Virus record (IMG/VR): IMGVR_UViG_3300027770_000027
Span: 1 to 64,000 of that record
Length of the DNA: 64,000 bases
Reading direction: 5' to 3' (one strand)
Made by a program: the position numbers and the translations under genes
Shown: positions 1-64,000 of the stretch, piece after piece
Position numbering within the stretch: the stretch's first letter is position 1
How the letters are laid out: each line of letters starts with the position of its first letter
Notes under the pieces: generated by a model
Database searches by the model: none
What the model saw: the letters and a program-made list of their open reading frames with translations, nothing else
Told to the model about the DNA's origin: nothing

Positions 1-542
1 TAAGTACCTATATAAGGTACTTCAGTTAATAAGTCTAAATATTTTGTAGTATATACCCATATTTTAGAATGTTCATCTCGAAGCCTCATTGAGTTACACA
101 CTCCACAAGGAATTCTTGGATCCACGGCAGCAACAGCAGCTGCTATACCCTGACTTTGAATGTTAGATGCAATTGTTTGAAGTTGCTCAGCTGCCTGTCT
201 TTCAGCAGCGGTTTGAGTGCCTATGTTAATCGCAACACGGCCACCAATAGAAGTATATACATCTCTTTGAATTTTAACAATTTTATCACCCAATACGGAT
301 TCAAAATAATTCTTATTAGCATTGATGGAAGTATCTGAAGGAGATTCCATTCGAATGGTTCCGCCAGCTCCTAACTTGAGATAAGAACCGTCATTTTGTG
401 ACAATTGAACAGATGAGGTGTCTACTTGGGCATTTGGAGAATTTCCAACATCCTGTTTATTGGTATGAAATCTTAAAGTGCCTGCAGCACCCTTAATTTC
501 ATCTGTTTTTACTGAATTATTTCCTACATTGACATCAGCCAT
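1..542 (-). CDS. gp5 C-terminal/needle-like beta-helix protein (partial, runs off the window edge; not in ORF track)
   Basis: Hand translation from ATG 542 is open to position 1: MADVNVGNN...SVQLSQNDGSYLKLGAGGTIRMESPSDTSINANKNNFESVLGDKIVKIQRDVYTSIGG..., resembling gp5/VgrG C-terminal repeats; GATAAATA late-type motif upstream. Confidence 0.6.
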   Translation of the reverse strand, partial: MADVNVGNNSVKTDEIKGAAGTLRFHTNKQDVGNSPNAQVDTSSVQLSQNDGSYLKLGAGGTIRMESPSDTSINANKNYFESVLGDKIVKIQRDVYTSIGGRVAINIGTQTAAERQAAEQLQTIASNIQSQGIAAAVAAVDPRIPCGVCNSMRLRDEHSKIWVYTTKYLDLLTEVPYIGT

Positions 543-578
543 ACATTTATTTATCGAATATTAAAAATTTATACTTTA

Positions 579-2387
579 CTAAAGACCTACATTTTTGCTT
601 AAAACTTTTTGAGAAGCCAGGAAGGCTTCTTCATTTGTTAATGGGTTTGAAGCTATAGACGTATAATAATCCACCAACACTTGTTTTGAAGGATCCGTGG
701 CCGCTTGTTGTTTTGTAGTGACAATTAAATTACTCAATTCTTTAGAAGTAATAATATCTGGAGCATAATCTCCCTTGCTACCAGGGGTTAGTGCCGCATA
801 TACCAAATTACCATCCACATCCACTGCCCTGGCAGTTTGATTTTTAGCACCATCCCATGATTTTAAATTTGCCATAACCTTATCCGGTGACATGGGAATT
901 AAGGCTGACACCAAATTAGAAGATTTGGAAAGTTCATCAGTAACAGCTGCCGAACTACCAATCGCAGGAACTTCGCCCGGTGATGTGTTACTAACTGAGG
1001 TGTCCGTTGTTTGTCCATTATTTTGAGTAATTGTCGCACCAGAAGAGGGAGAGGTAGGAGAAGTGCTTCCTTGATTAGGAGCATTTTGAGAAGCAACCGG
1101 ACCCGGAGTTCCTACAGGAACTTGAACATTTCCTTGATCAGTTCTACCCGCCGCCCCTGGTTCCGCTACTGCTGCAAAATATACTGGTCTCTGAGGATCT
1201 CCTCCCAAGAAAAATACATAAACCATATTACCCGGAGACGGTGTAGAATTTACACCATGTGGAGTTCTCATGTCATGGGGAGCCGCCGGAGATGTGGTGT
1301 CTATTGCGTGAGATTTATCGTGAGATAAAGCAGTATTGCCTCCAGCTGTAGTGGCCGGACCACTATTAGAAGAAGATCCCTTAGTAGCGGTGCTCATGCT
1401 GCTAGGATCTCTTTGTCCCGCTAAAGCATTTAGGGTATTAGCAGCATATCCTCGGCTCATTCCAAGGCGACTATTTCCAGTACCAGCTTGAATTACATTA
1501 TTACCAGGTTTAGCCATCATGGCTTCACAATATGCTAAATTTATTCTAGCAGATGTAACCGGGTCTCTTAGTTCTTCTGGAGAATAAACTCGGGCTTCTA
1601 CTCCATATCTAGCAAAAATAGTTGGATAAGCCTTTCCAAAATCTCGTGCGGTGTAGGGCGATAAACTATAAGGGCCGTATGATCCACCAGGGTCATTTAA
1701 ATTTTGTGCCTCTGGTCCATAAAGTTGATTACCAGTTTCATAATATGGCACTTTGCCCATAAATTTAGCCCAAGATTCTGGAGTATTATCCAGCCCAAAT
1801 CTCTCAGCATCTCTTGGAAGGTTATTGGTTAATCCCGAACCACATTCTTTAATAATTTGAAGATTTAAATCAACCATGTCCTGTGTTTGAACCACCTTTG
1901 TTGGTTGTTTATTATAAGTACCATCTGATACAGTGGGCTGTAGATACCCAGAGTTGCCCTTCACCTTGCCATTAGTATCTGCTGTGTTATTTTCTGGATT
2001 AGGATTACCTGCAGAGGGGTTTACAACAGAAGTTGGTTGGCCGTTGCGTAAGTCTTTATTTGCGACATTGGTAACTGTAGGGGCCCCAGTAGATGCTATC
2101 CGAGTACTTCCAGTTGCTGGATCTGAATAACTAGTTCCACCGCCCACTCCAAAATTTTGATTAGCACTTTCAGCCCATGGCAATAGTTTTTTAAGTCTTT
2201 CTAACACCGCTCCTTCTATGCTAGACAGGTCTCCCTGTCGAATACTGATATTAGAACCCTTTTCATTCCAACCTGTAAAAAGTGTTGTAGACAAATAAGG
2301 CACAAAAACTTGTACACGACCACGCGATTCTGGGTCGTTGCTATTAACAATTATACCTATATGGTTTCCGTATACTGGTTCACTCAT
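579..2387 (-). CDS. Baseplate hub gp5/VgrG-like N-terminal OB-fold protein with an inserted lytic-transglycosylase-like domain
   Basis: GIIVNSNDPESRGRVQVFVP (aa 11-30) and STPSPGNMVYVFFLGGDPQRPVYF (aa 381-404) are the two halves of the gp5 OB motif; SLT-like segment at aa ~175-325. Confidence 0.8.
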   Translation of the reverse strand: MSEPVYGNHIGIIVNSNDPESRGRVQVFVPYLSTTLFTGWNEKGSNISIRQGDLSSIEGAVLERLKKLLPWAESANQNFGVGGGTSYSDPATGSTRIASTGAPTVTNVANKDLRNGQPTSVVNPSAGNPNPENNTADTNGKVKGNSGYLQPTVSDGTYNKQPTKVVQTQDMVDLNLQIIKECGSGLTNNLPRDAERFGLDNTPESWAKFMGKVPYYETGNQLYGPEAQNLNDPGGSYGPYSLSPYTARDFGKAYPTIFARYGVEARVYSPEELRDPVTSARINLAYCEAMMAKPGNNVIQAGTGNSRLGMSRGYAANTLNALAGQRDPSSMSTATKGSSSNSGPATTAGGNTALSHDKSHAIDTTSPAAPHDMRTPHGVNSTPSPGNMVYVFFLGGDPQRPVYFAAVAEPGAAGRTDQGNVQVPVGTPGPVASQNAPNQGSTSPTSPSSGATITQNNGQTTDTSVSNTSPGEVPAIGSSAAVTDELSKSSNLVSALIPMSPDKVMANLKSWDGAKNQTARAVDVDGNLVYAALTPGSKGDYAPDIITSKELSNLIVTTKQQAATDPSKQVLVDYYTSIASNPLTNEEAFLASQKVLSKNVGL

Positions 2388-3817
2388 AAAGCTGGAGAAT
2401 ATATAGGTCTCTGAGGCAACATGGTATTTCTCAAATCATTTAATAACGCCGCCGCGTTTGCGCCACTAACACCACCCTTACTCACCATGTCTCCATAATA
2501 GACACTCTTATTTAAATCAAATACATTCTTAAAAGAGTTAACAGATCCTTGTATGGTCATGCTAGGTAACCCATTATGGTCATATGTGGCATTCCTGAAA
2601 GGACTACTAGAATTTAACAACCTATACATTAAAGGACTATTCAATTCTTTTGGTAACCAAGACAACGAACCCTTCACCAGTCCGGGGCCCGTCCGAGTCC
2701 AACTAGATTTTGAACTTATAGGTCCGTTACCGAATGTTTGTAATACTGTATTCAAATCTCCCAATTGAGCCCCTAGACCATATCTTTGAACGATAGCGTT
2801 TGCTATACTCAATCCTCTATTTTGACTAATTTTTCCAAAATTAAAACCCTTTAATAGATAACCCAAATAATGTTCTGGAATAGAACCTATACTCTTGATA
2901 AAAGCATTAAGTTTAGCAGCTTCTTTTGGGAAAAAGGTTCCTAATGTAGCACTGCCGGAGGAAAGGGTATTTGCTGTATCCATGATTTGAGCTCCGGTAT
3001 TAATCACAGTTTGTACAGAATTTAAAACTTTAAACAGACTATCAGAGCCACCAAAAATAGAAGCAAAAAAGGAAACATCATCTAAAATACTTTGTATCAT
3101 TTGAAAAATCATACAAATGATGGCAAGCCACATCATAACTCGAGGCCCTAAGAATTTATTCAAGAGAATTTGAGTCACCGTACCAACTATTTGATCTATC
3201 AGCAATTGCATACTCTGGAGTAACATAGAAACTCCTTTAAATATGTCGTTTATTGCTTCATAAAAACTTTGTACTGTACCAGTTATTGTGTGAATTGCTT
3301 CTGAAAATGCCCCCATTGCTCCGGTGGTGACTTTACTTAGATAACTATTTGCAAAAATATTTTCGGTATATTTTGTTAATTTAGAAAGCATGTTTGGCAC
3401 AAAAGTATTTGCCATATCTTGACACCCAGGAGGCAAACACACCTGTGGACCAGACACCCCATCAAAGTGTAACAATCCAGATAATCTACTGATCAAGCCT
3501 AGACGACCAACATCAAGAAAATGTTGTGCCTGTCCTAAAGTTGAATTGATAGTTTTCTTTAATAAATTACAAGCTTTTAAAATACCCCCATCTTTATCTA
3601 CAAAATCTTTATAAAAACTTTCAGATATTGTACACCCCGGAAAATGTGCAGTTATGGTAAAGGTATTTCCCAACGCCTCATGTCCTTTATTTAAAATAAA
3701 CAATGAAGCTGCATATTTATTAATATCACCATTACATCCTACATTTCTCAAGAGAATTAATTCATGACTCTTGAGACCAGAATTGTCTTCATAAAATTTG
3801 AAATTAAAATCTCCCAT
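2384..3817 (-). CDS. Hypothetical baseplate-region protein, helical with a hydrophobic segment
   Basis: 477-aa ORF overlapping gp5 by 4 nt; hydrophobic VMMWLAIICMIFQMIQSIL; GTAAATA upstream. Confidence 0.5.
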   Translation of the reverse strand: MGDFNFKFYEDNSGLKSHELILLRNVGCNGDINKYAASLFILNKGHEALGNTFTITAHFPGCTISESFYKDFVDKDGGILKACNLLKKTINSTLGQAQHFLDVGRLGLISRLSGLLHFDGVSGPQVCLPPGCQDMANTFVPNMLSKLTKYTENIFANSYLSKVTTGAMGAFSEAIHTITGTVQSFYEAINDIFKGVSMLLQSMQLLIDQIVGTVTQILLNKFLGPRVMMWLAIICMIFQMIQSILDDVSFFASIFGGSDSLFKVLNSVQTVINTGAQIMDTANTLSSGSATLGTFFPKEAAKLNAFIKSIGSIPEHYLGYLLKGFNFGKISQNRGLSIANAIVQRYGLGAQLGDLNTVLQTFGNGPISSKSSWTRTGPGLVKGSLSWLPKELNSPLMYRLLNSSSPFRNATYDHNGLPSMTIQGSVNSFKNVFDLNKSVYYGDMVSKGGVSGANAAALLNDLRNTMLPQRPIYSPAL

Positions 3818-3826
3818 ATAAAATAT

Positions 3827-4132
3827 TTACCACTTTCTTTCCGGACACTTTTCAACTTTTAATTTAGTTTTTATCTCCATATAACAGCCACATTTCTTAC
3901 AACGGTTGTTATTTTTTTCAAAAAAATCACATTTTTGACATATAGCCAATCGAGCATCTGCTACAGATGCTTCTACCATAATTCCATTTCCACTAATAAC
4001 TTGCTGTAAATTTTGACTAATACTGGAAACCGCATTTTTAATTACTTGAGAAGTAGATGGGTAGGAAACTGGAGCAGCTGGAATTTTATCTCGTATTTCT
4101 TCTAAATGTTTCTTTAGTTGTTCTCGAGTCAT
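3827..4132 (-). CDS. Cys-rich small phage protein (DUF6171-like)
   Basis: RLAICQKCDFF...RCKKCGCYMEIKTKL...CPERKW pattern. Confidence 0.6.
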   Translation of the reverse strand: MTREQLKKHLEEIRDKIPAAPVSYPSTSQVIKNAVSSISQNLQQVISGNGIMVEASVADARLAICQKCDFFEKNNNRCKKCGCYMEIKTKLKVEKCPERKW

Positions 4133-4140
4133 AACACTAT

Positions 4141-5745
4141 TTAATAGGCATTGTCGGTTTTACCATATATTGCAGAGAATGCATCTATTTTTGATGCAAC
4201 TATATCATTAATATATCCACCTTTTGTAAAAAAGTGTGTTATTTTAGTAATAATCCATTGGCCTAAAAATCGATCATCAAACGGATTTTGATCACCGCCG
4301 GCTGATGGTCTGTCTATATAAATAATTTTGCCAGGAGCCCTAAAAGTTAATCCAGGAACTTGAAATGCAATAGATTCACCTAGGAATATTAAATCTTTTA
4401 ACATATTCAATCCTGTATGATCCTTCAAATAAAATCTTTGAGGCAAGAATACATTACGAGTTGCTGCTCCAGATGCCTTTGTTTTATTAATATTCATTAA
4501 TATTTTATCTTGACTTTTATCGGGAGAATCTTTAAAATTATATAAACCCATTGCAGCCACTTTTTTAGTTTTTTCTAACACTTCTTTTAAGGTGTTATCT
4601 TTAAAGTGTATATTATACGTACCTGTAGAATGGTCATAGTTAAAAACCGGAGCGTTAACCATACGATGCTCATCTAAAGCTATCATAGGAGAATGTTGAT
4701 AATTTTTAATTATAGATGCCAGTGGAGATGTAAAGTTTTTAAGAGGATTATCAGAACCAGTTGTAAAATAACTTCTCTCTATATGTGGGGGAGAGTTAGA
4801 GTTACCACCTTCTTCTAATAATAATTTTTCTATTTGATTTTTTTCAGAATCTTTAATAAAAGATGACAATGAAACAAATTGCCAAGCTTTGGTTTTTATA
4901 GTTCTACCATAATCTAAAATAAGAGGACAATTATCTGCAGATTTGGAATTATTGACAATATATTGCATATCATCAATGACATTGGTATTTCCTGGAGATG
5001 TGTAGTAAATTGCTGATTCATTCTTAGGGGCTCCAGTATCCCAATTATTGGTATCTATTTTTGAAAGTGGTATATTTGGCTTATCAATGGATCCTTGTTC
5101 GTCATATGTTACACACAATTGAGCGGACTCACTCCCCATTTTTCCAGCTGCCTCTAAAAGAGACTTTAAGGCAGCTGGTCCTGTCATTGCTTTTTCAAAA
5201 TCTGTACCTCCTTGAGAAGAATCCATTCCAGTACTCCATTCAACCCTTCTTTCCTCTAAGACCTGTTTTTTAACATCTTTGAAATAATAGGCCCTCATTT
5301 TTTTGGCTGGATCATCTGTAATATCTTGTATATCATAAATTACAAAATCAAAAGACATGCTCCAGGGATCAAGTTTTTCAACCTGATTAGAGGTGGGCTC
5401 TTCTTGAGTGTATGGATAAATTTTAATACTAATTAAATTACGCCCGTCTGATCTCATTACATAAGGGGCTTTTATATCTAAAGATTTTTTACCATCAGAA
5501 CCGGCAGCAGAACTAAAGGCGGAAGCTCCTCTTTCTATAGCTTCACCCCAGTTTTCAATTACAATATAACCTTCTGTAGACCAATCATATAAAGTTTCTT
5601 CTATGGAAAGTTGATCAATAAACATGCACGGAACTGGCCATGGTTGGTAATTTGGAAGCATATTATACATCCAAACTTCAACCCAAAAATAATCAGCACC
5701 GATTTGATTTATAAACCGTTCTTTATTGATTACCGAGTTTGTCAT
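4141..5745 (-). CDS. Baseplate hub protein (gp27/late control D-like)
   Basis: C-terminal FQVPGLTFRAPGKIIYI...FLGQWIITKITHFFTKGGYINDIVASK is typical of hub proteins; baseplate context. Confidence 0.65.
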   Translation of the reverse strand: MTNSVINKERFINQIGADYFWVEVWMYNMLPNYQPWPVPCMFIDQLSIEETLYDWSTEGYIVIENWGEAIERGASAFSSAAGSDGKKSLDIKAPYVMRSDGRNLISIKIYPYTQEEPTSNQVEKLDPWSMSFDFVIYDIQDITDDPAKKMRAYYFKDVKKQVLEERRVEWSTGMDSSQGGTDFEKAMTGPAALKSLLEAAGKMGSESAQLCVTYDEQGSIDKPNIPLSKIDTNNWDTGAPKNESAIYYTSPGNTNVIDDMQYIVNNSKSADNCPLILDYGRTIKTKAWQFVSLSSFIKDSEKNQIEKLLLEEGGNSNSPPHIERSYFTTGSDNPLKNFTSPLASIIKNYQHSPMIALDEHRMVNAPVFNYDHSTGTYNIHFKDNTLKEVLEKTKKVAAMGLYNFKDSPDKSQDKILMNINKTKASGAATRNVFLPQRFYLKDHTGLNMLKDLIFLGESIAFQVPGLTFRAPGKIIYIDRPSAGGDQNPFDDRFLGQWIITKITHFFTKGGYINDIVASKIDAFSAIYGKTDNAY

Positions 5746-5746
5746 A

Positions 5747-6349
5747 TTATTGAGAAATAGAACTTACATTGTTTAATAATTGTGGAGTCATTTGATTATA
5801 TGCAAACGATACAGTTGATGTTAAAATGTTTTCATCTTGATGGGTAAAATTTATTTCAGATAATCCAGTTATAAAAGCATCTTTATATTTAAATGCCATT
5901 ATATTATTATTATATTCGTCTAAAGCATATAAAACAAAATCACAAACATAATCTGTAAATGGAATATTGGTAATATAATCTTTATCTTCAAACGGAGATG
6001 GTCTGCTTATCATGTCTGTGTGGCCGGTGGAGGAATCATTAAAAAGATTCAACCAATTCCAAAGTATCCAATAATTTTGATATCCGTTGTCAATTACGAG
6101 TTTTAAATCCAAAGGTGGCCACGGTCCTCTAGTGTTGCTAGAAGTATTATAACTTTGTCCACCAAATGGCAAATTTATAGGAGCAATCTTCATAGCAGGT
6201 ACTGGCGAACCAAAGACTGTAAATTGAATAGTGTTTGGGTTTTTTGCAGTCTTTAAAATGGGATCTAAAGTTTTCTTCAATGCCAATGGAATATCCATTA
6301 ACAAATTAAATTTGTCTATCCTAGCTTGATTTAATACGCTTTGATTCAT
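5747..6349 (-). CDS. Tail completion/sheath stabiliser (T4 gp3-like, tube fold)
   Basis: DKFNLLMDIP...VPAMKIAPINLPF...PLDLKLVIDNGYQNYWILWNWL. Confidence 0.7.
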   Translation of the reverse strand: MNQSVLNQARIDKFNLLMDIPLALKKTLDPILKTAKNPNTIQFTVFGSPVPAMKIAPINLPFGGQSYNTSSNTRGPWPPLDLKLVIDNGYQNYWILWNWLNLFNDSSTGHTDMISRPSPFEDKDYITNIPFTDYVCDFVLYALDEYNNNIMAFKYKDAFITGLSEINFTHQDENILTSTVSFAYNQMTPQLLNNVSSISQ

Positions 6350-6353
6350 ATAT

Positions 6354-8231
6354 TTAAAATAATACTATAGGTGAATATTCTTCCTTATACATTGATTCTA
6401 GTTCCTCTGTCGTCAATTCTTTTTGAACTTCTGGAGGAGTTCCTCCAAAGGCTTGTGTGTGAAGCCACATCCATAAATCTTTTGCATCATCTCCATAAGG
6501 ATCCCTTTGAGCGGGTTTAGGATTTATCATGGCGGGTATCACATTGATGTGACGATTCCTGTATAATTTACCCATCTGACCAACAATTAAAGGACTTTGT
6601 TTTAATAGCTCTGAATTATCATTAATAGCTCTTATTACTTTAGGTCTTCCTTGATCATCTATTTCTAAAACACTAAAATAATTTTGAACTAGATTGGGTA
6701 TTAAAATAAATAAAGCCCAAATACTGGACATGACTCTATCATCTAAATCTTTATCTGTTCGTTTACTATACATTTGATTAGGCAATCTTACAAACGTATG
6801 CAATTCTTGTACAGTTTCTGCATTATTAAATTTTACAGCCTTTAAACTATTGCACCAATATCTAAAATTACTAACTCCATGATATTTCGTAGTGGTATGA
6901 GCATGTACTCCTTTACGATTTCCAGTGTTATAATGAACACTATTTCCTTCTTGAGCATATGTTACTATATTTTCATAATTGTGAGTATGATACAGCACAT
7001 CCAAAACTTGCATTCCATAATTATTATTTTCAACAAGCACTGGACATCTGCCCCAATCATTTAATAATCCTAAAAGTCGAGTCCCAAAATGATAAGGACT
7101 GATATCTTTTGAAGCAAATGTAGCCACTTGTTCTATTTGTTGCAGATCTGTAATATCAAATACCTGTGCAACAGTATTAGATCTACCTATACCTTCCCCA
7201 ACATCAACACCCATTACATATTGTTTACCGGGTTCTGGTAATTTATAAACTAAATATCGACCCTCTTCAAATGCTAATATAGGTTCTGGACAATTTTTAA
7301 GCTGCTCTAATAGTTCTGGATCTATAACAGTTCTACCCGGAACAATAAATTGATTACCAAATTCTTGATCGAAAGATTCTTCCCCCTTGCCCTCTTCTGC
7401 TAAGAGCTCCATGGCATCTTTTTTCCATTTTTCATCCCGGCCAGGAACATCCCACCATTCAACTCGCTCAGAATGCCAAATACTTTCTGGTTTTTGAGCG
7501 TCTCTAAACAATTGATAGAATTTATTATCAACTCCATTCGCAGTACTAATAACTGTAATTTGAGATTTTTTAGATTGAATGATAATTGGAATAGCAGACT
7601 TCCACAATTCATTCATAATTTCTGGAGGACAAAAAGCCATCTCATCAATGAGTAGCAGGTTACTACTACCACCACGAGGTCCCGCTGCTGATGTAGTACT
7701 AATGGTAATAGCGGAACCGTTTGTTAAATTTAAACCATCTTTACGCCAAGATTTAATGGCTGGTTTAAGATAAATGGGTAACATTTCATAAGCAGTTCGG
7801 ATGCGACTAAAAATTTCTTTTGCGGTAGATTCTTTATTAGCAACAATAGTGACTCTTTTATCTGCCTGAAAACAAACCAACCACAAAGCATATATAGTAA
7901 TAGTGGTGGTTTTACCCGACTGACGGCTACTTAATACAACATTAAAACGATTAGCCTTAAATGCCTTTAAAAGTCTTTTTTGATATTTGTATAACTGGAT
8001 TTTTTGTTTTCCATCATCAAGAGTTATGATATAAAAATGCTGTTCAGCAAAGTGTAAAATGCTTTTTATACACAACTTAACTTCTTCCTGCATCGCAGGA
8101 GTCCATTTAAAGGTAGCATTTTTGGTACGAAGAATGTTTTCATTTCCTTGATAATATTTGCCATCTACAAGAATATCATCTGGCTCTAATTCATCCAACG
8201 GAATATCAAGTTCTTCATCGTCATCAGGCAT
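6354..8231 (-). CDS. terL: Terminase large subunit (T4 gp17-like)
   Basis: Walker A SRQSGKTT, Walker B LLLIDEMAF, motif III ISTANG, nuclease YVMGVDVGEG and DDRVMS. Confidence 0.97.
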   Translation of the reverse strand: MPDDDEELDIPLDELEPDDILVDGKYYQGNENILRTKNATFKWTPAMQEEVKLCIKSILHFAEQHFYIITLDDGKQKIQLYKYQKRLLKAFKANRFNVVLSSRQSGKTTTITIYALWLVCFQADKRVTIVANKESTAKEIFSRIRTAYEMLPIYLKPAIKSWRKDGLNLTNGSAITISTTSAAGPRGGSSNLLLIDEMAFCPPEIMNELWKSAIPIIIQSKKSQITVISTANGVDNKFYQLFRDAQKPESIWHSERVEWWDVPGRDEKWKKDAMELLAEEGKGEESFDQEFGNQFIVPGRTVIDPELLEQLKNCPEPILAFEEGRYLVYKLPEPGKQYVMGVDVGEGIGRSNTVAQVFDITDLQQIEQVATFASKDISPYHFGTRLLGLLNDWGRCPVLVENNNYGMQVLDVLYHTHNYENIVTYAQEGNSVHYNTGNRKGVHAHTTTKYHGVSNFRYWCNSLKAVKFNNAETVQELHTFVRLPNQMYSKRTDKDLDDRVMSSIWALFILIPNLVQNYFSVLEIDDQGRPKVIRAINDNSELLKQSPLIVGQMGKLYRNRHINVIPAMINPKPAQRDPYGDDAKDLWMWLHTQAFGGTPPEVQKELTTEELESMYKEEYSPIVLF

Positions 8232-8232
8232 A

Positions 8233-8592
8233 TTACCTATTTAGTTGGTTATGCAATTCCTGCAGTACAATACTTACATATTGTTTGTTTAAAATTTTTA
8301 TAGTAGAACCCGGACGAGGCCTCAAAACTGGATTGTTAATGCTGTTATAGGCACAAACTAACCACCATAAATCCATGATATTATAATGCAAATAGGAAAT
8401 AGACTGCCAAGTATCAGATTCAGAAATTATGTGAGCAGTTTCAACATCTGCACTACCAGACGGAAATATATTTACAGATTTTAAAATATTATAAAATCTT
8501 TCTCCAGTGCGCTCATCTGTATAAATGTTGAAAAAATTTTCATATCTATACAAATTAAGCTGGGGCAGATCTTCAAATTCATTTTGTTTCAT
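8233..8592 (-). CDS. Baseplate wedge protein gp53-like (LysM-like)
   Basis: SDTWQSISYLHYNIMDLWWLVCAYNSINNP. Confidence 0.8.
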   Translation of the reverse strand: MKQNEFEDLPQLNLYRYENFFNIYTDERTGERFYNILKSVNIFPSGSADVETAHIISESDTWQSISYLHYNIMDLWWLVCAYNSINNPVLRPRPGSTIKILNKQYVSIVLQELHNQLNR

Positions 8593-8604
8593 ATGACTAA
8601 TTTA

Positions 8605-11127
8605 CTATTGACCAAGAGCTTGATTTCTTGTAGTGGTTTGTTGGGTTCTAAGAGGTTTTATAAAATTTTGATATTCATAAACTCTTAAATCTGCATTCTT
8701 TTTTGCAGTAGCGTCTGCAGGACTCATACCAGAACTTATATTACTTTGATAGTTTTGTTGAATTGTATCATACTGGGCTTTTTGATCTGCGGTGGTTTGA
8801 TATGTAGTTGACCCTGTCTTGCTATAGGGTATACTCACAACACCCACTATGTTCGGATTTGGTGTGGCAAATGCCTTGGTTTCTGCATCTATTTGAGCCT
8901 TTATTGCCGCTACTTTATTGTCATATGATGTGGTTGAGGTGCTAGCTCCCGGAGGTCTGACTGGTGTTAAATCCGGTTCTTTGTTAGCAACCGGAACATT
9001 TGTAACAACACTTGGAGGAACAGTTGCTGGTGAAGACCCTGGAGCTCCTGTGGGTGGAAATAATGCATCTACCGAAGAATGTTTGGCTTCTGCTACTACA
9101 AATTTAGCTTCATCTGATAAATTTGCTTTTTGTTCTGGGGTCATCTTATCATAAGCAGCAGAAACTCTAGCATTAGATTGTGCGTTCAAGGCATCTAAAT
9201 TGGCTTGTTCGCTTTTCATTTGAACATCAGCAGCTCCTTGCATATCTTTCATAACCGCCTGCTCTTCTTGAAAAGACATGTCTTTATAATTTCCAGCAGC
9301 TAGTTCAGCCAGAGACCGTCCTGGATAGTCTTGTGTTACTAGTTTTTCTGGGGGTTTTGACCAATCTGGAGCAGATAAGGGTCGAGGCAATTCAGCTGGG
9401 TCTTTTGCTAGTGTTGAGGGATCTACTTTTGGAATTTCTGGAGTAGGAGATGCCTGGTTCCACATTGGATCTACTTTAGCTTCTGGAGGAGCTGGTGGTC
9501 CAATAGGGCCTTCTGCAGCATCAGGATCTTGGACATAACGTTGAGGTTGTACAGGACCGTCTCTTCCACTCCATTCTTCTCCGGAGTTATTATTAGAAGA
9601 TGGGGTTGGATAATTTGTAGATTGTTTTTCACCTTGCACAGAAGCTCCATATTCTTCTCCAGAAGAGGCATCCAGTCCAGTGTCACATTTCAAAGGATCT
9701 GGTACGTATTTACCTTGGGTTATATCAGAGGTTTCTGAGTTGGTAATAGTATCTGGAGTGGGCAATGGTTCTAGTCCGGTGGGTTCTTCTCCGACAGCAC
9801 TTGCAAATTGTTGAGCAGCAAGTGCTTCTTCCATTTGCGTCCTGTCCATAGGAGTACCATCTGGATTGGGTATGAAATTTTCTAAATTTTTGGAGGGGTC
9901 TCCGTTGAATCGCTCATCCGGTAATCCAACTGGTGCAGTTGGGCCATATACTTCGGCGATTGACTCGCCGGAAAGTTCAAACTCAGTTGAATAATTGTTT
10001 GGTGGACCTAGCGGATATATAACATCTCCATCATCCTGTCTTGCATTAATGCTGACTCCGCTAGAAACTCTGTCTGTAAACCCTTCACCCATGTCTATAG
10101 GGTTTGGCCCCACTCCTCCACTGCTATCAGTGGGCAAGACATCATTTGATGGATTAGAATTACTAGAATTGGAAAAAGTACTGGCAAAAGATGTACCCGC
10201 AGTAGATGCCATAGAGCTTATTACTTTAACTTTTGAACCACCAAGGGCCCCTTCCATAATATTGGAACTCTCTGGTAAAAGTTCTCCAAAAACAATTTTT
10301 ACTAAATATGCTTCTGGCACTAATCGATATCCACTAGAGCCTGCACCAGCAGCATTACCCACTCCAAAATCATTCATTCTTCTTACTGGTCCTATAGCTT
10401 CAACGTCAAAAGATTTGACATAAGCAGCTGGGCAAAAAATACCACCTTCTGCCATTGTGTCTAATGTATATATTTTAGGAGGCAAATAAGTTGTAAAAGA
10501 TGTTCTGGTTTTTAAATTTTGAATTGCGAATAAACTTATGAAACTATAGTTATCATTAGCTTCTTGCACGGTGCCAGTGTTGTAAAGAGGAAAAGAAACT
10601 GATATAGATTTTTCTTCAGTTTGACCAAATCTTTTAATATCCTCTCGACCCCAACCAGGAGTTAAAACTTTTCCAATTTTATCAAAGGTGTCTCCTGCCC
10701 TTTTAATCATTTTTCCGATTCCTCCCAAACTACTGCCTATTATATCCATGAGGCCGTCCTGTTTGACCCATCCATTAGAAATAGCCCCTCTTATGCTGCC
10801 CTCACTTTTTAGGTATGGTAAATTATATGAAAACCCTGTAGGATTTCCAGTATATAAAACCTGTCCCGGATCTTTACCCATACTCAAAGCACTATTGATT
10901 GGTTGTAATAACCTGGTAATACTTGTGGTCAATAATCCGTAATCTAAACTATACTCTGTAACAACTAGACAAGGAACCTCTTCAACACTTCCATGATTCT
11001 TCCATTTAAATTTACCATGAACATCTATAGAACCGGATCCAGCCTTTACAACATTTGGATATGTAAAGGTGTTAGTACCCATAAAAGTACCCATCTTAGG
11101 TTGAATACTGAAAAAATTATATGCCAT
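8605..11127 (-). CDS. Baseplate tail-tube cap (gp48-like) N-terminal domain with a ~540-aa Pro/Ser/Thr/acidic extension
   Basis: aa ~170-290 SISVSFPLYNT...LPPKIYTLD...AAYVKSFDVE...AYLVKIVFGELL resembles the tube-fold cap; the remainder is low complexity. Confidence 0.6.
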   Translation of the reverse strand: MAYNFFSIQPKMGTFMGTNTFTYPNVVKAGSGSIDVHGKFKWKNHGSVEEVPCLVVTEYSLDYGLLTTSITRLLQPINSALSMGKDPGQVLYTGNPTGFSYNLPYLKSEGSIRGAISNGWVKQDGLMDIIGSSLGGIGKMIKRAGDTFDKIGKVLTPGWGREDIKRFGQTEEKSISVSFPLYNTGTVQEANDNYSFISLFAIQNLKTRTSFTTYLPPKIYTLDTMAEGGIFCPAAYVKSFDVEAIGPVRRMNDFGVGNAAGAGSSGYRLVPEAYLVKIVFGELLPESSNIMEGALGGSKVKVISSMASTAGTSFASTFSNSSNSNPSNDVLPTDSSGGVGPNPIDMGEGFTDRVSSGVSINARQDDGDVIYPLGPPNNYSTEFELSGESIAEVYGPTAPVGLPDERFNGDPSKNLENFIPNPDGTPMDRTQMEEALAAQQFASAVGEEPTGLEPLPTPDTITNSETSDITQGKYVPDPLKCDTGLDASSGEEYGASVQGEKQSTNYPTPSSNNNSGEEWSGRDGPVQPQRYVQDPDAAEGPIGPPAPPEAKVDPMWNQASPTPEIPKVDPSTLAKDPAELPRPLSAPDWSKPPEKLVTQDYPGRSLAELAAGNYKDMSFQEEQAVMKDMQGAADVQMKSEQANLDALNAQSNARVSAAYDKMTPEQKANLSDEAKFVVAEAKHSSVDALFPPTGAPGSSPATVPPSVVTNVPVANKEPDLTPVRPPGASTSTTSYDNKVAAIKAQIDAETKAFATPNPNIVGVVSIPYSKTGSTTYQTTADQKAQYDTIQQNYQSNISSGMSPADATAKKNADLRVYEYQNFIKPLRTQQTTTRNQALGQ

Positions 11128-11130
11128 AAA

Positions 11131-13410
11131 TTATCCTTGTACTCCTCTTACATTAAATGCTGAATATGCGTTGCGGTGTTTGTCCAATTTATCATCTCTT
11201 GAAGAAGGTATAGTTATGCCTCCAGAACTACCAGAACTGCTAGAAGATTCTCCACCAGAATTTTTAGAAGAGAATCGTTCGGTAAAGTCTTCAAAACGAT
11301 CCATGAAATTGTCTGTCAATTGTTTAAAGGAGTCTTTTACAACCCCCAAAGAATCTCCCACAGAACCCTTATCTTTGCGGCTTTCGTCTATATATTTATT
11401 TAAAACATCAGCACCCTTTCCAGCAACTTGTTTGCCAAATTGAGGAACCTCTTGTATATTGGTAGGAACTTTAATAGTGGACGAAACCACCGGAGAAGTT
11501 TTATTGTCTTCGCCCAATTTCTTTGCCCATGGAGATAATCCAGCACTTTCTTCTCCGGGTTTTAAAAATATTAATTTTTCAGATGCAGGAGTTTCTTCTG
11601 AATTTTGTTTAGAAACTTCTCGTTTAAGTTTTCGAGCTGCCTGAGCCTCATGCATTTTATCAACAGAATTTTTGTGTTCTTCCGCTGCTTGTATCCTACT
11701 AGCATTTCTTTTGGCTTCTGCTTCTTTTTTAACAGCTTCTTCCTTTTTCTTTTCTTCATCACCAGAACCCCAATTCTTAGGATTCCACAAACTCTTTTCA
11801 TCTTTCTTATCTTTATCTAGTTCTAGTGGTTTTTCCGGAGTTTCTGTGGGCATCGGAGTTGCTTCTGCAGAGTTGTCTTCAATGCCAAAATAGTCTGCTA
11901 TCTTTTTTCGAATGCCCCAAGTCTTTGGTAATAAAAATAATATACCCCTCAAAATAGCTTGTTTAACATCTTTAAAGACAGTGGTCCAATTAAATCCTTC
12001 ATTTTTCTTTGCAATATCTCCACCAGCTTCTTCTGTAAGTTTGGCATCATACATATCAATAGCCAATGAAGCCGCCCATCCTACAATCGGTATCATGCCC
12101 GCTAATGCTGAAGCCAGTCCCAAAAATCCGCCACGAGTATCTCCGTCTATAAATTTTTTGATAGCCAAACCAAAACTAATAATGGTGCCTATACCAGGCA
12201 TTTTTAAAAAAATACCTTTAAGAGCTCCTTTGAAAAGTGAGAACATTCCTTTACCCGCACCACCAGCTGCCTTACCAGCTAGATTTAAAACTCCTGATAC
12301 TCCCTTCTTGCCTAAATCTGCAAAGAAGCCACTCATGCCTCCTGCTAATTTACCAAAGACTCTCCCGAATCCAAATTTAAATCCCATTTTAATACTGTGA
12401 ACTATTTTAGAAGCAGCATCTAACATTTTAGGCCCAGCAGCAACAACTCCAGCAGCAGCATCTTTAAGTTTTCCTATAACAATTGCAACTCCTTTAATTA
12501 TTTTAGGAACCGCCATGACAATTCCTTTGGCGGCGGTTCCTATACCCTTTACAACAGCCATCATGCCACGAGCTATTTTAAATGGTAAATCTTTAAGAAA
12601 GGCTCCGGCTACTACAGCCCATTTAGCGGCAGATTCTAAATAACCTTTGAATTTTTTGAGAGGTGCTATGAAGTTAGAAACTGCTTCAGATAAATTTGTA
12701 CCAAATTTTTGGTCAAACATTCCTATTGCCTTCATAATGCCTCCAGCAAAAAAACTAACCAAAAGACCTATAATACCGCCACCTATTAATAAAGCCGCTA
12801 TGGTGCCAAGAATGCCCCCTCCCTCATCTTTATCTTCTTTACCTTTAAGAATCCAATCTTTTAATCTTCCACCAAGCCCTCCAATAGAACGAGCCACTTT
12901 ATCCATTTTCTTACCCAAGAAAGATTCTAAATCTAAAACCCAAAGAGGAACTGCAGGTTTAGCTAAAGTCTGTGGCTGGACGTCAGGTTTCTTCGGAAAA
13001 ATTTTAAGCAATTTTTCTATTAAATTTTCTTCAGTTTTTGGATTTTTACTAGGATCTTGTACTTTGTCAACATCTCCTCTAGTAGTTATTAGTCCCGTAT
13101 TAGTTACAATTTTATTCAGAGCCTCCAACATAGGACTGAAAAACTTTTCCATCCTGTAAACACTTGAGTAAATTTCTTTAGACAGCTCTGTAGTTTGACT
13201 TCTTTCTTCTTTTTTTTCTTCTATCTGTTGACTTAAAAAACCAACCATTTTAGACATTTCCGAATTTAAACTACCCAGAAGTATTGTAGATTGAAGAGAA
13301 TTGGATTTATTATCTGTAGCATCTGTTCCAAGTTTTGCTAAAGCCTTAATTAAGCTTTCTGGCAATCCTGAATCTTTTTCATCTCTATTACTGGTGCCGC
13401 CAAATAACAT
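11131..13410 (-). CDS. Tape-measure/baseplate hub gp29-like protein
   Basis: 759 aa, Gly/Ala/Lys-rich amphipathic repeats, two hydrophobic segments (e.g. PGIGTIISFGLAI...GWAASLAIDMY); sits between gp26 and gp48. Confidence 0.6.
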   Translation of the reverse strand: MLFGGTSNRDEKDSGLPESLIKALAKLGTDATDNKSNSLQSTILLGSLNSEMSKMVGFLSQQIEEKKEERSQTTELSKEIYSSVYRMEKFFSPMLEALNKIVTNTGLITTRGDVDKVQDPSKNPKTEENLIEKLLKIFPKKPDVQPQTLAKPAVPLWVLDLESFLGKKMDKVARSIGGLGGRLKDWILKGKEDKDEGGGILGTIAALLIGGGIIGLLVSFFAGGIMKAIGMFDQKFGTNLSEAVSNFIAPLKKFKGYLESAAKWAVVAGAFLKDLPFKIARGMMAVVKGIGTAAKGIVMAVPKIIKGVAIVIGKLKDAAAGVVAAGPKMLDAASKIVHSIKMGFKFGFGRVFGKLAGGMSGFFADLGKKGVSGVLNLAGKAAGGAGKGMFSLFKGALKGIFLKMPGIGTIISFGLAIKKFIDGDTRGGFLGLASALAGMIPIVGWAASLAIDMYDAKLTEEAGGDIAKKNEGFNWTTVFKDVKQAILRGILFLLPKTWGIRKKIADYFGIEDNSAEATPMPTETPEKPLELDKDKKDEKSLWNPKNWGSGDEEKKKEEAVKKEAEAKRNASRIQAAEEHKNSVDKMHEAQAARKLKREVSKQNSEETPASEKLIFLKPGEESAGLSPWAKKLGEDNKTSPVVSSTIKVPTNIQEVPQFGKQVAGKGADVLNKYIDESRKDKGSVGDSLGVVKDSFKQLTDNFMDRFEDFTERFSSKNSGGESSSSSGSSGGITIPSSRDDKLDKHRNAYSAFNVRGVQG

Positions 13411-13431
13411 ATGGAATACTTAGTTCCAAGG

Positions 13432-14262
13432 TTAGTTTGACAAAAATAAAGTGGTATCAATCTCAAGTATTTTCTTGACTCCTGTAGAAGAGGTAACGGT
13501 TAAAAAAGAATCTACATAGGTTTTCCAAGTAGAAATCTTATCTATAATACTCTGAATAATTGCCGCTGGCAATTTTTCAACCATTGCAATTTTTTGTTTA
13601 ATGGAAAGAGTGTTATAAAATAAATCATTATTTGCAATTGATATATTTTCTATATACTTTGAGGTTTCATACAAATAAGCATCTGCAATAAAGGCCTTTA
13701 ACCCCTCTTCTCCTTCATTTGTTTTATAGAGAGGCATGTTTTCAAAATATTCAACCTCTCTTTTAATAGTAGGCACCACCAATCTTATAATCAATTCTGT
13801 TCCATTTTTTTCTAAAAGTAAATTCTCAGGAGAAGGGTGGGTGTAATCTGAAAATTTTGAAATCAATTCACTTAATATAACATCCTCTGAATTTGTATCA
13901 TTTTTTTCTTCTTCCGTAGTACTAAAATCTATTCGTATTGAATCAGATACTTGTGATTTCATTGCAACAGATATAAAAAGTCTATCAAAAAATGTTAAAT
14001 TATCAATTACAGATTTTTCACACAAAGCATTTTCTATCAAAATTTGATATATAGCTTTTGTAAAAAATGGTTTATAACCGTTTGAACTAGAATCTAATGC
14101 AAATGATAATAAAGATTTTTGTTGTTTTGCATTCAATTCTTTAATTTTAATAACCTTCTTTAAAGAAGGGACCCACACATCAGAGACGAATGATTGTTTA
14201 GTATACGCATCTAAAAGGTTAACTGCATCGTTAAAGGCCAACGGGGTTTGTACATCACTCAT
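13432..14262 (-). CDS. Baseplate hub assembly protein gp26-like
   Basis: VWVPSLKKVIKIKELNAKQQKSLL...NLTFFDRLFISVAMKSQV. Confidence 0.65.
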   Translation of the reverse strand: MSDVQTPLAFNDAVNLLDAYTKQSFVSDVWVPSLKKVIKIKELNAKQQKSLLSFALDSSSNGYKPFFTKAIYQILIENALCEKSVIDNLTFFDRLFISVAMKSQVSDSIRIDFSTTEEEKNDTNSEDVILSELISKFSDYTHPSPENLLLEKNGTELIIRLVVPTIKREVEYFENMPLYKTNEGEEGLKAFIADAYLYETSKYIENISIANNDLFYNTLSIKQKIAMVEKLPAAIIQSIIDKISTWKTYVDSFLTVTSSTGVKKILEIDTTLFLSN

Positions 14263-14265
14263 AAT

Positions 14266-15255
14266 TTAATTATCACCGGCTTCACCCATTTCTCCGCCAC
14301 CAAAGGCCGACTCAAAACTTGTAGGTCCTTCATTTAAATAATTAGAATTTTCCTGATCCGCCTGCTTGGATTTATACTCTTCCTCTACAAAGGAATAATA
14401 AACTTGTCTATCAGCAATAGATACCTTATCTAAATAATCTGGAGAAATGTTTTTAGAAGCTAATACATAATACTGTTGGTAAATGTTTTGTATGTTTTCT
14501 GCAAAAAATAATCTTAAAAGGTTTTGACACGATAGGTTATAAAAACTTAATTTTAAATATTTGCTAATTGCCTCGTTAAATACTGTATTTTCTGTAAAAT
14601 ATTTAATAGCTCTTAATACAATTGTTTGTATTTTATTTTGAATTTTAGTGGGCAATTTATTATACAAATCAGATCTTTGAGAGGAAGTAAATCCGGACAT
14701 GTTTATATCCTGATTGTTGATAGAAATTTTTTTAATAAACTCCGGAACAGATTCTAAAATTGCCAAAATTGTATTATCTGCATAAACTGTTTGATTAGTT
14801 AAAAAGTTTAATTCAGATTTTAAATTAGGCCAATCAAGAATAACATATACTCCGTTTTCTTCTATATATGTTTCACTTAAAGAATCTTGGCAAAGATTGT
14901 ATAAATCAATAATAAGTTTTTGTAAATTTAAATTTAATTTAATTATACTAGTTTCAACTTCTTTGTTAGAATCATCTATTTGCAATTCTATTTCATTTCC
15001 TATAGAAACCATTCGCAATTTACAAGCAAACATAATATATTCTATTATGTTTAATTTTAAAAATTCTTCTTTGTCTTCTACACAATTCATTAGAATTTTT
15101 TGCAGAAAAGCAGCGTACTCTGGAGCATATTCTGTAGTTAGGGGCAACATAGCATTTGCCTTTGATAACATTATATATTCTCTATTATTGAGTTCTCTAT
15201 AATTTAATTTTACACCAGAGAACGGCAAGTCTACACTATAAAGATAGTACTCCAT
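14266..15255 (-). CDS. gp26-like hub protein with a C-terminal gp51-like segment
   Basis: YSVDLPFSGVKLNYREL...LNIIEYIMFACKLRMVSIGNEIEL; C-terminal NIYQQYYVLASKNISPDYLDKVSIADRQVYYSFVEEE. Confidence 0.65.
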   Translation of the reverse strand: MEYYLYSVDLPFSGVKLNYRELNNREYIMLSKANAMLPLTTEYAPEYAAFLQKILMNCVEDKEEFLKLNIIEYIMFACKLRMVSIGNEIELQIDDSNKEVETSIIKLNLNLQKLIIDLYNLCQDSLSETYIEENGVYVILDWPNLKSELNFLTNQTVYADNTILAILESVPEFIKKISINNQDINMSGFTSSQRSDLYNKLPTKIQNKIQTIVLRAIKYFTENTVFNEAISKYLKLSFYNLSCQNLLRLFFAENIQNIYQQYYVLASKNISPDYLDKVSIADRQVYYSFVEEEYKSKQADQENSNYLNEGPTSFESAFGGGEMGEAGDN

Positions 15256-15998
15256 TAGTAGTTTATGTAAGATTTTGTATTCAAATCCATTACAGAATAT
15301 GAGTCATATGCAAAAGAAACAGAACGTTCAACCATGCCTTCTTGACTATGATTCAATTCTTTATCTCCTATATTAGTAGGCACCACATTAAAAAAACGAA
15401 CCAATTTACGTAAAACTGGAGCTTGTGATCTATAATATCCATTCTCAGAATTTGAAGCCGGGTCAACTCCTCCCTTTGCAAATTGAATAATGTCCATATG
15501 TGAACATTTAACATTTTTTGGCGAACCCGGAGCTCTTGCAACGAGACCGTAATGTCCTACCAAAACAAGCCAGGGTCTTATAACAAAATCTATAAAAGAA
15601 GCATTTGTTTCTAGCAAGTTCATGCTAATTGCTTTAAACTTAGCCCGGCTTCCAGCAGTGGCAGGTCCTTGATACCCTGCATAATCTAATCCTTTGTGTT
15701 CTACAGATACACTTTCTCCTGGTATTGATACCGCTCGGGCAAATACACAGCCAGACATGCATTCGGCCACTTCTTGATATTCTTTAGAAGTTAATTTAGA
15801 TATAACATCTGGAGATATTTGCCAAGGTTGATACCCCTTAGAATCCATTAAACTAACTCGGCCAGCCGGGTCATTGTTTAAAGCATCTACACTTTGCAAA
15901 TTAAATGTAACAAACCATTGGCTGGCCAAGGCTACTGTGGACGGCCATTGGGATAGTACATCAAGATAAAAGCTATAGGGACTAAGATTTTGTGCCAT
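15255..15998 (-). CDS. Tail tube initiator (gp54-like) / tube paralogue
   Basis: FARAVSIPGESV...ISMNLLET...FNVVPTNIG...VSFAYD tube-fold pattern; next to the tube gene. Confidence 0.65.
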   Translation of the reverse strand: MAQNLSPYSFYLDVLSQWPSTVALASQWFVTFNLQSVDALNNDPAGRVSLMDSKGYQPWQISPDVISKLTSKEYQEVAECMSGCVFARAVSIPGESVSVEHKGLDYAGYQGPATAGSRAKFKAISMNLLETNASFIDFVIRPWLVLVGHYGLVARAPGSPKNVKCSHMDIIQFAKGGVDPASNSENGYYRSQAPVLRKLVRFFNVVPTNIGDKELNHSQEGMVERSVSFAYDSYSVMDLNTKSYINY

Positions 15999-16030
15999 GT
16001 ATACAATACTTAGTATACAAGATCAAAAGG

Positions 16031-16567
16031 TTACTCCCAATACTGATAAGCAATAGTTGCTTGTTGTTCTACAACAGAACCAGCATCTGTAATATCAAGA
16101 GCGTAATCACCGAGGCTAACACAATAGGCACCGACCATTTTATAGGTTTTAATAGGCATCCCTTGTTTATCCATCAATGCTAACCAAACAGTTCCTAGAT
16201 CTCTTAATTCATATGCACCAGTACTTGTAGCGTCGTCAAAAGTTGCTCTTGTCCAATACTCCAATTTCTTTCTAATGGAAAGATCTTGAGGCATGCGGAA
16301 AGTAACATTCCACCCATCACTTCCGGGATAGTTAGCAGTTCCAGGTACATTGAATTTCATACCCATGAAAGGTACGGACACATTGTTTATAGCTCTTTTA
16401 GGAAGAGACGTAGCAGTGACATACACCAAATCATTTTCAGTGAATTGAATGCCGGCAGCACCGGTTTCAATACCCAGCACACGGAAAAGATTTTTACGTG
16501 CAAAATCCTTTCTAAATGCTGTTTGGTAGAAATTTTGAATATCTTGGTTGGAGAATACGTTAGCCAT
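16031..16567 (-). CDS. Tail tube protein (gp19-like)
   Basis: FARKNLFRV...ATSLPKRAINNVSVPFMG...PG...WNVTF...GAYCVSLGDYAL...QATIAYQYWE; directly after the sheath gene. Confidence 0.85.
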   Translation of the reverse strand: MANVFSNQDIQNFYQTAFRKDFARKNLFRVLGIETGAAGIQFTENDLVYVTATSLPKRAINNVSVPFMGMKFNVPGTANYPGSDGWNVTFRMPQDLSIRKKLEYWTRATFDDATSTGAYELRDLGTVWLALMDKQGMPIKTYKMVGAYCVSLGDYALDITDAGSVVEQQATIAYQYWE

Positions 16568-16585
16568 ATGTTAATACTTATCTCG

Positions 16586-19129
16586 TTAGGATGTGAGTTC
16601 GTTGAAATCTGCGCCAGTGCGGGTAGCAATGAAGTCTGCCAATATGAATTCTGCGGTTCTCACTGGTTGGATGTAAATGGCAACTCTTAATTCATTGTTG
16701 TCAATCACATCTGGAGTGTTGTTGCGTTCATCACATACAATTTTATATGCATATAAACCGTCATTGTTCTTAGCTTGACTAAATACTGGACTCAAGGCAC
16801 TAACCAGTCTTGCACGAGTTGCAAAGGTATTAGGCTCAAATGTATAGTACTTCAAGAGTCTTAATGTAATTTTTTCAAGAGTCAAGAACAGTCTGCGCAC
16901 ATTAATTCTATCAAAGGCGGAAGGTTTATTGAATAAGGTTTTCTGACCAAAAATAACATATCCATCACCAGCAAAGTAAGCAATAGGATTGATATTAACA
17001 CGATATAACAAATCTCTTTGTTTTTGAGTTGGGTTAATAGCAATATCCAAAACGTTACTAAGTTGCCCTCTGCTAAACCCAGCAGGTGCAGACCATGGAA
17101 AACTTGTTGCAGATGATAAAGCAATATCTGCTGCAACATATCCGGATGCTGGCAACCAACAAGGTTTGTTAGAAAACACATCGTTAAATAACAACCAGTT
17201 ACCGTAAGCAGCAGCGTAGCTAGTCACAGTATTGGCATAAAGATTTTTTAAAGCCCAATAAATATCTGAAGAGAATACATAATCAAATCTCTTAACAGTT
17301 TTATCTTTACCATGGATATCCCAAGGCCCGTTAGCAAAAATACATCTTAAAGGATCCGCAATGAACATGTGATCTTTGCGGGTTTTTTCTGCAAATGTTG
17401 AAAACTGTTGAGCAATAGATTGATACCAAGTTCTTAAAGCACTTGTAGCTTCAACATCTTGATTTTTTAAATCAGCTAAATCAGCAGCAGAAACCGCAAA
17501 AGTTGGATCAAAATGTATTCCAGTATAACCAGAATTTGCTAGTTTAATTTTAGCTAATTTGCAATTTGCCTGAGTCCATATAGTACCTAATCCAGCTTCT
17601 GGAATGATGTCTACATCAACTTCAAGATCGTCGATGCGTTGTAACACTCTTTGGAGTTTTAAAGGCACATCTCCTAAATCATCTCCATTGATAGAATTTT
17701 CTACGAACACACCCTGCGAATATAAATTCTTTGCGTCTTGATGAATTCTAACGGTTTTACCAGCTGGAATATAATTTCGGGCAGTACCTGATAGGGGACT
17801 TAAAGTAGAAGTCACATAAGGAGAATTTAAGGCGATTCTTTCCTCTGTATTCCAATTTCCAATTTCTGATATATAGGGATTAACTATTACTTTAACATCA
17901 GAAGATCTTTGATTAACAAGTTTTTCCAAAGCAAAGGACACTGGTGCTCCTCCTCTAGGATTGTTTTGTGTTCTCTTAGAATATAAAGAACCAGAATATG
18001 CTTCCTGTATTGAATAATCTAATTTAACTGTATCCTGAGCATATATAGAAGAACGAACTTTTAGATATACCAGACTCAAGCTATCATTGTATTCTTTACT
18101 GCCAAAATCAAAACCTGTAGGATATTGTTCTATTACTTCTGAAATACTACCAGATCCGTCCATTGGAGTTGCTGATAATTTGAAGTTTAATTTAGTAGAA
18201 CTAACATCAACAAAGGTTTGGAAGTGCTCTCCAATGTCACCTATACCGGTTTGCATGCCCGCAACTGCTTTCATACCACCAACTGCATCGAAATTCGTTG
18301 CGGGGTTATTGTTAGAGTTGTCTGCCAGACCTACATAATATCCTTCATAAATTTCATTGATAGATACCTTGGAAGGATTGGCTATAATAATACCGGCATT
18401 ACCTAAACCAAGTTCATCTCCTGCTTTGAGGGTTGTTGTATATTTGTCTGACCAGTCTAATTGATTCGAAAGTAAGGCACTATATGCCCCTTCGTCTAAT
18501 AATACAGATTTTGGAGCCAATATTTGATAATAGTTGGCATTTTCATATGTGACTGGTATCTGAACATATGAAGAGGTTAAGGCTCCAGTCGGTGCGTAAA
18601 AATTAGGCAATTCAGGATTATGCTGTGTTGGATCTCCCGACATTGCTGCGTAGGTTGAAAGAAACGGCATTGTATTGGAGAATACATCTAACCAGGTTCC
18701 TTTAGAACCACCGGCTCCTGTAAGAGAAGGTATAAATTGTACACCACCGCCTGGAAGATCTTGATAAGAACCTGCTAATGTTTGAGTGTGATAAACTGCA
18801 GATATTCCATACACCAAAGCACTGTATGTATTGGCAAATCCTGATCCGTGACCCGAACCATAAGCCATTCTAGTAACCATAAGATTACCAGGAGACTGGG
18901 TAAGGATTTGTCGAGCGGTGTGATATAAATAACGCTCCGCTTCATTGGTTGGAATCCCGAAAACAGTTTCATATTCAGAAACTGAGGAGATATTAACAAT
19001 TTCATCAGTAGGACCTTGAGAAGTGAATCCAGTGATAAATATATTAGTCCCAACTTGAGATCTTGCTATAATAGACAGGTCTGTCTCGTTGATTTGGACT
19101 CCAGGAGATGCTATTGTTCTTGTTGCCAT
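16586..19129 (-). CDS. Tail sheath protein (gp18-like)
   Basis: SPGVQINETDLS N-terminus; WSAPAGFSRG, RVNINPI, IFGQKTL, SAFDRINVRRLF, YTFEPN, PVRTAEFI. Confidence 0.95.
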   Translation of the reverse strand: MATRTIASPGVQINETDLSIIARSQVGTNIFITGFTSQGPTDEIVNISSVSEYETVFGIPTNEAERYLYHTARQILTQSPGNLMVTRMAYGSGHGSGFANTYSALVYGISAVYHTQTLAGSYQDLPGGGVQFIPSLTGAGGSKGTWLDVFSNTMPFLSTYAAMSGDPTQHNPELPNFYAPTGALTSSYVQIPVTYENANYYQILAPKSVLLDEGAYSALLSNQLDWSDKYTTTLKAGDELGLGNAGIIIANPSKVSINEIYEGYYVGLADNSNNNPATNFDAVGGMKAVAGMQTGIGDIGEHFQTFVDVSSTKLNFKLSATPMDGSGSISEVIEQYPTGFDFGSKEYNDSLSLVYLKVRSSIYAQDTVKLDYSIQEAYSGSLYSKRTQNNPRGGAPVSFALEKLVNQRSSDVKVIVNPYISEIGNWNTEERIALNSPYVTSTLSPLSGTARNYIPAGKTVRIHQDAKNLYSQGVFVENSINGDDLGDVPLKLQRVLQRIDDLEVDVDIIPEAGLGTIWTQANCKLAKIKLANSGYTGIHFDPTFAVSAADLADLKNQDVEATSALRTWYQSIAQQFSTFAEKTRKDHMFIADPLRCIFANGPWDIHGKDKTVKRFDYVFSSDIYWALKNLYANTVTSYAAAYGNWLLFNDVFSNKPCWLPASGYVAADIALSSATSFPWSAPAGFSRGQLSNVLDIAINPTQKQRDLLYRVNINPIAYFAGDGYVIFGQKTLFNKPSAFDRINVRRLFLTLEKITLRLLKYYTFEPNTFATRARLVSALSPVFSQAKNNDGLYAYKIVCDERNNTPDVIDNNELRVAIYIQPVRTAEFILADFIATRTGADFNELTS

Positions 19130-19212
19130 AAAAAATTATGTAACTACTTATCTTTTTGTGGGACCCAAATGAATTTGCTCTTGAATGGTAACGTTTGTAT
19201 CTAAATAGATAT

Positions 19213-19560
19213 ATGAGTCGCTTTGATGATATTATTAAAAACACCTTAAATCAGGTAAATGAAACTGCTTCTATATTGTCAGACATATATTCAAGCACAG
19301 ATCCTCAAAAGGTTACTTTGATTAATCAAGCACTTATAAAGTTGGCACAAAAGACTGGATCCAATCAATTAATGGGAACAGAAAAGGCTGCACTTGATGA
19401 ATTCGGAAAGGCATTTGCTTCTAAGATGACATCCACCACTCCCTCAACCTCTGCAGTCAATCCCACAGGAGCACCTACCACACCAGCGCCCACCACAGCT
19501 GCTGTTGGTCCTGGATCCAATCCAGTAAGTCAACAGATTAGTTCTACAGCAGGATACTAA
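19213..19560 (+). CDS. Hypothetical protein, possible internal head protein
   Basis: Likely start MSRFDDIIKNTLNQVNE after CTAAATA; Thr/Pro-rich tail. Confidence 0.5.
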   Translation: MSRFDDIIKNTLNQVNETASILSDIYSSTDPQKVTLINQALIKLAQKTGSNQLMGTEKAALDEFGKAFASKMTSTTPSTSAVNPTGAPTTPAPTTAAVGPGSNPVSQQISSTAGY

Positions 19561-19570
19561 ATAACTATAT

Positions 19571-20368
19571 ATGGGAAAAAAACCCCGTTCGAAAAGCCGG
19601 CCAATGGCAGAATTAGTATTGGAAAATACTGATGAACCAAAGGATACATCACCAAGAGTCTATCAGAGAGACAAAATAAATTTTGACTTTAATTGTAGAC
19701 CACTTCCGTGGACAGAAAAACAAAAAGCCCTTATCGCTACGTTATTGGATAAAAAAACTAAATGTGTTTTCATAGAAGGACCCGCAGGAACTTCCAAAAC
19801 ATGTACGGCGGTTTATGCTGGTCTACAATTATTGAAACTTAAAAAAGCTTCTGATATTATTTTTGTAAGAAGTGCCGTGGAGAGTGCTGATAGTAAAATT
19901 GGCTACCTGCCCGGTACTATAGATGAAAAGTTTGAAGCTTATATGGCACCGTTTACAGAAAAGATGGAAGAATTTCTAGACTCTGGTACTATTAAAAGGT
20001 TACACACAGATAAAAGAGTTAGTGCTATGCCGGTGAATTACATAAGAGGTCTTCACTGGCCTGCAAAGGTTATTATAGTAGATGAATGTCAAAATATTAC
20101 CTTTAAAGAATTAACAACAACCATTACCCGGTTGGGAGAATTTTCAAAAATTATCTTTTTAGGAGATCCCAAACAATCAGACTTGCCTCCAAATAAATCT
20201 GGAGGATTTGCTAGAATGTGTGAACTATTTTCCGGACAAGATAGTATAGATCATGGAGTTTTTCACTTTAAATTTGACAAAGAAGACATTGTTCGTTCAG
20301 AATTTGTTAAATTTGTGGTGTCTAAATTAGAAGAAACTCCACCATCCCATGAGATGTTTCCGGTATAA
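19571..20368 (+). CDS. phoH: PhoH-family ATPase
   Basis: GPAGTSKT, GYLPG...EK, YIRG, IIVDECQN, TRLGEFSKIIFLGDPKQSD, IVRS. Confidence 0.95.
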   Translation: MGKKPRSKSRPMAELVLENTDEPKDTSPRVYQRDKINFDFNCRPLPWTEKQKALIATLLDKKTKCVFIEGPAGTSKTCTAVYAGLQLLKLKKASDIIFVRSAVESADSKIGYLPGTIDEKFEAYMAPFTEKMEEFLDSGTIKRLHTDKRVSAMPVNYIRGLHWPAKVIIVDECQNITFKELTTTITRLGEFSKIIFLGDPKQSDLPPNKSGGFARMCELFSGQDSIDHGVFHFKFDKEDIVRSEFVKFVVSKLEETPPSHEMFPV

Positions 20369-20383
20369 CCTGTAAGTATACAT

Positions 20384-20575
20384 ATGAGCAATCAGAATCA
20401 AAAACCAGAATATCAAACTCTAGCCAATAAGCCAATTGGATGCACTTATTGTGGCAATCATGTACAAGGAAAAATTGAAGAACAATATGATCCACGTACC
20501 AAAGTTGTCAATAAATTAATTAAGTGGAACTGTGGTCGTTGTGGTAATGTAGTAAGAATAGGCAAACCACAATAA
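20384..20575 (+). CDS. Small zinc-ribbon protein
   Basis: CTYC...CGRC. Confidence 0.55.
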   Translation: MSNQNQKPEYQTLANKPIGCTYCGNHVQGKIEEQYDPRTKVVNKLIKWNCGRCGNVVRIGKPQ

Positions 20576-20582
20576 TTTCTTT

Positions 20583-21065
20583 ATGGACGTGAATAAAATC
20601 TTTAACGAGGCCTTAGACGGACTCTGGAACAATACTAGTTATGGTGGCCAGAGTGACCCTCCTCGAAAAGATTTTAGTCCACAAAGTAGTGCTCAAGGGT
20701 ATAATTTTCCCTATCAAAAAAATAAAGGACCAGTATTTCCCCCGACTGCTCCTGGACCCGAGGCCCCAATAAATCTAGCATGGCCTCTTCAAACCATTAC
20801 ATATGATCTGGCAGACAGTTTTACCTATCTGTTAGCAGCCTCTAATAAGTTAGAAAATTGTAGACAATTAAATACGGCCATATCAAAGAAACAACGAAAG
20901 CAATTAGACTCTCTTCTTACTTTTTCTGCAAAAATTATGACGGCCATACAAAAATTAGATGCAGAGATTGGTTTAGTAGCAAATCTCTCTAATGAACAAC
21001 CCCCGATGAATCCTCATCAAGAAAGAGATCCGAATAGTGTTGCAGTTCCCTTGAAAAATATGTAA
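20583..21065 (+). CDS. Hypothetical protein
   Basis: 160-aa ORF in a tight operon; N-terminal IFNEA. Confidence 0.5.
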   Translation: MDVNKIFNEALDGLWNNTSYGGQSDPPRKDFSPQSSAQGYNFPYQKNKGPVFPPTAPGPEAPINLAWPLQTITYDLADSFTYLLAASNKLENCRQLNTAISKKQRKQLDSLLTFSAKIMTAIQKLDAEIGLVANLSNEQPPMNPHQERDPNSVAVPLKNM

Positions 21066-21068
21066 TAT

Positions 21069-21482
21069 TTGTTTATGAAAATAAACAAAAACTTGTTTGA
21101 CTTTTTGAAGTCAACATCTGTAGTAATGTTTACCTCCTCTCTTGTGGGGTTATCATTTATCCTTCTAGAAAAACCTTTTTGGCCGGCTTTTATTCTAGCG
21201 GTGTGTACACAGTATATACTCTTTTCCTTTGTTGCAAACCTAATCAATAGTTTCTTAGCAGCTTCTGTTAGACAAAAGGAATTAGATGTTCTAGAACCTC
21301 TTTCATCTATTCTCCAATGTGCAACTTGCTCTGCTTCTAATGTTATTACATTTGTGCCTAATCAAAATGAGAGGGTAGAATTTGTATGTGACAGTCCTAC
21401 ATGTGCTAGTAAGAATGTAGTGAATATTAATTTTACAGTGGCTCGTGTCACAGAATTCAATGATCCTATTGAAATTAAATAA
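21069..21482 (+). CDS. Membrane protein with a C-terminal Zn-ribbon
   Basis: Two hydrophobic helices, then CATC...CDSPTC. Confidence 0.55.
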   Translation: MFMKINKNLFDFLKSTSVVMFTSSLVGLSFILLEKPFWPAFILAVCTQYILFSFVANLINSFLAASVRQKELDVLEPLSSILQCATCSASNVITFVPNQNERVEFVCDSPTCASKNVVNINFTVARVTEFNDPIEIK

Positions 21483-21483
21483 T

Positions 21484-21810
21484 ATGAAAACCAAGACAAA
21501 ACCAGAACAGTTCACAGAAGAACCTAAACAAAATCCTTTGGCTTGGTGGGGTGAAACACAAGAAAAGGCCTTAACATTAGCAAAGTGGATGTCTCTGTAT
21601 GAGGCAGTTAATTATATAGCAGACAAAGCTGATGAAAAGCAGATTCCTATTGATGATGTAGATTTTAAACCACTAGATATTCGTGACTATATGGAATCTA
21701 CCCAGGATATCTTTTTACGTAAAATTTTAGAACACGATTATAAAATTCATATCTGTGCCTCCTCTGATAATGTTGTAGACAACGTAGAAGTTGAATTAAA
21801 TCCTACTTAA
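21484..21810 (+). CDS. Hypothetical acidic protein
   Basis: Likely start MKTKTK immediately after the upstream stop. Confidence 0.5.
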   Translation: MKTKTKPEQFTEEPKQNPLAWWGETQEKALTLAKWMSLYEAVNYIADKADEKQIPIDDVDFKPLDIRDYMESTQDIFLRKILEHDYKIHICASSDNVVDNVEVELNPT

Positions 21811-22439
21811 TAATTTCCATAAACAGAAGTTCTGCTGTCTGGGTTATCCACAATGTAATCAAAGTGTTCTTGTGTAGAATGTTCTTCAATGATGTCGTTA
21901 TCATCATGGGTAATATTACCAACACCAGGCCCAGGCGCAGTCGGCTCGAAGCTATAGTTACACCTTTTAGCAGACCAGAACCAAACATAATGTCCTCCGA
22001 GGGCATTTACTTTAAATTCATCAATAGCTTCTGTTATCTCATACACAGTAGCTCCTCGTTTAGGAAATCCTAAACGATCAGATCCATATTCAGACAGTAC
22101 CACTACATCACCAGCCTTGGGTTCTGCAGATACTCCAAAAACTGCTGTAAACATTTCTGGATGAATAACGGAAGCAACCTCCCCATCTGCAACTAAACCA
22201 AATTTAGACAACATAATAGCATCGTTGTTTAAATTTAAATAAACAATTAATGGTTTTGGCACTTCAAAACCAGCCATTGGTTGTTCTCCGTAAAGTTGAT
22301 TAGCAGCTGATAAAGATGTGTTATTAACATAATACATTACTTCCTGACCTTTTATTGAAATCTGTTCTTTCCACCAATTAGAAATCAAATAACGTTCAGA
22401 AGCATTTGTTTGTTTATTTAAATATCGTAAGTTGTCCAT
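21807..22439 (-). CDS. Neck/head-closure protein (T4 gp14-like)
   Basis: ISIKGQEVMYY...LYGE...MLSKFGL...EPKAGDVV...YEIT. Confidence 0.75.
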   Translation of the reverse strand: MDNLRYLNKQTNASERYLISNWWKEQISIKGQEVMYYVNNTSLSAANQLYGEQPMAGFEVPKPLIVYLNLNNDAIMLSKFGLVADGEVASVIHPEMFTAVFGVSAEPKAGDVVVLSEYGSDRLGFPKRGATVYEITEAIDEFKVNALGGHYVWFWSAKRCNYSFEPTAPGPGVGNITHDDNDIIEEHSTQEHFDYIVDNPDSRTSVYGNY

Positions 22440-22440
22440 A

Positions 22441-22854
22441 TTATCGTTTAAATAATGTCCAAGTTTGTCTGTCTGGAAAAAACTTTATACAGACTTTAGC
22501 ACCAGTAAGTTTACATTTTATCCCGTGAATGGACTTAACATAAGAATCTTCTTGATCATGGTCATGTTTAATCTTATAAAGACTAAAAATTGGTTGTACC
22601 AAATTCCATTTTAAATTTGGCATTAGAGTGGTGCCACTATTAATAAATTTATTAATAAGAGGATGTTCCGCATCTTTTTTTGTGTGAGAAACTGCTACTA
22701 GGTTTTCTTTACCACTCTTGCGGTGTCCCATTTTCATCAAGCGATCTTTACTTTGATGATGAGTACGAGAATTGGCAGTAAATTTGTCAGATTTATTGAA
22801 TTGAGGTTTTAGAGATTCTCCTCGCTTATAAAATGAAAAAAATGAATCTAACAT
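22441..22854 (-). CDS. Hypothetical basic protein
   Basis: Start MLDSFF follows CTAAGTA; the longer ORF-track start runs through the terminator. Confidence 0.5.
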   Translation of the reverse strand: MLDSFFSFYKRGESLKPQFNKSDKFTANSRTHHQSKDRLMKMGHRKSGKENLVAVSHTKKDAEHPLINKFINSGTTLMPNLKWNLVQPIFSLYKIKHDHDQEDSYVKSIHGIKCKLTGAKVCIKFFPDRQTWTLFKR

Positions 22855-22871
22855 AACATAGATACTTAGGC

Positions 22872-22903
22872 AAAAAAAACTCCGTCTCAAGGACGGAGTT
22901 TTT
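22872..22903. terminator. Intrinsic terminator, possibly bidirectional
   Basis: AAAAACTCCGTC-tcaag-GACGGAGTTTTT with A8 on the left and a T-run on the right. Confidence 0.85.
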
Positions 22904-22925
22904 ATTTTTTAGACTTACGCTTAAT

Positions 22926-23846
22926 TTACTGATCGTTCCAGAATTTGCCTTGTCTTACATAGTCTGTTTTTTGTCCAGACTTACTCTGTAGAGGGGCAAT
23001 ATTTCCTTTGAATTCTGTGGGCTTACCATCTACCTTAGCACCTTTAGGAACTTGGGCCTTTCCCTTGGCAACATTAACAGCTCCTTTAACAACATTGTTT
23101 TTAGGATTTGTAAAGTTGTTGGCAAGACGTTCAAGATCTACTAAAGCAGTGCCAAGTTCTTCGGCGTCTACTTCTTCTTCAACTTTACTGTCTTCACCGT
23201 CTTCTTCACCACCTTCTTCACCTTCTTCTTCGTTAACGGTGTTTTCTCCAAAGGGATTACCAGTACCTTCTTCTCCTTCTTCGTCTTCTTCTCCTTCTTC
23301 GTCTTCTTCTCCTTCTTCTTCGCCACCTTCTTCATGTTCTTCTTCTTCTTCTTCTTCTTCAGATTCACCTTCTTCGTGTCCTGTGGCCTTTTCCAAAGCA
23401 GCTACGGCTGCTCTTAAAGCATGTAACACTTGAACCATGGGGTCTTCATCTTCTTCAGAGGCTTCTGCTTCTCCTTCACCGGATTCTGCATCACCGCTAA
23501 AATTTAAATCTAAATCACCAGCGGGGGCTCCACCAAAGTTAGGTTGGCTGTTGGCTTCTTCATCAGATTCCCAGTTTTCCTGAGCTAAAATTTTATTATA
23601 AAGAGAATCAAAGGGATTGGTTGAAGCATTAACTAAAGTTTTCTTAAGGGGTTTGGGAGAAGTTTCTGCCCCGTCTGAATTAAGTTCCTTAGAAGCTTCT
23701 TTAGGTTTGTCAACCGTTTCACCTTCTTGTTTGTTGATCTTCACCTTACCGAAATAAGGATCCTTTGAGGGAGTGATATCGGAACCTTTAACGGCTTGAC
23801 CTTCACTTTCGTTTAAGATTTTGTTGTAAGCATCTAGTAATGACAT
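22926..23846 (-). CDS. Highly acidic protein, possible prohead core/scaffold
   Basis: Central poly-Glu tract, basic C-terminus, two ILxE/LAQE motifs. Confidence 0.5.
   Translation of the reverse strand: MSLLDAYNKILNESEGQAVKGSDITPSKDPYFGKVKINKQEGETVDKPKEASKELNSDGAETSPKPLKKTLVNASTNPFDSLYNKILAQENWESDEEANSQPNFGGAPAGDLDLNFSGDAESGEGEAEASEEDEDPMVQVLHALRAAVAALEKATGHEEGESEEEEEEEEHEEGGEEEGEEDEEGEEDEEGEEGTGNPFGENTVNEEEGEEGGEEDGEDSKVEEEVDAEELGTALVDLERLANNFTNPKNNVVKGAVNVAKGKAQVPKGAKVDGKPTEFKGNIAPLQSKSGQKTDYVRQGKFWNDQ
23230..23370 (-). repeat. Coding low-complexity (GAA)n / 18-nt EEGEED repeat
   Basis: ttctccttcttcgtcttc is repeated tandemly within the Glu tract. Confidence 0.7.
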
Positions 23847-23885
23847 AAGCGTTTGTAAGAATATTTACCTTTTAAGTAGGCCAAT

Positions 23886-24683
23886 TCAATTGTTAGACAG
23901 AGTTTTTTCTGCTTCTAAAATCATTTTTGCTTCCTCTTTAAGGTCTAATGTGGGTATTAATTCATATTTATCTCCACCAATCCACACTATGTTAGATTCT
24001 TTTATTTTAATATTAGTATTGCGTTCAATTATAAGAGAATACAGATGTAACTGTAAACTATATTTAGTTATTGAATTATTGGATAGATGACTCAAAATTC
24101 CAGTCAAGTTATCTTTAGCCTTACTATGCACGTCCTTATTGGTCTTGTAGTCAAATACTATAATAGTTTGATCTTTTGTGTTAAAGGAAAGGTTGTCCAG
24201 AGTTCCACACACAGAGGATTCCTTATCTCCTATAACAAATTCTGAACGCAATATAACATGTTCTTGATTAAACCATTCATAAAAATTTAAAAAATGATTT
24301 ACATGATTAGCAACATCTTTGTAAAAGGTATCCTCATCTAGATAATCTGGATATTTTCTAATAAAACTTTTAATGACATTTTTATCCAGAGGACTTTTTT
24401 TTCTTAAAAAATAGTTTTCAATGTATGAATGTACCAATGTACCCTTTTCACAAGAATAATCTCTTTTGAAGTCCCACAACTGTCTTACTTCACCCACCGG
24501 CACTCCTTGGTTCTTGGCTACAATTCGAGAAATCTTATCTACATCAAAAGGTACTTCGTATTGTTTAATAATTCGAGATATAGATTTGCCAGAAGTGGTA
24601 TTCCCTATTTTATAGGAATGTCCTTCTTCATAAAAAAAGATATCCTTGAAGGCCAAATCCAATTCTATCAGGTCTTTTGTCAT
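23886..24683 (-). CDS. PD-(D/E)xK (Cas4/RecB-like) exonuclease
   Basis: KGTLVHSYIE, SEFVI, CGTLDNL, VFDYKT, YSLQLHLY; first ATG is at 24683. Confidence 0.8.
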   Translation of the reverse strand: MTKDLIELDLAFKDIFFYEEGHSYKIGNTTSGKSISRIIKQYEVPFDVDKISRIVAKNQGVPVGEVRQLWDFKRDYSCEKGTLVHSYIENYFLRKKSPLDKNVIKSFIRKYPDYLDEDTFYKDVANHVNHFLNFYEWFNQEHVILRSEFVIGDKESSVCGTLDNLSFNTKDQTIIVFDYKTNKDVHSKAKDNLTGILSHLSNNSITKYSLQLHLYSLIIERNTNIKIKESNIVWIGGDKYELIPTLDLKEEAKMILEAEKTLSNN

Positions 24684-24727
24684 TATGTTTTCATTATAGA
24701 TCTCTTTTTTAAAAATGCTCTTTTTGC

Positions 24728-24762
24728 TTGACAAATTCTTTAAAACCTGTGATAATTATAAT
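24728..24762 (+). promoter_or_regulatory. Sigma70-like promoter 6 nt from the ATG
   Basis: TTGACA-17 nt-GATAAT-tataat-ATG(24763). Confidence 0.7.
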
Positions 24763-25107
24763 ATGAAGAAGCTATCTGAAAAATTCATCAAAAAGAGTTT
24801 TAGACACGTCCTGGTAAAAAGAGAAGGTGATGTGGCAATATACAAGCGTCGACATATTGAAAACACAGGGCGGTGGCATTATGAAGTGGTAGTTATTACT
24901 TCACACGATGGGACTTATATTAATGAAAACCTCATTGAAGCTAGTGAGATTTATCCTAGCACTTCGCAATGGGGACTCATGGGATGGACGCACACTACCA
25001 TAGAGGAGGCAGAAAAACGATTTCTTTTAACTTTAAAAAGAGTACAAACCTCAGAAGAGAATAAGATAGCAAAGGCGGAAAAGGCATCAAAAAAACAAAG
25101 CAAGTAG
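24763..25107 (+). CDS. Hypothetical protein
   Basis: MKKLSEK... start follows the promoter. Confidence 0.55.
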   Translation: MKKLSEKFIKKSFRHVLVKREGDVAIYKRRHIENTGRWHYEVVVITSHDGTYINENLIEASEIYPSTSQWGLMGWTHTTIEEAEKRFLLTLKRVQTSEENKIAKAEKASKKQSK

Positions 25108-25112
25108 TCTTC

Positions 25113-25520
25113 ATGAAGCTTTCTAAGGAAGATTTAACCAATCTGTTTAAAAAGATAATGATTCTGGTGAAAACACAACCACCAGAATTTTTTAATCTTC
25201 GTAAAATGAGTGGCACAGTGGGCCTGTGTTATTTTACAGATATTGAATTAGATTATAGAAGAGATATAATTCCTACTGCCTTTCATGAATTAATTCATTA
25301 TCTTTACCCCGATTGGCCAGAGTCTGCAGTCAGATATGCAGAGTCTCGGATTATTAATTTTTGCACCCCACTCCAGGTTGCATCATTTTTAAAAATTCTA
25401 GCAAATAAAATTTATAAAGCAGAGCTTGCTAAGCAGACTCTCACAGAAGGAAAACCCAAAAAATGCAGGGCTAAACATCTTAAAATAAAGATTAGAAAGC
25501 CAAATCAAAATTTAGACTAA
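25113..25520 (+). CDS. Putative HExxH metallopeptidase-like protein
   Basis: TVGLCY...TAFHELIHYLYP. Confidence 0.5.
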   Translation: MKLSKEDLTNLFKKIMILVKTQPPEFFNLRKMSGTVGLCYFTDIELDYRRDIIPTAFHELIHYLYPDWPESAVRYAESRIINFCTPLQVASFLKILANKIYKAELAKQTLTEGKPKKCRAKHLKIKIRKPNQNLD

Positions 25521-25539
25521 ATAGAGCACAACATTATTT

Positions 25540-27795
25540 ATGAGTGATAAAATTCTTCACGTTAAAAAGCGAGACGGTACACTAGTCCCGTTTCAAGTAG
25601 AAAATATTAATAAAGTTATCAAGTGGGCTGTGGACGGTATTACAGGTGTAAGTGTTTCAGATATTGAAATAAATACAAAGCTCAATCTTGTGGACGGCAT
25701 TTCTACTAAAGAAATTCACAAAGTTTTAATAGAATCTACCATTAATCTTTTTAATGAGGAAAATCCTAATTATCAATGGGTAGCATCTCGCCTATTAACT
25801 TATCAATTACGCAAAGATGTATGGGGAGGCAAAAATCCTCCGAGACTTTATGATTTTATTACACTTAATACTGAACGTAAGGTATATCATCCCGAGATCC
25901 TCCTTGCTTATTCTAAAACAGAAATAGATAAATTAGATGATAAAATTTCTCATAATAGAGATTATGATTTTACCTTTTCTGGAATAAAACAATTATGTGA
26001 TAAATATTTGATCCAAAATCGTAAGTCTAAAGAGATTTTTGAGACCCCTCAGTTTGCGTATATGTTGGCAGCAATGGTTAGTTACATTAACTATCCCGTT
26101 GAAACTCGCTTACAGTACGTTAAAAGAGCCTATGACAGATTCAGCAAATTTAAAATCAATCTCCCGACACCTCAAATGGCAGGAATTAGAGGATTGCTCA
26201 AACAATACGCCTCATGCTGTCTCATTGATGTGGACGATACTAAAGAATCCATTTTCAGCTCTAATACTGCTGCTGGCTTTGCTACTACCCAAAGATATGG
26301 CATCGGATTAAATTTTGGGAGAATTCGGGGTATTGGTACTGAAATTAAAAACGGCAGTGTCATTCATACGGGCATCATTCCCTTTCTCAAAGTATTTGAA
26401 GCCACTGTAAAGAGCTGTCAACAAAATGGTATTCGAGGTGGTGGAGCCACTGTTAATTTTCCTTTCTGGCATTATGAAATTGAAGATGTATTGGTTCTTA
26501 AAAACAATGGAGGAACAGAAGATAATAGAGTTCGTAAAGTTGATTATGTAATTCAATTTTCAAAATTATTTTATGAGAGATTCATGAGAAATGAATTCAT
26601 CACTTTGTTTTCTCCACATGAGGTTCCTGATCTGACAGAAGCTTTTGGACTTCCTCATTTTGATGAATTGTACGAAAAATATGAAAAGGATAAAAGTATT
26701 CGTTACAAGCGCAAGATCAAAGCAACCACTTTGATGTCACAATTTGTTAAAGAAAGAACAGAGACTGGAAGAATTTATGTAATGAATATAGATCACTGTA
26801 ATGAGCATGGATCTTTTGAGGATCGAGTTTGTATGACCAATCTTTGTGTTGAGGTTACTCATCCTACTAAGCCTATTCAACATATTGATGATCCGGATGC
26901 AGAAATTGGTATTTGTGTATTATCTGCTATTAACGTATTGGAAATTAAGGACGATCAGGACTTGGTAGACACCTGTGACATTATTGTTCGTATGTTAGAT
27001 GAATTGATTGATTATCAAGAATATTTTACAAAAGCCGCAGAGAACTTTACCAAAAAACGTAGAAGCCTTGGAGTTGGTATTACCAATTTAGCAGCATTGC
27101 TAGCTAAGAACAATCTCAAATACACAGATGTAGACGCTCCAAATTTTGTAGATGCGTTAATGGAAAAGATTCAATATAACCTTATTTCCGCCTCAGTTGA
27201 TTTGGCCGCTGAAAAGGGTGTGTGTGAAAAATTTAACAATACAAAATATTCAAAAGGTATTTTACCCATTGACACATATAAGAAGAAAATAGATGCGGTT
27301 GTTACTCGTAAACCCACATTAGATTGGGAATCTTTGAGACAGAGGATTATTACAACCGGAATGAGACACTCAACACTTACGGCATTAATGCCTTGTGAAT
27401 CTAGTTCTGTAATTCAAAATACTACAAACGGAATTGAACCACCCCGGTCTCTATTAACATATAAGGGATCAAAGGCAAATTCTGTGCCGGTACTTGTACC
27501 CAATTATAGCACTTGTAAAAATAAATATACTTTACAATTTGATATGCTTAATAATATGGGTTATATCAATATCGTAGCAGCCCTTCAAAAATGGGTAGAT
27601 ATGTCTATTTCTGCAAATCTTTATTACAATTATGAACACTATCCAAACAAAGCATTGCCGGATGCTTTGTTAATTAAAGAATTGTTATATGCATACAGCA
27701 TGGGTGTAAAGACTTTATATTATAGCAACACCTATGATGGAGACAAACAATCTGCAACTGATCAAGGATGTTCAAGTGGTGCTTGTGCAATTTAA
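25540..27795 (+). CDS. nrdA: Ribonucleotide reductase class Ia alpha subunit with ATP-cone
   Basis: VKKRDG ATP-cone, PTPQMAG, ASCCLI, TNLCVE, CVLS, LMPCESSS, KTLYY, C-terminal CSSGAC. Confidence 0.98.
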   Translation: MSDKILHVKKRDGTLVPFQVENINKVIKWAVDGITGVSVSDIEINTKLNLVDGISTKEIHKVLIESTINLFNEENPNYQWVASRLLTYQLRKDVWGGKNPPRLYDFITLNTERKVYHPEILLAYSKTEIDKLDDKISHNRDYDFTFSGIKQLCDKYLIQNRKSKEIFETPQFAYMLAAMVSYINYPVETRLQYVKRAYDRFSKFKINLPTPQMAGIRGLLKQYASCCLIDVDDTKESIFSSNTAAGFATTQRYGIGLNFGRIRGIGTEIKNGSVIHTGIIPFLKVFEATVKSCQQNGIRGGGATVNFPFWHYEIEDVLVLKNNGGTEDNRVRKVDYVIQFSKLFYERFMRNEFITLFSPHEVPDLTEAFGLPHFDELYEKYEKDKSIRYKRKIKATTLMSQFVKERTETGRIYVMNIDHCNEHGSFEDRVCMTNLCVEVTHPTKPIQHIDDPDAEIGICVLSAINVLEIKDDQDLVDTCDIIVRMLDELIDYQEYFTKAAENFTKKRRSLGVGITNLAALLAKNNLKYTDVDAPNFVDALMEKIQYNLISASVDLAAEKGVCEKFNNTKYSKGILPIDTYKKKIDAVVTRKPTLDWESLRQRIITTGMRHSTLTALMPCESSSVIQNTTNGIEPPRSLLTYKGSKANSVPVLVPNYSTCKNKYTLQFDMLNNMGYINIVAALQKWVDMSISANLYYNYEHYPNKALPDALLIKELLYAYSMGVKTLYYSNTYDGDKQSATDQGCSSGACAI

Positions 27796-27796
27796 T

Positions 27797-28858
27797 ATGA
27801 AAACTGTCCTCTCAACTAAAAATATTGATACTCGTCTACAACCATTGTTCTTGGGTGAACCATTAGCCCTTCAACGATACGATCAACTTAAATATCCCAA
27901 ATTGTATGAACTAGCAGAACAAATGGAAGAATATTTCTGGAGAGCTAAGGAAGTCAATCTGATGAAAGATCGGAATGATTATTTAGAACTATCAGATGCA
28001 GAACGATTTGTTTTTGATACAAACCTTAAATGGCAAACAACTACTGATTCTATGTTATCTCGTAGTTTACAAATTCTTACACAGTATGTTTCTAACCCAG
28101 AATTAGAAGCTTGTATGAATGCCTGGACTTTCTTTGAATCTAACATTCATTCTCGTTCTTATTCCCATATTCTCAAAAATGTATATCCCGATGAATCTGT
28201 TTTTTGGAATTCTATTCTAGAAGATGGAGAGGTCTCTCGTAGAGCAGATGAGATTAAAAATGACTATGATAAATTTTTTAATAATGATGGAGACATTAAA
28301 CAAAAGATATTTGATGCATTATTGTCTACTCAAATTACAGAAGGTCTTTCTTTTTATAGTTCTTTTGTATGTTCCTTTTTCTTTGCAGCAAGAGGTAAAA
28401 TGGAAGGAAATGGAAAAATTATTAAACTCATTGCAAGGGATGAAAATCTTCACGTTGCAGTTTCTAAAAATGTCCTAGATTATTTAAGAGATAATGAGGA
28501 TGAAGGATTTCAGCACATCATTCAAGCAAGTGAACAAAAGGTATACGAAGCATATACCATGGCAGTAGAGCATGAAAAGCGTTGGGCTGATTATCTGTTC
28601 TCTCATGGAAGTTTACTAGGTCTCAACGCAGACATCCTAAAAGGGTATGTAGAGTGGCTTGCTAACAACCGTTTATCTTCTCTCGGTTATAAGAAAATTT
28701 TTGAAATGAAGAAAAACCCTTTAGGTGCTTGGTATGACCAGTTCATGAACTCAGATAAAGTTCAAGTAGCTCCTCAAGAAACAGAGATCTCCTCTTATAA
28801 AATAGGAGCCAGAGACACACAGGTAGATATGGCTCAATTTGAAGGAATTGAACTTTAG
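27797..28858 (+). CDS. nrdB: Ribonucleotide reductase class I beta subunit
   Basis: FW..KEV, NLKWQTTTDS, IHSRSY, EGLSFYSSF, IARDENLH, VAPQETEISSY; start MKTVLS at 27797. Confidence 0.96.
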   Translation: MKTVLSTKNIDTRLQPLFLGEPLALQRYDQLKYPKLYELAEQMEEYFWRAKEVNLMKDRNDYLELSDAERFVFDTNLKWQTTTDSMLSRSLQILTQYVSNPELEACMNAWTFFESNIHSRSYSHILKNVYPDESVFWNSILEDGEVSRRADEIKNDYDKFFNNDGDIKQKIFDALLSTQITEGLSFYSSFVCSFFFAARGKMEGNGKIIKLIARDENLHVAVSKNVLDYLRDNEDEGFQHIIQASEQKVYEAYTMAVEHEKRWADYLFSHGSLLGLNADILKGYVEWLANNRLSSLGYKKIFEMKKNPLGAWYDQFMNSDKVQVAPQETEISSYKIGARDTQVDMAQFEGIEL

Positions 28859-29304
28859 GCTTTAGAAGATACTAATTTATGTATCTCAACTACAAGAGCA
28901 TCAACACGTTTAGTCAAATCTAAAATTTCTTTAGAAGTTTCAGCGGCTAACTGTTGATGCTCCAAGGAAGATTTGTGTAACTCTTCCCGATGTTCTGCAT
29001 CAGATTTTTCCCAGGCTTTGTCTCTTTCTGCTTGTCTAGTTTGAGCAAGTAAGATGAGAGGGGCTGCATATGCTGCTTGTGTACTAAATGCTAAATTTAG
29101 TAAAATAAAAGGATAAGGATCAAATGTTAATTTTTCAAAACAATTGTATACAATCCATATCACTACAAATATAGATTGGCCTATTAAAAATGTAGGAGTG
29201 CCGAAAAAACGAGCAAAGTTTTCAGCATAGGCACCAAACCGATTATCTCCAAATGGTTGGTGATTGACAAATCCGTCTTTATCTAAAGAAGAATTATTTT
29301 CCAT
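28855..29304 (-). CDS. DUF1003-family membrane protein
   Basis: FARFFGTPTF...FDPYPFILLNLAFSTQAAYAAPLILLAQTRQAERD. Confidence 0.85.
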   Translation of the reverse strand: MENNSSLDKDGFVNHQPFGDNRFGAYAENFARFFGTPTFLIGQSIFVVIWIVYNCFEKLTFDPYPFILLNLAFSTQAAYAAPLILLAQTRQAERDKAWEKSDAEHREELHKSSLEHQQLAAETSKEILDLTKRVDALVVEIHKLVSSKA

Positions 29305-29473
29305 TCTTCTTTTTTGGATTAGCAATTGATTTAGCAATTGCAGCATTACGCTTTTTTAGGTAACCGTCTGTTTTATCAACTTTGCCATCATCATTGACAT
29401 CGTCTTTAGAAAAATCAAGTTTCTTTTTAGTGGCTTCAAGAATTGAACTAACAAATGCATCAAAAGAGATCAT
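29294..29473 (-). CDS. 59-aa protein with an EF-hand/dockerin-like loop (below ORF-track cutoff)
   Basis: Hand translation MISFDAFVSSILEATKKKLDFSKDDVNDDGKVDKTDGYLKKRNAAIAKSIANPKKKNGK; GTAAATA upstream. Confidence 0.65.
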   Translation of the reverse strand: MISFDAFVSSILEATKKKLDFSKDDVNDDGKVDKTDGYLKKRNAAIAKSIANPKKKNGK

Positions 29474-29897
29474 ATGATATATTTACACACTCTATATCAT
29501 AAAATTTAAAAATTTCTAAAGCTGATTGATCTCTGTGATACATTTCCTTATAAACCACCTTTTTAACTCCATGTCCGGCAATTAAAGTAGCACATGCTTG
29601 ACAAGGCAGTAGTGTACATGCTAGTAGTTTACATTTACCTCTTTTAAAGAGAGACAAGAGGTTTGCCTCTGCGTGTATCATATACATTCGTCGTTGATCT
29701 CTGTCAGTCCAAAAAGAAGCATCAACACTTTTACCAGGAGCGAGTCCGTTGTAACCAGTTCCTAGGATTCTATTCTTTTTGTCCAAGGCACAAGCCCCAA
29801 CTCTTTTATAAGGATCTTCTGAACGAAGTGCTGCATCTGTCGCAATACGCATTGCGTATTCTTCCCAACTTATCCGGCTATCAGAAATGGGTTCCAT
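29460..29897 (-). CDS. dCMP deaminase
   Basis: RSEDP..RVGAC, GTGYNG, HAEAN, LLPCQACA. Confidence 0.9.
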   Translation of the reverse strand: MEPISDSRISWEEYAMRIATDAALRSEDPYKRVGACALDKKNRILGTGYNGLAPGKSVDASFWTDRDQRRMYMIHAEANLLSLFKRGKCKLLACTLLPCQACATLIAGHGVKKVVYKEMYHRDQSALEIFKFYDIECVNISYDLF

Positions 29898-30460
29898 TCT
29901 TTAATATCGTATCTATTGCGAATATAAACGGTGGTGGGCATTGCAGAGGGTTCTTTGGCAGGTTTGATCAAGTGCAATCCTGCTTCGATTGGAGTCTTGT
30001 CCCCTTTTTGTGTATTAATGTCTTTATGAGACAATACACAATTAGACCAAGTGGTTTTGCCGCCCCTGGATTTTGGCACAATATGATCAATGTTACCTTC
30101 ATTTGGAGTTAACTTCTTTCCGGAGTATTGACATATGCCACCATCTCGTTCCCAAATATTTTTAGAAGTAAATCTAAGTCGTCTGCGAGGCACCTTATTA
30201 AATTTACACAACACAATTATTTTTGGAATCTTGATATCTCCTCTGACAGTTTTAACATAATCTGAATGAGGATCATGTGGCAATTTAACCCAATCATCCC
30301 ATTTCAAAGGAGTCATATCATCTTCTCCCTCTATATTTAGACCTGTGGCGGCGTCACAGAACATCATTGAAAGAGCATCTAGTGGATTTTTCACATTGAT
30401 GGCTTGCCAGCTCTTGTTTAACACAAGAACACTATTTCTTTCTAGTTTACAATTTTCCAT
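29870..30460 (-). CDS. HNH endonuclease (McrA-like)
   Basis: VLVLNKSW, NIWERDGGICQYSG, NIDHIVPKSRGG, NCVLSH...N..KG. Confidence 0.9.
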   Translation of the reverse strand: MENCKLERNSVLVLNKSWQAINVKNPLDALSMMFCDAATGLNIEGEDDMTPLKWDDWVKLPHDPHSDYVKTVRGDIKIPKIIVLCKFNKVPRRRLRFTSKNIWERDGGICQYSGKKLTPNEGNIDHIVPKSRGGKTTWSNCVLSHKDINTQKGDKTPIEAGLHLIKPAKEPSAMPTTVYIRNRYDIKEWNPFLIAG

Positions 30461-30502
30461 ATCCTGTATTATATTATACAATATATCAGGGAATGTCAAT
30501 CT

Positions 30503-30868
30503 TTAAACTGCTGGTGGTGGCTGAGTAGAAGCATCTGGAGCTTTGTCTTCGGCTTTTTTTGTCAACTTAATATCAAGAGACGGATTGTTTTTAAGCATTG
30601 CGAGAGCATAGTTGTTTGCTCCTTTTTTCCAATCAAATGCTTTTGGTTGGCCTTGTTGCTTAAATACTTTGCCATTGATTAATAGGTACCACGGACCTCT
30701 ATCATGATCTCTAAAACGCGCGGCTTCTTTTTTACCACCTGGGTCATCTTGATAATCATCATATCCTCCACCCAAAGCATTTCCGTCTGCGTCATGATAT
30801 TTGTCATAACGACTTTGACCAAACCTTGATTCCTTTAATATCTGATTGACTGCTTTATCGAAGTTCAT
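30503..30868 (-). CDS. Hypothetical protein, possible internal head protein
   Basis: MNFDKAVNQILKES N-terminus. Confidence 0.5.
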   Translation of the reverse strand: MNFDKAVNQILKESRFGQSRYDKYHDADGNALGGGYDDYQDDPGGKKEAARFRDHDRGPWYLLINGKVFKQQGQPKAFDWKKGANNYALAMLKNNPSLDIKLTKKAEDKAPDASTQPPPAV

Positions 30869-30872
30869 ATTT

Positions 30873-31427
30873 TTATTTATCTCTCAACACACCAATGTAT
30901 GGCAAATTTCTATAAAGACCATTATAGTCTAAACCGTACCCAACTATAAATTCATTTTCTATATCAAAAGCTTTATAGTCTGCTTCTATTTCTATAGATC
31001 TTTTTACCTTTTTATTTAACATTACACAGGTTTTAACTTCTTTAGCTCCATTGTTTTCCATGGCTCTTTTAAGAGTGGACATGGTTAATCCCGAGTCTAA
31101 GATGTCATCAACTAATAAAATATTTTTACCATGACAGAAAGAAAGATCTTGAGAATTGTATACCACTAGACCAGTACTTTCTTTTCCTTGATAACTAGAA
31201 ACTTTAAGAGATACTAAATCAATATCTATTGTCATTTCTATAATTAAATTTGCTGCAAAGATTAAACTACCTTCTAATAGATAGACTACTGTTAATTCTT
31301 TGCCGTGATAATCTCTGCTAATTTGTCTGCCCAAAGATTGACTTTTACCAAGAATTACCTGCTTATTAAATAAAATCCGCTCTATATCTGGATGCACAAA
31401 AACTCCTGTGTTTAAATCTATAGCCAT
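30873..31427 (-). CDS. hpt: Hypoxanthine phosphoribosyltransferase
   Basis: LLEGSLIFAANL, VSSYQG..STG, PRPP-binding LLVDDILDSGLT, FIVGYGLDYNGLYRNLPYIG. Confidence 0.93.
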   Translation of the reverse strand: MAIDLNTGVFVHPDIERILFNKQVILGKSQSLGRQISRDYHGKELTVVYLLEGSLIFAANLIIEMTIDIDLVSLKVSSYQGKESTGLVVYNSQDLSFCHGKNILLVDDILDSGLTMSTLKRAMENNGAKEVKTCVMLNKKVKRSIEIEADYKAFDIENEFIVGYGLDYNGLYRNLPYIGVLRDK

Positions 31428-31463
31428 AAAATATTATGACCAATTTTCTGAAACAATCAACTA

Positions 31464-31628
31464 CTATTTCATTCTCAAGTCGTTTTTACTTATTATTTCA
31501 GGTTTTGAATTTTTAGTGGCCTTAACCTTATATAAGTCAGGAGTGACTTCTATAACATAAACAATTTGACCAAATGCTAGTGTTGGATGTGTTTTGATAC
31601 AAACAACACCTTGTGGATAGTTATTCAT
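31464..31628 (-). CDS. 54-aa hypothetical protein (below ORF-track cutoff)
   Basis: Hand translation MNNYPQGVVCIKTHPTLAFGQIVYVIEVTPDLYKVKATKNSKPEIISKNDLRMK; overlaps the upstream stop. Confidence 0.45.
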   Translation of the reverse strand: MNNYPQGVVCIKTHPTLAFGQIVYVIEVTPDLYKVKATKNSKPEIISKNDLRMK

Positions 31629-31803
31629 TTAAAGTATTTCCTATTAAACTAATAAAAAAATTAGTAGACTCTTTAGAATTTATTTCTATTGCAGCCCTTT
31701 GAGCCAAAGCTTTCTTTTTAGATAAAGATTTTTTACTAAAACATTTGCCAGAAGGCTTACACACTTTGTATCCCTTTCCCTTTTTTCTTATTTTGTATGG
31801 CAT
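31621..31803 (-). CDS. Small basic protein
   Basis: MPYKIRKKGKGYKVCKPSGKCFSKK...; GATAAGTA upstream. Confidence 0.55.
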   Translation of the reverse strand: MPYKIRKKGKGYKVCKPSGKCFSKKSLSKKKALAQRAAIEINSKESTNFFISLIGNTLNE

Positions 31804-31844
31804 AACTATACTTATCTTTTCTTTCTCTAGACTAAATAGATTAT

Positions 31845-34547
31845 ATGAATTTTAGGGAATTTTTTACAGAGGCTGGTAAGATCTTGTCCAAACAGGGTAT
31901 AGAACTATCTAGAGTAAACAAGCAAGACTTTTTAACAGCCAAAGCAAAATTAAACCCTATTCTTCAAAGGGCTGGGTTGACTGCTGGGTGGACTGCCGGT
32001 GGTGCGGGGAGTTTTGATCCAGAACACCCATATGGTGGTGGTGGCAGAGATGACTCTGGAGATATAGACATTTTAATAGATCCTGTAGAATTAATTCAAA
32101 AATTTCCTAAAGACATTGCAGAATACGTAAAAGAATTCAACGCAAGAGCCAAAACAGAAGGTAAAAAACCTATAGGTGATGTAGCTTTGAATAATGCTTT
32201 AGCAATACCTGCCAAGAAAAGTGAACTACAAATAAGTGCTAGTAAATGGGAGCTAGCAAAATATATGTCTCAAAATGGTTACGAAACTACTCCAGGAACT
32301 TTGACGTTACAATATTCTGTAAACGGAAAAAATCATTCTGTAGATTTAATTTTAAGACCCAAAAGTGCCTGGGAGTTACACACTCACGACTTTACAAAAG
32401 ATGCTGGAATGAGAGGAAGTGATCTTTGGTTAAAGATTTATCCTCTCTTGGCTAAGTTAGCTAGTAAAACAAAACTTCCACCAGATCCAAAAACTGGAGA
32501 AGAAAAGGGCAATTTACAATTTAGTCCAGAAAGGGGAGTAGTAGATAGAAATACCAATGAAGTGATAACTTCCAATAAAAATGAGATAGCAAAACTTTTA
32601 TTAGGACCAGATGCATCTGCTGTAGATTTAGCTAGTCTTTCTGGCATTAAAAATAAATTAATGAATCAACCCGAAAAATGGAATGCAATCAAAGAATTTT
32701 ATCCAATTAAAAATGAAAGCATGGACTTAGGAGTTTTAATGGAAGGCATTGACCATCCAGAGGATAATATTATTAATAACGGATATGAAGGAGCCGAACA
32801 GGCATTTAAACAAATGTCTTCTCTGGTCAAAAATAGTAAGACAGTTACCATTAAATGGGATGGTTTTCCAGCAATTATTTTTGGGTGGAAAGAAATTCCT
32901 TCTAAAAATAATCCAAACGGTCAATTTTTGTTTGTAGACAAACACATGTTTGATAAAATGGCTAAGAGTAAACTAGAGTTTACATCTATAGAAGATTATG
33001 ACAAAGGTCGCGGAGCCAATAGACAAAGCCTATGGGAAGCCGCAGCAATGATGGTCCCTACAATGAAAAAAATTGTTCCCATGACTCAAGATCAATACTT
33101 TTTCGGAGATCTTATGTGGTCTGGAATGCCTAAGATTCAAAACGGATATTATGTATTTGAACCCAACACCGTAAAGTATCAGGTCAAAATTGACTCTGAC
33201 TTGGGAAACACTATAGGCAAGAGTGTAGGTGGTATAGCCATACACACCTTTATACCATCTATGGGCGCGGAGGATAGACCGTTGAAGGGATTGCAGGGAT
33301 TAAAACAAAACAATGGAATAACTTTCTTAGTTGGGGAAATTAAAGAAAAACCAAAAATTGCTCTGTCTACAGACCAGTTATCTCAAACTCAAGAAATTCT
33401 TAACTCAAATAAACATGTTGTCAAACAATTTGTGGGTGATCTTAAAACGTTAAAATCTGCAGTTGTTTTATCCAGCATGTCGCCGTTTATTACTTCGATG
33501 TTAAGAGACAATGATATAGCATCTGATATAGTTCCTAGATTTTTAACATTTCTTAAAACTAGATTATCTGAAGGACAGTCTATAAAATTATTAGGCATTA
33601 ATAAAGACGGATGGCTTTATAAAGAAGGTGCTCGCGGTTTAATAGGAATTTGGTCTATATGGGCGGCTTTAACTGAATTAAAACTTAACATTAAAAAGCA
33701 AATAGACCTTCAACAAACCGGTCTTCCTGTACAGGCTCGGATAGGCGAAGAAGATTCTCATGAAGGATATGTTTTTGGATCCGGAGCTAATAAATTAAAA
33801 CTTATAGATCGACTAGGATTTAGTAAAGCAAATTTTGCCAAAAATAATGTTGCTGGAGAAGATGTTTCTTCAAAATTAAATATGCCCGCAGCTTCATTTT
33901 GTTTTGGTCGAATGAATCCACCAACTGTGGGTCACAAAGCTTTGATGCAAAAAACTATCGAAAAGGGTGGTACTAATTCTTTTATATTTTTAAGTAATAC
34001 TCAAAATTCAAAAAAAGACCCACTAAATCCAGATATTAAATCTCAATTTGTAAAATTAATTTATCCAGAATTTGCTCCACATGTTGTTGATGAGAAAGTA
34101 TTAAATCCGATTTATGCTGCAAATTATCTATATGCTAAAGGTTTTAGAAATTTAATTTTTATTGCTGGCTCTGATAGATTGGGTGATAATCAAGGTAGTC
34201 TTGAAAAATTATTGACTAGTTGGAACAGTGGGGCTATTAGAACCAAAGATACTAATTTTGGCCCACAAGGAAGAGAACAAGTGGCTTTAAGATTTGTTAG
34301 CAGTGGAGACAGAGATCCAGATGCTACCGAAGGAGACGTAAGTGGTATATCTGCTTCTTTAGCGAGAAAGTTAGCAACTGAAGGCAATGAACAAGGATTT
34401 TATAAAGCCACAGGAGTTTCTTCTAATCTAGTAGTTGCTGGTAAAAATCTCTATCAAGCTGTAAGAGAAGGAATGGGACTTTCAACTGTTAAACCACCCG
34501 TATCTGAAAGTATCATTAGTTTCAAAGAATTTCTCTTTAAAACTTAA
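31845..34547 (+). CDS. Three-domain nucleotidyltransferase fusion (Pol-beta-like NTase + ligase-fold/DUF6267-like + HxGH cytidylyl/adenylyltransferase)
   Basis: GS(55-56)...DID(73-75); KWDG(337), GDL(421), EGY(640), KLKLID(650); FGRMNPPTVGH(687-697), AGSDR, ISAS..R. Confidence 0.8.
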   Translation: MNFREFFTEAGKILSKQGIELSRVNKQDFLTAKAKLNPILQRAGLTAGWTAGGAGSFDPEHPYGGGGRDDSGDIDILIDPVELIQKFPKDIAEYVKEFNARAKTEGKKPIGDVALNNALAIPAKKSELQISASKWELAKYMSQNGYETTPGTLTLQYSVNGKNHSVDLILRPKSAWELHTHDFTKDAGMRGSDLWLKIYPLLAKLASKTKLPPDPKTGEEKGNLQFSPERGVVDRNTNEVITSNKNEIAKLLLGPDASAVDLASLSGIKNKLMNQPEKWNAIKEFYPIKNESMDLGVLMEGIDHPEDNIINNGYEGAEQAFKQMSSLVKNSKTVTIKWDGFPAIIFGWKEIPSKNNPNGQFLFVDKHMFDKMAKSKLEFTSIEDYDKGRGANRQSLWEAAAMMVPTMKKIVPMTQDQYFFGDLMWSGMPKIQNGYYVFEPNTVKYQVKIDSDLGNTIGKSVGGIAIHTFIPSMGAEDRPLKGLQGLKQNNGITFLVGEIKEKPKIALSTDQLSQTQEILNSNKHVVKQFVGDLKTLKSAVVLSSMSPFITSMLRDNDIASDIVPRFLTFLKTRLSEGQSIKLLGINKDGWLYKEGARGLIGIWSIWAALTELKLNIKKQIDLQQTGLPVQARIGEEDSHEGYVFGSGANKLKLIDRLGFSKANFAKNNVAGEDVSSKLNMPAASFCFGRMNPPTVGHKALMQKTIEKGGTNSFIFLSNTQNSKKDPLNPDIKSQFVKLIYPEFAPHVVDEKVLNPIYAANYLYAKGFRNLIFIAGSDRLGDNQGSLEKLLTSWNSGAIRTKDTNFGPQGREQVALRFVSSGDRDPDATEGDVSGISASLARKLATEGNEQGFYKATGVSSNLVVAGKNLYQAVREGMGLSTVKPPVSESIISFKEFLFKT

Positions 34548-34888
34548 TCTACATCATAAGAATGTTTTTTGAAAAAGACCGCCCATACCAACAAAGCTGG
34601 GCGGTCTATATCTAATTCCCAAATTGGGTCCACCATAAATCCATCGGCATATGTTATAGCAGATATAACAGTACAAATTTCTGAAGCCATGTCGGCCATT
34701 TGAGAAGGAAATTTTTTAAGGTCTTTTGAAGATTTCCAATAAATTTCTATTTCTAAAAATGGTTCAGATATCAATGCAGATCCTTTATTTCTGTAATAAA
34801 TAATAGCCTTTTGAGCTTTATATTTTTCAATAAATTTATCTGTACATTTTTCTGTTATTCTAAATAGCGGGTGTTCCGTTATTTCCAT
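34544..34888 (-). CDS. Hypothetical protein
   Basis: 114-aa ORF convergent with the NTase gene. Confidence 0.5.
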   Translation of the reverse strand: MEITEHPLFRITEKCTDKFIEKYKAQKAIIYYRNKGSALISEPFLEIEIYWKSSKDLKKFPSQMADMASEICTVISAITYADGFMVDPIWELDIDRPALLVWAVFFKKHSYDVD

Positions 34889-34892
34889 GAAA

Positions 34893-35096
34893 TCATTTTA
34901 AACTGCTTTTCATAGATAGCAACTCTTTAATAGAATCTTCTAAGGACTGTGGAGTGGCTAACATACCCTGTTTTGGAGGTTCTACATATCCAATTTGCAT
35001 GTATTCCTCAGAGACAATATCATTCATTAGACTAAAGACATCGTGGGATAATTGTCTGATTAACGGATCTCCCTCTCTCTGGATGCCTCCCATCAT
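34893..35096 (-). CDS. Hypothetical protein
   Basis: Likely start ATG overlaps the endolysin stop (ATGA). Confidence 0.45.
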   Translation of the reverse strand: MMGGIQREGDPLIRQLSHDVFSLMNDIVSEEYMQIGYVEPPKQGMLATPQSLEDSIKELLSMKSSLK

Positions 35097-35704
35097 ACAC
35101 AAGATTCCATTAAAGTTGCTTCTGCATCTCTTCTTTTTAACAATCCGTCTAGACCCTGGCCTTCCCAAATTCTTTTCATAGCTCTAAATTCTGCTGCAAT
35201 TTTTTTATAATTTTTGTCTGGCACCAAAGCTCTAATATTTCGCATTTCTCTTCTTGAGTCTCCAGACATGCTAGTGCCTCTATTAAACACCAAAGAAACT
35301 ATAGTACCGTAAGCATCTTCATGCAATTCTGTTAAATCTGGAAAAGCCTTTTCTGCTGCTTTTGAAAATTTAGGCCAAGTCAAATCTTCAAAAATTTCTA
35401 CAGCATGATCCCAAGTAACAACAATACCCGCTTTTCTCAATTCTAATGTATAGTCTTTACCGCGTTGTTTTGTTTTGCCCGCTGCTCCTTGTATTAAGTG
35501 TATTTGATCTTCTGGTAAAAATTTAAATATAGATGCAATTTCTTGAGGATTATAATATGCGGTATCTATTCCGATTCCAATAGTAGGACCACTAGCTCCA
35601 CCAGGCCAAGTAAACCTTGAAAGTTTCTTTTCATAATAAGCCTTACCTCCACCAACTTCATATTCAAATAATAAATTTAAAGTATTTTTAGATGGTTTTT
35701 TCAT
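35093..35704 (-). CDS. Endolysin, pesticin-like / T4-lysozyme-fold muramidase
   Basis: FEYEVG...WPGGASGPTIGIGID...IVSLVFNRG...MKRIW...GLLKRRDAEA. Confidence 0.85.
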   Translation of the reverse strand: MKKPSKNTLNLLFEYEVGGGKAYYEKKLSRFTWPGGASGPTIGIGIDTAYYNPQEIASIFKFLPEDQIHLIQGAAGKTKQRGKDYTLELRKAGIVVTWDHAVEIFEDLTWPKFSKAAEKAFPDLTELHEDAYGTIVSLVFNRGTSMSGDSRREMRNIRALVPDKNYKKIAAEFRAMKRIWEGQGLDGLLKRRDAEATLMESCV

Positions 35705-36033
35705 ACAGTATAATCATCCTCCTTCACATTGTGGGTTAATTTTTCTTCTATGATATGAGTTACTTGTTTAATCTCTTGTTTAGACTCTTGATTAATATTT
35801 TGAGAAGAAGAATTTACCGAAAATAATTTCATAGTTTCTGTTCCAGAATATCCCATAATAAAGGCGCCACTCAAAAATGTTAAAAATGTTAAATAGCTAT
35901 CTACCTTTTGTATAGTTCCAGTAGCATCTAAACCCAAAACTATAAACATACAAATTAAAAAAACAATCAACCATCGTTGACGATTTCCTTGTAAAAATCC
36001 CTCCTTTTCGTGTACGTTTCGTTTCTTATCCAT
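35701..36033 (-). CDS. Putative holin
   Basis: Two TM helices and charged termini; overlaps the endolysin start. Confidence 0.6.
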   Translation of the reverse strand: MDKKRNVHEKEGFLQGNRQRWLIVFLICMFIVLGLDATGTIQKVDSYLTFLTFLSGAFIMGYSGTETMKLFSVNSSSQNINQESKQEIKQVTHIIEEKLTHNVKEDDYTV

Positions 36034-36142
36034 ATCTTATAATTAGGGAGACCAGCAGTCCTAAAAGAAAATAACACTTACGAGGATGTTCTTCTTCTAT
36101 ATCTATGGTCCAATTTAAAAGGGCTATGATGAAGTCTGTCAT
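36026..36142 (-). CDS. 38-aa hydrophobic peptide in the lysis cassette (below ORF-track cutoff)
   Basis: Hand translation MTDFIIALLNWTIDIEEEHPRKCYFLLGLLVSLIIRYG; its stop overlaps the holin start. Confidence 0.45.
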   Translation of the reverse strand: MTDFIIALLNWTIDIEEEHPRKCYFLLGLLVSLIIRYG

Positions 36143-36157
36143 ATAATTTAACATAAT

Positions 36158-36730
36158 TTAAAAGGGCATTAAGCCTCGTATTTTTAAAAATACATATAAG
36201 CCAATAGCCATCATTAATAGGCCTATAATTACATTTCGCTTCAACAAAGCAAGTTGTTTGTCCTTTATCTCTAATACTAGATTATCATAATCTCTCAACA
36301 ATTGAGATTTTGCATCTCTTTGTTCTACTAGAGCTTTATAAACTTCTTCTTTTTCTTTCTGCAGATTTTCAAATTCTGTTTTTAATTGTTCTGCATTTTC
36401 CTTTATTTCTAAAAGTTTTCTATACTCATCAGACCCAACAACAACAATTTGCATGCCTTTAAGAGAAGGTGGAACTACTATAACATTTTTACCTATATCT
36501 GAAGAGGTTGCCTTAGAAACAATGGGTTTGATTAATATAGGTTCTTTAGGTGGATCTACTAAAGTCTTGGCTTGTTTGGCATATTGATCTGCCAGATCTA
36601 TTCTACCTAGATCTATAGAATCACTGGAGGCGTATACAGCCCTTGATAACGGCTCAGAATCTTTGGGAATATATCTTGTAGGTGCACAAGAAGTTAACAT
36701 ACAAACTAGCAATAAAAAAATCCTCTTCAT
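36158..36730 (-). CDS. Putative unimolecular spanin
   Basis: Lipobox LTS-C15, Ala at +2, coiled coil, C-terminal TM NVIIGLLMMAIGLYVFL. Confidence 0.65.
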   Translation of the reverse strand: MKRIFLLLVCMLTSCAPTRYIPKDSEPLSRAVYASSDSIDLGRIDLADQYAKQAKTLVDPPKEPILIKPIVSKATSSDIGKNVIVVPPSLKGMQIVVVGSDEYRKLLEIKENAEQLKTEFENLQKEKEEVYKALVEQRDAKSQLLRDYDNLVLEIKDKQLALLKRNVIIGLLMMAIGLYVFLKIRGLMPF

Positions 36731-36808
36731 GTAACTATTTACACAAAGAGGATTATACTAACCTGATTAGGCATACTAACTTGAGCTATGTTAGCATGCC
36801 GTGTGAAG

Positions 36809-37075
36809 TTATTTAGCAGAACTAGACATCATTCGATGTACACCAGAACCTCGACCGGTATAACGACCGTAAGGATTATATTTCTTCCACTCTTTATGAG
36901 CATCTTCAGAAATAATCTGGATAGCTCCGGCGGTCTTATGGCCAAAAACCATGACACCACGAGGCTTAGACTTCTGGCCCATGCCCTGCTTAGCACACCC
37001 ACTACAAACTTTAGTCTCCGGCAAAACTTCTAGACGCTCAAATTCAATCAGATAATCACAAGATAAGCAATTCAT
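36809..37075 (-). CDS. TraR/DksA-type C4 zinc-finger protein
   Basis: CLSC..LIEFERLEVLPETKVCSGC. Confidence 0.75.
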   Translation of the reverse strand: MNCLSCDYLIEFERLEVLPETKVCSGCAKQGMGQKSKPRGVMVFGHKTAGAIQIISEDAHKEWKKYNPYGRYTGRGSGVHRMMSSSAK

Positions 37076-37087
37076 ATTGTGATAATA

Positions 37088-37609
37088 TTATTGAGTAATT
37101 GGGGGAAGATCAAGATCTTTCCGATGAATAATATACCGTTTGCCAGTAGCTACTACTGCTTCCATTTCTTTAACAATCCGAGTAGCGTCCTCGTGTCTGC
37201 CGAGATCCCGTAATTCCTTAGCAAACTTCAAAGTTCGCTTGCGGCCAGTTAGTTTGTATTTCTTTATTCGACGATGATCTTCTCCTATCTTCCAACCATA
37301 TTTCTGAAAGATCATTTCTGGAGTATAAGGTTCTTCTTCCAAGGTCCAAACCGCGTGTCCCGGTTTGTCATTATCATCCATCATGAAATTGTTACAATAG
37401 ACCTTTTGTCCTGTAACAACATTAAACATGTTGATGCGATACCTTCCAATACCCAAGCGATTGTTGCCGGTAGTTCGAAAGATTGTCTTCTCTCTAAGAA
37501 GAATGCTTGCTTGGGTTTCATGATCGAATACGATGGCACCCGAAGGGGCTGAGATGGTCATATCCTTAAAGACCTGACCTTGGTAGTTAGTCATTGCAAT
37601 ATAAGCCAT
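37088..37609 (-). CDS. Hypothetical protein
   Basis: 173 aa; TTGCCA-17-GATAAT promoter 5 nt upstream of the ATG. Confidence 0.55.
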   Translation of the reverse strand: MAYIAMTNYQGQVFKDMTISAPSGAIVFDHETQASILLREKTIFRTTGNNRLGIGRYRINMFNVVTGQKVYCNNFMMDDNDKPGHAVWTLEEEPYTPEMIFQKYGWKIGEDHRRIKKYKLTGRKRTLKFAKELRDLGRHEDATRIVKEMEAVVATGKRYIIHRKDLDLPPITQ

Positions 37610-37633
37610 GACCTATTATCTAAAATTTTTATA

Positions 37634-39001
37634 TTATTGGCAAGCCCAATCTACAGATTCATTTGTATTCAATTGAATAGATTTGGTGGATTTGGGATAA
37701 GTCAACATCAAGTTTAATTGATCCGGTTCAAATCCTCCAGAAGCAGTTCTGACCTGTAATATAAATTGTTTGACTTTATTGTTTTTACCTTTAGTCCATA
37801 ATTCTATATCAAAGTGTTTTTTCTTCTTTGTTTTGGATTCAAAATATGGATAAGAAATATATCCACCATCACTTAGTGGTTCACCTATAAAATCTAAAAC
37901 ATCCTGTGGTGTCATTAAACTTTCAAGTTGCATACCATCTTTTTCCAGGTCTCTCAAATAGTAATAACCATATGAACAAGCGGCTTGAACCATCTCTTTT
38001 ATATATTGTGAAGAACCTGGAATGATATCTCTTTTGAACGAAGTTTGATTACCCTCAATTTTTCCCATATAAGCCGCGCCAGTTTTACTTAATCTATCCA
38101 ATGCAAATTCTACATCAAAATTTAAATTGGTTAACATGTGTCCTACAAAGCTTTTAGTTCCGTTTGGATCAAATCCAAAAGCTGGTTTTTTAGTATCTGT
38201 ATAAAAGAATAAACCAGTTGCTCCTGAGTTTAATATAGTGTATCCGTCTATATTTTTAAAAGATATATAAATTTCCTTTCCGTTGATATCTTTTCCTATC
38301 ATATCTGCTATGGCAGAACCATAATCTTCACATTTACCTGTAAAGGGTCTTCGAGTAGAACCCTTCCGAGATTCTACCGATACAATCTGTATATTGAATT
38401 TTTCTTTGAATAAATTTATTACAACATTATCAGCTGGTCTTTCACTTTCAGAAGAAGCTTTAAGAGTATCTAACATTTGTTTTTCGGCTTGATTTCCTTT
38501 ATTTCCAAAAGTTCCTTTGCCGATTACTATCTTGCACTCTGTTGAAAAATCTGGTTGATTAGTTTCTGGATTAATTTTTGCTATTAAATATGTATAAAAT
38601 TTTGAAGAAAGAGAATCAGCTGTTCTTCCAATGCCTTGAGATGTTTCGTCAGGCACATCGTTGTAAGGATTACTTCTCTTCACACAGACATATCCGGATC
38701 CTTGGATAATAGCATTCAATTCGTCCGCGGATAAATTTGTATATTTGTCTGCAGATTCTTGATCCTGAGCTGTAATTCTGATGTGAGGATGTTTTTCAGC
38801 AAATACCTTAGAAGTTTTATTTGCTATCTTTACCTTTCCCGGAAAAAAATTTCTCAAAACTACACCAGCTTCTAGTAGTCTTTTACCCAAAGGAGAGGCA
38901 GCTGCCTCTAAGATGCTGCTATAAGTTTCTGTTAAAGATTGTTTTTTTACAGTATTTGATTGTTTGGAAAGGCTACTCCAAAAATGGTGATTGAAAGGCA
39001 T
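37634..39001 (-). CDS. Putative restriction-endonuclease-fold (PD-(D/E)xK variant) nuclease
   Basis: GNKGNQAEKQML helix, IADMIG, IYISFK; AATAAATA upstream. Confidence 0.5.
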   Translation of the reverse strand: MPFNHHFWSSLSKQSNTVKKQSLTETYSSILEAAASPLGKRLLEAGVVLRNFFPGKVKIANKTSKVFAEKHPHIRITAQDQESADKYTNLSADELNAIIQGSGYVCVKRSNPYNDVPDETSQGIGRTADSLSSKFYTYLIAKINPETNQPDFSTECKIVIGKGTFGNKGNQAEKQMLDTLKASSESERPADNVVINLFKEKFNIQIVSVESRKGSTRRPFTGKCEDYGSAIADMIGKDINGKEIYISFKNIDGYTILNSGATGLFFYTDTKKPAFGFDPNGTKSFVGHMLTNLNFDVEFALDRLSKTGAAYMGKIEGNQTSFKRDIIPGSSQYIKEMVQAACSYGYYYLRDLEKDGMQLESLMTPQDVLDFIGEPLSDGGYISYPYFESKTKKKKHFDIELWTKGKNNKVKQFILQVRTASGGFEPDQLNLMLTYPKSTKSIQLNTNESVDWACQ

Positions 39002-39017
39002 ATGATATATTTATTCC

Positions 39018-39052
39018 AAAAGGACTGGGAGTCAATCTCTCCCAGTCCTTTT
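39018..39052. terminator. Intrinsic terminator (14-bp stem)
   Basis: AAAAGGACTGGGAG-tcaatct-CTCCCAGTCCTTTT. Confidence 0.85.
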
Positions 39053-39061
39053 ATCTCTGAA

Positions 39062-39367
39062 TTAAAAACTTCCAATTGTAATAGCTCCTAGTGGATCTTC
39101 TGAAAGTTTTACCAGAGCCCTGCCAAGAGCAATTGAGTTGCCCAACTTCCGATTGAAACTGTCTTGTAGAGAACAATGGGCTTCACCAATCACAGTAACC
39201 TCGTTGTTAGGTGTGGTGACATCAATTCGAGTATAACCCCCTTTAGCGGAAAGACGTTTTGATTGATCCATACGAGCCATTCTGGTTGGTGGTGTTTCAT
39301 AATGACGAGTGTGTAGTATACGAACCTTGAAGCCAGCTTTGCGAAGTTTTTGAATTGTTGGTTGCAT
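39062..39367 (-). CDS. Conserved-type phage hypothetical protein
   Basis: GGYTRIDV...GEAHCSLQDSFNRKLGNSIALGRA; TTGATT-17-TATGAT-6 nt-ATG(39367). Confidence 0.55.
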   Translation of the reverse strand: MQPTIQKLRKAGFKVRILHTRHYETPPTRMARMDQSKRLSAKGGYTRIDVTTPNNEVTVIGEAHCSLQDSFNRKLGNSIALGRALVKLSEDPLGAITIGSF

Positions 39368-39410
39368 GTATAGATCATACAGCAAATGTGTTAATCAATC
39401 AACTAGAAAA

Positions 39411-39835
39411 TGGTGGAGGCGAGGGGAGTTGAACCCCTGTCCTGAAAACTTAGACTTTAGCGTCTACAATCATATTTTGCTAACATTATAGGGACAAAGG
39501 GTTGTTAGCTAGTTTTTAGTCTACCTGCTGGCGCGAAGTCTACCAGCTACTCTCGGCTTGTTTTTATTGAGCTTCACGATCTTACTCAAACCTACTTAGG
39601 TTACTCCAGAAATTTTAATAGGATCCATTTCTGTTTGTTAGGCTGCGAGCTCGTACATCTCTTCTTCTGCGAGGTAATCCTCGAAGTTGTTGATGATGTG
39701 GGTTGCTTCAGCTAAGAGTGCTTCTGTATTATCAGTTGCATTTATTTGTTTGTCCAGAGATTTTAACGAGGCCAACCAGACTTCCTCGGATTGCAACTAA
39801 AGTTTTCAGCGCTCAGTCGAAACCAATGCGCCCCC
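39411..39835 (-). ncRNA. ssrA: tmRNA
   Basis: 5' GGGGGCG pairs with 3' CGCCUCC-ACCA (G3.U70); GGUUUCGAC; T-arm GGGGUUCAACUCCCC; resume context AUAAAU-GCA; tag ORF 39739-39638 ending LAA*. Confidence 0.95.
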
Positions 39836-39891
39836 AAATGTTAAAGATCTATTTACAATTATATAACAATTATATAATTATTCAAGCAAAA

Positions 39892-40128
39892 TTATTCAAA
39901 AGAAGGATTTGGAGCCGATAATTTTTCCAACGCCTTAAGGAAAACACTATCATTGTTCCATGAACGGGCTTCTTTAGAATCATATTCTGCAGGTCCCCAC
40001 AAAATCAAAGACCTTGGCAAACCGTGAATTCTAGCCGTAATTTTTTTTTCAAAAAAACTATCACGAACTGCCAAAATATTAATTTCATTCAATTCTACAG
40101 AGGTCTCAGACTGTACTACAATTTTCAT
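39892..40128 (-). CDS. Hypothetical protein
   Basis: 78-aa ORF; CTAAATAAATA upstream. Confidence 0.5.
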   Translation of the reverse strand: MKIVVQSETSVELNEINILAVRDSFFEKKITARIHGLPRSLILWGPAEYDSKEARSWNNDSVFLKALEKLSAPNPSFE

Positions 40129-40161
40129 ATATTTATTTAGTTATATTGGGTTCAATTGTTA

Positions 40162-41847
40162 CTATGAAATTGTATTAATGGTATGAGGCACTAAGATGCT
40201 TGCTTTTTGAACTCCTTTATTAATAATTCCTTGATTGGTTAAAATAACTTGAAGTGTTCCTGTGGTACCAAAATCAATTGCATTATGTCCTTTGACAATA
40301 CTAATGGTATTAGACAAGACTATACCACCAACTGTAACTCTTGCATATTTATCACCAGACAAAATTACATTATTTGTAGATATTTGACCATACTTGAATC
40401 TAAGAGCTCCACCAGTTGATGTAGGACCTGGATTTGTTAAAGTATCTCTATCAGACTCTGTTTGGTAAATTGTAATGGAATCTGCTCCTGTAAATATTAA
40501 TTCACTATCTAAATTATTGGATCTTATTAATATTTTATCAGAAATTAAATTATTATTTAATTGGTAAAAATCTTTGCCAATTGCAAATACTATATCATCA
40601 GTCAATACTATACTTTTTAGTATTAAAGTATCTCCCGAAATGCTAACAACATTACTTGCGGTTGCATCCAAAGCTAATCCATTTTTAAAAGATAATGTAC
40701 CAAAAGTTTCTGATTCAATATCTCCGTAATCAATGCCGTCAGATGTTGTTTGATAATAAGACAAATAATCATGTATCTTCGCGACAGAGTCTAGATTATT
40801 ATAAGCAGATGCCACGTCAACCTTGGTTTCTGTTATAAACAAATCTTTAACGTAATTGGGATTAATTGTAATAGTTGATCCGATGGCGGGATCAACTGTA
40901 AAATTTTCACTGATTGAATAGTACCCATATTTTGCTATTTTATAATTCCACAATCCAGACGCATTAGATGCTAATACAATTGAAGAAGGTTCTGTAATAA
41001 AATATTGTTTAGAGTTAGTATTATCATATATTCCAACACTGCCACTTAATGGACTTATATTAATAATTGTAGGTGCATAATTTTGAATTTCTGGATCAGT
41101 GGCATTGTTAATTGTAGAATTAACACGCTTGATTAAAACATTACCAGTTCCTATATTAACAACAGTACCAATAGTACAATTAGTATATGTAATAGATGCC
41201 GGAGAATTTGTATTGTAAATTAATGTGCCGTTAATTATTACATTTGTTAAATCATTTGGAGTTTTGTCTGTTGCACTAGCTGCTATAGTGATATTTGTAA
41301 TCCCACTATTACCAGAAACTGAAAGAGTTCCATTTGTCTTAACGGATGCTCCAGAAAGCGTATTGCAATGAAGTACAAAAGTACTTCCGTCATAACTAAA
41401 TGCTGGGGAAGCAGAATCAAATAGAATAATATTATTAGAACCTACGTCTAATGTAGATGCATAAAAATTTAAATCTCCATATCCTAATCCAGCACTAGTA
41501 GTTCTGTAATAAGATAGGTAATCATAAATCTTTTGTGTTACACTAAAATCAGAATAAGCAGAAACGGATGCGACTACATCAGATACATAAATGTCTTGGA
41601 TATATGTTGGAGCAATTGTTACGATACCTCCAGCAGCACGATCAATCGTAAATGTACCAGTAACTAACTTGTATCCGTATTTAGCAATCTTATACGTCCA
41701 CGTTCCAGTAGCTGAATAAGGCAGTTCTAAAGTACCGTCTGTATTTTGATAATACTGCTGAGTTGTCGCGTTATCATAGATAGCAATATACCCTCCTTGT
41801 AAAGTCAGGCTTATATAAGTTGGGATATATGTTAAAATATTAGACAT
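40162..41847 (-). CDS. Repeat-containing adhesin/tail-fibre-associated protein
   Basis: Two copies of IYDN...YKIAKYGY...FT.D...I.P.Y..D...KI.DYLSYY.TT..G..YGD. Confidence 0.6.
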   Translation of the reverse strand: MSNILTYIPTYISLTLQGGYIAIYDNATTQQYYQNTDGTLELPYSATGTWTYKIAKYGYKLVTGTFTIDRAAGGIVTIAPTYIQDIYVSDVVASVSAYSDFSVTQKIYDYLSYYRTTSAGLGYGDLNFYASTLDVGSNNIILFDSASPAFSYDGSTFVLHCNTLSGASVKTNGTLSVSGNSGITNITIAASATDKTPNDLTNVIINGTLIYNTNSPASITYTNCTIGTVVNIGTGNVLIKRVNSTINNATDPEIQNYAPTIINISPLSGSVGIYDNTNSKQYFITEPSSIVLASNASGLWNYKIAKYGYYSISENFTVDPAIGSTITINPNYVKDLFITETKVDVASAYNNLDSVAKIHDYLSYYQTTSDGIDYGDIESETFGTLSFKNGLALDATASNVVSISGDTLILKSIVLTDDIVFAIGKDFYQLNNNLISDKILIRSNNLDSELIFTGADSITIYQTESDRDTLTNPGPTSTGGALRFKYGQISTNNVILSGDKYARVTVGGIVLSNTISIVKGHNAIDFGTTGTLQVILTNQGIINKGVQKASILVPHTINTIS

Positions 41848-44287
41848 AGGTTACAGTAGAATTTATCTTCTTAATTGTTACGTTTGCTGATCCTTCATTG
41901 GTAGCGCTAGTTATGGTACAATTAGTGTATGTTACCAATGAAGGAGTGTTTGTATTGTAGCTTAGCAATTTAGAAATTGTTACTCCATTTAAGTTGGATA
42001 CATTTAATGAAGATACGTTTGCATTAACTGTTATATTTGACAGAATAGCGCTGCCAGATAATGTCACCAATCCACTTGTCTTTACAGTATTAAAATTATT
42101 ACCAGAAGAAAGTAAAGGAGTTTTAATTGTTATTGTATTTGAAGCACTAGCATATGCGAAATTTGTAGATGCTGAATTATTAACAACAATGTTCTTATCA
42201 CCAAAATCTAACACAGTTCCGTTCCTTGTATATAAGTCTAGATACGAAGTTGATAATGGATTATTAATTGTCCAGTAATTGGAAGCATCATAGAGACGAT
42301 CTAAATTAGTTATATCAACGGAAGATACTTGGTTTTCTGTTAATGTTGTTAATGTATCAACACTTCTATAAGCATTTTTAACTACTTCATATCCATACCA
42401 TCTTACATCTTTAATAAAGGGATCTAAATTTAAACCGTCAAGATAAACAAAACCTGTAGAAAGTGTACTTGTTCCTGTCAATCTAATTTCTATATCACCA
42501 GTATATGTTGGTGTAAGATCATATTCGAAACCATTCCAAGTATTTACAGATGATTGACAAGTAAATGTTGTAGTAGTAACTGCACCACCGAACGTAATTG
42601 AAGGTGGAGTGGTTGAACCATAAGCTGAATCAAATCTTAAATTACCTTTAATTTTTTGAGTAACACCTTGAATAGCTGGTATAGTAAATATTTTAACAAA
42701 TGCTGTATTTGGAATTTTTGGTCTAAACGAAAGTGAAGTTAAACCATTTTTTCTTATAGAAGAATTTGTTGTTGCGTGATAAAAATAATTGAATGAAGTA
42801 GATGTACTATCGTTATTCGGATTAAAGATATTAAAAGTAGCCTCATTAAGAGTTCTGTTTACAGTAGAAAATGTATACGAAGAAATTGGAACACTCATTG
42901 TGCAGTTTAACAATGTCATGTCACCAAACACATTTAGAGTATTAGTTGCTATTGTTCTAGGAGATGGATATACAAGAGTGCAGTTATTTGCTTTCCATGA
43001 GTTTAAATTGTCAAAATATAAAAGCTGACCGTTTGATCTTAATGTGCAGTTATTAAGTATATTATACGCTCCAGTAGTACCAACTGGTAGAATATTAGTT
43101 TCAGCATTTAAGTAAGAATTTTCGAATGTTATTTTATATGGTCCAGCCGATTCATATCCTATACCACATCTATATATTACAGAATTTGTAACTTTTGTTA
43201 GATTATTAGCTCCAAAATAAAATGAACCTATGGTGGAATTACTAGGAACAATGATAGCAATATCATCTGCAATAATTTCATTATAAGGTAGTCCTGTAGA
43301 AGTGAAAGCGGGGGCAGTTGAAGCGTTTAAAGAAATTGATATTCCTTTAAAAATAGGTTGTGTTATAGAACTATATGTAACAGTACAAATTAATGCTCCA
43401 ACACCAGCGAGAATATTACCAGTTGCATCTGTTCTTGTCCAATTAGTACCAAAATTTTCAAATGAAACATTATTAACTTGATAAGCTCCATTTGAACCAT
43501 CTAAAATTAATCCAGCAGCTTGAGGAGAACTTTCTAAAGATTTTAAAGTTACCGTGCTGCTAAAATTACCAACTCTCGTTCCTGCTAATCTTGCAAAGTT
43601 TAAATTAGTATCTAAAGTAATTGTATTACCAGAAACGTTTGAAATTCTTGCACTAAAAGCTCTACTTGTACTAGTAGTATCAGATTCAATCCAGATTAAA
43701 TCACCATTTGCCCAATTTTTACTAGCATTAACAACAATTTGATTTTGAGAAGCACTTGCAGGAGATGTTAAAAAGGTATTTCTTGTTTTCTCTAAACCAC
43801 AAAAACATGCAGAATTATACAGAGTTAAAGTTGATACACGGTTAACATATATTGCTGCTGAACCATCTCTATTACAAGAGAGTGAAATTGTAGAAGTAAC
43901 TGATGATAAAGGATCATTTACTGTACCCCAATCCAAAAATGAATTAGTTGTTAATACACTTGCACCGTCTACCCAAATAGTTCCTACTGCTGTTAATGCT
44001 GTATTTTGAGTCCTTGATGCTCTTAATGTACCTCCACTTAATATGATTGAGGCAGTTGAAATATTTTTAGTACCAGTGCCAAGCGTATGTCCTCCTCCTC
44101 CATCACCAAATACACCTGAAGTATTATATGTAACAGTATGGCCTTGCCTAATGACAATTTTATCTCTACCGTTAGATTGAGGAGCAACACTAGCAGTTGC
44201 TGTTGGTGTAAATGTACCAGTTGCAGCAGTTAACCATATTGATGCTGTTGTCCAATCTCCTGTTCCATTTGAAATATACGTTGCCAT
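41840..44287 (-). CDS. Beta-helix (G8/pectin-lyase-like) tailspike/adhesin with a CBM-like module
   Basis: N-terminal GDWTTASIW...IVIRQGHTVTY; Asn-ladder repeats NNCTL/LNCTM; jelly-roll-like VNTWNGFEYDLTPTYTGDIEIRL..VYLDG. Confidence 0.6.
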   Translation of the reverse strand: MATYISNGTGDWTTASIWLTAATGTFTPTATASVAPQSNGRDKIVIRQGHTVTYNTSGVFGDGGGGHTLGTGTKNISTASIILSGGTLRASRTQNTALTAVGTIWVDGASVLTTNSFLDWGTVNDPLSSVTSTISLSCNRDGSAAIYVNRVSTLTLYNSACFCGLEKTRNTFLTSPASASQNQIVVNASKNWANGDLIWIESDTTSTSRAFSARISNVSGNTITLDTNLNFARLAGTRVGNFSSTVTLKSLESSPQAAGLILDGSNGAYQVNNVSFENFGTNWTRTDATGNILAGVGALICTVTYSSITQPIFKGISISLNASTAPAFTSTGLPYNEIIADDIAIIVPSNSTIGSFYFGANNLTKVTNSVIYRCGIGYESAGPYKITFENSYLNAETNILPVGTTGAYNILNNCTLRSNGQLLYFDNLNSWKANNCTLVYPSPRTIATNTLNVFGDMTLLNCTMSVPISSYTFSTVNRTLNEATFNIFNPNNDSTSTSFNYFYHATTNSSIRKNGLTSLSFRPKIPNTAFVKIFTIPAIQGVTQKIKGNLRFDSAYGSTTPPSITFGGAVTTTTFTCQSSVNTWNGFEYDLTPTYTGDIEIRLTGTSTLSTGFVYLDGLNLDPFIKDVRWYGYEVVKNAYRSVDTLTTLTENQVSSVDITNLDRLYDASNYWTINNPLSTSYLDLYTRNGTVLDFGDKNIVVNNSASTNFAYASASNTITIKTPLLSSGNNFNTVKTSGLVTLSGSAILSNITVNANVSSLNVSNLNGVTISKLLSYNTNTPSLVTYTNCTITSATNEGSANVTIKKINSTVTYV

Positions 44288-44303
44288 GTTATAGTTGTAT
44301 TTA

Positions 44304-45746
44304 TTATAATGTAATCGATTTACTAGCTACTAATCCAGAAACTGCTGTGCCGTTCCATGTAGTGTAGAAAGCATCTGTGCTGCCATTAGTTGATATAAAT
44401 CTGTAATATGTTTTGTTTGTTGGAGAGGAGTTGTAAACATAACTGTATACTTCTCCAGTTCCTATAGTTGCCAATAAAGTAGGAGCAATGTTATATCCTC
44501 TAACTAAAGTCATCCAATCAACTACTGTTTTATTTGTTAAAGTCTGAGTTCCGCTTAGAGTGACATAGGTACTAGAAACCGCTTGATATGTGGTGGCTGT
44601 GTTATGAGCAATATTCCAATTACTTGATAAATTATTTGTAGTAGAATAAACAGAGGCCCATTTGGGAGTATCAACTGTAGAAAATGTTCCAGTTACAGTT
44701 AAATTTCCGTTAACCGTTCCCCCAGATTTATCAAATTTAGCACTTAAATCTGTTGTTAAATTTAATATCTTAGATTGATTAATTTGAGCATTTGAAGCTA
44801 CATCTACATCAACCAACAAAGATGCTGGTGTTTGATATATACCGTTAATTACTTTTACTAGCCCAGACCCACCCACAGATGGTAAAGTTGTATGAAAATG
44901 TGTTGGTGTATTACCTCCAAACCCAAAAGTTACATGATGGTTATTAGAGCTTGCTTTTGCTCTAAACTCAACGTATATACGATCTGATGTTAGTATAGGT
45001 GTTTGAGTGAGTAAACATGAAATAACTATAGGGTAAAAAACACCCCCGTTTGTTAATTTTGTACTCTCTGAAGTTGATAATAAAGTTGGAGCATTAACCC
45101 CGTCGTATTTGTATATCAATGCTTGTACTAATAGTGTTTCATTTTGGTTAGCATCACTATACCCCCATAGATTAAAATCCCATAGACCTGCTGGAATAGC
45201 AGTAATGTTAGGGTCTAATACATCTGATACAAATCCCGCAACTAGATCATAATTAACCTGTGAAAGTGTAGGACTAGTGACAATAGTCTGAGCTGATAGC
45301 CCTGTTCGTCCTAGTTCATGAGCAGTTAATGGTAAATTGGTAGTTGGCGATTGAGCAGATAGTCCTTGATTTAAGAAGTATGTTAATCCACCTCCTCCAC
45401 TACCCCCTACGGCAATTGATCCGGGAACCCAAGCTGTTCCATTCCATTGTAAAATCTGTCCATTAACAGGAGTTGCTGTACTAATCGTATAGCCTTGCAA
45501 TTTAGAAACTGTAGGATTTGGATAAGATCCAGAAAGATCTCCTCCTGCAGAACCCGTAGTGGTGTCTGCCCCTGCCCATTGAGCGGAAGAAGCAAGAACC
45601 GTAGAATATGTAGCATTCCACAGAGTAGAATTGCCCCCATTGGCATAAACAACATTCTGAGCAGAAGCAGATCCTATAAGAGACAAGGATCCACTGCCAT
45701 ATGTGTTGCCGTATACAACTAAATCATCTACTACATTTATAGACAT
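44304..45746 (-). CDS. Tail fibre-like protein
   Basis: AGGDLSGSYPNPTV, GQILQWNGTAWVP, KFDKSGGTVNGNLTV fibre motifs. Confidence 0.65.
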   Translation of the reverse strand: MSINVVDDLVVYGNTYGSGSLSLIGSASAQNVVYANGGNSTLWNATYSTVLASSAQWAGADTTTGSAGGDLSGSYPNPTVSKLQGYTISTATPVNGQILQWNGTAWVPGSIAVGGSGGGGLTYFLNQGLSAQSPTTNLPLTAHELGRTGLSAQTIVTSPTLSQVNYDLVAGFVSDVLDPNITAIPAGLWDFNLWGYSDANQNETLLVQALIYKYDGVNAPTLLSTSESTKLTNGGVFYPIVISCLLTQTPILTSDRIYVEFRAKASSNNHHVTFGFGGNTPTHFHTTLPSVGGSGLVKVINGIYQTPASLLVDVDVASNAQINQSKILNLTTDLSAKFDKSGGTVNGNLTVTGTFSTVDTPKWASVYSTTNNLSSNWNIAHNTATTYQAVSSTYVTLSGTQTLTNKTVVDWMTLVRGYNIAPTLLATIGTGEVYSYVYNSSPTNKTYYRFISTNGSTDAFYTTWNGTAVSGLVASKSITL

Positions 45747-45774
45747 ACATATCTATTTATCTTTATAAACAACA

Positions 45775-47040
45775 TTACCCTATGATAACGGCCTTATAGG
45801 CATTAGTTGTTGGTATAAAGCTAAAAGATACGACTGTAATGTATGGATCTTTGTTTGCAATGGTGGGAATTACAGTTTGACCACTAGAGTTATCATATAT
45901 ATTAACTACTCTATCAATAGAACTAATAGTGTGAGAAATAGAGAATATTCTATTTATTCCGTCTCCTATAAGAGCTACTTGCTTACTGCTTATGTTAAGA
46001 GCAGTTACCAAGGCGTATGTAGTATTCCAGCGAGCAGATAAGCTATTAACAGTTGCTTCGACCGATGCAATCTTGGGTTGATATACAGCTGAGGATAACA
46101 CCCCATCCAGATGAGATCCGTCCCCGTAATGAGTACCAGATAAACTAGCCGCATTTACATACTGGCTAAAGACTCCATAAGAAGCAGAAACTGAATTAGA
46201 TATAGAAACATCTGACGTGGTAATTTGTTTATCAAAATATACATTGTCGGTAGCACTAACAGTGCCTATCACTGTTAGGGTCTTATTAGGAGCGGATGTA
46301 TTGATGCCAATAACTCCAGCTGGTATTGTTCCGTTAGTAAATTTGGCGTTTCCTACATGCAACGCTTCTATACCATCAGCATCATAGAAACTTGCAATGT
46401 TTCCAGGACCAAGTCCTTGTTGAACATACAAGGCAGGACCGTCCCCTAGATTGATAACACTTAAAGAACTGGTATTAGTGAAGACTGTGGTGTTATTAAA
46501 GGTGGTGGTTCCGGTTGCGGTTAAGTTTCCTACAACAGTAACATTGCCAACAATAATATCTGTATGAAGAGCATATGTTGATAGATTGTTATAAACCGTG
46601 GCATTGTCTACAAATAAATTTTTTGCAGATATTTGATTAGTGGCAATAACACCACCAGCTTTAAGAGATAATACATCTAATTCTGCACCTCTTAATAATG
46701 CTGCAAGGTCACTAGCAGATCCTAAAGGAGATCCGTTTAGTACAATTGAAGACGCACTCAGTCCATCAAAAATTGCATTTTTACCAGACAGTAGTCCTGT
46801 AAGAGTTCCTCCAGTTAATGAAAGCTTGGAAGGATCTATACCAGTAACATTAGTAACAAATGTACCGTCCCCATAAAAATAATTGAAATGGGCATTATCT
46901 CCCGACAATCCAGCAAACCCCGTAAGTTGGCCCCCAGAAAGAGGTAGAACATTAGTTAGTCCACTGCCGTCTCCGTATATAATAGAATTGGAGGATACAG
47001 ACCCAGAAACTGTAAGAGCATCTAAAAATTGAACAGCCAT
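45775..47040 (-). CDS. Tail fibre-like protein
   Basis: LPLSGGQLTG, LSLTGGTLTG, IGINTSAPNKTLTVIG fibre repeats. Confidence 0.65.
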   Translation of the reverse strand: MAVQFLDALTVSGSVSSNSIIYGDGSGLTNVLPLSGGQLTGFAGLSGDNAHFNYFYGDGTFVTNVTGIDPSKLSLTGGTLTGLLSGKNAIFDGLSASSIVLNGSPLGSASDLAALLRGAELDVLSLKAGGVIATNQISAKNLFVDNATVYNNLSTYALHTDIIVGNVTVVGNLTATGTTTFNNTTVFTNTSSLSVINLGDGPALYVQQGLGPGNIASFYDADGIEALHVGNAKFTNGTIPAGVIGINTSAPNKTLTVIGTVSATDNVYFDKQITTSDVSISNSVSASYGVFSQYVNAASLSGTHYGDGSHLDGVLSSAVYQPKIASVEATVNSLSARWNTTYALVTALNISSKQVALIGDGINRIFSISHTISSIDRVVNIYDNSSGQTVIPTIANKDPYITVVSFSFIPTTNAYKAVIIG

Positions 47041-47075
47041 ATGATACTACTTATCCCTTAGTAGTACCATGATTC

Positions 47076-47411
47076 TTATAATTTGCCACCTACTCGATGA
47101 GTGGCTCTATCACCTAGTAACCCTGCCCAGGCATTTCTGACTTGATCTCTCAGAGGATCTACAGAAGGTTCTTTAATAGCTCCTGTCCGAAATCCTGAAC
47201 AGGTGACATAATTTAAAACCCGACGAACCCTCCACGGATTATTTGGATCTACATCAAAATAAGCTTGCAGCCCCTTTACACACTCCGGCCCTTGAGCTGC
47301 CCATTTACCCTTCAACCACACTCGAAGCTTTTGCCACTCTGGATCATCAACTACAATTTGAATATTGGTTGCTTTTACCTTTTTTGCCAACTCTTGAATA
47401 CTTTCTTTCAT
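47076..47411 (-). CDS. Hypothetical protein
   Basis: 111 aa; TTCCCC-type promoter 6 nt upstream of the ATG. Confidence 0.55.
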   Translation of the reverse strand: MKESIQELAKKVKATNIQIVVDDPEWQKLRVWLKGKWAAQGPECVKGLQAYFDVDPNNPWRVRRVLNYVTCSGFRTGAIKEPSVDPLRDQVRNAWAGLLGDRATHRVGGKL

Positions 47412-47448
47412 ACTACTATAATAGTAGAATTATTGGGGAAGTTCCCGA

Positions 47449-47739
47449 TTAATCTGAGTGGTGTTCATGTTCCGGATCAGAATGGTGTGCTTCTATGTGG
47501 GCATCTAGATGGGCATCATCAATAAATGCCCTCCAAGCAATCAATCCTTGCAATACAAAATTAATAAGAATGATTGACCATTTAATTAAATGCCCTTCAG
47601 GAACTTCTACATGAGACACTGCCTGGGATGCTGTCTGTAAATAATGATTTAAGTCCGCTAGTAAAGAAGCTAGAGAAGCTGTCGTGATATACAGTATTAA
47701 TTTAGTAGTAGGACTACATAAAGAATTCTTTTTACCCAT
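47449..47739 (-). CDS. Small membrane protein with a His-rich tail
   Basis: Two hydrophobic helices; DDAHLDAHIEAHHSDPEHEHHSD. Confidence 0.55.
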   Translation of the reverse strand: MGKKNSLCSPTTKLILYITTASLASLLADLNHYLQTASQAVSHVEVPEGHLIKWSIILINFVLQGLIAWRAFIDDAHLDAHIEAHHSDPEHEHHSD

Positions 47740-47790
47740 ATAATATATTTATCCGCTTTATATGGACACTATGGCGATTAAATAAGAAAC

Positions 47791-48039
47791 ATGACTATAA
47801 AGGAAACTTTAAATCTAATATTAGAAACACGGGATGTTTTGATATCAGATTATACAAATATACACGGAGAAGATCCTACAAATGAGGACCTCCTTCTTCA
47901 TGTTAAAAAAATTATTAAAGAGGGAAATGCAGATGAACTTTTGGAAAGTATATTACTAGAAGAAGATATAGAAGATGTTGCTGATCTCTATAAACTTCTT
48001 CTATTAACTGCTGCCTCTGTATCAGACCATAAAGATTAA
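47791..48039 (+). CDS. Hypothetical acidic protein
   Basis: 82-aa ORF. Confidence 0.45.
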   Translation: MTIKETLNLILETRDVLISDYTNIHGEDPTNEDLLLHVKKIIKEGNADELLESILLEEDIEDVADLYKLLLLTAASVSDHKD

Positions 48040-48305
48040 GCAGCAACTGCCACCACTTCCTTTGTCTCAACTGTATACTGCTTGTCTACAAAGTGTCCTT
48101 TACTGGAAGGACTTCCAAGGGTTTTAAGTTGTTGATAAACAGAACGATAATTGATTTTAATAGTAAGATTGTGTTCCGCTGCAACTGTGGTTGCAACTTC
48201 TACTGCCTTACTGACAGATACTCCTGAAGTTCCGGCATTTTTAAGAATGGAAGAAACTACAGATGACAGGGATACTCGCTTGGTGTTGGTGTTGGTGGTA
48301 TTCAT
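48036..48305 (-). CDS. Hypothetical protein, possible winged helix
   Basis: 89-aa ORF. Confidence 0.45.
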   Translation of the reverse strand: MNTTNTNTKRVSLSSVVSSILKNAGTSGVSVSKAVEVATTVAAEHNLTIKINYRSVYQQLKTLGSPSSKGHFVDKQYTVETKEVVAVAA

Positions 48306-48350
48306 ATGTGTTATTGTTTGTATATATCATAGATCTCTTTTGTGGGAAGG

Positions 48351-48602
48351 TCACTCTTCTTCTTGCTCCATTTCTTCGATATGTCTAAAATTAATTGGAA
48401 GGCCATCTGTTAAAAATCCCTCTTTGTGCATATACCCCATAATCATTTGCATATAATAGGGATTTGGTCTACCGGCAATATCTTTCTCTAATTCTGGTTC
48501 CAAGCAAACAATATCTCTATTTTTGCCTTTAAAATTAATATAAAATTTATTTCCCAGAATATTGAGAAAATATGTTTTCCGAATATTCTTTTTAATTCTC
48601 AT
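48351..48602 (-). CDS. Hypothetical protein
   Basis: Start MRIKK overlaps the upstream stop region. Confidence 0.45.
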   Translation of the reverse strand: MRIKKNIRKTYFLNILGNKFYINFKGKNRDIVCLEPELEKDIAGRPNPYYMQMIMGYMHKEGFLTDGLPINFRHIEEMEQEEE

Positions 48603-48603
48603 T

Positions 48604-48771
48604 TTAAAACAATTCTTCTGCAATTCCTAGGGTTTCTGCAATGATAATAAGCATACCCGCAACTGGAATTGCCATATTATTATTTAGAAGTAATACAATT
48701 CCTGCCCAGACTCGAAAGCCGGATTTGATGAGAGAAATGATTAAATGTTTTTTAGGATCTGGAGTTTTCAT
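48604..48771 (-). CDS. 55-aa membrane protein (below ORF-track cutoff)
   Basis: Hand translation MKTPDPKKHLIISLIKSGFRVWAGIVLLLNNNMAIPVAGMLIIIAETLGIAEELF. Confidence 0.55.
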   Translation of the reverse strand: MKTPDPKKHLIISLIKSGFRVWAGIVLLLNNNMAIPVAGMLIIIAETLGIAEELF

Positions 48772-48809
48772 AAAAAAAGAAAGGGCTCTGGATTTACTCC
48801 AGAGCCCTT
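48772..48809 (-). terminator. Intrinsic terminator
   Basis: AAGGGCTCTGGA-gtaaa-TCCAGAGCCCTT followed by a U-tract on the minus strand. Confidence 0.85.
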
Positions 48810-48821
48810 AGAGGTTATTTT

Positions 48822-49067
48822 TTAGCGGCTACGGCGGTTGCGGGCAACGCGTGCGAAGCGACCCTTGTTGTCACGAACATTGTGGAATCGTGTCTGCAAG
48901 ATAACATTGTTAGTGCGATCAACCATACCAATTACAGTATACTTGCTATGATTAATGCTCTTTTCAACTAGACACATCTTATAAGTCTTTTCAGTGGTAG
49001 GTTCGACATTACGACCAGTAAGACAAGTGATGTTCTTGATGACGATGTTTGGGTTTGTTGTACTCAT
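48822..49067 (-). CDS. Small basic protein
   Basis: Arg-rich C-terminus RDNKGRFARVARNRRSR; has its own terminator. Confidence 0.55.
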   Translation of the reverse strand: MSTTNPNIVIKNITCLTGRNVEPTTEKTYKMCLVEKSINHSKYTVIGMVDRTNNVILQTRFHNVRDNKGRFARVARNRRSR

Positions 49068-49130
49068 ATGTTGTGATATTATAATAACTCATATGAGCAG
49101 GGAAGTCACCAAGAAAAGATAAGTATTTAT

Positions 49131-49727
49131 ATGAAGGGGTTTGTAAAGCTCTGGCTAACTGTAATAACCTTTTTTGGATTATTGCTATTTGGTTCTCAAT
49201 TAAGTTTGGGAGCCACACCATTAAGAGAATCTCAATTGATACGAAGGGTTTACCTAGATGTTCTAGGGTTTCCTCCAAGTCCTAAAGAGTTAGATTGGTA
49301 TTTAACATATAACTCTAAATCGTATGAAACAGCCGTGGACTGGGTGATTAATAGTCACGGTGCTTACTTTCAAAATTTAGATCCGGTTGAAATGAAGAGG
49401 TATTTGTGTTCTATAGAGTATAAAACAACTCCTCAAATTAAAATAATACCTTTTCAATTAGAAATGATAATCAAATACCAGTGTGGTGATCTTAGTCTTT
49501 CTCTAAATGACGCAAAAATCAAATTAACAAAAGATGCAGTTGGTTTTGGAGAGGGCAATGTTTTAGACACTATAGATTATATCGCAGAAAGTCTAATGGC
49601 TAGAGTTTCTCATGCAGAAGAAGCTACTAGTTTGTTAAAAATATATAAAAAATACCCCTCTGAAGCAGAGGGGTATTTTAACGTTGTGTCTGAAATAATG
49701 ACTTATAAAGATTATCTTTACAAGTAA
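49131..49727 (+). CDS. Exported protein with a DUF1549/DUF1553-like (PSCyt2/PSD1) motif
   Basis: Signal-peptide-like N-terminus; QLIRRVYLDVLGFPPSPKEL; LMARVSHAEE. Confidence 0.6.
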   Translation: MKGFVKLWLTVITFFGLLLFGSQLSLGATPLRESQLIRRVYLDVLGFPPSPKELDWYLTYNSKSYETAVDWVINSHGAYFQNLDPVEMKRYLCSIEYKTTPQIKIIPFQLEMIIKYQCGDLSLSLNDAKIKLTKDAVGFGEGNVLDTIDYIAESLMARVSHAEEATSLLKIYKKYPSEAEGYFNVVSEIMTYKDYLYK

Positions 49728-49734
49728 TATTTAT

Positions 49735-49956
49735 TTATTTCCAAATAATATTCCATTCAAAATGTTTTATTACATTCAAAGCATTTTTATTTTGGATAGT
49801 CCAATCAATATCTTCCGGGGGATTATGCTTTTGTATAATTTGATTTCTCAATTCTAACAAATGTTTTACAGTTTCTGCATTAGAATAATGTAATTTTACA
49901 TTACCTAGTTGATTATCCAATTCTTGTATTATGGAATATAATAAAGAGGTGTCCAT
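49735..49956 (-). CDS. Hypothetical protein
   Basis: Likely start MDTSLL overlaps the upstream TAA. Confidence 0.45.
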   Translation of the reverse strand: MDTSLLYSIIQELDNQLGNVKLHYSNAETVKHLLELRNQIIQKHNPPEDIDWTIQNKNALNVIKHFEWNIIWK

Positions 49957-50132
49957 TAAATTCCAACGTGGTTTTCGTCCCACAGGTCTAAATTGTGTTC
50001 GTGATGCCATTTGATAGCAATATCGCCGAGTGTCTGGTGGAGATTAAAGGCCCACTTTGTAGGAATCTTCCAGAGAAGAGGGCTAACTGCTAAGATGGCT
50101 TTACCTAAAAATCGAAGAACGGTTCTTTTCAT
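49956..50132 (-). CDS. 58-aa hypothetical protein (below ORF-track cutoff)
   Basis: MKRTVLRFLGKAILAVSPLLWKIP...; TTCCCC...TATAAT promoter 6 nt upstream. Confidence 0.55.
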   Translation of the reverse strand: MKRTVLRFLGKAILAVSPLLWKIPTKWAFNLHQTLGDIAIKWHHEHNLDLWDENHVGI

Positions 50133-50175
50133 GTCTTAATTATACTAACTCTTTTGGGGAATCTCTCGTAAAAAC

Positions 50176-50712
50176 TTACACAATCGGGGTCTGCTTCTGA
50201 GTAGCTACACTCACTGGAGTTTGTTTAGCCCCTCCTCCTGATATTTCGTCCGTCCTCCACTTATCCGTATACATATACTCTCTAAAGGAGGGCATATTTT
50301 GACCCCGAAGTTTTAATCCTTCAGAATTTCCCCACTTATCATAAGCATCAATTTCTCTAGTAGTGTTTGGTTTGCCTTCTATTTGAGGATCATAAGAACC
50401 AGGTTTAAATGCCGAGCTGCTCGTAGATACAGAACTAATTCGATAGTTTTTAATGAGAGGATATGCCTTTGAAAGTCTTTCACCCACTGGAGTCTTTTCC
50501 AATTTTTTCCAAATTGCCCCAGCATTTAGTTGAGAGCTTCCCTGATGTTGAACGTCATCCATTCTGACACCAGCTGCTAATTCTGGATCAGATTCTATAG
50601 TGTTTATTAAATCTTGAACGTCTCTTGAGTTGTCTATGAGGTCGGGTAAGGAATATCCTTGTTTTTGAGAGCCTCCTGTTACAACTTGTTCAAAGAAATA
50701 GTATCGTTTCAT
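50176..50712 (-). CDS. Hypothetical protein, possible internal head protein
   Basis: MKRYYFFEQ; (TAAA)n late-type motifs upstream. Confidence 0.5.
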   Translation of the reverse strand: MKRYYFFEQVVTGGSQKQGYSLPDLIDNSRDVQDLINTIESDPELAAGVRMDDVQHQGSSQLNAGAIWKKLEKTPVGERLSKAYPLIKNYRISSVSTSSSAFKPGSYDPQIEGKPNTTREIDAYDKWGNSEGLKLRGQNMPSFREYMYTDKWRTDEISGGGAKQTPVSVATQKQTPIV

Positions 50713-50747
50713 ATATCTTTATTTATTTATTTATTTATCATAAAAAA

Positions 50748-50829
50748 TGGTCCACGGGCAGGATTTCTATGTAGCTACATTCCAATCACGACAAGACCTA
50801 TATACCATTGGGTTTGTGGTTACCCGTGA
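50748..50829 (-). ncRNA. tRNA-like element with a CCA end but no canonical T-arm
   Basis: UCACGGG/CCCGUGG-A-CCA acceptor and ACCA/UGGU D-like stem; first-order neighbour of the tRNA cluster. Confidence 0.5.
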
Positions 50830-50836
50830 ACCAAAG

Positions 50837-50913
50837 TGGTGCAATCGGCGGGATTCGAACCCGCGACCAACAGATTAGAAATCTGTTGCTCTATCCAGCT
50901 GAGCTACGATTGC
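50837..50913 (-). tRNA. tRNA-Arg(UCU)
   Basis: GCAATCG...ACAGA-TT-TCT-AA-TCTGT...GGTTCGAATCCC...CGATTGC-ACCA. Confidence 0.95.
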
Positions 50914-50923
50914 TTGTTAAAAA

Positions 50924-50998
50924 TGGAGCGGGTAGAGGGAATTGAACCCTCCTATCTAGTTTGGAAGACTAGGGCATTAGCCACTATGCTATACCCGC
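50924..50998 (-). tRNA. tRNA-Gly(UCC)
   Basis: GCGGGTA...CTAGT-CT-TCC-AA-ACTAG...GGGTTCAATTCCC...TACCCGC-TCCA. Confidence 0.95.
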
Positions 50999-50999
50999 A

Positions 51000-51073
51000 T
51001 GGCACGTCCTGAGGGAATCGAACTCTCATCAACGGTTTTGGAGACCGCAGTTTTACCATTAAACTAAAGACGC
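51000..51073 (-). tRNA. tRNA-Trp(CCA)
   Basis: GCGTCTT...GCGGT-CT-CCA-AA-ACCGT...GAGTTCGATTCCC...AGGACGT-GCCA. Confidence 0.93.
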
Positions 51074-51115
51074 ATTGAGTATATTTTATATCAAAAAATC
51101 TTTAAAGCAACAAAA

Positions 51116-51853
51116 TTAAGAAATTAATGTTTTATTGATAAGGTTTACGTAAAAATTATCAAAGAAATTTGCAGGCCTTGCGGCAGATTTTCCAGCAGCG
51201 GGCAAACCACCTCTTCTGCGTTTAGAGGTTCCAGCGGCTGGTAATTTGCCCCTTCTAGGCTTGGTAACTGGCGGTTCTGTTAAAGGGGGTTCTGTAGAGG
51301 TTCCTGGTTCAGTTGAAGGAGGGGGTGTTCCAGATTCAGCTGGAGGGGGCTCTGTAGTTGTTCCTGGGTCAGTTGAAGTGGCAGGATCTGTTGTTCCGGG
51401 ATCTGTTGAAGTAGCTGGATCTGTTGTTCCGGGGTCAGTTGGAGGAGGGGTTGTAATTGCATCTGGTTCTGTAGGGTTAATGTTACTCGATCCTGAAATA
51501 GTTTCTACTGTCTTAGATATGTTGGAAACTAGGTCTGTAATGTTTTGAGTACTTGGTCTTCTTCCTTTTGGAAAAAGTCCTAATTTGTAAAAATCATTCA
51601 ACATATCAGTTGCGTGAGATTTTGCTATAGACTGAATTTTAGCTGAGGTCCCTTCTTTGGCAGCATCTTGAGTATTAATACCCGCTCCTCCAGTTCCACG
51701 AACAATAGCCTTTCCTACAGCACCTACATTAGAAGCCATAGTACTTGCAGCCGTTTTAGCTCCTTGCAGCCTTGCACCTATGCGGCTAAACAGCCCTTCT
51801 TCTAAAGTATTTCCGTTTAAAGCATCTTGTACATATTCATTAAATGATCCCAT
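51116..51853 (-). CDS. Hypothetical protein with Pro/Thr repeats, possible internal head protein
   Basis: MGSFNEYVQDALNGNTLEEG; DPGTTDPATST repeated; GTATAAATA upstream. Confidence 0.55.
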   Translation of the reverse strand: MGSFNEYVQDALNGNTLEEGLFSRIGARLQGAKTAASTMASNVGAVGKAIVRGTGGAGINTQDAAKEGTSAKIQSIAKSHATDMLNDFYKLGLFPKGRRPSTQNITDLVSNISKTVETISGSSNINPTEPDAITTPPPTDPGTTDPATSTDPGTTDPATSTDPGTTTEPPPAESGTPPPSTEPGTSTEPPLTEPPVTKPRRGKLPAAGTSKRRRGGLPAAGKSAARPANFFDNFYVNLINKTLIS

Positions 51854-51873
51854 AATAAATTATTTATACAAAC

Positions 51874-52185
51874 TTAGTGACTGTTTATTAGATAGATAGA
51901 GAAAACCATTAAAGAAATACCCACCCATTGTATATTAGAAATGTTCTCTCCATAGATTACAAATCCAGCAAAGTAAGCCAATGCTCCTAAAATATCATAT
52001 AGAGCACTTAGTTTTACTAACCCGAGAGCTGAATGCCTCACTACATATGCCCACACAAACATTCCCAAGGTGCTTGTTATAATAGAAGACCAGGCTGGTA
52101 AACTTTCCTTACGAACTTCAACAGCCACAAAGGAACTAGCCACGCAAATAAAGGCATAAATTATAGCTGCAATAAGATCTTTCAT
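51874..52185 (-). CDS. Small DMT-superfamily (SMR/EamA-like) membrane protein
   Basis: Four TM helices; GENISNIQWVGISLMVFSIYLI. Confidence 0.7.
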   Translation of the reverse strand: MKDLIAAIIYAFICVASSFVAVEVRKESLPAWSSIITSTLGMFVWAYVVRHSALGLVKLSALYDILGALAYFAGFVIYGENISNIQWVGISLMVFSIYLINSH

Positions 52186-52244
52186 ACAACGTTAAATACT
52201 TAGTATTTCGTAGCATGATATGGTTATTCAATTATAATAAAAGT

Positions 52245-52634
52245 ATGTCGATGTGTTTAAACATTAAATCCAAACTAACTGACACCTATCCTAAACTGTT
52301 TGCAAGGGTTCAATATTTTGAATGTGGGATTGGTTGGTACAATCTTCTTGATAGAATGTGTAATAAATTACAGTCTTATATAGACAAAGAAGGCGAAGAA
52401 CAGATTAATATTACTTCTATTAAAAATATGTACGGACTCTTGTTAGTACATGCTAGCACTTATGGAATGGAGAGGGCTGAAGAAATTATAGAAGAAGCAG
52501 AAGCAGAAGCTACTGTTACTTGTGAGTTTACAGGTAACAAAGGAAGCCTCCACAGTGTGGGGTCCGTGTTCCACGTAGTTTGTCCGGAAAAGGCCAAGGA
52601 ACTTAATTTAAGTCCCTGTGAAAAGAGTTTCTAA
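52245..52634 (+). CDS. Conserved-type phage hypothetical protein
   Basis: ECGIGWYNLL...IKNMYGLL...TCEFTG; TATAAT 6 nt before ATG 52245. Confidence 0.55.
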   Translation: MSMCLNIKSKLTDTYPKLFARVQYFECGIGWYNLLDRMCNKLQSYIDKEGEEQINITSIKNMYGLLLVHASTYGMERAEEIIEEAEAEATVTCEFTGNKGSLHSVGSVFHVVCPEKAKELNLSPCEKSF

Positions 52635-52825
52635 CGACCCAAGCGAGGTATCTTATATAGTCGTGGCTCTTTTTGCGGACCTTGCCGCTGACTTCGGGAT
52701 TCTGAAACAGATGTTATGATTTGATTAAATCCATCTAGGAGGAGATGAAGGATGCTGGAACAGAAGGAAATGGCCACTCTCATAATCTATATTTACCTAT
52801 TATCCCTCCCACCCATATAATAAAA

Positions 52826-52904
52826 AAGGGCGTGTATCTAAAGTCTTTCAAGAAGAACTATTTGCGAAAAGACTAAAAGCAATAGTCTCCTGATACACGC
52901 CCTT
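52826..52904 (-). other. Long structured inverted repeat / terminator-like RNA
   Basis: 13-bp IR AAGGGCGTGTATC...GATACACGCCCTT enclosing a 53-nt internally pairing segment; U-tract on the minus strand. Confidence 0.6.
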
Positions 52905-52909
52905 AATAT

Positions 52910-53638
52910 TTATGCCACCTCTTCTAAAATCTCTTTAATTTCTGTTGGATTATTAATTTCATATTCTGCTCTAATAAGAGCAAATGTTTCTTTAGATTTA
53001 AGCCCTTGTGTAAATTTTAGATGTTGAAACCATTCATAATCTTCTTCAGAAACATTAATCATATATTGTTTCTTTTTACCAGGACCTTCTTCAAAGGTGT
53101 CTATTCGTACCAAACGAAAATCTTGAACGCCCTCTTTAATCACAAATTCCTGTACGTCTGCTAGGGATCTAACAGATAGGCTAGTCAGTGCAAATCCTCT
53201 CTGTGGCATTCTATCTACTTCTAGAAAGAACTTGTCTTCTGCTACTTTTTTAAAATTTTTATTATGATACTGGGTCTTGCTACAATCTAAGACATTATGC
53301 TGACTATTCCAAAGATGAACCATTTCATGGAGAAGGGTTTCTAGAATATCATTAATGGGTCTCCTCAAAGTCTCTGCAGCAATCATAATCTCTGTATGAA
53401 GAGTGTTCTGATACTGCCACTTGTTCTTCCAATGCCATCCGAGGCAAGCCTTCTTGCCTCTAGACAAAATGGTAATCAACGGCCTATTGAGGATATTTTC
53501 ACAATACTTTTCATTAAAATGGTCAAAGGCTCTATTAAGAATCTCCACAGCCTTAACATAAGGATTCTCGAATCCTGGTTCAATGGCGGTGAATTCTTCT
53601 ACGATCTCTTCTGTCTGGTCTGTGGTTTCTTCTTTCAT
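52910..53638 (-). CDS. SprT-like zinc metalloprotease
   Basis: ILETLLHEMVH...YHNKNF. Confidence 0.85.
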   Translation of the reverse strand: MKEETTDQTEEIVEEFTAIEPGFENPYVKAVEILNRAFDHFNEKYCENILNRPLITILSRGKKACLGWHWKNKWQYQNTLHTEIMIAAETLRRPINDILETLLHEMVHLWNSQHNVLDCSKTQYHNKNFKKVAEDKFFLEVDRMPQRGFALTSLSVRSLADVQEFVIKEGVQDFRLVRIDTFEEGPGKKKQYMINVSEEDYEWFQHLKFTQGLKSKETFALIRAEYEINNPTEIKEILEEVA

Positions 53639-53673
53639 GCTATTATTATACCAACTTTTATGGGGAAGTTCAA
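53639..53673 (-). promoter_or_regulatory. TTCCCC-type promoter, predicted leaderless
   Basis: TTGAAC-TTCCCCATAAAAGTTGG-TATAAT-AATAGC-ATG. Confidence 0.8.
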
Positions 53674-53675
53674 AT

Positions 53676-53706
53676 AAAAAAGCCGGTGTCTTTCGACACC
53701 GGCTTT
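53676..53706 (-). terminator. Intrinsic terminator after the beta-barrel gene
   Basis: AAAGCCGGTGTC-GAAA-GACACCGGCTTT plus U-tract. Confidence 0.9.
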
Positions 53707-53732
53707 GAGAGGCAGGAGTTGGCTATTCTAAA

Positions 53733-54509
53733 TTAGAATGAAACGGTTACTCCTGCAGAATTCTGCACAAAGCTGTTGGAGGCATTTGCCAGAGTTGTGT
53801 CTGTATTATAGTAGATGCTACTTGCCTTGAGAGCAAGTCGATCGGTTACGTTATACACAAAAGCTAGTCCGGCTCCTGTAAATGCATACTTTAGGTCCTT
53901 GTTAGTTCGGGTATAATAGCTACTAGAGCCAGCACCCACACTAACTGGGACACTAACAGATAGCTTTCCGAGGTTCTTAGTAGGAAGGATCCCCGTTTCG
54001 TAATAAGTCCCTCCCTTTGGATCTACTGCCCTTGAGACGTAGACATATGGATTCAAGGTTACTGGAAAAAATCCTTCATCATTGAAAGATACCCGACCAG
54101 TTACTCCTTGAGTGTTTACACCATCTCGACCAGGATATGCCTTAACTTCATATCCCGGAGTCACTGTGAAGCGTCCGAGACCTAAGGCGAGTCCTGCATT
54201 GTACTTGCTACGATACAAGGTGGATCCACTAGTTCCTACAATCTGTTCTGTAGATAGTTGTAGAGTACCTCCTGTAAACAACGGATATGCCAAAGACAAC
54301 TTTGGAACTACCACTGGATTGCTATCTAGTACACGACCGTGATACGTGTAATTAGATACCAAACTCGTTTCTAAGCTACCAGTCAAATCTGACTTTGAAG
54401 CCAACGAGATGTCAGGGCCGATTGGGCGGGTTGAAGAACCAGCGGAAGCTCCTGACGTGAAAGCCACTGCAATAAGAGCGGCTACAATAGTATGTTTTAG
54501 TTTTGTCAT
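53733..54509 (-). CDS. Outer-membrane beta-barrel (TorF/gcw_chp-like porin)
   Basis: Signal peptide MTKLKHTIVAALIAVAFTSGASA; SNYTYHG; alternating beta strands; C-terminal VTVSF. Confidence 0.75.
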   Translation of the reverse strand: MTKLKHTIVAALIAVAFTSGASAGSSTRPIGPDISLASKSDLTGSLETSLVSNYTYHGRVLDSNPVVVPKLSLAYPLFTGGTLQLSTEQIVGTSGSTLYRSKYNAGLALGLGRFTVTPGYEVKAYPGRDGVNTQGVTGRVSFNDEGFFPVTLNPYVYVSRAVDPKGGTYYETGILPTKNLGKLSVSVPVSVGAGSSSYYTRTNKDLKYAFTGAGLAFVYNVTDRLALKASSIYYNTDTTLANASNSFVQNSAGVTVSF

Positions 54510-54545
54510 ACGATTTATATTAGATATGTGTTGAGGGAAATGCAA
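54510..54545 (-). promoter_or_regulatory. TTCCC-type promoter, predicted leaderless
   Basis: TTGCAT-TTCCCTCAACACATATC-TAATAT-7 nt-ATG(54509). Confidence 0.75.
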
Positions 54546-54553
54546 CGGTTAAT

Positions 54554-55018
54554 TTATTGTGATGTGTTATATGCTTGGTGTTGGGTTTTATTTAGATTGC
54601 GAGATTTAAAAATCAAAGTAGTGGTCTCTTCCATCAAAGAATTTAATTGTGTAAGCTTCAAACCTCCTTGATCGATACTGTTAAATGTTTCTACCGCCAT
54701 GCTCTTTTCAATTTCTGCATCTACTTTATTAAGCTGATTTACCAGGATAGATCTGTCCTGTGTTAGAATTTTAACCTTCTCATAGACAAAGTCTTTTGAT
54801 GATTTTTGTTCAAAGGTTCCGTAAAGGGTGTCTAGCTTAGCTAAATTAGCCTTACACACTTCAACTTCACGAGCCAATTCCTGTCTGGTGATTTTCATTT
54901 GAGGATAGTGACTTTCCAAGAACACCATTTTTGGATCATTGTCTTTTAGGACATATCGCTTGCCTTCACAGGCAATCATTGAAAGAGATATCAAGCTCAA
55001 AAACAATATTTTTTTCAT
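54554..55018 (-). CDS. Coiled-coil lipoprotein
   Basis: MKKILFLSLISLSMIA-C lipobox. Confidence 0.7.
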   Translation of the reverse strand: MKKILFLSLISLSMIACEGKRYVLKDNDPKMVFLESHYPQMKITRQELAREVEVCKANLAKLDTLYGTFEQKSSKDFVYEKVKILTQDRSILVNQLNKVDAEIEKSMAVETFNSIDQGGLKLTQLNSLMEETTTLIFKSRNLNKTQHQAYNTSQ

Positions 55019-55019
55019 A

Positions 55020-55577
55020 TTACCTTACTACATTTTTATCTTCAAAACTATTAACCTCAAAGGTGGACTGTGCTCTTTTGGACTTAATTTTAAGATCAGC
55101 TAAGAGACTCTTAATAACGTCTGCTCTCTTTTCACATTCCATAACTGTATCTGTGGTATTGATCAAGGAAGCATTGGCTTTATAACTACTAATTTCTTCC
55201 TTCAGAAACCGTACTTCCGCACGTTGCTGTTCATAGACAGCAAAGAATTCTTTTAAAGTGTTTTCTGCTTCTGGAATCTTATTATTAAGTTCTGCTTGCA
55301 ACTTGGTATAATGGCCAATCCGGCGCTCATCTCCCTTGGCATACGCAGCATCCAATTCATCCTGATAAACCGCCTGCAAGGTCTTCAAACGAACTAGTCG
55401 TTCTTTAAAAGAAGAATATTGGCTCCGGTACATCTCCAAAGCACATTCTCCCTCGCCGGCAACCTTCATCATTTTATTTTCAGTATTGTCTCGAAACACG
55501 GTCAGGGCTATTCCGGTTTTTTCTGTACATCCAACCAAGAAGGATGATGTTAGAGCTAGTAGAAGAATCTTTTTCAT
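55020..55577 (-). CDS. Coiled-coil lipoprotein
   Basis: MKKILLLALTSSFLVG-C lipobox; TTGAAG-TTCCCCC...-TAACAT promoter upstream. Confidence 0.7.
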   Translation of the reverse strand: MKKILLLALTSSFLVGCTEKTGIALTVFRDNTENKMMKVAGEGECALEMYRSQYSSFKERLVRLKTLQAVYQDELDAAYAKGDERRIGHYTKLQAELNNKIPEAENTLKEFFAVYEQQRAEVRFLKEEISSYKANASLINTTDTVMECEKRADVIKSLLADLKIKSKRAQSTFEVNSFEDKNVVR

Positions 55578-55686
55578 TTATTCTTCTTATATGTTACCCC
55601 TTCTTCGGGGGAACTTCAAGCAGACAATTCTCTGCCTATAAGAATACTTATTCGAGAGACAGCCAAGATAAATATCATTAGAGACT

Positions 55687-57546
55687 ATGCCAAATAAAAA
55701 GATTTCAGAATTTTTAAAATTTTCTTTGCCGGACGCAACTGATTATTTTTTATGTAACCATTTAGATGTTACTAAAACTATTACCTTTGCATCTACGCAA
55801 GATTGGGTATTGTCTACCGCAACCTATATAGATGCTACCTCTTACGGACGTTTTGGAACTGGAGTTGCTATTGGAGGCACTACCTCCAAAGAAAAAAGCA
55901 ACAATTGGTTTACCGGAGATACTAACACCATAAAGTTGTGGGGTAATAGATATTATGATGTAGGCGCAAAATTTTGTTCTGCTGGATATGGCGGAGAGAT
56001 TTCTTTTGACAAAACAACTGGAAAATGGGCCATATCTAATACGGCCTTAGGAACTTCTGGAGGAGCTTTAACTAACATAGAAAGACTTACAATCTCCGCT
56101 GATGGCACTGTCACCGCCAAAGCTGCAGCAAGAGTCAATAGCAATTTGTCCGTAGATTCAAATATCGGAATAGGCACCACCTCTGCAGGAGCTCGCTTGC
56201 ATATTGAGGGTGTCACCGCCAATGCCTTGTTAAAGGATACTAGTAATACTACGTCCGCAACCATTCGGCTTGGTGATGCTGCTACGGGTTTTTACGGAAC
56301 TTGGGGAGGATATTCTAATGGATTTACTGCAGGAACCTTCCTTAATGTAGGAGCAAACGGTCTTTACATGACTCAAGACGCAGGTGGGTCTTTAGCTCTC
56401 GGCACTCGAGGTGCAGGGTCCGTAATACTAGGCACTAACAATACAGAAAGAATACGGATTACTAATGCCGGTAAAGTTGGAATAGGTACTCCATCCCCTT
56501 CTCAAGATTTATCAATTGTAGGAACTAATGTAGGAGATGGTGGTAGTATTGGAATATATGACCAAACACTATCTGCTTATGCAAGGGTAAAATTTATAAG
56601 TAATAGCACCGGTTCCTGGCTGGGATGGGTCGGTAATGTTTCTGAAAGCAATTATACTGACCCCTATGATTCAATGAAGGGGCCTGGTACCTTGAGTGTT
56701 AATCAATATGCCACTGCTCCGTTAGCTATTAATAATAGGGCAGCATATCCAATACTCTTCGGAACTGCAGATGTGGAAAAAATGAGGATTACTTCTGCTG
56801 GCCAAGTGGGCATCGGTACCAAGTCACCGGATCAAAAATTTCAAGTTAGTGGTGGTAATATTACAGTGGATAATGGAAATGGTTATTATGCCAAAACAGT
56901 ATCTGGCGTTGATTCGCGGTTGATATACATGAATGGCTCTAATGATGTCGTGTTAGGTAGTGGTACCACGAATAATATAAGATTTAACACAGGAACTGGA
57001 GGAGAATCTCTAACCATTGCCAATGGAGGAACTGTTAGTACTGCTGGCGCTCTCACAGTGGGCGGGTTGTTGACCGGCAATGCTAATTTGCAACTTGCAG
57101 GAAATGCCGCAATCACTGGAACTCTTCATTCTAATGGAGCCTTATCCACGGCTTCTACTCTCGGAGTGGCGGGTAACACCACTCTTAGCGGTACGCTTTT
57201 TGTATCAAGTACCATTTCTACCAATAGTGACATTATAGCATTTGCATCTTCTGATAAGAGACTTAAAGATAATATTCAACACATTCCAAATAGTTTAGAC
57301 ATCGTATCTCAATTAAATGGAGTGTCTTTTGATTGGAATGATCAGCAAAGTCTTTATACCGGAAAAGATTATGGAGTCATAGCTCAGGAAGTAGAAGAGG
57401 TACTACCAGAAATTGTAACTACTAGAAGCAACGGAATCAAGGCCGTTCGTTATGAAAAATTAATACCAGTGTTAATAGAAGCTATAAAAGAACTCCGAAA
57501 TGAAAATCGAAAACTTAAAAATTCTATTCAGGAATTGATTAAATAA
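55687..57546 (+). CDS. Tail fibre with C-terminal intramolecular chaperone (peptidase S74)
   Basis: IGIGT/VGIGT repeats; SDKRLKDNI...LNGVSFDW...GVIAQEVEEVLPEIV...VRYEKLIPVLIEAIKEL. Confidence 0.9.
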   Translation: MPNKKISEFLKFSLPDATDYFLCNHLDVTKTITFASTQDWVLSTATYIDATSYGRFGTGVAIGGTTSKEKSNNWFTGDTNTIKLWGNRYYDVGAKFCSAGYGGEISFDKTTGKWAISNTALGTSGGALTNIERLTISADGTVTAKAAARVNSNLSVDSNIGIGTTSAGARLHIEGVTANALLKDTSNTTSATIRLGDAATGFYGTWGGYSNGFTAGTFLNVGANGLYMTQDAGGSLALGTRGAGSVILGTNNTERIRITNAGKVGIGTPSPSQDLSIVGTNVGDGGSIGIYDQTLSAYARVKFISNSTGSWLGWVGNVSESNYTDPYDSMKGPGTLSVNQYATAPLAINNRAAYPILFGTADVEKMRITSAGQVGIGTKSPDQKFQVSGGNITVDNGNGYYAKTVSGVDSRLIYMNGSNDVVLGSGTTNNIRFNTGTGGESLTIANGGTVSTAGALTVGGLLTGNANLQLAGNAAITGTLHSNGALSTASTLGVAGNTTLSGTLFVSSTISTNSDIIAFASSDKRLKDNIQHIPNSLDIVSQLNGVSFDWNDQQSLYTGKDYGVIAQEVEEVLPEIVTTRSNGIKAVRYEKLIPVLIEAIKELRNENRKLKNSIQELIK

Positions 57547-57550
57547 TTAT

Positions 57551-58075
57551 ATGTTACAATCAAGTGGTTTAATTAGCTTGGGTCAAATACGAAATGAATT
57601 TTCTCCTGGATGGACGTATGCCAATATAGGTAAATTTACTCGCGGTGGTTCCTATGTAACTAATCTCCCAGAAAATGCTAGAATTAAAACCTCTAACGAT
57701 GTCCAAGCCTGGTCAGATTATTACGGAACTAGAAAATATCCACGAGCTGGTTTGACAATCTATAATGTAGTATCAGAAACCAAAAGCCAATATGCCAATA
57801 GCAATAATGGATGGTTTAGTGTGGCAAAATTAGGACCCATTAACACTGGTTATTACTTTTATTACAACGGTATAAGACAAGGAGCAGTATATGACGAAGG
57901 ACACATTCACGCGAAAGGTGGCTTGAATAGTGGTAGTTATACTATAGGATTTTCAGACATATTAACCGGTTATTATATAGGTTTTCTTGTATCTATTGGA
58001 TATGGGGGCGTGTCAGACATTAATGGGTATTCTAGTGGTAGTAGTTTTTGGGTAACACCCAGGGCACCTCGTTAA
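57551..58075 (+). CDS. Tail-fibre tip/adhesin-associated protein
   Basis: MLQSSGLISLGQIRNEF N-terminus, typical of genes following S74 fibres; aromatic/Gly-rich. Confidence 0.55.
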   Translation: MLQSSGLISLGQIRNEFSPGWTYANIGKFTRGGSYVTNLPENARIKTSNDVQAWSDYYGTRKYPRAGLTIYNVVSETKSQYANSNNGWFSVAKLGPINTGYYFYYNGIRQGAVYDEGHIHAKGGLNSGSYTIGFSDILTGYYIGFLVSIGYGGVSDINGYSSGSSFWVTPRAPR

Positions 58076-58083
58076 ATAATTTT

Positions 58084-58980
58084 ATGAGTTTATATAAACA
58101 TGGGTTGAATTATATTCAACAAAATTATCCTTCTTTTAATTTATTAGACTCTACTATAGGAGTAGTTACTGCTGGAGACACCAATGTTTTTGGGGGAGTG
58201 CAGGCTCTGTTTCTTTCTTTAAAAGGAAAAATTAATTTTATATGTATAGACATAGGATTCACAGAAGCTCAAAAACGATGGGCTTTTGAGAATGGTATGA
58301 CTTTAAAATATGTAGACATTGCAGATTATCATAAAACTATAGACAATTGGCAAACTTGGTTTAAACCCCTATACATAATGGCTAGTCCATATGAATATAC
58401 TATATGGATGGATTCAGATTGTTTAGTAGTTGGTGATCTATCTGCCTCTCCTATTATATCCAATAAGCAAACTTTCTTTTTAAAACATTGGTTGCGTCAA
58501 AAATATTTGCATAAAATTTCTGAAAATGTATATAAAGAATTTCCGGTGCAAGATCCTAATGTGCCTACCATTAACGCCGGTGTTGTGGGTATTAATAAAA
58601 AGACTCACAAGCACTTGTTAGACAGTTGGTGTGATAAATTGAACCTATGTTTAAATCGTCCAGAACTAAGGCCACAATTTGTTAATAGTGATGAAGGAAT
58701 ATTAACTTGGACTTTACAAAAAAATAGCTGTAACTCTCTAGTTAAGGATCTGGCAACTCATAATAGATTTGCCAATATCACAGACACCAATATCAATCTT
58801 TTCACAGTAGAAGATGATCACATGGAGCAATCTTACATAACGGTTAAATCTTCTTCCATGCCCTCCAAATTCTTTAGAGAAGTATTGCAAGCAAGCCAAG
58901 GACAAGGAAACTTGGTCCTTCATTTCTCCACGGCCTTAATGAATCGTATGAAGTATTGGAAGACCTGGACCCCTAATTAA
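58084..58980 (+). CDS. GT-A fold glycosyltransferase
   Basis: WFKP..I, TIWMDSDCLV (DxD), INAGVVG, SDEGIL, VLHF. Confidence 0.75.
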   Translation: MSLYKHGLNYIQQNYPSFNLLDSTIGVVTAGDTNVFGGVQALFLSLKGKINFICIDIGFTEAQKRWAFENGMTLKYVDIADYHKTIDNWQTWFKPLYIMASPYEYTIWMDSDCLVVGDLSASPIISNKQTFFLKHWLRQKYLHKISENVYKEFPVQDPNVPTINAGVVGINKKTHKHLLDSWCDKLNLCLNRPELRPQFVNSDEGILTWTLQKNSCNSLVKDLATHNRFANITDTNINLFTVEDDHMEQSYITVKSSSMPSKFFREVLQASQGQGNLVLHFSTALMNRMKYWKTWTPN

Positions 58981-59749
58981 TTCTCTTCATAAAGAGCCAA
59001 GGTTCATTAGGAGCTAAGATAGAAGGCCAGTGTCTAGTTACAATAGAGTACAGAGAAGTGTCTTGATCTATTAAAGGAAACTCTACATCCACCACTTCTT
59101 TGAAATGAGCTTTAACCAAATCTCTTTCTTCTGTGGATACGTCCGGATCTTGTTCCTTATAGGTTTCAAACTCTTGGTCAATGATCTCTTCTTCTAATTG
59201 GATTCTTTTCTCGAGAACCTTTTTCATTTGAGCCCTACAAATGTTTAAGTCCGCCAGAACTGCCGGACTTTCTACTCCTAGAATGAACATAGCTTTGCGA
59301 TCATCCAAAGATACCCCATCTGCATAATTGGTGAGAAGATTTAAAATCTTTTGTAGATCTACCACCAATCCCGTGTTGTATTGATATAACAAAAAGCTGA
59401 GCACAGAATTGAATAAATGTATGGATAGGTCTTGCAAGCCTTCTGCTTGATCTCCGGGTAGAATTTCTAGAATCTTTTCATAAACTCTCTTCTGTCCCTC
59501 GTACTGTTTTAGCATGTCTGCGTCTGCAAAGAAAGCGGCCTTTAAATTGGCATAATAAATAGTCACCACGCTTCCGTCTACAATATTGGAACAGGTGAAA
59601 TACTTTTTGGTCTTCTTATATTTAACACCCGCTTCTCGTCGAACCAACTTTGCAAACCTCTGCATATTTTCGTCTAGATAGGTAACTTCAACTGCACTCT
59701 GTTCTAGTGCTGCGTGTAGTTGCTCTGTGAATTCTTCTGATAAAAACAT
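58973..59749 (-). CDS. Hypothetical protein
   Basis: 258-aa ORF. Confidence 0.55.
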   Translation of the reverse strand: MFLSEEFTEQLHAALEQSAVEVTYLDENMQRFAKLVRREAGVKYKKTKKYFTCSNIVDGSVVTIYYANLKAAFFADADMLKQYEGQKRVYEKILEILPGDQAEGLQDLSIHLFNSVLSFLLYQYNTGLVVDLQKILNLLTNYADGVSLDDRKAMFILGVESPAVLADLNICRAQMKKVLEKRIQLEEEIIDQEFETYKEQDPDVSTEERDLVKAHFKEVVDVEFPLIDQDTSLYSIVTRHWPSILAPNEPWLFMKRIN

Positions 59750-59765
59750 ATATAATATATAGGGA

Positions 59766-60557
59766 TCAAACTTTAAAAAGCTTCTTTAATTTATACTCAG
59801 CTCTACTAGTTGGTATATTACTTAGATCATCTAATTCTTTTCTAGTGAATGGTGCTGCAGGGGTTGGGATTCCGTCATAGGTTCGAGCAATGTCCGGTAA
59901 GATTTCCTCTTCACAAAATAGACTGCCGGACATATGCCAAACATTCAAAGTCAGGGTCACTGCTTTAATCTTATCTTCCAGACTCTCAGCTCCAAACAAC
60001 AAACGAAAACAATAATCTATTCCCTTATAAGCCTCCGCGGCGATATTGGATAAGTTCACCCGCTCCAGGTCCTCTTCGGCATGTAACAAAAAACGCGGGG
60101 ACTTGGGATTATTAATATAGTCGCCCGTCAAATAATCTATCTTTTGGGAATCCTCAGGCCAGTCCAGTTGAGGCTGCGTGTGCCTCATTAAGCGGCCGGC
60201 AGGCATAGGGGTCACTCCCCTACAATCGAACTCACTTAAAAGAGCCCTTCTCGTTCGTCTTCCGACATGCGCATCCATTATAGTAATAAGATATAATTTA
60301 ATCCATTCATAATGGTTTCTTATTTCTCTATCCACCTGTTGCTTCACTTGGTCCTGTTCGTCTCCATAGTGATAATCGGATAAGAGATATTTCATCATTA
60401 CATATTCATGAAATATATGGAGTCTCTTTAATGCCGTCCCCTTAAACTCTTTTACGATCTTCTGGATAACGGGATAATAACCGCGGTACAAGGGGGACAG
60501 CCGGATAGTGACAAGCAGCTTCTTCCTAAAGGCCATTACATCTGTTGTGGAACTCAT
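59766..60557 (-). CDS. Hypothetical protein
   Basis: 263-aa ORF; LNVWHMSG motif not assigned. Confidence 0.55.
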   Translation of the reverse strand: MSSTTDVMAFRKKLLVTIRLSPLYRGYYPVIQKIVKEFKGTALKRLHIFHEYVMMKYLLSDYHYGDEQDQVKQQVDREIRNHYEWIKLYLITIMDAHVGRRTRRALLSEFDCRGVTPMPAGRLMRHTQPQLDWPEDSQKIDYLTGDYINNPKSPRFLLHAEEDLERVNLSNIAAEAYKGIDYCFRLLFGAESLEDKIKAVTLTLNVWHMSGSLFCEEEILPDIARTYDGIPTPAAPFTRKELDDLSNIPTSRAEYKLKKLFKV

Positions 60558-60762
60558 CTAATACATACCGCGCCAGGTACAGGGGTCTATAGGGTATATA
60601 GGGGGTACTCTTATATAGTAGAACAGCGGATTGCCCCCACCCCCCGGCTCCGGCGTGATACCCCTATTACCTGTTTTTGAACAGCCGGGGTCCTTGCATA
60701 CCACGGTGCGAAAAATCCCCAGAGGTCCCTCTCCGCCCCTGGGGCTTGACTCGCCGCCTATG

Positions 60763-61149
60763 CTACTCGAGGCCGTTCTCCAGGAGGCTGTCGATGAAGC
60801 CGTACTCACATCCTAGGTCGAAGTCGAGGAACCGATTGTCACCAAGGGTCTCCTGGGCCTCGTGGAGCCACCGGATTGCCATCGCAACGTCCTGGGCCCC
60901 ATACTGCATGAGGACTCGGATCTGCTCCCGAGCTGCCTGCTCAGCCCTAGCGGTGCGTTGCTTCTCCTCTTCTACCTGGACATAGTACTCCCGCTCGAGC
61001 CGAGCCAGCATTCCCTTCAGCTCCTGCACCGTGACCTTGGTACCGTAGATCCACCGAGCCTTCACCCCGTAGACGTCCTTGTGGAAGTCACAGTACTCAT
61101 CCATCAGCTGCTCGAGTTCGGTGCGGGCGATCGTCATGTCATTCATCAT
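60763..61149 (-). CDS. Early-type hypothetical protein
   Basis: DFHKDVYGVKAR; own promoter; ATGATG start. Confidence 0.65.
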   Translation of the reverse strand: MMNDMTIARTELEQLMDEYCDFHKDVYGVKARWIYGTKVTVQELKGMLARLEREYYVQVEEEKQRTARAEQAAREQIRVLMQYGAQDVAMAIRWLHEAQETLGDNRFLDFDLGCEYGFIDSLLENGLE

Positions 61150-61187
61150 GTTTATATATTAGAGGAGAGAGTGGGGAACCTCAAGGA

Positions 61188-61412
61188 CTATCGGACCGTT
61201 GCGAGGTCCCAATCGTCGAGTCGGACCACATCCTTATTGGCTAGCTCGACGTCCACTGTGACCCGGTTCACCTTCACCACGGTGCCTGTGTGGCGGATGT
61301 TCTCGGTCTGCCGGCCGTCGAAGAACGTGGTCGTCCAGTTGATCGTCTGGCCGATGGTGAACTGATCCTTGAGGGTGGTCTTGGCGGTGTGCTTCTTAAT
61401 TACTTTCATCAT
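61188..61412 (-). CDS. Small SH3-like early protein, paralogue 1
   Basis: FFDGR...TGTVVKVNRVTVDV. Confidence 0.65.
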   Translation of the reverse strand: MMKVIKKHTAKTTLKDQFTIGQTINWTTTFFDGRQTENIRHTGTVVKVNRVTVDVELANKDVVRLDDWDLATVR

Positions 61413-61450
61413 GTATATATCTTAAGGGTTTATTGGGGGAACTGCAACAC

Positions 61451-61687
61451 TTACCAAGGCCGAGTATTAACCTTCACCTGACGGAGGTCTAGGCGGACTA
61501 CATCCTGGTTCGGCAGGTACACGTCCACGGTGACCTTGTTCATCTTGCACACGGTGCCGGTGTAAGGGACATACTCACCGGTCCGGCCGTCGAAGAAACG
61601 AATTACCCAGTCGACTACCTGTCCGGTGCGGAACTTGGGAAGCTGTTCGGTGTGGCGCTTGATTGTTCTCATTGCTGTTCTCATCAT
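61451..61687 (-). CDS. Small SH3-like early protein, paralogue 2
   Basis: FFDGR...TGTVCKMNKVTVDV. Confidence 0.65.
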   Translation of the reverse strand: MMRTAMRTIKRHTEQLPKFRTGQVVDWVIRFFDGRTGEYVPYTGTVCKMNKVTVDVYLPNQDVVRLDLRQVKVNTRPW

Positions 61688-61725
61688 GTATATATCTTAA
61701 GGGTTTCTGGAGGGAACTGCAAGCA

Positions 61726-62022
61726 CTACCGGTTGATCGTTGTGGTCCTATTCTGCAGGAGGAGGTCGAGCTCCTTCAGCTGCTTGAGGGTCGTGAGGTT
61801 CTCCTTCTGTACCAGCGCCAGGCCTTCCACGAAGTCGGTGTTCAGCCAGTCAGTCTTGAAGGCGAGTCCGTTCACCCCGAAGCCTAGGTGTGTGGTTCCT
61901 TCTTCCTCATCGGTGAGGATACCGAGGACGCGGAAGTCGATGGCCTTCGGGTTCTTGGCTTCGAGCGCCTGGAGGACTGCTACGCGGACTTCGGTCTTGG
62001 TGTTCATCTTGTTTTTCATCAT
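61726..62022 (-). CDS. Early hypothetical protein
   Basis: Own promoter; ATGATG start. Confidence 0.6.
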   Translation of the reverse strand: MMKNKMNTKTEVRVAVLQALEAKNPKAIDFRVLGILTDEEEGTTHLGFGVNGLAFKTDWLNTDFVEGLALVQKENLTTLKQLKELDLLLQNRTTTINR

Positions 62023-62060
62023 GTAATAATATTAACGGACGTTGGGGGGAACTGCAAGGA

Positions 62061-62333
62061 CTACTTCCGAGCTCTGGCCTTCTTGAACTGAGCCCTCACC
62101 TTTGCAAAGGTCTCGTCCTGCTCGGGCTCCGGGTAGAACCAGTTCCAGGTGTTGCGGACTCCCTTGACCAGGAGCTCGAGGAGGCACAGAGGGATGAGGA
62201 TCGGGGAGAGCACCACGGTGAGCAGAGCGGTGACAACGATCGTGGTGATACAGGCGCTCGCTAGTGCGTTGATCGTGGACTGGTGGCGGAGGCGGAAAGC
62301 GAAGGCTTCGGTGGGTGTCATGGTGTCTTTCAT
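62061..62333 (-). CDS. Early membrane protein
   Basis: Long hydrophobic segment; own promoter. Confidence 0.6.
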   Translation of the reverse strand: MKDTMTPTEAFAFRLRHQSTINALASACITTIVVTALLTVVLSPILIPLCLLELLVKGVRNTWNWFYPEPEQDETFAKVRAQFKKARARK

Positions 62334-62375
62334 CTTGTATATATCTTAGGTGAGGAGAGGGGGAACCGCACGGAC

Positions 62376-62468
62376 TTAGTTGAGGTCGAAGAGGTAGATA
62401 AAGGTCGCGCCGAGGCCTACGAGAAGGACGAAGTGAACTGTCACGGCTACTACTTGGAACGTTGTCAT
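62376..62468 (-). CDS. 30-aa single-TM peptide (below ORF-track cutoff)
   Basis: MTTFQVVAVTVHFVLLVGLGATFIYLFDLN; own promoter. Confidence 0.6.
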   Translation of the reverse strand: MTTFQVVAVTVHFVLLVGLGATFIYLFDLN

Positions 62469-62500
62469 TGTTAAGATATTAAAGGATGTACTGGGGAACC

Positions 62501-62695
62501 TCAAGCGAAGACTTCGTGGGCGATCCCGGACTCTGGCTGCTCGTAGGACTCGATGAAGAACCTCTTAGAGTCCTTCCGTTGCCAGATCCACTCCTCCGCG
62601 GACTTCCGATCGAAGAAGACTCCGATGAACTCATTGCCGCCGTTGGAGAAGGCTCCGGCTTCCTTGAACACGATATGGACTTGGGTCTTGGTCAT
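62501..62695 (-). CDS. Early hypothetical protein
   Basis: VHIVF...FIGVFFDRKSAEEW; own promoter. Confidence 0.6.
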   Translation of the reverse strand: MTKTQVHIVFKEAGAFSNGGNEFIGVFFDRKSAEEWIWQRKDSKRFFIESYEQPESGIAHEVFA

Positions 62696-62733
62696 AGTTC
62701 TATTATGGGTTAGGAACTGGGGAAGCTCAACGC

Positions 62734-62898
62734 TTATCGTCCGAGAGCAGGCAGGGGCTTCTGAACAGTCACCCAGTGGAGGATCTCGGTCGGGACTCGG
62801 AACACCTTAGCTGCCTGCTCTGCGTCCTCGCGCTTGGCGTAAGCTCCGAGGAAAGCCTGATTGTCTTCGCGAACGAGAATGTAAACGGTGTCTTTCAT
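62734..62898 (-). CDS. Early hypothetical protein
   Basis: Start MKDTVYILVRED; promoter occupies the ORF-track 5' extension; FLGAYAKREDAEQ. Confidence 0.6.
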   Translation of the reverse strand: MKDTVYILVREDNQAFLGAYAKREDAEQAAKVFRVPTEILHWVTVQKPLPALGR

Positions 62899-62930
62899 TG
62901 TTAATATCTTAGTGGATCTAACGGGGAAGC

Positions 62931-63128
62931 TCAAGCCTCAAGAGCGAGGACGTTGAACGGGACCTGGACTACCTGATTGCTGGGAAGTTCCACGCAGACA
63001 TCCAGCTCGGTGTTCTTCTCCAGGCGAGCGGCCACGGACATGGCCTGCCAGAGAGTCTCGTGGGATGTGTGGATCCGGTAGGGCTTGTTGGGGTAGAGAG
63101 GGGAGCGAGTGAGGACGTTGTAGGTCAT
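62931..63128 (-). CDS. Early hypothetical protein
   Basis: 65-aa ORF co-oriented in the array. Confidence 0.55.
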   Translation of the reverse strand: MTYNVLTRSPLYPNKPYRIHTSHETLWQAMSVAARLEKNTELDVCVELPSNQVVQVPFNVLALEA

Positions 63129-63140
63129 GGTGATTGGGAA

Positions 63141-63242
63141 TTAGAGGTTATGCTTAGCTGCTACGTAGGTCACGAAGACTGCGGCGACTCCGGTGAGAGC
63201 GACTCCGGTGAACATCAGGATGGGAAGGACTGTTTCAATCAT
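63141..63242 (-). CDS. 33-aa single-TM peptide (below ORF-track cutoff)
   Basis: MIETVLPILMFTGVALTGVAAVFVTYVAAKHNL; own promoter. Confidence 0.6.
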   Translation of the reverse strand: MIETVLPILMFTGVALTGVAAVFVTYVAAKHNL

Positions 63243-63281
63243 GTAATAATCTTAGCACATGACTGGGGGAACCTCCCGCCC

Positions 63282-63530
63282 TCAATAGTGCCGTGTCTTT
63301 GACTCTGTCTTGACTCGCTCATACTCTGCTCGCGTCCTCTCGTCTTCCAAAGAGAGGAGTAGCCGGTGGAGTTGGCCTGCAGCAACCTGATAGGCCTTCT
63401 CGGCGGTGTAGGCTTCCCGGCGAAGGGCATTGACGGCATCCAGCTTATCTGTCTTGTGAGCAGAGAGACTGTCCAGGAGGTCGAGTTGTTGGCGGACGCC
63501 GGGGTTATTGAGGATGTCTTGGTTATTCAT
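63282..63530 (-). CDS. Early coiled-coil protein
   Basis: 82-aa helical ORF. Confidence 0.55.
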   Translation of the reverse strand: MNNQDILNNPGVRQQLDLLDSLSAHKTDKLDAVNALRREAYTAEKAYQVAAGQLHRLLLSLEDERTRAEYERVKTESKTRHY

Positions 63531-63554
63531 AGATTTATTGGTTGTGGGGAAAGA

Positions 63555-63731
63555 TTAGTGGCGGTTCCGGGGATTGATTCCCTTCCCGGCGTTCTCCTGC
63601 CGGTGGATGATGACCCCGGCGATCACGAAGAGGACAATCACAGGCCAGAAGTTCACGGCGAGCTTGAGGAAGACCTGGCCAATGAGGGAAAGCTTGTCTG
63701 TGAGGGTCATGTCGAAGTGTTCTTGAATCAT
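63555..63731 (-). CDS. 58-aa membrane peptide (below ORF-track cutoff)
   Basis: MIQEHFDMTLTDKLSLIGQVFLKLAVNFWPVIVLFVIAGVIIHRQ...; CATAAT 6 nt upstream. Confidence 0.6.
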   Translation of the reverse strand: MIQEHFDMTLTDKLSLIGQVFLKLAVNFWPVIVLFVIAGVIIHRQENAGKGINPRNRH

Positions 63732-63788
63732 GTTTCTATTATGGCTGGGAATGCTGGGAAGGGAACGGCTGACTTTAACATTGAGGTC

Positions 63789-63971
63789 CTACTTGCACAG
63801 GCAGTAGACTCCGAAGAGGGCCAGCCCTCCCACGATGAGGCCGTGGTTCCCCAGGAACGCGAGACATAGGGTTCCCAGGGCGGTTCCGGCCATCGCCATT
63901 CCTAGGAAGGCGGACGGGCATAGGAACCAGAGGGCTGCGAGAACGGCGAGGAACATCATTACTTTCATCAT
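63789..63971 (-). CDS. 60-aa hydrophobic membrane protein
   Basis: Almost entirely hydrophobic; own promoter; ATGATG start. Confidence 0.6.
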   Translation of the reverse strand: MMKVMMFLAVLAALWFLCPSAFLGMAMAGTALGTLCLAFLGNHGLIVGGLALFGVYCLCK

Positions 63972-64000
63972 GTATATATCTTACAGGACTTGAGGGGGAA

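What the first reader, a model, noticed from the sequence alone, without database searches (positions are those of the whole stretch)
39411..39835. Phage tmRNA with a 33-residue acidic tag
Seen: a 425-nt tmRNA whose reading frame from the resume GCA (39739) encodes ATDNTEALLAEATHIINNFEDYLAEEEMYELAA*. Known: typical tags are about 10 residues (E. coli ANDENYALAA); C-terminal LAA is the ClpX signal; longer tags occur in some lineages such as Chlamydiae. No smpB is in this window. Inference: the tag either mirrors an unusual host tag (host marker) or adds a helical acidic module that changes adaptor/protease routing of rescued proteins.
Basis: partly seen in the sequence, partly recalled or inferred. 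Interest (0 to 1): 0.6.

Follow-up and report, generated by a model that had tools for sequence, protein, structure and literature searches.

The report
Phage tmRNA with long acidic tag
A 227-kb freshwater phage carries its own, expressed ribosome-rescue RNA (tmRNA) whose tag is three times the usual length, acidic and helical, and the whole tag is conserved at the protein level across a clade of lake phages, so the extra length has been kept by selection.

Summary
ARAGORN and Rfam (132.6 bits) both call a 425-nt one-piece tmRNA at 39411-39835 (-). The resume codon GCA is at 39739 and the tag has 33 codons ending in LAA. The window is part of a complete 227-kb T4-like myophage genome from lake water, and that genome has no smpB, clpP, clpX-like or sspB gene. 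The proposed refutation, a resume codon further downstream, fails. In more than 20 related phage tmRNAs the whole 30-33-codon frame stays open, length changes come in threes, and substitutions pile up at third codon positions (pS 0.5-0.9 against pN 0.1-0.3), including in relatives found through a non-coding part of the RNA. A lake metatranscriptome holds an identical 325-nt piece at about 55 times the depth of the flanking genes or more. The "mirrors the host tag" reading is not supported, though the host is unknown. The "added helical acidic module" reading fits the sequence evidence, but its effect on proteolysis is untested. Long acidic phage tags have a precedent in Bxz1-type mycobacteriophages (25-26 aa against a 12-aa host tag), with no demonstrable homology to this family. 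Verdict: a real, expressed member of a phage-borne tmRNA clade I found no description of, and a new variant of a known kind.

The parts
39411..39835 (-). whole tmRNA (ssrA) gene, 425 nt, one-piece
   Evidence: ARAGORN. Rfam RF00023 at 132.6 bits over the full model.
39809..39835 (-). 5' half of the tRNA-like domain: acceptor 5' strand with G3 of the G3-U pair, and the GGUUUCGAC D-loop analogue
   Evidence: ARAGORN domain call. The acceptor pairs 4-6 show compensatory GC/CG/UA changes and G3-U is invariant in 10 relatives.
39752..39789 (-). pseudoknot PK1. Stem 1 pairs CGAGG with CCUCG; stem 2 pairs GUCUGG with CUGGAC.
   Evidence: Read from the sequence. Stem 1 is invariant in all relatives. 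Stem 2 wobble pairs become Watson-Crick pairs in L020 and in L021/L022. This 23-nt core retrieved distant relatives.
39740..39751 (-). single-stranded A-rich leader ending AUAAAU just before the resume codon
   Evidence: It aligns with the Rfam consensus before the resume codon. Its length varies from 11 to 13 nt among relatives while the frame always starts at GCN.
39641..39739 (-). tag reading frame of 33 codons, from the resume GCA at 39739 to the C-terminal L-A-A
   Evidence: ARAGORN. Codon-level purifying selection over the whole frame. Predicted helices at residues 5-17 and 19-32.
39638..39640 (-). stop codon UAA of the tag frame
   Evidence: A stop is kept at the same place in all relatives.
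39450..39637 (-). pseudoknot-rich region (PK2-PK4 of the Rfam model) and the 3' strand of helix 2
   Evidence: Rfam alignment at lower posterior probability. A conserved stem CAGAAAU/AUUUCUG lies just after the stop, and helix 2 covaries.
39411..39449 (-). 3' half of the tRNA-like domain: T arm, acceptor 3' strand with U of G3-U, discriminator A, encoded CCA
   Evidence: ARAGORN. Rfam alignment with posterior near 1.
39858..39885 (-). sigma-70-like promoter candidate, TTGAAT-16 nt-TATAAT, whose -10 box ends 22 nt before the mature 5' end
   Evidence: Consensus scan, 10 of 12 matches. A pattern match only; not shown to be used.

Best explanation
This is a functional, phage-encoded, one-piece tmRNA. 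It is probably transcribed from its own promoter and it accumulates as an abundant stable RNA during infection. Being tRNA-Ala-like (G3-U pair, encoded CCA), it would be charged by the host alanyl-tRNA synthetase. The phage has no smpB, so it must enter stalled ribosomes with the host's SmpB and EF-Tu. Translation then resumes at GCA (39739) and adds 33 encoded residues (34 with the charged alanine) to the stalled polypeptide. The last residues (Y-E-L-A-A) form a canonical ClpX-type C-terminal degron. The 20-odd residues before it form a strongly acidic, helix-prone, amphipathic segment with a core conserved across a clade of lake phages (E-A-x-x-hydrophobic-hydrophobic-N-x-F in the nearest kin). 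Shown here: the RNA family, the frame, protein-level selection on the whole tag, presence as an abundant RNA, and the absence of phage rescue or protease genes. Inferred: use of host SmpB and AlaRS, degradation through the LAA end, and that the acidic helix is a selected binding or handling determinant (an adaptor or protease contact, or a solubilising spacer) rather than filler. Which of these it is remains open. The likely benefit to the phage is extra ribosome-rescue capacity while host mRNA decays, with control over the fate of the tagged fragments.
For: RNA identity. Covariation in the acceptor stem and helix 2, with G3-U invariant. PK1 wobble-to-Watson-Crick changes.

Resume codon: it aligns with the Rfam consensus. 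The -6 to -4 AUA matches the E. coli upstream motif (established knowledge, recalled from memory). The leader length varies by 1-2 nt while the frame always begins at GCN.

The tag is translated over its full length. Variable sites by codon position are 8/7/23. Thr13 uses all four ACN codons. Window against L020, codons 1-23: pS 0.63, pN 0.04. Tags of 33 and 32 residues differ by exactly 3 nt. Relatives found through the non-coding PK1 core show pS 0.54-0.87 against pN 0.13-0.27.

Expression: in lake metatranscriptome X2, a 325-nt contig identical to 39450-39774 has word depth 638, against 2-12 for the flanking genes in the same run. Wildcat phage tmRNA is that phage's most highly expressed lytic gene (PMC7474061).

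Dependence on the host: no SmpB, ClpP, SspB or ClpX-type AAA_2 domain in the 227-kb genome.

Tag properties: 9 acidic and 0 basic residues. AF2 helices at 5-17 and 19-32, mean pLDDT 79. Hydrophobic moment 0.44, reached by 0.9% of shuffles, with hydrophobic doublets every 7 residues.
Against: No experiment shows charging, tagging or degradation. The host is unknown, so compatibility with its SmpB and its proteases is assumed. Contig depths are a rough measure of RNA level, DNA carry-over cannot be fully excluded, and conserved k-mers shared with relatives inflate the depth (caveats). Amphipathicity is significant only for the window's tag, borderline in its near kin, and absent in the distant kin. 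The AF2 model of a 33-mer is weak evidence, and its second helix has low confidence. No conserved neighbouring gene points to a partner. Codons 1-10 of the first set of relatives were found with a back-translated pattern, which biases that part towards synonymous change. The PK1-based set was gathered to correct for this.
Confidence: 0.75

Rival explanations
1. The long tag copies the tag of the (unknown) host, so it is a host marker and not a phage invention.
For: Phage tmRNAs are generally thought to derive from host genes (PMC9004378). The N-terminal A-(T/N)-D-N and the C-terminal Y-x-L-A-A resemble common bacterial tags (sample). The host is unknown.
Against: A scan of one genome for each of 185,579 bacterial and archaeal species for the N-terminal ten residues found only a chance hit inside a protein gene. 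Related phages carry very different long tags. The Bxz1-type phage tag has 25 aa and the M. smegmatis tag 12. Abundant lake RNAs that share the PK1 core and leader with this gene run on into short 10-11-residue tags (table 7, read by hand).
Confidence: 0.08
2. Translation really resumes at the in-frame GCA 23 codons downstream, giving an ordinary 10-residue tag. The upstream part would then be conserved as RNA.
For: The last ten codons alone read like a normal tag (A-E-E-E-M-Y-E-L-A-A).
Against: Codons 1-23 show the signature of a translated frame: window against L020 has 9 synonymous and 2 non-synonymous changes, and differences sit mainly at third positions in all pairs. The upstream motif and the PK1 distance fit the first GCA. 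In distant kin no alanine codon sits at the corresponding place, yet the long frame stays open.
Confidence: 0.03
3. The extra residues are a passive spacer or solubility tail: only length and negative charge matter, there is no specific partner, and the LAA end does all the work.
For: Distant kin keep length (30-33), acidity and lack of K/R while the exact sequence and the amphipathic pattern drift. No partner gene is conserved next to the tmRNA. No phage adaptor or protease was found.
Against: Within the clade, specific positions are held: E11 and A12 are invariant, N4 and F22 nearly so, and the core is shared. pN is well below pS, which is more constraint than composition alone would need.
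Confidence: 0.15
4. The RNA acts mainly as a decoy that titrates host SmpB and blocks host trans-translation, as proposed for the TLD-only molecule of phage DS6A.
For: High RNA abundance. The precedent is discussed in PMC4131195.
Against: A decoy needs no reading frame. Here the complete mRNA-like domain, PK1-4 and a frame under protein-level selection are all kept.
Confidence: 0.04

Closest known systems
Canonical bacterial one-piece tmRNA (SsrA, Rfam RF00023), e.g. E. coli
   Same: tRNA-Ala-like domain with G3-U and CCA, PK1 followed by an A-rich leader and a GCA resume codon, an internal frame with no start codon, a tag ending L-A-A, further pseudoknots, and full-length Rfam coverage.
   Different: The tag has 33 codons against 10 in E. 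coli. The published range is 8-35 (PMC6133939). The RNA is 425 nt against a 374-position Rfam model. It is encoded by a virus that has no smpB.
tmRNA of Bxz1-type (cluster C) mycobacteriophages
   Same: Phage-borne one-piece tmRNA in a large myophage, next to tRNA genes and without smpB. The tag is long (25-26 aa), strongly acidic, has no K/R, starts A-(T/N)-D, and is much longer than the host's 12-aa tag.
   Different: Its tag ends in A-L-V or V-L-V, not L-A-A. No alignable similarity beyond the first four residues by BLASTP or hhalign, and no blastn match between the RNAs. Host phylum and habitat differ or are unknown.
Mycoplasma long ssrA tag (27 aa), read by Lon
   Same: A tag far longer than usual, in which the extra length carries recognition information for a protease (PMC8403727).
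   Different: The Mycoplasma tag is hydrophobic and aromatic, not acidic, and does not end in LAA (recalled from memory). It belongs to cells that lack ClpXP. Here the C-terminus is a standard ClpX-type degron and the proteases of the host are unknown.
Other phage tmRNAs (Melnitz and pelagiphage two-piece forms, huge-phage tmRNAs, Streptomyces phage tmRNAs)
   Same: Virus-encoded ssrA is known in about 2% of cultured phages and in huge phages (PMC9004378, PMC7162821, PMC4131195).
   Different: The marine ones are two-piece. The two Streptomyces phages listed have 9- and 13-residue tags. In a sample of 53 viral-contig tmRNAs the median tag is about 12 residues. Only 2 of the 53 reach 30, and one of those two looks like a member of this family.

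Membership tests
tmRNA (Rfam RF00023) | Covariance-model score above the curated gathering score over the full model | tested here: met
   132.6 bits against 47, model positions 1-374, E 1.2e-51. ARAGORN agrees.
tmRNA (Rfam RF00023) | tRNA-Ala-like domain: 7-bp acceptor stem with a G3-U pair, T arm, discriminator A and CCA | tested here: met
   Read from the sequence. G3-U is invariant and pairs 4-6 are compensated in 10 relatives.
tmRNA (Rfam RF00023) | Pseudoknot PK1 a fixed short distance upstream of the resume codon | tested here: met
   Both stems are present. Stem 2 wobble pairs are replaced by Watson-Crick pairs in L020 and in L021/L022. The leader is 11-13 nt.
tmRNA (Rfam RF00023) | Internal frame with no start codon that begins at an alanine codon, ends with hydrophobic residues and a stop, and is constrained as a translated frame | tested here: met
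   The frame is GCA to L-A-A-UAA. Third-position excess 8/7/23, pS well above pN, indels of 3 nt.
tmRNA (Rfam RF00023) | Present as a stable RNA | tested here: met
   An identical 325-nt contig has depth 638 against 2-12 for the flanks in a lake metatranscriptome. Contig data only: the ends and strand of the RNA were not seen.
tmRNA (Rfam RF00023) | Works with SmpB: alanylation, entry into stalled ribosomes and tagging | not testable with these tools
   No smpB in the phage genome. Host SmpB must be assumed.
ClpX-type ssrA degron | C-terminal L-A-A with a free carboxylate | tested here: met
   The tag ends Y-E-L-A-A. Relatives end in (A/D/E/L/V)-L-A-A or E-M-A-A. That ClpX reads this end is established E. 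coli knowledge, not tested here.
ClpX-type ssrA degron | Degradation of tagged proteins by ClpXP, enhanced by SspB | not testable with these tools
   Host unknown. The phage encodes no ClpP, ClpX-like or SspB protein.
Bxz1-type mycobacteriophage long acidic tag | Sequence homology of the tag or of the RNA to the cluster C tmRNAs | tested here: not met
   BLASTP finds no alignment. hhalign aligns only the first 4 residues. blastn of either RNA does not find the other. The likeness is in composition and length only.
Mycoplasma-type Lon-directed long tag | Hydrophobic, aromatic-rich long tag without an LAA end, in a cell lacking ClpXP | tested here: not met
   The tag is acidic (9 D/E) and ends in LAA. 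The protease set of the host is unknown.

The most novel reading that the evidence does not exclude
The acidic amphipathic helix is a phage-specific address label. It marks polypeptides rescued by the phage's own tmRNA as different from host-tagged ones and hands them to a particular partner: a host adaptor or protease other than the default, or an unrecognised phage protein with a matching basic helix. On this reading large phages of unrelated hosts (lake T4-like phages, cluster C mycobacteriophages) have arrived independently at long, acidic, K/R-free tags for this purpose.
Probability: 0.2. Interest if true: 0.75.

Novelty: new variant of a known kind. Interest (0 to 1): 0.5.

Why it matters
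Why some phages carry their own tmRNA is an open question, and little has been written on what their tags encode. Here a whole clade of lake phages keeps a tag three times the usual length under protein-level selection, and the RNA is abundant in nature. This suggests the phage cares about more than freeing ribosomes: what is written on the rescued fragments also matters to it. That gives a directly testable handle. Reporters carrying the full tag can be compared with reporters carrying only its last ten residues, in protease and adaptor mutants, and the tag can be used as bait for partners. The parallel with Bxz1-type phages, which can be grown in the laboratory, offers an experimental system for the general question.

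Tried and rejected
- blastn of the tmRNA, and tblastn of a neighbouring protein and of the tag, against 50,697 cultured phage records gave no match.
- The search for related loci with the 455-aa neighbour found no relatives.
- The genome-contig scan for the tag's N-terminal pattern gave only a chance hit inside an Anaerolineae ORF. Five of the 18 metagenome hits were also chance hits in protein genes.
- Host clues: no WhiB. 'Relatives' cannot be drawn for a virus record. Terminase and sheath place the phage only as a distant T4-like myovirus, 31-37% identical to phages of Sinorhizobium, Pseudomonas, Caulobacter and cyanobacteria. The host was not identified.
- No phage SmpB, ClpP, SspB or ClpX-like gene.
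- No gene is conserved next to the tmRNA across the wider family, so there is no candidate partner from synteny.
- Homology between the Bxz1/Phabba tags and this family is not supported.
- The ESM Atlas look-alike search of the tag gave no usable hit.
- Paper searches for the short tags seen in the metatranscriptome loose ends found nothing.
- One viral scan was wasted on a pattern with one N too few and was corrected.
- No complex prediction was run, because I do not claim a specific binding pair.

Full report
**1. Is it there?**

Yes. Rfam's tmRNA model matches end to end at 132.6 bits, E 1.2e-51. The sequence shows the following:
- a 7-bp acceptor stem with G3-U, discriminator A and an encoded CCA;
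- the GGUUUCGAC element;
- a T arm;
- pseudoknot PK1 (stem 1 CGAGG/CCUCG, stem 2 GUCUGG/CUGGAC);
- a 12-nt A-rich leader ending AUAAAU;
- GCA at 39739 and UAA at 39640-39638.

The window is the first 64 kb of a 227,352-bp IMG/VR virus record that CheckV rates complete. The record has a T4-type large terminase, tail sheath, baseplate spike and class I ribonucleotide reductase, and 14 tRNA genes. Its terminase and sheath are only 31-41% identical to those of cultured T4-like phages. So this is a large, novel, T4-like myophage. Every sequencing run that holds the stretch is freshwater or lake water.

**2. Relatives**

Nothing similar is in the cultured-phage collection. Scans of IMG/VR and JGI metagenomes with back-translated pieces of the tag found more than a dozen related tmRNA genes on phage contigs, among them the window's own contig. 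They carry seven full-length variants of the tag, 32 or 33 residues long, plus a truncated eighth.

That search fixes the first ten residues by design. I therefore repeated it with the invariant, non-coding 23-nt PK1 core. This brought in more distant tmRNAs (Rfam 117-150 bits) whose tags differ in sequence but are again 30-33 residues, acidic, and free of K and R. Aligned, the tags share the following:
- an A-(N/T/E)-(D/E/T)-N start;
- a central core around invariant E-A, followed two residues later by two aliphatic residues and then an aromatic one;
- an acidic stretch;
- a hydrophobic-A-A end.

RNAalifold on ten of these genes finds compensatory changes in 24 of 49 predicted pairs. G3-U is invariant, and the acceptor and helix 2 pairs are swapped GC/CG/UA. 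In PK1 stem 2, the two wobble pairs become Watson-Crick pairs in L020 and in L021/L022.

**3. Where does translation resume?**

An in-frame GCA 23 codons in would indeed give a normal-looking 10-mer. The comparative data exclude it.
- Across the near relatives, variable sites by codon position number 8, 7 and 23. Thirteen variable codons change only synonymously. Thr13 appears as ACA, ACC, ACG and ACT. Window against L020 over codons 1-23 gives pS 0.63 and pN 0.04.
- Tags of 33 and 32 residues differ by exactly three bases.
- Among the PK1-ascertained genes, differences again sit at third positions (for example 4/4/18 and 7/6/20), with pS 0.54-0.87 and pN 0.13-0.27.
- The leader between PK1 and GCN varies from 11 to 13 nt, so the frame cannot extend upstream, while the AUAAA(U/C) or CUAAAC motif directly before GCN is kept.

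The tag is therefore translated from the first GCA, and its whole length is under purifying selection as protein.

**4. Is it expressed?**

One lake metatranscriptome (X2) contains contigs identical to the phage over the whole 3-kb stretch laid. The flanking genes have word depths of 2-12. The 325-nt contig that covers 39450-39774 (tag frame and pseudoknots, no mismatch) has depth 638 (tables 2 and 8). Two other lake metatranscriptomes hold variants of the same region, that is, relatives.

These are contigs, so ends, strand and true level are not seen, and k-mers shared with relatives inflate the figure. Even so, a 50-fold or greater excess over the flanks in the same library is what an abundant stable RNA would give. 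A promoter-like TTGAAT-16-TATAAT lies with its -10 box 22 nt before the mature 5' end. For comparison, the tmRNA of mycobacteriophage Wildcat is that phage's most highly expressed lytic gene (PMC7474061).

**5. What the phage does not have**

The whole genome has no match to SmpB, ClpP, SspB or the ClpX/ClpA-type AAA_2 domain. The RNA must therefore work with the host's SmpB, alanyl-tRNA synthetase, EF-Tu and proteases (inference). No gene stays next to the tmRNA across the wider family, so synteny offers no partner.

**6. The tag as a peptide**

The tag has nine acidic and no basic residues. AlphaFold2 on the ten-tag alignment predicts helices at 5-17 (pLDDT about 89) and 19-32 (about 60). 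The helical hydrophobic moment is 0.44, reached by 0.9% of shuffles, with hydrophobic doublets at 8-9, 15-16, 22-23 and 28-29, a heptad rhythm. This amphipathic pattern is weaker in the near kin and absent in the distant ones, so acidity, length and the E-A core are the shared features.

The end Y-E-L-A-A is a standard ClpX-type degron (established knowledge for E. coli). Counting the alanine carried by the RNA, 34 residues are added.

**7. Host mirror or phage invention?**

The points against a host mirror are these.
- A scan of one genome for each of 185,579 prokaryote species for the first ten residues of the tag found only a chance match in a protein gene.
- Cluster C mycobacteriophages give a cultured parallel. 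ARAGORN finds 25-26-residue, acidic, K/R-free tags in Bxz1, Nappy and Phabba, and these tags are annotated in GenBank. Their host M. smegmatis has a 12-residue tag (PMC6133939).
- In the lake metatranscriptomes, very abundant RNAs match the phage gene only over 39741-39789 (PK1 core and leader) and then run on into short tags of 10-11 residues ending E-D-L-A-L-A-A (table 7; reverse-complemented and translated by hand). They may be tmRNAs of the host lineage.

Together these make a host mirror unlikely, but the host is unknown and this is not proof.

**8. How unusual?**

The published range of tag lengths is 8-35 residues (PMC6133939), so 33 is near the top. A sample of 53 tmRNAs from viral contigs, drawn with a T-arm pattern, has a median tag of about 12 residues. 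Only two reach 30. One of those two (L063, 31 aa) and a 29-residue one (L075) look like this family. That sample also includes host ssrA genes at prophage ends.

The two Streptomyces phages listed have 9- and 13-residue tags. Phage tmRNAs as such are well known (PMC4131195, PMC7162821, PMC9004378). I found no paper that treats tag length or composition in phage tmRNAs. The Bxz1-type tags resemble this family in length, charge and the A-(T/N)-D start, but BLASTP and hhalign align nothing beyond the first four residues. Common descent is not shown.

**9. Mechanism and rivals**

Best reading: this is a working phage tmRNA that adds rescue capacity during infection and writes a long acidic helical label ending in a ClpX-type degron. 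The label's middle part is a selected determinant of how the tagged fragments are handled. The Mycoplasma case, a 27-residue tag read by Lon (PMC8403727), shows that extra tag length can carry protease specificity.

The rivals (host mirror, downstream resume codon, passive spacer, SmpB decoy) are weighed in their own sections. The passive-spacer idea is the only one with real weight.

**10. Verdict**

This is a new variant of a known kind: an ordinary tmRNA scaffold carrying an unusually long, conserved, acidic tag, in a clade of lake phages for which I found no published description. Interest is moderate. The finding is solid and gives a testable handle on why phages carry tmRNA, but the function of the extension is still inference.

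Noticed in passing
L009:5931-6143 (-); L015:488-700 (+) and L013:3970-4041 (+): Three related phage tmRNA genes are split in the T loop. L009 holds a group I intron (Rfam 91 bits). L013 and L015 hold a different ~200-nt insert after UUCAACU, which follows the rule of U before and G at the end of a group I intron but scores only 18.9 bits. ARAGORN misses all three genes. The window's gene is uninterrupted.
   Followed up: partly
L037:1136-1400 (+); L033:4833-4931 (-): Directly after the tmRNA of L037 lies a tRNA with a CAT anticodon, split in its anticodon loop by a group I intron (Rfam 68.7 bits). L033 has a 99-nt tRNA hit at the matching place.
   Followed up: partly
window 39741-39789 (table 7): In three lake metatranscriptomes, very abundant RNAs (contig depths up to about 1100) match the phage tmRNA only over the PK1 core and leader. 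They then continue into short tags of 10-11 residues ending E-D-L-A-L-A-A, or into tags starting A-N-D-N-S-F-A. They may be tmRNAs of the host lineage or of other phages. The organism was not identified.
   Followed up: partly
window 60500-64000, continuing to about 66000 of the genome: A 5-6 kb island of 50-55% G+C in a genome averaging 36% (sd 5%). It is packed with small minus-strand genes of 54-128 aa, two of which are paralogues (61188-61412 and 61451-61687). It looks like a module acquired from a higher-GC source.
   Followed up: no
window 50837-51073 (-) and genome 93821-96506 (-): There are fourteen tRNA genes in two clusters. The one called tRNA-Ile(tat) at 93926-94016 is 91 nt long, unusually long for that type. 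It may hold an insert or be miscalled.
   Followed up: no
window 40162-47040 (-): A row of large genes (561, 815, 480 and 421 aa) with no Pfam family lies upstream of the tmRNA. The 561-aa and 815-aa proteins match several places in relatives L021 and L028, which suggests repeated or paralogous, fast-changing proteins, perhaps tail fibres.
   Followed up: no
window 31845-34547 (+): A 900-aa protein that joins DUF6267 (121 bits) to a C-terminal cytidyltransferase-like region (PHROG 3041 and 395).
   Followed up: no
L033:4952-5389, L035:3296-3732, L037:693-1129: ARAGORN does not call these uninterrupted tmRNAs, although Rfam scores them at 117-118 bits and they have clear 30-codon tag frames. 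Surveys of phage tmRNAs that use ARAGORN alone will undercount this family.
   Followed up: yes

What the first reader, a model, noticed from the sequence alone, without database searches (positions are those of the whole stretch)
60560..64000. Abrupt GC-rich block that shares regulatory grammar with the AT-rich genome
Seen: spot counts of 60-nt lines give about 53-62% GC here versus about 18-43% in sampled upstream lines. The same TTCCC promoter precedes AT-rich genes at 30460, 47411, 50132, 53638, 54509 and 55577, which argues against a chimeric assembly or a recent foreign island. Known: T5 and SPO1 keep host-takeover genes in a first-injected/terminal region. Inference: a first-expressed host-takeover region whose composition is adapted to the host.
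Basis: partly seen in the sequence, partly recalled or inferred. Interest (0 to 1): 0.6.

Follow-up and report, generated by a model that had tools for sequence, protein, structure and literature searches.

The report
Host-dialect early gene island in phage
A 5-kb GC-rich stretch in an AT-rich freshwater T4-like giant phage is a native array of tiny genes, each with its own promoter touching the start codon, rewritten in the codon style of the likely GC-rich host; it is an unusually extreme case of early genes using different codons from late genes.

Summary
GC jumps from about 36% to 51-62% at 60,560 and stays high to about 65,520, which is 1.5 kb past the window end. The block is not rRNA, not a chimera and not a recent import. 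Contigs from two independent studies bridge the left junction, and relatives carry the same island.

It is a bounded array of 17 tiny minus-strand genes, 13 of them in the window. Fifteen have their own promoter (TTGnnn-TTCCCC-N11-TAnnAT-N6-ATG) that fills the roughly 38-nt gap and places the A of the ATG at the expected +1, implying leaderless mRNA. One terminator closes the array.

The shift is mainly synonymous: GC3 is 0.7-0.83, against a genome median of 0.26, and codon use is inverted. Island genes fit the codon usage of the probable host lineage (Verrucomicrobiota, inferred from a tmRNA and an auxiliary gene): CAI-like 0.63, against 0.38 for the phage bulk and 0.70 for the candidate's own genes. 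Orthologues in a sister lineage are AT-rich, and GC3 persists despite heavy synonymous turnover, so the state is maintained.

The best reading is host-RNAP early cassettes written in host dialect. The T5/SPO1 terminal, first-injected analogy is unsupported. Timing and protein function remain inferred.

The parts
60558..60762 (-). Non-coding tail of the island, 57% GC. It contains the closing terminator and the region upstream of the next, AT-rich 263-aa gene.
   Evidence: GC 0.57. No significant overall fold, z = -0.2. Tandem GGGTATATA x2.3 at 60583-60603.
60720..60748 (-). Intrinsic-terminator-like hairpin plus U-run. It is the only terminator-like site downstream of the island genes.
   Evidence: Terminator scan hit at L010 735-720 on the minus strand. 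The hairpin CCCCAGGGG...CCUCUGGGG followed by AUUUUU appears in the MFE fold. The homologous segment is conserved in L091 and L094.
60763..61149 (-). Gene 1, 128 aa, the last gene in the transcription direction. All-helical, phage-only family. Its own promoter lies at 61150-61187.
   Evidence: GC3 0.80. 39 homologues at 51-91% identity, all metagenomic. phrog_21968, function unknown. AF2 pLDDT 92 with no PDB match. Atlas neighbours are viral clusters.
61188..61412 (-). Gene 2, 74 aa, paralogue of gene 3. Promoter at 61413-61450.
   Evidence: GC3 0.82. 52% identical to the 78-aa neighbour. Promoter shown.
61451..61687 (-). Gene 3, 78 aa, paralogue of gene 2. Promoter at 61688-61725.
   Evidence: GC3 0.71..
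61726..62022 (-). Gene 4, 98 aa. Promoter at 62023-62060.
   Evidence: GC3 0.82. Weak homologues in L091, L092 and L094.
62061..62333 (-). Gene 5, 90 aa, with a hydrophobic segment. Promoter at 62334-62375.
   Evidence: GC3 0.82. 83% identical orthologue in L091. Sequence.
62376..62468 (-). Gene 6, a 30-aa hydrophobic peptide. Promoter at 62469-62500.
   Evidence: GC3 0.70. Promoter.
62501..62695 (-). Gene 7, 64 aa. Promoter at 62696-62733, with CATAAT as the -10 box.
   Evidence: GC3 0.81. The orthologue in AT-rich L096 has GC3 0.41 at 62% aa identity. Weak DUF7336 hit.
62734..62898 (-). Gene 8, 54 aa. Promoter at 62899-62930.
   Evidence: GC3 0.65. Promoter.
62931..63128 (-). Gene 9, 65 aa. 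It has no standard promoter of its own (12-nt gap) and is probably co-transcribed with gene 10.
   Evidence: GC3 0.80. Orthologues in L091, L094 and L095. Upstream sequence.
63141..63242 (-). Gene 10, a 33-aa hydrophobic peptide. Promoter at 63243-63281.
63282..63530 (-). Gene 11, 82 aa. It has a non-standard short upstream gap of 24 nt.
   Evidence: GC3 0.63. Upstream sequence.
63555..63731 (-). Gene 12, 58 aa, with a hydrophobic segment. The promoter lies within 63732-63788, with CATAAT as the -10 box.
   Evidence: GC3 0.83. Orthologues in L091, L092, L094 and L095.
63789..63971 (-). Gene 13, 60 aa, with two hydrophobic segments. The promoter starts at 63972 and runs off the window end. Four more island genes follow at contig positions 64072-65478.
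   Evidence: GC3 0.78. Promoter. Continuation.
50837..51073 (-). Phage tRNA cluster: Arg(TCT), Gly(TCC) and Trp(CCA). These tRNAs read the AT-rich codons used heavily by the phage bulk, little by the candidate host lineage and, for AGA, little by the island.
   Evidence: ARAGORN and Rfam. AGA is 1% of Arg codons in G006, 6% in the island and 46% in the bulk. GGA is 13%, 33% and 43% of Gly codons.
53639..53680 (-). Example of the same TTCCCC promoter in front of an AT-rich gene. Other in-window sites lie upstream of the ATGs at 21075(+), 30460, 37075, 47411, 49067, 50132, 54509 and 55577.

Best explanation
The block is a native, bounded array of promoter-plus-gene cassettes in the hyperplastic early region of a 227-kb freshwater T4-like myovirus. 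It holds 17 tiny genes, 13 of them in the window. Fifteen carry their own sigma-70-type promoter, and in the commonest form that promoter fills the whole 38-nt gap between genes. The promoter reads: -35 TTGnnn, a 17-nt spacer beginning with an invariant TTCCC(C), -10 TAnnAT, 6 nt, then ATG. This places the A of the start codon at the expected +1, so each gene would be the 5'-terminal cistron of its own leaderless mRNA. All transcripts would run to one terminator at about 60,720-60,748. The promoters have a -35 element and the phage has no sigma factor with region 4, so they are probably read by unmodified host RNA polymerase early in infection (inferred). The genes are old phage genes that have been recoded into a GC3-rich, C-ending codon dialect matching the probable GC-rich host, a Verrucomicrobiota lineage of the Chthoniobacterales type (inferred). 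The host's own tRNA pool could therefore translate them efficiently before the phage's tRNAs (Arg-TCT, Gly-TCC) and other translation factors appear. The rest of the genome uses an AT-rich dialect. The repeated promoter units also act as homology points for swapping cassettes between related phages. The anatomy, the native origin, the codon inversion, the maintenance of the GC-rich state and the cassette-wise mosaicism are shown. The timing, the 5' ends, the host identity and the selective cause are inferred.
For: Composition. GC3 is 0.70-0.83 in the island, against a genome median of 0.26, with GC2 alike. Codon use is inverted: AGA .46->.06, TTA+TTG .59->.02, CTC .05->.52, ATC .14->.78, TTC .19->.93, AAG .27->.83. 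The RSCU correlation between island and bulk is -0.10.

Promoter. There are 48 sites against 1.8 +/- 1.6 in shuffles. The TTCCC to -10 gap is 12 nt in 43/48 sites, and the first ATG lies 6 nt after the -10 box in 38/48. Of motif genes, 47% start ATGATG, against 0% of other genes. No sigma region 4 gene was found. Late-type WATAAATA and TAAGTAT motifs without a -35 element precede the large structural genes.

Bounds. A terminator-like hairpin lies at 60720-60748, another lies upstream at about 65,804-65,820, and none lies between the island genes.

Native origin. Contigs cross the junctions without mismatch in two studies. The same island and motif occur in L091, L094, L095 and L201.

Old phage genes, maintained state. 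The 128-aa orthologues have GC3 of 0.72-0.88 in seven GC-rich loci but 0.29 in L096/L097. The 64-aa family has 0.81 against 0.41, and the 215-aa family 0.56 against 0.27. Four-fold site identity is only 0.40-0.68, against 0.30-0.34 at saturation, yet GC3 stays high. Structural neighbours are viral only.

Host. The DUF1501 auxiliary gene is closest to Chthoniobacteraceae (63%) and Opitutae (54-55%). The tmRNA matches at E <= 1e-8 in 12/201 Verrucomicrobiota and 0/201 each of Planctomycetota, Actinomycetota and Bacteroidota. The G006 sample has GC .62, GC3 .73 and CTC > CTG. The CAI-like index is .63 for the island.38 for the bulk and .70 for G006's own ORFs.

Cassette exchange. blastn homology with relatives is gene-wise and ends at promoter units.

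Clade trend. G002 (median GC3 .20) has a 17-kb small-gene region with GC3 .4-.7 behind TTGACA-N17-TAnnnT promoters.
Against: Non-coding DNA in the island is also GC-shifted. Promoter spacers are .53 GC against .36 elsewhere (rho .67), and the tail is 57% GC. Amino-acid usage also shifts: Arg and Ala go up, Ile, Asn and Ser go down. Pure codon-tRNA selection does not predict either effect. Many genes behind the same promoter are AT-rich, with GC3 .3-.45, so early transcription alone does not require GC-richness. The invariant TTCCCC is absent from five candidate-host genomes. It is therefore a phage-specific element, and its position 12 nt upstream of the -10 box resembles a T4 MotA box, which would make these middle rather than immediate-early promoters. 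The host is inferred from only two markers, and Pseudomonadota and Cyanobacteriota were not sampled for the tmRNA. No 5'-end or time-course data exist. The RNA-library evidence consists of contigs only.
Confidence: 0.55

Rival explanations
1. A regional DNA-level bias drives the GC shift, not translation. The repeated promoter units make the island a recombination hot spot between co-infecting relatives, and GC-biased repair or gene conversion (or another local mutational bias) pushes every unconstrained site towards GC. The resemblance to host codons is a by-product.
For: Non-coding spacers and the 205-nt tail are GC-rich too, and spacer GC tracks downstream GC3. Amino-acid composition shifts towards GC-rich codons. 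Homology with relatives breaks at promoter units, and gene content is mosaic. Assemblies also break at these repeats.
Against: The same promoter repeats flank many AT-rich genes at 68-100 kb without GC enrichment. The island's specific codon choices (CTC > CTG, ATC, TTC, avoidance of AGA, TTA and ATA) match the candidate host in detail, with a CAI-like index of .63 against the host's own .70. GC-biased conversion has not been established in phages (own knowledge).
Confidence: 0.2
2. Selection acts on the nucleic acid itself. GC-rich DNA or RNA lets the first-expressed genes escape host factors that target AT-rich foreign DNA or AU-rich RNA, such as xenogeneic silencers, nucleoid proteins or AU-preferring RNases, until phage counter-measures are made.
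For: The shift covers non-coding DNA, and only the -10 box and discriminator stay AT-rich. The island is a sharply bounded transcription unit. The pattern recurs more weakly in G002.
Against: No silencer is known or tested for the inferred host. Other genes with the same promoter are AT-rich. No restriction-palindrome avoidance distinguishes the island.
Confidence: 0.1
3. The TTCCCC promoters are middle-class promoters activated by a phage factor (MotA-like sigma appropriation), so the island is delayed-early or middle rather than first-expressed.
For: TTCCCC is invariant while the TTG part of the -35 box is only 50-90% conserved. It sits 12 nt from the -10 box, as Mot boxes do (PMC4122927 describes Mot-box cassettes, PmSLs). 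It is absent from candidate host genomes. Relatives use a different spacer element, TGTCCAC, on the same skeleton.
Against: The G at -33 is 90% conserved and the 17-nt spacing is canonical for host sigma-70. No MotA, MotCF or AsiA homologue was found, although there was no positive control. G002 uses plain TTGACA promoters for its analogous region.
Confidence: 0.2
4. The island is a recent horizontal import from the GC-rich host or from a GC-rich phage and has not yet ameliorated.
For: The compositional boundary is abrupt. The dinucleotide signature distance to the bulk (109) is about 2 sd above the phage's own windows.
Against: Orthologues exist across the clade, including AT-rich versions. 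GC3 is retained despite near-saturated synonymous divergence. All homologues and structural neighbours are viral or metagenomic, and none is bacterial. The promoters are the phage's own. The signature is closer to the phage bulk than to candidate bacterial loci.
Confidence: 0.04
5. The block is an assembly chimera.
For: Short-read contigs break inside the island at the promoter repeats.
Against: Error-free contigs cross the left junction in two independent studies and the right junction in one. Five independent assemblies of relatives show the same AT-to-GC transitions.
Confidence: 0.01

Closest known systems
PeSL (promoter-early stem-loop) cassettes of T4-like phages (Arbiol 2010, PMC2839356; Comeau 2014, PMC4122927)
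   Same: Both are repeated sigma-70-type early promoters (TTGnnn-N17-TAnnAT) placed between small ORFan genes in hyperplastic regions of T4-like myoviruses. In both, homology with relatives breaks at the units, giving cassette gain, loss and replacement.
   Different: There is no stem-loop or terminator half: the 38-nt gap is filled entirely by the promoter. The promoter abuts the ATG, giving leaderless geometry. There is an extra invariant TTCCCC spacer element. The cassettes carry a codon dialect opposite to the rest of the genome, which has not been described for PeSLs.
Early versus late codon-usage differences in phages (Mioduser et al. 2017, PMC5683454; T4 early/late codon classes, Cowe & Sharp 1991, from memory)
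   Same: A subset of putatively early genes uses synonymous codons closer to the host tRNA pool than late genes do.
   Different: The magnitude and geometry differ. This is a sharp 5-kb island with GC3 about 0.8 against 0.26 and a negative RSCU correlation with the bulk, conserved across a clade, rather than a statistical tendency. Only part of the promoter class is recoded.
Low-GC genome plus phage tRNAs strategy of T4-like cyanomyoviruses (Limor-Waisberg 2011, PMC3152331)
   Same: Both are AT-rich myoviruses infecting a GC-rich host and carrying tRNAs with T-starting anticodons for AT-rich codons. Here these are Arg-TCT and Gly-TCC.
   Different: That model treats the genome as uniformly low-GC. 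Here the phage combines both strategies in one genome: a host-matched island and a tRNA-supplemented bulk.
T5 pre-early (first-step-transfer) region and SPO1 host-takeover module
   Same: All are clusters of many very small genes of unknown function behind strong host-type promoters.
   Different: No terminal-repeat location was found. The phage is T4-like. There is no sequence homology to those modules. Function and timing are untested.
Leaderless transcription units of Thermus phage phiYS40 (Sevostyanova 2007, from memory)
   Same: Both are AT-rich myoviruses of GC-rich hosts that rely on host RNAP, with promoters placed so that transcripts begin at the AUG.
   Different: As recalled from memory, the leaderless class in phiYS40 is the middle/late one and lacks a -35 element. 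Here all classes abut the ATG, and the class with a -35 element carries the GC-rich island. The two phages are unrelated lineages.

Membership tests
PeSL mobile regulatory cassettes (T4-like phages) | Sigma-70-type early promoter with about 17-nt spacing | tested here: met
   TTGnnn, 17 nt, TAnnAT. The TTCCC to -10 gap is 12 nt in 43/48 sites.
PeSL mobile regulatory cassettes (T4-like phages) | Adjoining stem-loop or terminator forming a composite unit | tested here: not met
   The intergenic gap is 38 nt in 7 of 16 cases and is filled by the promoter. No terminator-like hairpin lies between island genes.
PeSL mobile regulatory cassettes (T4-like phages) | Clustered in hyperplastic regions next to ORFans, and coinciding with indel or replacement breakpoints between relatives | tested here: met
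   The 58-110 kb region consists of small genes. blastn matches to L091, L094, L095 and L201 end at promoter units, and cassettes are inserted or replaced.
Leaderless mRNA genes | Transcription start at the A of the start codon | not testable with these tools
   Geometry only: the ATG lies 6 nt after the -10 hexamer in 38/48 sites. Only contigs, not raw reads, were available for the RNA library.
T4 middle (MotA/AsiA) promoters | Mot box (TGCTT) at about -30 plus MotA and AsiA genes | tested here: inconclusive
   The box position is similar but the sequence is TTCCCC, not TGCTT. There were no hits to PF09114, PF09158 or PF09010, but the controls also gave nothing.
T5 pre-early / SPO1 host-takeover terminal module | Location in a terminal repeat or first-entering end of the genome | tested here: not met
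   The island lies at 60.5-65.5 kb of 227 kb, and no terminal repeat is present in the contig. The physical genome ends are unknown.
T5 pre-early / SPO1 host-takeover terminal module | Homology to known takeover genes | tested here: not met
   No significant Pfam or PHROG function was found for any island protein.
Horizontally acquired genomic island | Absent from relatives, donor-like homologues present, composition decaying towards the recipient | tested here: not met
   The island is present in relatives. Homologues are viral or metagenomic only. GC3 is maintained despite synonymous turnover.
T4-like myovirus | Gp23-type capsid, contractile sheath, T4-type replication genes | tested here: met
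   PF07068 at 299 bits, sheath, baseplate, PolB, DnaB-like helicase, RNR and RNA ligase. The capsid is only about 35% identical to cyanomyoviruses.

The most novel reading that the evidence does not exclude
The phage genome is deliberately 'bilingual', and the codon dialect is itself a timing device. Early cassettes are written in the host's dialect so that they are translated at once. They are then switched off automatically, together with host genes, when the phage reshapes the translation apparatus with its own tRNAs and tmRNA and through possible loss of host tRNAs or mRNAs, in favour of its AT-rich dialect. This would be a built-in translational early-to-late switch in a system where nearly every gene, early and late, starts at or next to the 5' end of its mRNA and Shine-Dalgarno sites are rare.
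Probability: 0.15. Interest if true: 0.85.

Novelty: new variant of a known kind. Interest (0 to 1): 0.62.

Why it matters
Differences in codon usage between early and late phage genes are known as weak statistical trends. Here the contrast is nearly binary, sharply bounded, conserved across an uncultured freshwater phage clade, and attached to a one-promoter-per-gene leaderless architecture.

If the host-dialect reading holds, it would show that one virus can combine two strategies previously assigned to different phage families. One is matching the host's composition. The other is keeping a low-GC genome and importing tRNAs.

The island is also a compact natural test bed of 17 tiny genes. 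It could be used to ask how codon choice, leaderless initiation and infection timing interact, and to separate translational selection from biased recombination in phage genome evolution. It also gives a sequence-only marker for finding early regions, and for guessing host GC, in uncultured AT-rich jumbo phages.

Tried and rejected
- rRNA or other structured RNA as the cause of the GC-rich, ORF-poor look: there are no Rfam hits in 58-64 kb, and the tail has no significant fold.
- Alternative genetic code: not needed, because the minus-strand ORFs are open in table 11 with strong GC3 periodicity.
- megablast against annotated phages: no match for the island, and only a tRNA match for the flank.
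- Functional annotation of island proteins: Pfam and PHROGs gave nothing usable.
- Structure of the 128-aa protein: the model is confident, but neither Foldseek PDB nor the Atlas gives a function.
- More distant complete relatives G001-G005: they lack the 128-aa gene.
- G004: it shows only small GC blips and no TTCCC motif.
- Restriction-palindrome avoidance: no difference between island and bulk.
- Dinucleotide signature: ambiguous.
- Shine-Dalgarno contrast between motif and non-motif genes: uninformative, because SD is rare genome-wide at 7%.
- Search for the promoter grammar in candidate host genomes: none found.
- Search for the promoter grammar in IMG/VR: one other contig.
- The 'moraphage' paper (PMC12619734) and a lake Hi-C preprint: neither concerns this clade.
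- A cyanobacterial host: no psbA/psbD was found.
- RNA-library depth over the island relative to its flanks: it looks higher, but the tool warns that contig depth cannot rank genes, so it was not used as evidence.
- The phylum search centred on L174, labelled Alcaligenaceae: it drew the same genome set as Planctomycetota, so Pseudomonadota were not sampled.
- The large representative-protein search was not run. The claim does not rest on absence of relatives.

Full report
OBSERVATION. The window is the first 64 kb of a single 227,352-bp viral contig with 36.4% GC. GC rises abruptly at about 60,560 to 0.49-0.625 in 200-bp windows. It stays high to the window end and beyond, to about 65,520-65,600. 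Five of the six 1-kb windows with GC >= 0.50 in the whole contig lie in this block.

WHAT IT IS NOT. The lack of long ORFs suggested rRNA, but Rfam finds nothing in 58-64 kb. It is not a chimera. In the probable source run, a 10.5-kb contig covers 60,001-61,425 without mismatch. In an independent lake metatranscriptome study, a 985-nt contig covers 60,441-61,425. A 5.4-kb contig crosses the right edge. Contigs break only at the repeated promoter units. It is not a recent import, for the reasons given below under 'Native, old and maintained'.

ANATOMY. The block is densely coding on the minus strand. It has 13 genes of 30-128 aa in the window and four more up to 65,478. Five products are short hydrophobic peptides, and two (74 and 78 aa) are paralogues.

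Fifteen of the 17 genes are preceded by one composite unit: cTTGnnnTTCCCC, 11 nt, TAnnAT (mostly TAAGAT), 6 nt, then ATG, often as ATGATG. Two of these use CATAAT as the -10 box.

Genome-wide there are 48 such sites, 45 of them on the minus strand, against 1.8 +/- 1.6 in shuffles. The TTCCC to -10 gap is exactly 12 nt in 43/48 sites. This makes a canonical 17-nt spacer from the TTG, whose G is 90% conserved. The first ATG lies exactly 6 nt after the -10 hexamer in 38/48 sites, which puts the A of the start codon at the expected transcription start.

The commonest intergenic gap is 38 nt (7 of 16 gaps), and the promoter fills all of it. A terminator-like hairpin with a U-run at 60,720-60,748 follows the last gene. 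Another lies just upstream of the first promoter, at about 65,804-65,820. None lies between the island genes. The inferred picture is a nested set of 3'-coterminal transcripts, each beginning with its own AUG.

THE PHAGE. It has a Gp23-type capsid, sheath, baseplate, tail fibres, RNR, PolB, a DnaB-like helicase and an RNA ligase. That makes it a T4-like jumbo myovirus. Its capsid is only about 35% identical to cyanomyoviruses. About 600 uncultured relatives exist in IMG/VR, and the runs holding it are freshwater or lake metagenomes.

Genes without the TTCCCC unit are enriched for T4-late-like WATAAATA (30 observed, 3.1 expected) and for TAAGTAT (16 observed, 0.9 expected). These motifs also end 4-10 nt before the ATG of large structural genes. 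SD-like sequences are rare everywhere, at 7%. Promoter-abutting starts are therefore a genome-wide habit, and the TTCCCC class is the one with a -35 element. The phage encodes no sigma factor with region 4. This points to host primary sigma, and so to an early class (inference).

COMPOSITION. GC3 is 0.70-0.83 in most island genes and 0.56-0.65 in four. The genome median is 0.26, and GC2 is similar in island and bulk. Codon use is inverted: Arg AGA .46->.06, Leu TTA+TTG .59->.02, CTC .05->.52, Ile ATC .14->.78, Phe TTC .19->.93, Lys AAG .27->.83. Four-fold sites are C .46, G .22 in the island and C .15, G .09 in the bulk. The RSCU correlation between island and bulk is -0.10.

The shift is not purely synonymous. 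Promoter spacers are 53% GC in the island against 36% elsewhere, and spacer GC tracks downstream GC3 (rho 0.67). The non-coding tail is 57% GC. Amino-acid use also drifts towards GC-rich codons. Genes with the promoter have higher GC3 overall (median .37 against .25, p = 7e-12), but many are AT-rich. Smaller GC-rich patches with the same promoters lie at 70.0-71.2 kb and 74.6-75.9 kb.

NATIVE, OLD AND MAINTAINED. The 128-aa gene has 39 homologues at 51-91% identity. All are metagenomic, and several sit on 190-230-kb contigs. In L091, L092, L094, L095, L201, L202 and L203 the orthologue has GC3 of 0.72-0.88 and sits in a 2.5 to >6-kb GC-rich island within AT-rich flanks. In L096/L097 (52% identity) it has GC3 of 0.29, lies in ordinary AT-rich DNA, and sits behind a promoter that leaves a leader of about 20 nt. 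The 64-aa family shows 0.81 against 0.41, and the 215-aa family 0.56 against 0.27.

Between GC-rich orthologues, identity at four-fold sites is only 0.40-0.68, where 0.30-0.34 is expected at saturation. Even so, GC3 stays high in each lineage. A persistent force therefore maintains the state, and it is not a fading import.

The 128-aa protein folds confidently (pLDDT 92) as an all-helical protein. It has no PDB match, and its Atlas neighbours are phage-only clusters. The dinucleotide signature distance from island to bulk is 109. The phage's own windows give 59 +/- 22 (maximum 129), and candidate bacterial loci give 125-231.

REGULATORY DIALECTS AND CASSETTE EXCHANGE. L092, L202 and L203 keep the skeleton (TTGnnn, 17 nt, TAnnnT, 6 nt, ATG) but replace TTCCCC with TGTCCAC. 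G002 (211 kb, median GC3 0.20) has a 17-kb small-gene region with GC3 of 0.4-0.7 behind A-tract plus TTGACA-N17-TAnnnT promoters. The exact TTCCCC grammar is absent from five candidate host genomes and is found in one other IMG/VR contig, so TTCCCC is a phage-lineage element.

blastn shows that homology with relatives is cassette-wise and ends at promoter units, and that promoter units cross-match one another. L094 has about 1.9 kb of extra cassettes between the 128-aa gene and the shared terminator region. This matches the behaviour of PeSL cassettes in T4-like phages (PMC2839356, PMC4122927), except that the defining stem-loop is missing.

HOST. The phage carries two tandem DUF1501 genes. 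Apart from a probably mis-binned contig, their closest cellular homologues are Chthoniobacteraceae (63%), Opitutae and other Verrucomicrobiota (54-55%), and then Planctomycetota (about 46%).

The phage also encodes a full-length tmRNA (Rfam 132.6 bits). It matches at E <= 1e-8 in 12/201 Verrucomicrobiota, including the same Chthoniobacteraceae MAG. It matches in 0/201 Planctomycetota, 0/201 Actinomycetota and 0/201 Bacteroidota. No photosystem gene is present.

A 69-kb sample of that MAG has GC 0.62 and GC3 0.73 and, like the island, prefers CTC to CTG. On a CAI-like index built from the MAG's codon usage, island genes score 0.63 (range 0.52-0.78), the phage bulk 0.38, and the MAG's own ORFs 0.70. 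AGA is 1% of Arg codons in the MAG, 6% in the island and 46% in the bulk. GGA is 13%, 33% and 43% of Gly codons. These two codons are the ones read by the phage tRNAs Arg(TCT) and Gly(TCC). The host assignment remains an inference from two markers.

INTERPRETATION. The best-supported reading is a native early-gene cassette array, transcribed by host RNA polymerase as leaderless mRNAs and written in the host's codon dialect. The bulk of the genome relies on an AT-rich dialect supplemented by phage tRNAs.

This extends two known ideas. One is the codon difference between early and late phage genes (PMC5683454). The other is the low-GC-plus-tRNA strategy of cyanomyoviruses (PMC3152331). The extension is to an almost binary, sharply bounded form.

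The GC shift in non-coding DNA, and the AT-rich genes behind the same promoter, keep two rivals open. One is a regional recombination or biased-conversion effect. The other is selection on the DNA or RNA itself. The TTCCCC box also leaves open a MotA-like middle-class mechanism, for which no MotA/AsiA homologue was found, though without a positive control.

The island is internal to a T4-like genome, and no terminal repeat was detected. Its proteins have no known function.

LIMITS. There are no 5'-end, time-course or host-linkage data. The RNA evidence consists of contigs only. My gene calls are simple ORF calls guided by the promoter motif and GC3 periodicity.

Noticed in passing
window 39411-39835 (-): A full-length phage-encoded tmRNA (Rfam RF00023, 132.6 bits, E = 1e-51). 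ARAGORN predicts an unusually long 33-residue tag ending in ...YELAA. I used it as a host clue: it matches Verrucomicrobiota best.
   Followed up: partly
window 50837-51073 (-): A cluster of three tRNAs: Arg(TCT), Gly(TCC) and Trp(CCA). AGA and GGA are common in the phage bulk and rare in the candidate host lineage.
   Followed up: partly
contig 180306-181670 and 181677-182936 (-) (L006): Two tandem DUF1501 auxiliary genes (449 and 372 bits). The closest cellular homologues are in Chthoniobacteraceae and Opitutae. Their role in the phage is unknown.
   Followed up: partly
genome-wide, e.g. upstream of contig 126113, 133544, 144266, 11131: Late-type motifs WATAAATA and TAAGTAT end 4-10 nt before the ATG of large structural genes, and Shine-Dalgarno-like sequences are rare (7%). 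Near-leaderless starts appear to be the rule for the whole phage.
   Followed up: partly
contig 70000-71200 and 74600-75900 (L001): Two smaller GC-rich patches (GC 0.48-0.59) carry the same TTCCCC-TAAGAT-ATGATG promoters. My greedy ORF caller picked plus-strand ORFs there, but the motif indicates minus-strand genes.
   Followed up: no
L092 3200-3260, L202 3290-3345, L203 330-385: A second promoter dialect occurs in relatives: TTGcCC-TGTCCAC ... TAnnnT, 6 nt, ATG. It has the same skeleton and leaderless geometry but a different spacer-proximal element.
   Followed up: partly
G002 (L100-L101), 40-57 kb of a 211,587-bp relative: A 17-kb small-gene region has GC 40-49% and GC3 0.4-0.7 in a 32% GC genome, behind A-tract plus TTGACA promoters. 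It is a milder version of the same phenomenon. The contig ends overlap by 143 nt, consistent with a circular or permuted assembly.
   Followed up: partly
window 60583-60603 and 60558-60620 (-): A tandem GGGTATATA motif and several TATA(G/T) repeats lie just upstream of the AT-rich 263-aa gene (59766-60557). They may be a different promoter type.
   Followed up: no
L010 1-6000 in run X2 (lake metatranscriptome): Summed contig depth is about 15-32 over the island, against 0-12 on both flanks, while the DNA run is flat. This hints at higher RNA representation, but the tool warns that contig depth cannot rank genes.
   Followed up: no
L121 (CAYOWH010000027.1) and L174 (CAZVZK010000197.1): A 'Bacteriovoracaceae' MAG contig carries a DUF1501 gene 77% identical to the phage's at its very end, so it is probably a mis-binned phage fragment. 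The genome behind a locus labelled 'Alcaligenaceae' was grouped with Planctomycetota by the genome tool.
   Followed up: no
L096 1544-2044: The AT-rich sister lineage encodes a small sigma-70-family (ECF-like) factor that the window's phage lacks. This may relate to its different promoter grammar.
   Followed up: partly

What the first reader, a model, noticed from the sequence alone, without database searches (positions are those of the whole stretch)
61150..64000. One promoter per gene, leaderless mRNAs and a novel TTCCC(C) spacer element
Seen: 11 promoters in 2.9 kb, with a fixed 17-nt spacer that always begins TTCCC, a -10 of TAAGAT/TAATAT/CATAAT and, in 10 of 11, only 6-7 nt to the ATG. 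Five genes start ATG-ATG, and one has AAG-ATG at the same place. TTCCC persists where the -35 is degenerate (GTGCGG, GGGAGG, GTTCCC; also GGGAAC at 47411 and GAGAGA at 50132). Known: sigma70 starts about 7 nt after the -10, so +1 would be the A of AUG, and leaderless mRNAs are read by 70S ribosomes without SD, resisting some initiation blocks. Inference: the TTCCC box is an extra recognition element (host-lineage sigma feature or an injected phage factor), and leaderless design lets early genes be translated while host initiation is disabled or under stress.
Basis: partly seen in the sequence, partly recalled or inferred. Interest (0 to 1): 0.75.

Follow-up and report, generated by a model that had tools for sequence, protein, structure and literature searches.

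The report
Leaderless early promoters with TTCCC box
An uncultivated freshwater giant phage gives almost every early gene its own promoter placed so that the message should begin exactly at the start codon, and all these promoters share a strongly conserved TTCCC box whose reader is unknown; this is a new variant of known phage early-promoter arrays, not a new kind of system.

Summary
On the minus strand of 61150-64000 there are 11 copies of KTGnnn-TTCCC(C)-17-nt spacer-TAAGAT/TAATAT/CATAAT-6 to 7 nt-ATG, serving 11 of 13 small genes.

The window is the start of a 227-kb genome of an uncultivated freshwater T4-like jumbo phage. That genome holds about 45 such promoters, in front of pre-replicative genes and ORFans. 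The same architecture occurs in relatives down to about 48% core-protein identity.

In 20 orthologous promoter pairs the TTCCCC box is 90% identical. The -35 hexamer is 54% and the rest of the spacer 40%. The box is therefore a selected element, not chance and not a hairpin.

Shine-Dalgarno motifs are depleted genome-wide, and gp55-type late boxes also sit 5-6 nt from ATG. Leaderless layout therefore looks like adaptation to the host's translation system, not an early-gene trick.

The block's GC jump (GC3 0.62-0.82 against about 0.3 elsewhere) fits early genes tuned to a GC-rich host's tRNAs. The phage brings 10 tRNAs for A-ending codons.

A lake metatranscriptome over-represents the block, but 5' ends could not be mapped.

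The parts
61150..61184 (-). Promoter 1: TTGAGG / TTCCCCACTCTCTCCTC / TAATAT / ATAAAC, then ATGATG at 61149 (128-aa gene 60763-61149)
61413..61447 (-). Promoter 2: TTGCAG / TTCCCCC... / TAAGAT / ATATAC, then ATGATG at 61412 (74-aa gene). The promoter plus the first codons are duplicated at genome position 91232.
   Evidence: contig break at the repeat
61688..61722 (-). Promoter 3: TTGCAG / TTCCCT... / TAAGAT / ATATAC, then ATGATG at 61687 (78-aa paralogue of the previous gene)
62023..62057 (-). Promoter 4: TTGCAG / TTCCCCCC... / TAATAT / TATTAC, then ATGATG at 62022 (98 aa)
62334..62371 (-). Promoter 5: GTGCGG / TTCCCCC... / TAAGAT / ATATACAAG, then ATG at 62333 (90-aa membrane-like protein). 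The predicted leader is 3 nt.
62469..62504 (-). Promoter 6: TTGAGG / TTCCCCAG... / TAATAT / CTTAACA, then ATG at 62468 (30-aa hydrophobic peptide)
62696..62730 (-). Promoter 7: TTGAGC / TTCCCCAG... / CATAAT / AGAACT, then ATG at 62695 (64 aa)
62899..62934 (-). Promoter 8: TTGAGC / TTCCCCGT... / TAAGAT / ATTAACA, then ATG at 62898 (53 aa)
63243..63277 (-). Promoter 9: GGGAGG / TTCCCCCAG... / TAAGAT / TATTAC, then ATG at 63242 (33-aa hydrophobic peptide). The next gene, 62931-63128, has no promoter of its own.
63732..63766 (-). Promoter 10: GTTCCC / TTCCCAGC... / CATAAT / AGAAAC, then ATG at 63731 (58 aa, membrane-like). The next gene, 63282-63530, has no promoter of its own.
63972..64000 (-). 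Promoter 11 (its -35 lies beyond the window end, at genome 64001-64006): TTCCCCCTCAAGTCCTG / TAAGAT / ATATAC, then ATGATG at 63971 (60-aa hydrophobic protein)
60711..60744 (-). Intrinsic-terminator-like hairpin CCCCAGGGG...CCTCTGGGG followed by ATTTTT, 19 nt after the stop codon of the last block gene (TAG at 60765-60763). It is the only such site in 59.5-64 kb.
60560..64000 (-). GC-rich early block (53% GC against about 35% elsewhere; gene GC3 0.62-0.82). It continues to about 65.3 kb of the genome and recurs at 70.3-71.2 and 74.6-75.9 kb.
   Evidence: RNA depth
47412..47446 (-). Same promoter type outside the finding: GGGAAC / TTCCCCAATAATTCTAC / TATTAT / AGTAGT, then ATG at 47411. It drives a 111-aa all-helical protein that is highly conserved in the family.
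50133..50167 (-). Same promoter type: GAGAGA / TTCCCCAAAAGAGTTAG / TATAAT / TAAGAC, then ATG at 50132
53639..53673 (-). Same promoter type: TTGAAC / TTCCCCATAAAAGTTGG / TATAAT / AATAGC, then ATG at 53638. This is the 'dialect' that dominates in the distant relatives G508 and G509.
54510..54545 (-). Same promoter type: TTGCAT / TTCCCTCAACACATATC / TAATAT / AAATCGT, then ATG at 54509

Best explanation
The stretch is the first part of the early (pre-replicative) gene block of an uncultivated freshwater T4-like jumbo myovirus of 227 kb. Nearly every small gene has its own host-RNAP (sigma70-geometry) promoter: a weak -35 (KTGnnn), an invariant TTCCC(C) at about -29 to -24, a spacer of exactly 17 nt, a -10 of TAAGAT or TAATAT, then 6 nt ending in pyrimidine-A, so that transcription should start on the A of ATG (inferred). 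There are no terminators between genes and one at the end of the block. The promoters would therefore give nested, co-terminal transcripts in which each gene is once the 5'-terminal, leaderless cistron. In effect the promoter does the job that a ribosome-binding site does elsewhere (inferred). This is not an early-only trick. The whole phage lacks Shine-Dalgarno sequences, and its gp55-type late promoters also abut start codons, so the layout reflects a host whose ribosomes initiate without SD and handle leaderless mRNA (inferred from shown statistics). The TTCCC box is a selected promoter element, about as conserved as the -10 and far more than the -35. It most likely acts positively, supplementing or replacing -35 recognition inside the RNAP-promoter complex. 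Because essentially every -35/-10-type promoter of the genome carries it, its reader must already be present at infection: either the host holoenzyme or a host factor, or a protein delivered with the virion. Which of these is unresolved. The GC-rich codon usage of the block lets immediate-early genes use the tRNA pool of a GC-rich host. Meanwhile the same promoter class drives the phage's own tRNAs for A-ending codons, which the AT-rich later genes need.
For: Geometry and statistics come: TTCCC lies at offset 17 in 43 of 285 anchors against at most 5 elsewhere; the gap to ATG is 6 nt in 34 of 43; C(-1) occurs in 31 of 40 and A(+1) in 37 of 40. There are 45 promoters genome-wide, nearly all on one strand between 47 and 110 kb. 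They drive a DnaB-like helicase, an RNA ligase, a thymidylate kinase, an SprT-like protein, ATPases and ORFans, and no structural genes. T4-like identity rests on TerL, tail sheath, baseplate proteins, and a gp55-like late sigma next to a gp47 homologue. The footprint in 20 orthologous pairs gives identity 0.90 for the box, 0.54 for the -35 and 0.40 for the rest of the spacer. The architecture is kept in relatives at 80%, 70% and about 48% protein identity, while the -10 flavour, the discriminator and ATGATG change. The promoter cores do not form a hairpin (mean z -0.23). TTG at the -35 position is not enriched among start-proximal TAnnnT sites that lack the box. TTCCCC on the gene strand in 60.5-76.5 kb is in promoter geometry in 23 of 24 cases. 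SD-like motifs occur upstream of 5.2% of genes against 11.1% at random positions. TAAATA boxes peak 5-6 nt before ATG. There is a single terminator at the block end. In a lake metatranscriptome the word depth is 15-31 over the block and 3-6 over the flank, while the DNA run gives 31-42 throughout. There are 14 tRNAs, 10 of them for A-ending codons, and block GC3 is 0.62-0.82. Experimental precedent that a -10 a few bp upstream of an ORF makes leaderless mRNA comes from PMC12340547 and PMC4007540.
Against: No transcription start site was mapped; the RNA data are assembled contigs without ends or direction. One RNA contig spans all the promoters, so read-through transcripts (or DNA carry-over) exist, and internal initiation on AU-rich upstream sequence could also translate these genes. 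The host is unknown. No reader of TTCCC was identified. The box was not found enriched in the bacterial genomes sampled. The T, A and T of the -10 were imposed by my search patterns, so their conservation is partly circular; the box in the relatives was not imposed. The GC difference could contribute to the depth difference in the RNA library.
Confidence: 0.6

Rival explanations
1. TTCCC is an operator for a phage repressor that is made early from these same promoters. The repressor then binds between -35 and -10 of the whole class and shuts off early transcription, acting like Cro.
For: The box lies where a bound protein would occlude RNAP. In several promoters the degenerate -35 (GGGAGC, GGGAGG, GGGAAC) forms an inverted repeat with TTCCC. 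In leaderless-rich lineages a -10 alone can suffice as a promoter (PMC12340547), so the box need not contribute to recruitment.
Against: Most copies have no second half-site. The box is asymmetric, strictly oriented and at one exact distance from the -10, which fits a part of the RNAP complex better than an independent operator. No DNA-binding domain was detected among the 45 motif-driven proteins.
Confidence: 0.15
2. These are middle-type promoters activated by sigma appropriation. A phage activator made after infection binds the box at about -30 while a co-factor remodels sigma region 4, as MotA and AsiA do in T4.
For: The promoters combine a degenerate -35, a conserved box ending 11 bp upstream of a stringent -10, and a T4-like phage. 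The published geometry of T4 middle promoters is in PMC2988021.
Against: No MotA_activ, MotCF or AsiA match was found in the genome (the controls cannot ring for phage-only families). The box sequence is unlike the MotA box. G at -33 and often TTG are retained. Almost no box-free -35/-10 promoters exist from which such an activator could first be made.
Confidence: 0.1
3. The genes are not translated as leaderless mRNAs. Long read-through transcripts dominate, and the AT-rich TAAGATATATAC stretch before ATG serves as an unstructured, SD-independent ribosome landing site. The promoter likeness is secondary.
For: One metatranscriptome contig runs across all the promoters. Upstream regions are A/T-rich and G-poor genome-wide. 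Many promoter-less genes in the block start right after a stop codon (TAAT-ATG).
Against: This does not explain the invariant TTCCC and the G at -33 at a fixed 17-nt spacing, the TAnnnT pattern, or the conserved C-A at the predicted start. Both modes may coexist.
Confidence: 0.1
4. One reading: leaderless early mRNAs exist so that early genes can be translated by 70S ribosomes while the phage disables canonical host initiation.
For: Leaderless mRNAs can be translated by 70S ribosomes and resist some initiation blocks (established knowledge). The early genes have the leaderless layout.
Against: The late genes have the same layout and the whole genome avoids SD, so nothing distinguishes early from late translation signals. 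Distant relatives share the trait.
Confidence: 0.08
5. The box is conserved only because the promoters are young copies kept alike by recombination between repeats (PeSL-like homogenisation), and not because anything reads it.
For: Promoter-plus-start duplications exist. Identical spacers occur at 64756 and 65028, at 70377 and 70941, and at 72309 and 75919, and the 61449 promoter recurs at 91232.
Against: Within the same promoters the remaining 11 spacer positions have diverged to 40% identity, while the box stays at 90% across orthologues. The box survives in relatives at 48% protein identity, whose -10 flavour and discriminator differ.
Confidence: 0.05

Closest known systems
Early promoter arrays and PeSL cassettes of T4-type phages (PMC2839356, PMC4122927; T4 early 'uber' promoters, PMC2988021)
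   Same: Both are T4-like phages with dozens of near-identical sigma70-type promoters, roughly one per small ORFan, in plastic regions of the genome. Both show extra consensus beyond the -35 and -10. Here too, promoter repeats are duplicated together with gene starts.
   Different: PeSLs contain a stem-loop terminator or attenuator in or next to the spacer and end in a Shine-Dalgarno sequence. Here there is no hairpin, no SD and no leader, and the extra consensus is a TTCCC box at -29 to -24. The -35 is weak, whereas in T4 early promoters it is excellent.
T4 MotA-box middle promoters (sigma appropriation; PMC2988021)
   Same: Both have a conserved box around -30 in place of a good -35, a fixed short distance to a stringent -10, and dependence on host RNAP.
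   Different: The box sequence and its exact position differ (the box here ends at -24; the MotA box spans -35 to -26). No MotA or AsiA homologues were found. The G at -33 is retained. Every sigma70-type promoter of the genome has the box.
-10 motif directly upstream of ORFs giving leaderless mRNAs in Deinococcus-Thermus and Actinobacteria (PMC12340547, PMC4007540, PMC3160421)
   Same: Both have TAnnnT a few bp before the start codon, a -35 that is weak or dispensable, and a specific spacing requirement.
   Different: Those are cellular genes, and the same genomes also use GGAG ribosome-binding sites. Here SD is absent altogether, and an additional conserved box is present.
Leaderless middle and late transcripts of Thermus phage phiYS40
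   Same: An AT-rich large phage of a GC-rich host whose transcripts start at the start codon.
   Different: As I recall it, in phiYS40 the leaderless classes are the middle and late ones and have only a -10-like element. That phage is unrelated to this one. No TTCCC-type box is known to me there.

Membership tests
sigma70-type (-35/-10) bacterial promoter | -10 hexamer TAnnnT | tested here: met
   The -10 hexamers are TAAGAT (18), TAATAT (11), TATTAT (4) and others. T1, A2 and T6 were imposed by the search patterns, but positions 3-5 are also conserved (0.65-0.9 in orthologues).
sigma70-type (-35/-10) bacterial promoter | -35 hexamer resembling TTGACA, 17 +/- 1 bp upstream | tested here: inconclusive
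   The spacing is exactly 17 nt. Only 24 of 45 promoters have TTG; G at -33 is kept in about 90%; orthologue identity of the hexamer is 0.54.
sigma70-type (-35/-10) bacterial promoter | Transcription starts about 7 nt after the -10 at a purine | not testable with these tools
   Only assembled RNA contigs were available. C-A is conserved at the expected position.
Leaderless mRNA | The 5' end of the transcript coincides with the start codon | not testable with these tools
   Inferred from the 6-nt gap in 34 of 43 promoters. No 5'-end data were available.
Leaderless mRNA | No Shine-Dalgarno sequence or 5' UTR | tested here: met
   There is no room for a leader, and SD-like 4-mers are depleted genome-wide (5.2% against 11.1%).
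PeSL (promoter-early stem-loop) cassettes of T4-type phages | Repeated sigma70-like early promoters flanking ORFans in a T4-type phage | tested here: met
PeSL (promoter-early stem-loop) cassettes of T4-type phages | Stem-loop (terminator or attenuator) within or overlapping the promoter | tested here: not met
   The 37-nt promoter cores have mean MFE -3.7 kcal/mol and mean z -0.23 against shuffles.
PeSL (promoter-early stem-loop) cassettes of T4-type phages | Shine-Dalgarno sequence at the 3' end of the cassette | tested here: not met
PeSL (promoter-early stem-loop) cassettes of T4-type phages | Recombination between repeats that shuffles genes | tested here: inconclusive
   Duplicated promoter-plus-start modules exist, and gene content differs between relatives, but breakpoints were not mapped.
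T4 MotA/AsiA-dependent middle promoter | MotA and AsiA encoded by the phage | tested here: not met
   No match to PF09114, PF09158 or PF09010. Caveat: the control set cannot ring for these families.
T4 MotA/AsiA-dependent middle promoter | MotA box (a/t)(a/t)(a/t)TGCTTtA centred at -30 | tested here: not met
   The box here is TTCCC(C) at -29 to -24.
T4-like phage with gp55-dependent late transcription | gp55-type late sigma and TATAAATA-like late boxes | tested here: met
   A phrog_234 'late sigma transcription factor' (E 2e-27) lies at genome 192358-192987, next to a gp47 homologue. TAAATA/ATAAATA boxes lie before late genes.

The most novel reading that the evidence does not exclude
TTCCC(C) at -29 to -24 is a previously undescribed core-promoter element that takes over much of the role of the -35. 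Its reader would be either the RNAP holoenzyme of an uncultured GC-rich, SD-independent host lineage or a virion-delivered phage protein unrelated to MotA, AsiA or Alt. In this phage family, promoter-per-gene leaderless transcription has replaced ribosome-binding sites as the way of addressing individual genes, for early and late genes alike.
Probability: 0.35. Interest if true: 0.8.

Novelty: new variant of a known kind. Interest (0 to 1): 0.55.

Why it matters
If the start sites are confirmed, this phage family would be a natural example of a whole viral expression programme built on leaderless mRNAs, in both the host-sigma early class and the gp55 late class. It would show how a T4-type phage adapts to a host that ignores Shine-Dalgarno sequences. 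The TTCCC box is a clean, deeply conserved 5-6-bp element in a part of the promoter that no known sigma70 contact reads specifically. Identifying its reader would reveal either a lineage-specific mode of promoter recognition or a new phage takeover factor. The split codon usage, together with the tRNA set, is a clear example of temporal tuning to host and then phage tRNA pools. It also predicts a GC-rich host for an abundant but uncultured group of lake phages.

Tried and rejected
- **Nucleotide searches:** searches against GenBank phages gave nothing.
- **Strict motif scan:** a strict motif scan of IMG/VR found only the same phage.
- **Relative G001 (125 kb):** it does not cover the early region, so it was uninformative.
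- **Relative L068:** this phage carries a 52% homologue of the 128-aa block protein. It lacks the motif and the GC-rich block, and has its own ECF-like sigma.
- **Hairpin (PeSL-type) explanation of the spacer:** rejected.
- **Marker genes:** MotA, AsiA, WhiB, psbA and bS21 were all absent.
- **Host identification through RNR homologues in bacterial genomes:** this returned mostly short phage-like contigs binned into MAGs. Two are Planctomycetota, one is SAR202 and one is Flavobacteriales. That is at best a hint, not evidence.
- **Promoter pattern in bacterial genomes:**
  - Planctomycetota: 70 matches against 65 in the control, in 201 genomes.
  - Actinomycetota: 0 of 195 genomes.
  - Cyanobacteriota: 0 of 101 genomes.
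  - Deinococcota, Verrucomicrobiota, Alphaproteobacteria and GC-rich Bacteroidota could not be reached with the handles available.
- **Metatranscriptome:** the contigs could not resolve 5' ends.
- **111-aa early protein (47079-47411):** it is highly conserved and gave a confident all-helical model (pLDDT 88.6). It has no Pfam or PHROG match and no structural match in PDB or AFDB clusters, so it cannot be put forward as the box reader.
- **Other similarities considered from memory and rejected on geometry or strand:** the sigma32 consensus, the ECF -35 (GGAAC, on the opposite strand), sigma54, and the HAIR/HspR half-site.

Full report
**What is there.**
- The genes of 60.7-64 kb lie on the minus strand. 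Read on that strand, 11 of the 13 small ORFs are preceded by the same module: a -35-like hexamer, a 17-nt spacer beginning with TTCCC(C), a -10 of TAAGAT, TAATAT or CATAAT, 6-7 nt (9 nt in one case), then ATG.
- Five genes begin ATGATG, and one has AAGATG at the same place.
- Stop codons of the preceding genes lie just before or inside the -35, so the intergenic space is essentially only the promoter.

**More than chance.**
- TTCCC-N12-TAAKAT with up to 1 mismatch occurs 18 times in the window, against 4.6 +/- 1.8 in dinucleotide shuffles.
- I then anchored only on TAnnnT followed after 5-8 nt by an ATG opening an ORF of at least 30 aa, across the whole genome. TTCCC starts exactly 17 nt upstream of the -10 in 43 of 285 anchors, and at any other offset in at most 5. 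The gap from -10 to ATG is 6 nt in 34 of those 43.
- The base before the ATG is C in 31 of 40 promoters, and the A of ATG is present in 37 of 40. This is the pyrimidine-purine pair that RNAP prefers at -1/+1, at the canonical distance from the -10.

**Context.**
- The window is the first 64 kb of a single 227,352-bp contig of about 36% GC.
- The genome encodes a T4-type large terminase, tail sheath and baseplate/fibre proteins, class I RNR, and a gp55-type late sigma next to a gp47 homologue. The best matches to cultured phages are only 31-37% identical in TerL (phiM9, pf16, Cr30, cyanomyoviruses).
- Sequencing runs holding the region are freshwater and lake metagenomes. The phage is therefore an uncultivated freshwater T4-like jumbo myovirus.
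- The genome holds about 45 promoters of this type, nearly all on the minus strand between 47 and 110 kb.
- Their genes include a DnaB-like helicase, an RNA ligase, a thymidylate kinase, an SprT-like protein, ATPases, DUFs and many ORFans. None are structural genes and none are recognisable transcription factors. This is the profile of an early or pre-replicative class.

**Conservation of the box.**
- Relatives were recovered at several depths:
  - G004 is syntenic at 65-92% nucleotide identity.
  - L069 and L067 are 80% and 70% identical in a block protein.
  - G006 is more distant.
  - G508 and G509 are syntenic, with a median of 48% identity over about 50 core proteins.

- All of them carry TTGnnn-TTCC(C)-...-TAnnnT-6 nt-ATG promoters clustered in a GC-elevated block.
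- At the deepest divergence the -10 flavour changes (TATAAT instead of TAAGAT), the discriminator changes (AATAGT instead of ATATAC), and the double ATG is absent. TTCCC(C/A)C, the 17-nt spacer and the 6-nt gap remain.
- In 20 orthologous promoter pairs, paired by downstream proteins of 47-83% identity, per-position identity is as follows:
  - box: 0.90
  - the three unforced -10 positions: 0.65-0.9
  - -35 hexamer: 0.54 (only its G is kept)
  - the other 11 spacer positions: 0.40
  - upstream flank: 0.47
- Of the 45 promoters, 21 lack TTG at the -35, yet they do not differ from the others in box, -10 or start context.
- On the gene strand of 60.5-76.5 kb, 23 of 24 TTCCCC occurrences are in promoter geometry.
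- The promoter cores do not fold (mean z -0.23), so the box is not a PeSL-type hairpin.
- The box is therefore a selected, oriented, position-fixed DNA element.

**Leaderless layout is genome-wide.**
- Upstream of 212 ORFs of at least 100 aa, SD-like 4-mers occur in 5.2% of the -18 to -4 windows, against 11.1% at random positions. These regions are A/T-rich and G-poor.
- T4-late-like TAAATA/ATAAATA boxes peak 5-6 nt before ATGs: 34 cases, against at most 6 at any other distance. Examples lie before genes at 44-52 kb.
- Promoter-less genes often start one base after the preceding stop codon (TAAT-ATG).
This is not supported. The simpler reading is a host whose ribosomes do not depend on SD.
- That a -10 placed a few bp before an ORF yields leaderless mRNA is experimentally established in Deinococcus (PMC12340547; 60% leaderless in D. 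deserti, PMC4007540).

**Transcript architecture.**
- In 59.5-64 kb the only terminator-like site is a GC-rich hairpin followed by ATTTTT, 19 nt after the last gene's stop codon (60744-60711).
- The promoters should therefore give nested, co-terminal transcripts. Each gene's own promoter makes the one transcript on which that gene has a 5'-terminal AUG. This is my inference of why there is one promoter per gene.
- In a lake metatranscriptome, assembled contigs give a word depth of 30.6 (60441-61425) and 15.4 (61396-64000) over the block, against 2.7-6 over the adjacent low-GC genes. A DNA run gives 30.7-41.9 throughout.
- This fits preferential transcription of the block. One contig spans all the promoters, so read-through RNA or DNA carry-over is present. 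No 5' ends can be read from contigs.

**The GC jump.**
- Block genes have GC3 of 0.62-0.82, against about 0.25-0.35 elsewhere.
- The genome carries 14 tRNAs. Ten of them read A-ending codons (AGA, GGA, UUA, CUA, AUA, CAA, CCA, ACA, GCA, AAA), which are frequent in late genes and rare in the block.
- The main tRNA cluster lies directly downstream of box promoters, at 96.9-97.4 kb.
- This fits a GC-rich host, immediate-early genes tuned to the host's tRNA pool, and phage tRNAs supplied for the AT-rich later genes (inference).
- Not all box-driven genes are GC-rich; those at 87-99 kb are not.

**Who reads the box?**
- TTG at the -35 position is not enriched among start-proximal TAnnnT sites that lack the box. 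Even isolated promoters elsewhere in the genome have the box.
- An activator that must first be synthesised is therefore unlikely.
- No MotA or AsiA homologue was found.
- Tests of a host-lineage feature were negative but weak:
  - Planctomycetota: 70 matches against 65 in the control, in 201 genomes.
  - Actinomycetota: 0 of 195 genomes.
  - Cyanobacteriota: 0 of 101 genomes.
- Within the listed part of IMG/VR, only this phage family shows clusters of the motif.
- A repressor-operator role remains possible.
- A strikingly conserved 111-aa early protein (47079-47411) folds confidently but matches nothing known.

**Comparison with known systems.**
- The nearest described systems are the early promoter arrays and PeSL cassettes of T4-type phages (PMC2839356, PMC4122927, PMC2988021).
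- The logic is the same, with many near-identical host-type promoters each serving a small ORFan. Here, however, there is no hairpin, no SD and no leader, the -35 is weak, and there is a new conserved box.
- The box recalls the geometry of MotA boxes, but it fails the membership tests for that family.
- I file the finding as a new variant of a known kind.

Noticed in passing
window 39411-39835 (-): The phage encodes a full-length one-piece tmRNA (Rfam RF00023, 132.6 bits). ARAGORN predicts an unusually long tag peptide ending in ...YELAA.
   Followed up: partly
window 50837-51073 (-) and genome 93.8-96.5 kb: There are 14 tRNA genes, 10 with anticodons for A-ending codons. Genes in 60.7-65.3, 70.3-71.2 and 74.6-75.9 kb have GC3 up to 0.82, against about 0.3 elsewhere, so codon usage within one phage genome is bimodal.
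   Followed up: yes
window 61188-61412 and 61451-61687 (-); genome 90284-91195: Two adjacent small paralogues share the motif FFDGR...TGTV.K.N.VTVDV.L.N.DVVRLD. The promoter plus the first codons (ATGATGAAAGTAATTAA) of the first paralogue recur in front of a 303-aa gene at genome position 91232.
   Followed up: no
window 62061-62333, 62376-62468, 63141-63242, 63555-63731, 63789-63971 (-): Five of the 13 block proteins are short and strongly hydrophobic, so they look like membrane peptides or proteins (judged by eye from the translations).
   Followed up: no
window 47079-47411 (-): A 111-aa early protein is about 75% identical in relatives whose core proteins are about 48% identical. Invariant motifs are VVDDPEWQ, KGKW and RVRRVLNYVTCSGFRTGAIKE. 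The predicted structure is confident and all-helical (pLDDT 88.6) but has no match in Pfam, PHROGs, PDB or AFDB. Many database copies are called 7 residues longer.
   Followed up: yes
window 60763-61149 (-): Public gene calls for the 128-aa protein and its homologues start at the second ATG of the ATGATG pair (127 aa). Some JGI records name it 'archaellum component FlaC', probably because of a coiled-coil resemblance.
   Followed up: no
L068:1544-2044 (+): A distant phage carries a 52% homologue of the 128-aa protein but has no TTCCC promoters and no GC-rich block. It encodes a 166-aa ECF-like sigma factor (Sigma70_r2/r4) among its small early-looking genes, and it is also SD-less.
   Followed up: partly
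L070, L073 (genome contigs): RNR homologues at 58% and 53% identity sit on short contigs binned into two Planctomycetota MAGs, one of them a Phycisphaerales MAG from a lake time series. This may be co-abundance binning of related phages with their host, or it may be mis-binning.
   Followed up: partly
window 60441-60762 (-): RNA contig depth stays high for about 270 nt beyond the terminator-like hairpin, into the start of the next gene (59766-60557). The roughly 200-nt GC-rich spacer has no Rfam match and no significant fold (z 0.22).
   Followed up: partly
genome 64-100 kb (e.g. 67.0-69.1 kb): Promoter-less genes inside the early region very often begin as TAAT-ATG or with overlapping stop and start codons. 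This suggests termination-reinitiation as the second SD-independent initiation mode.
   Followed up: no
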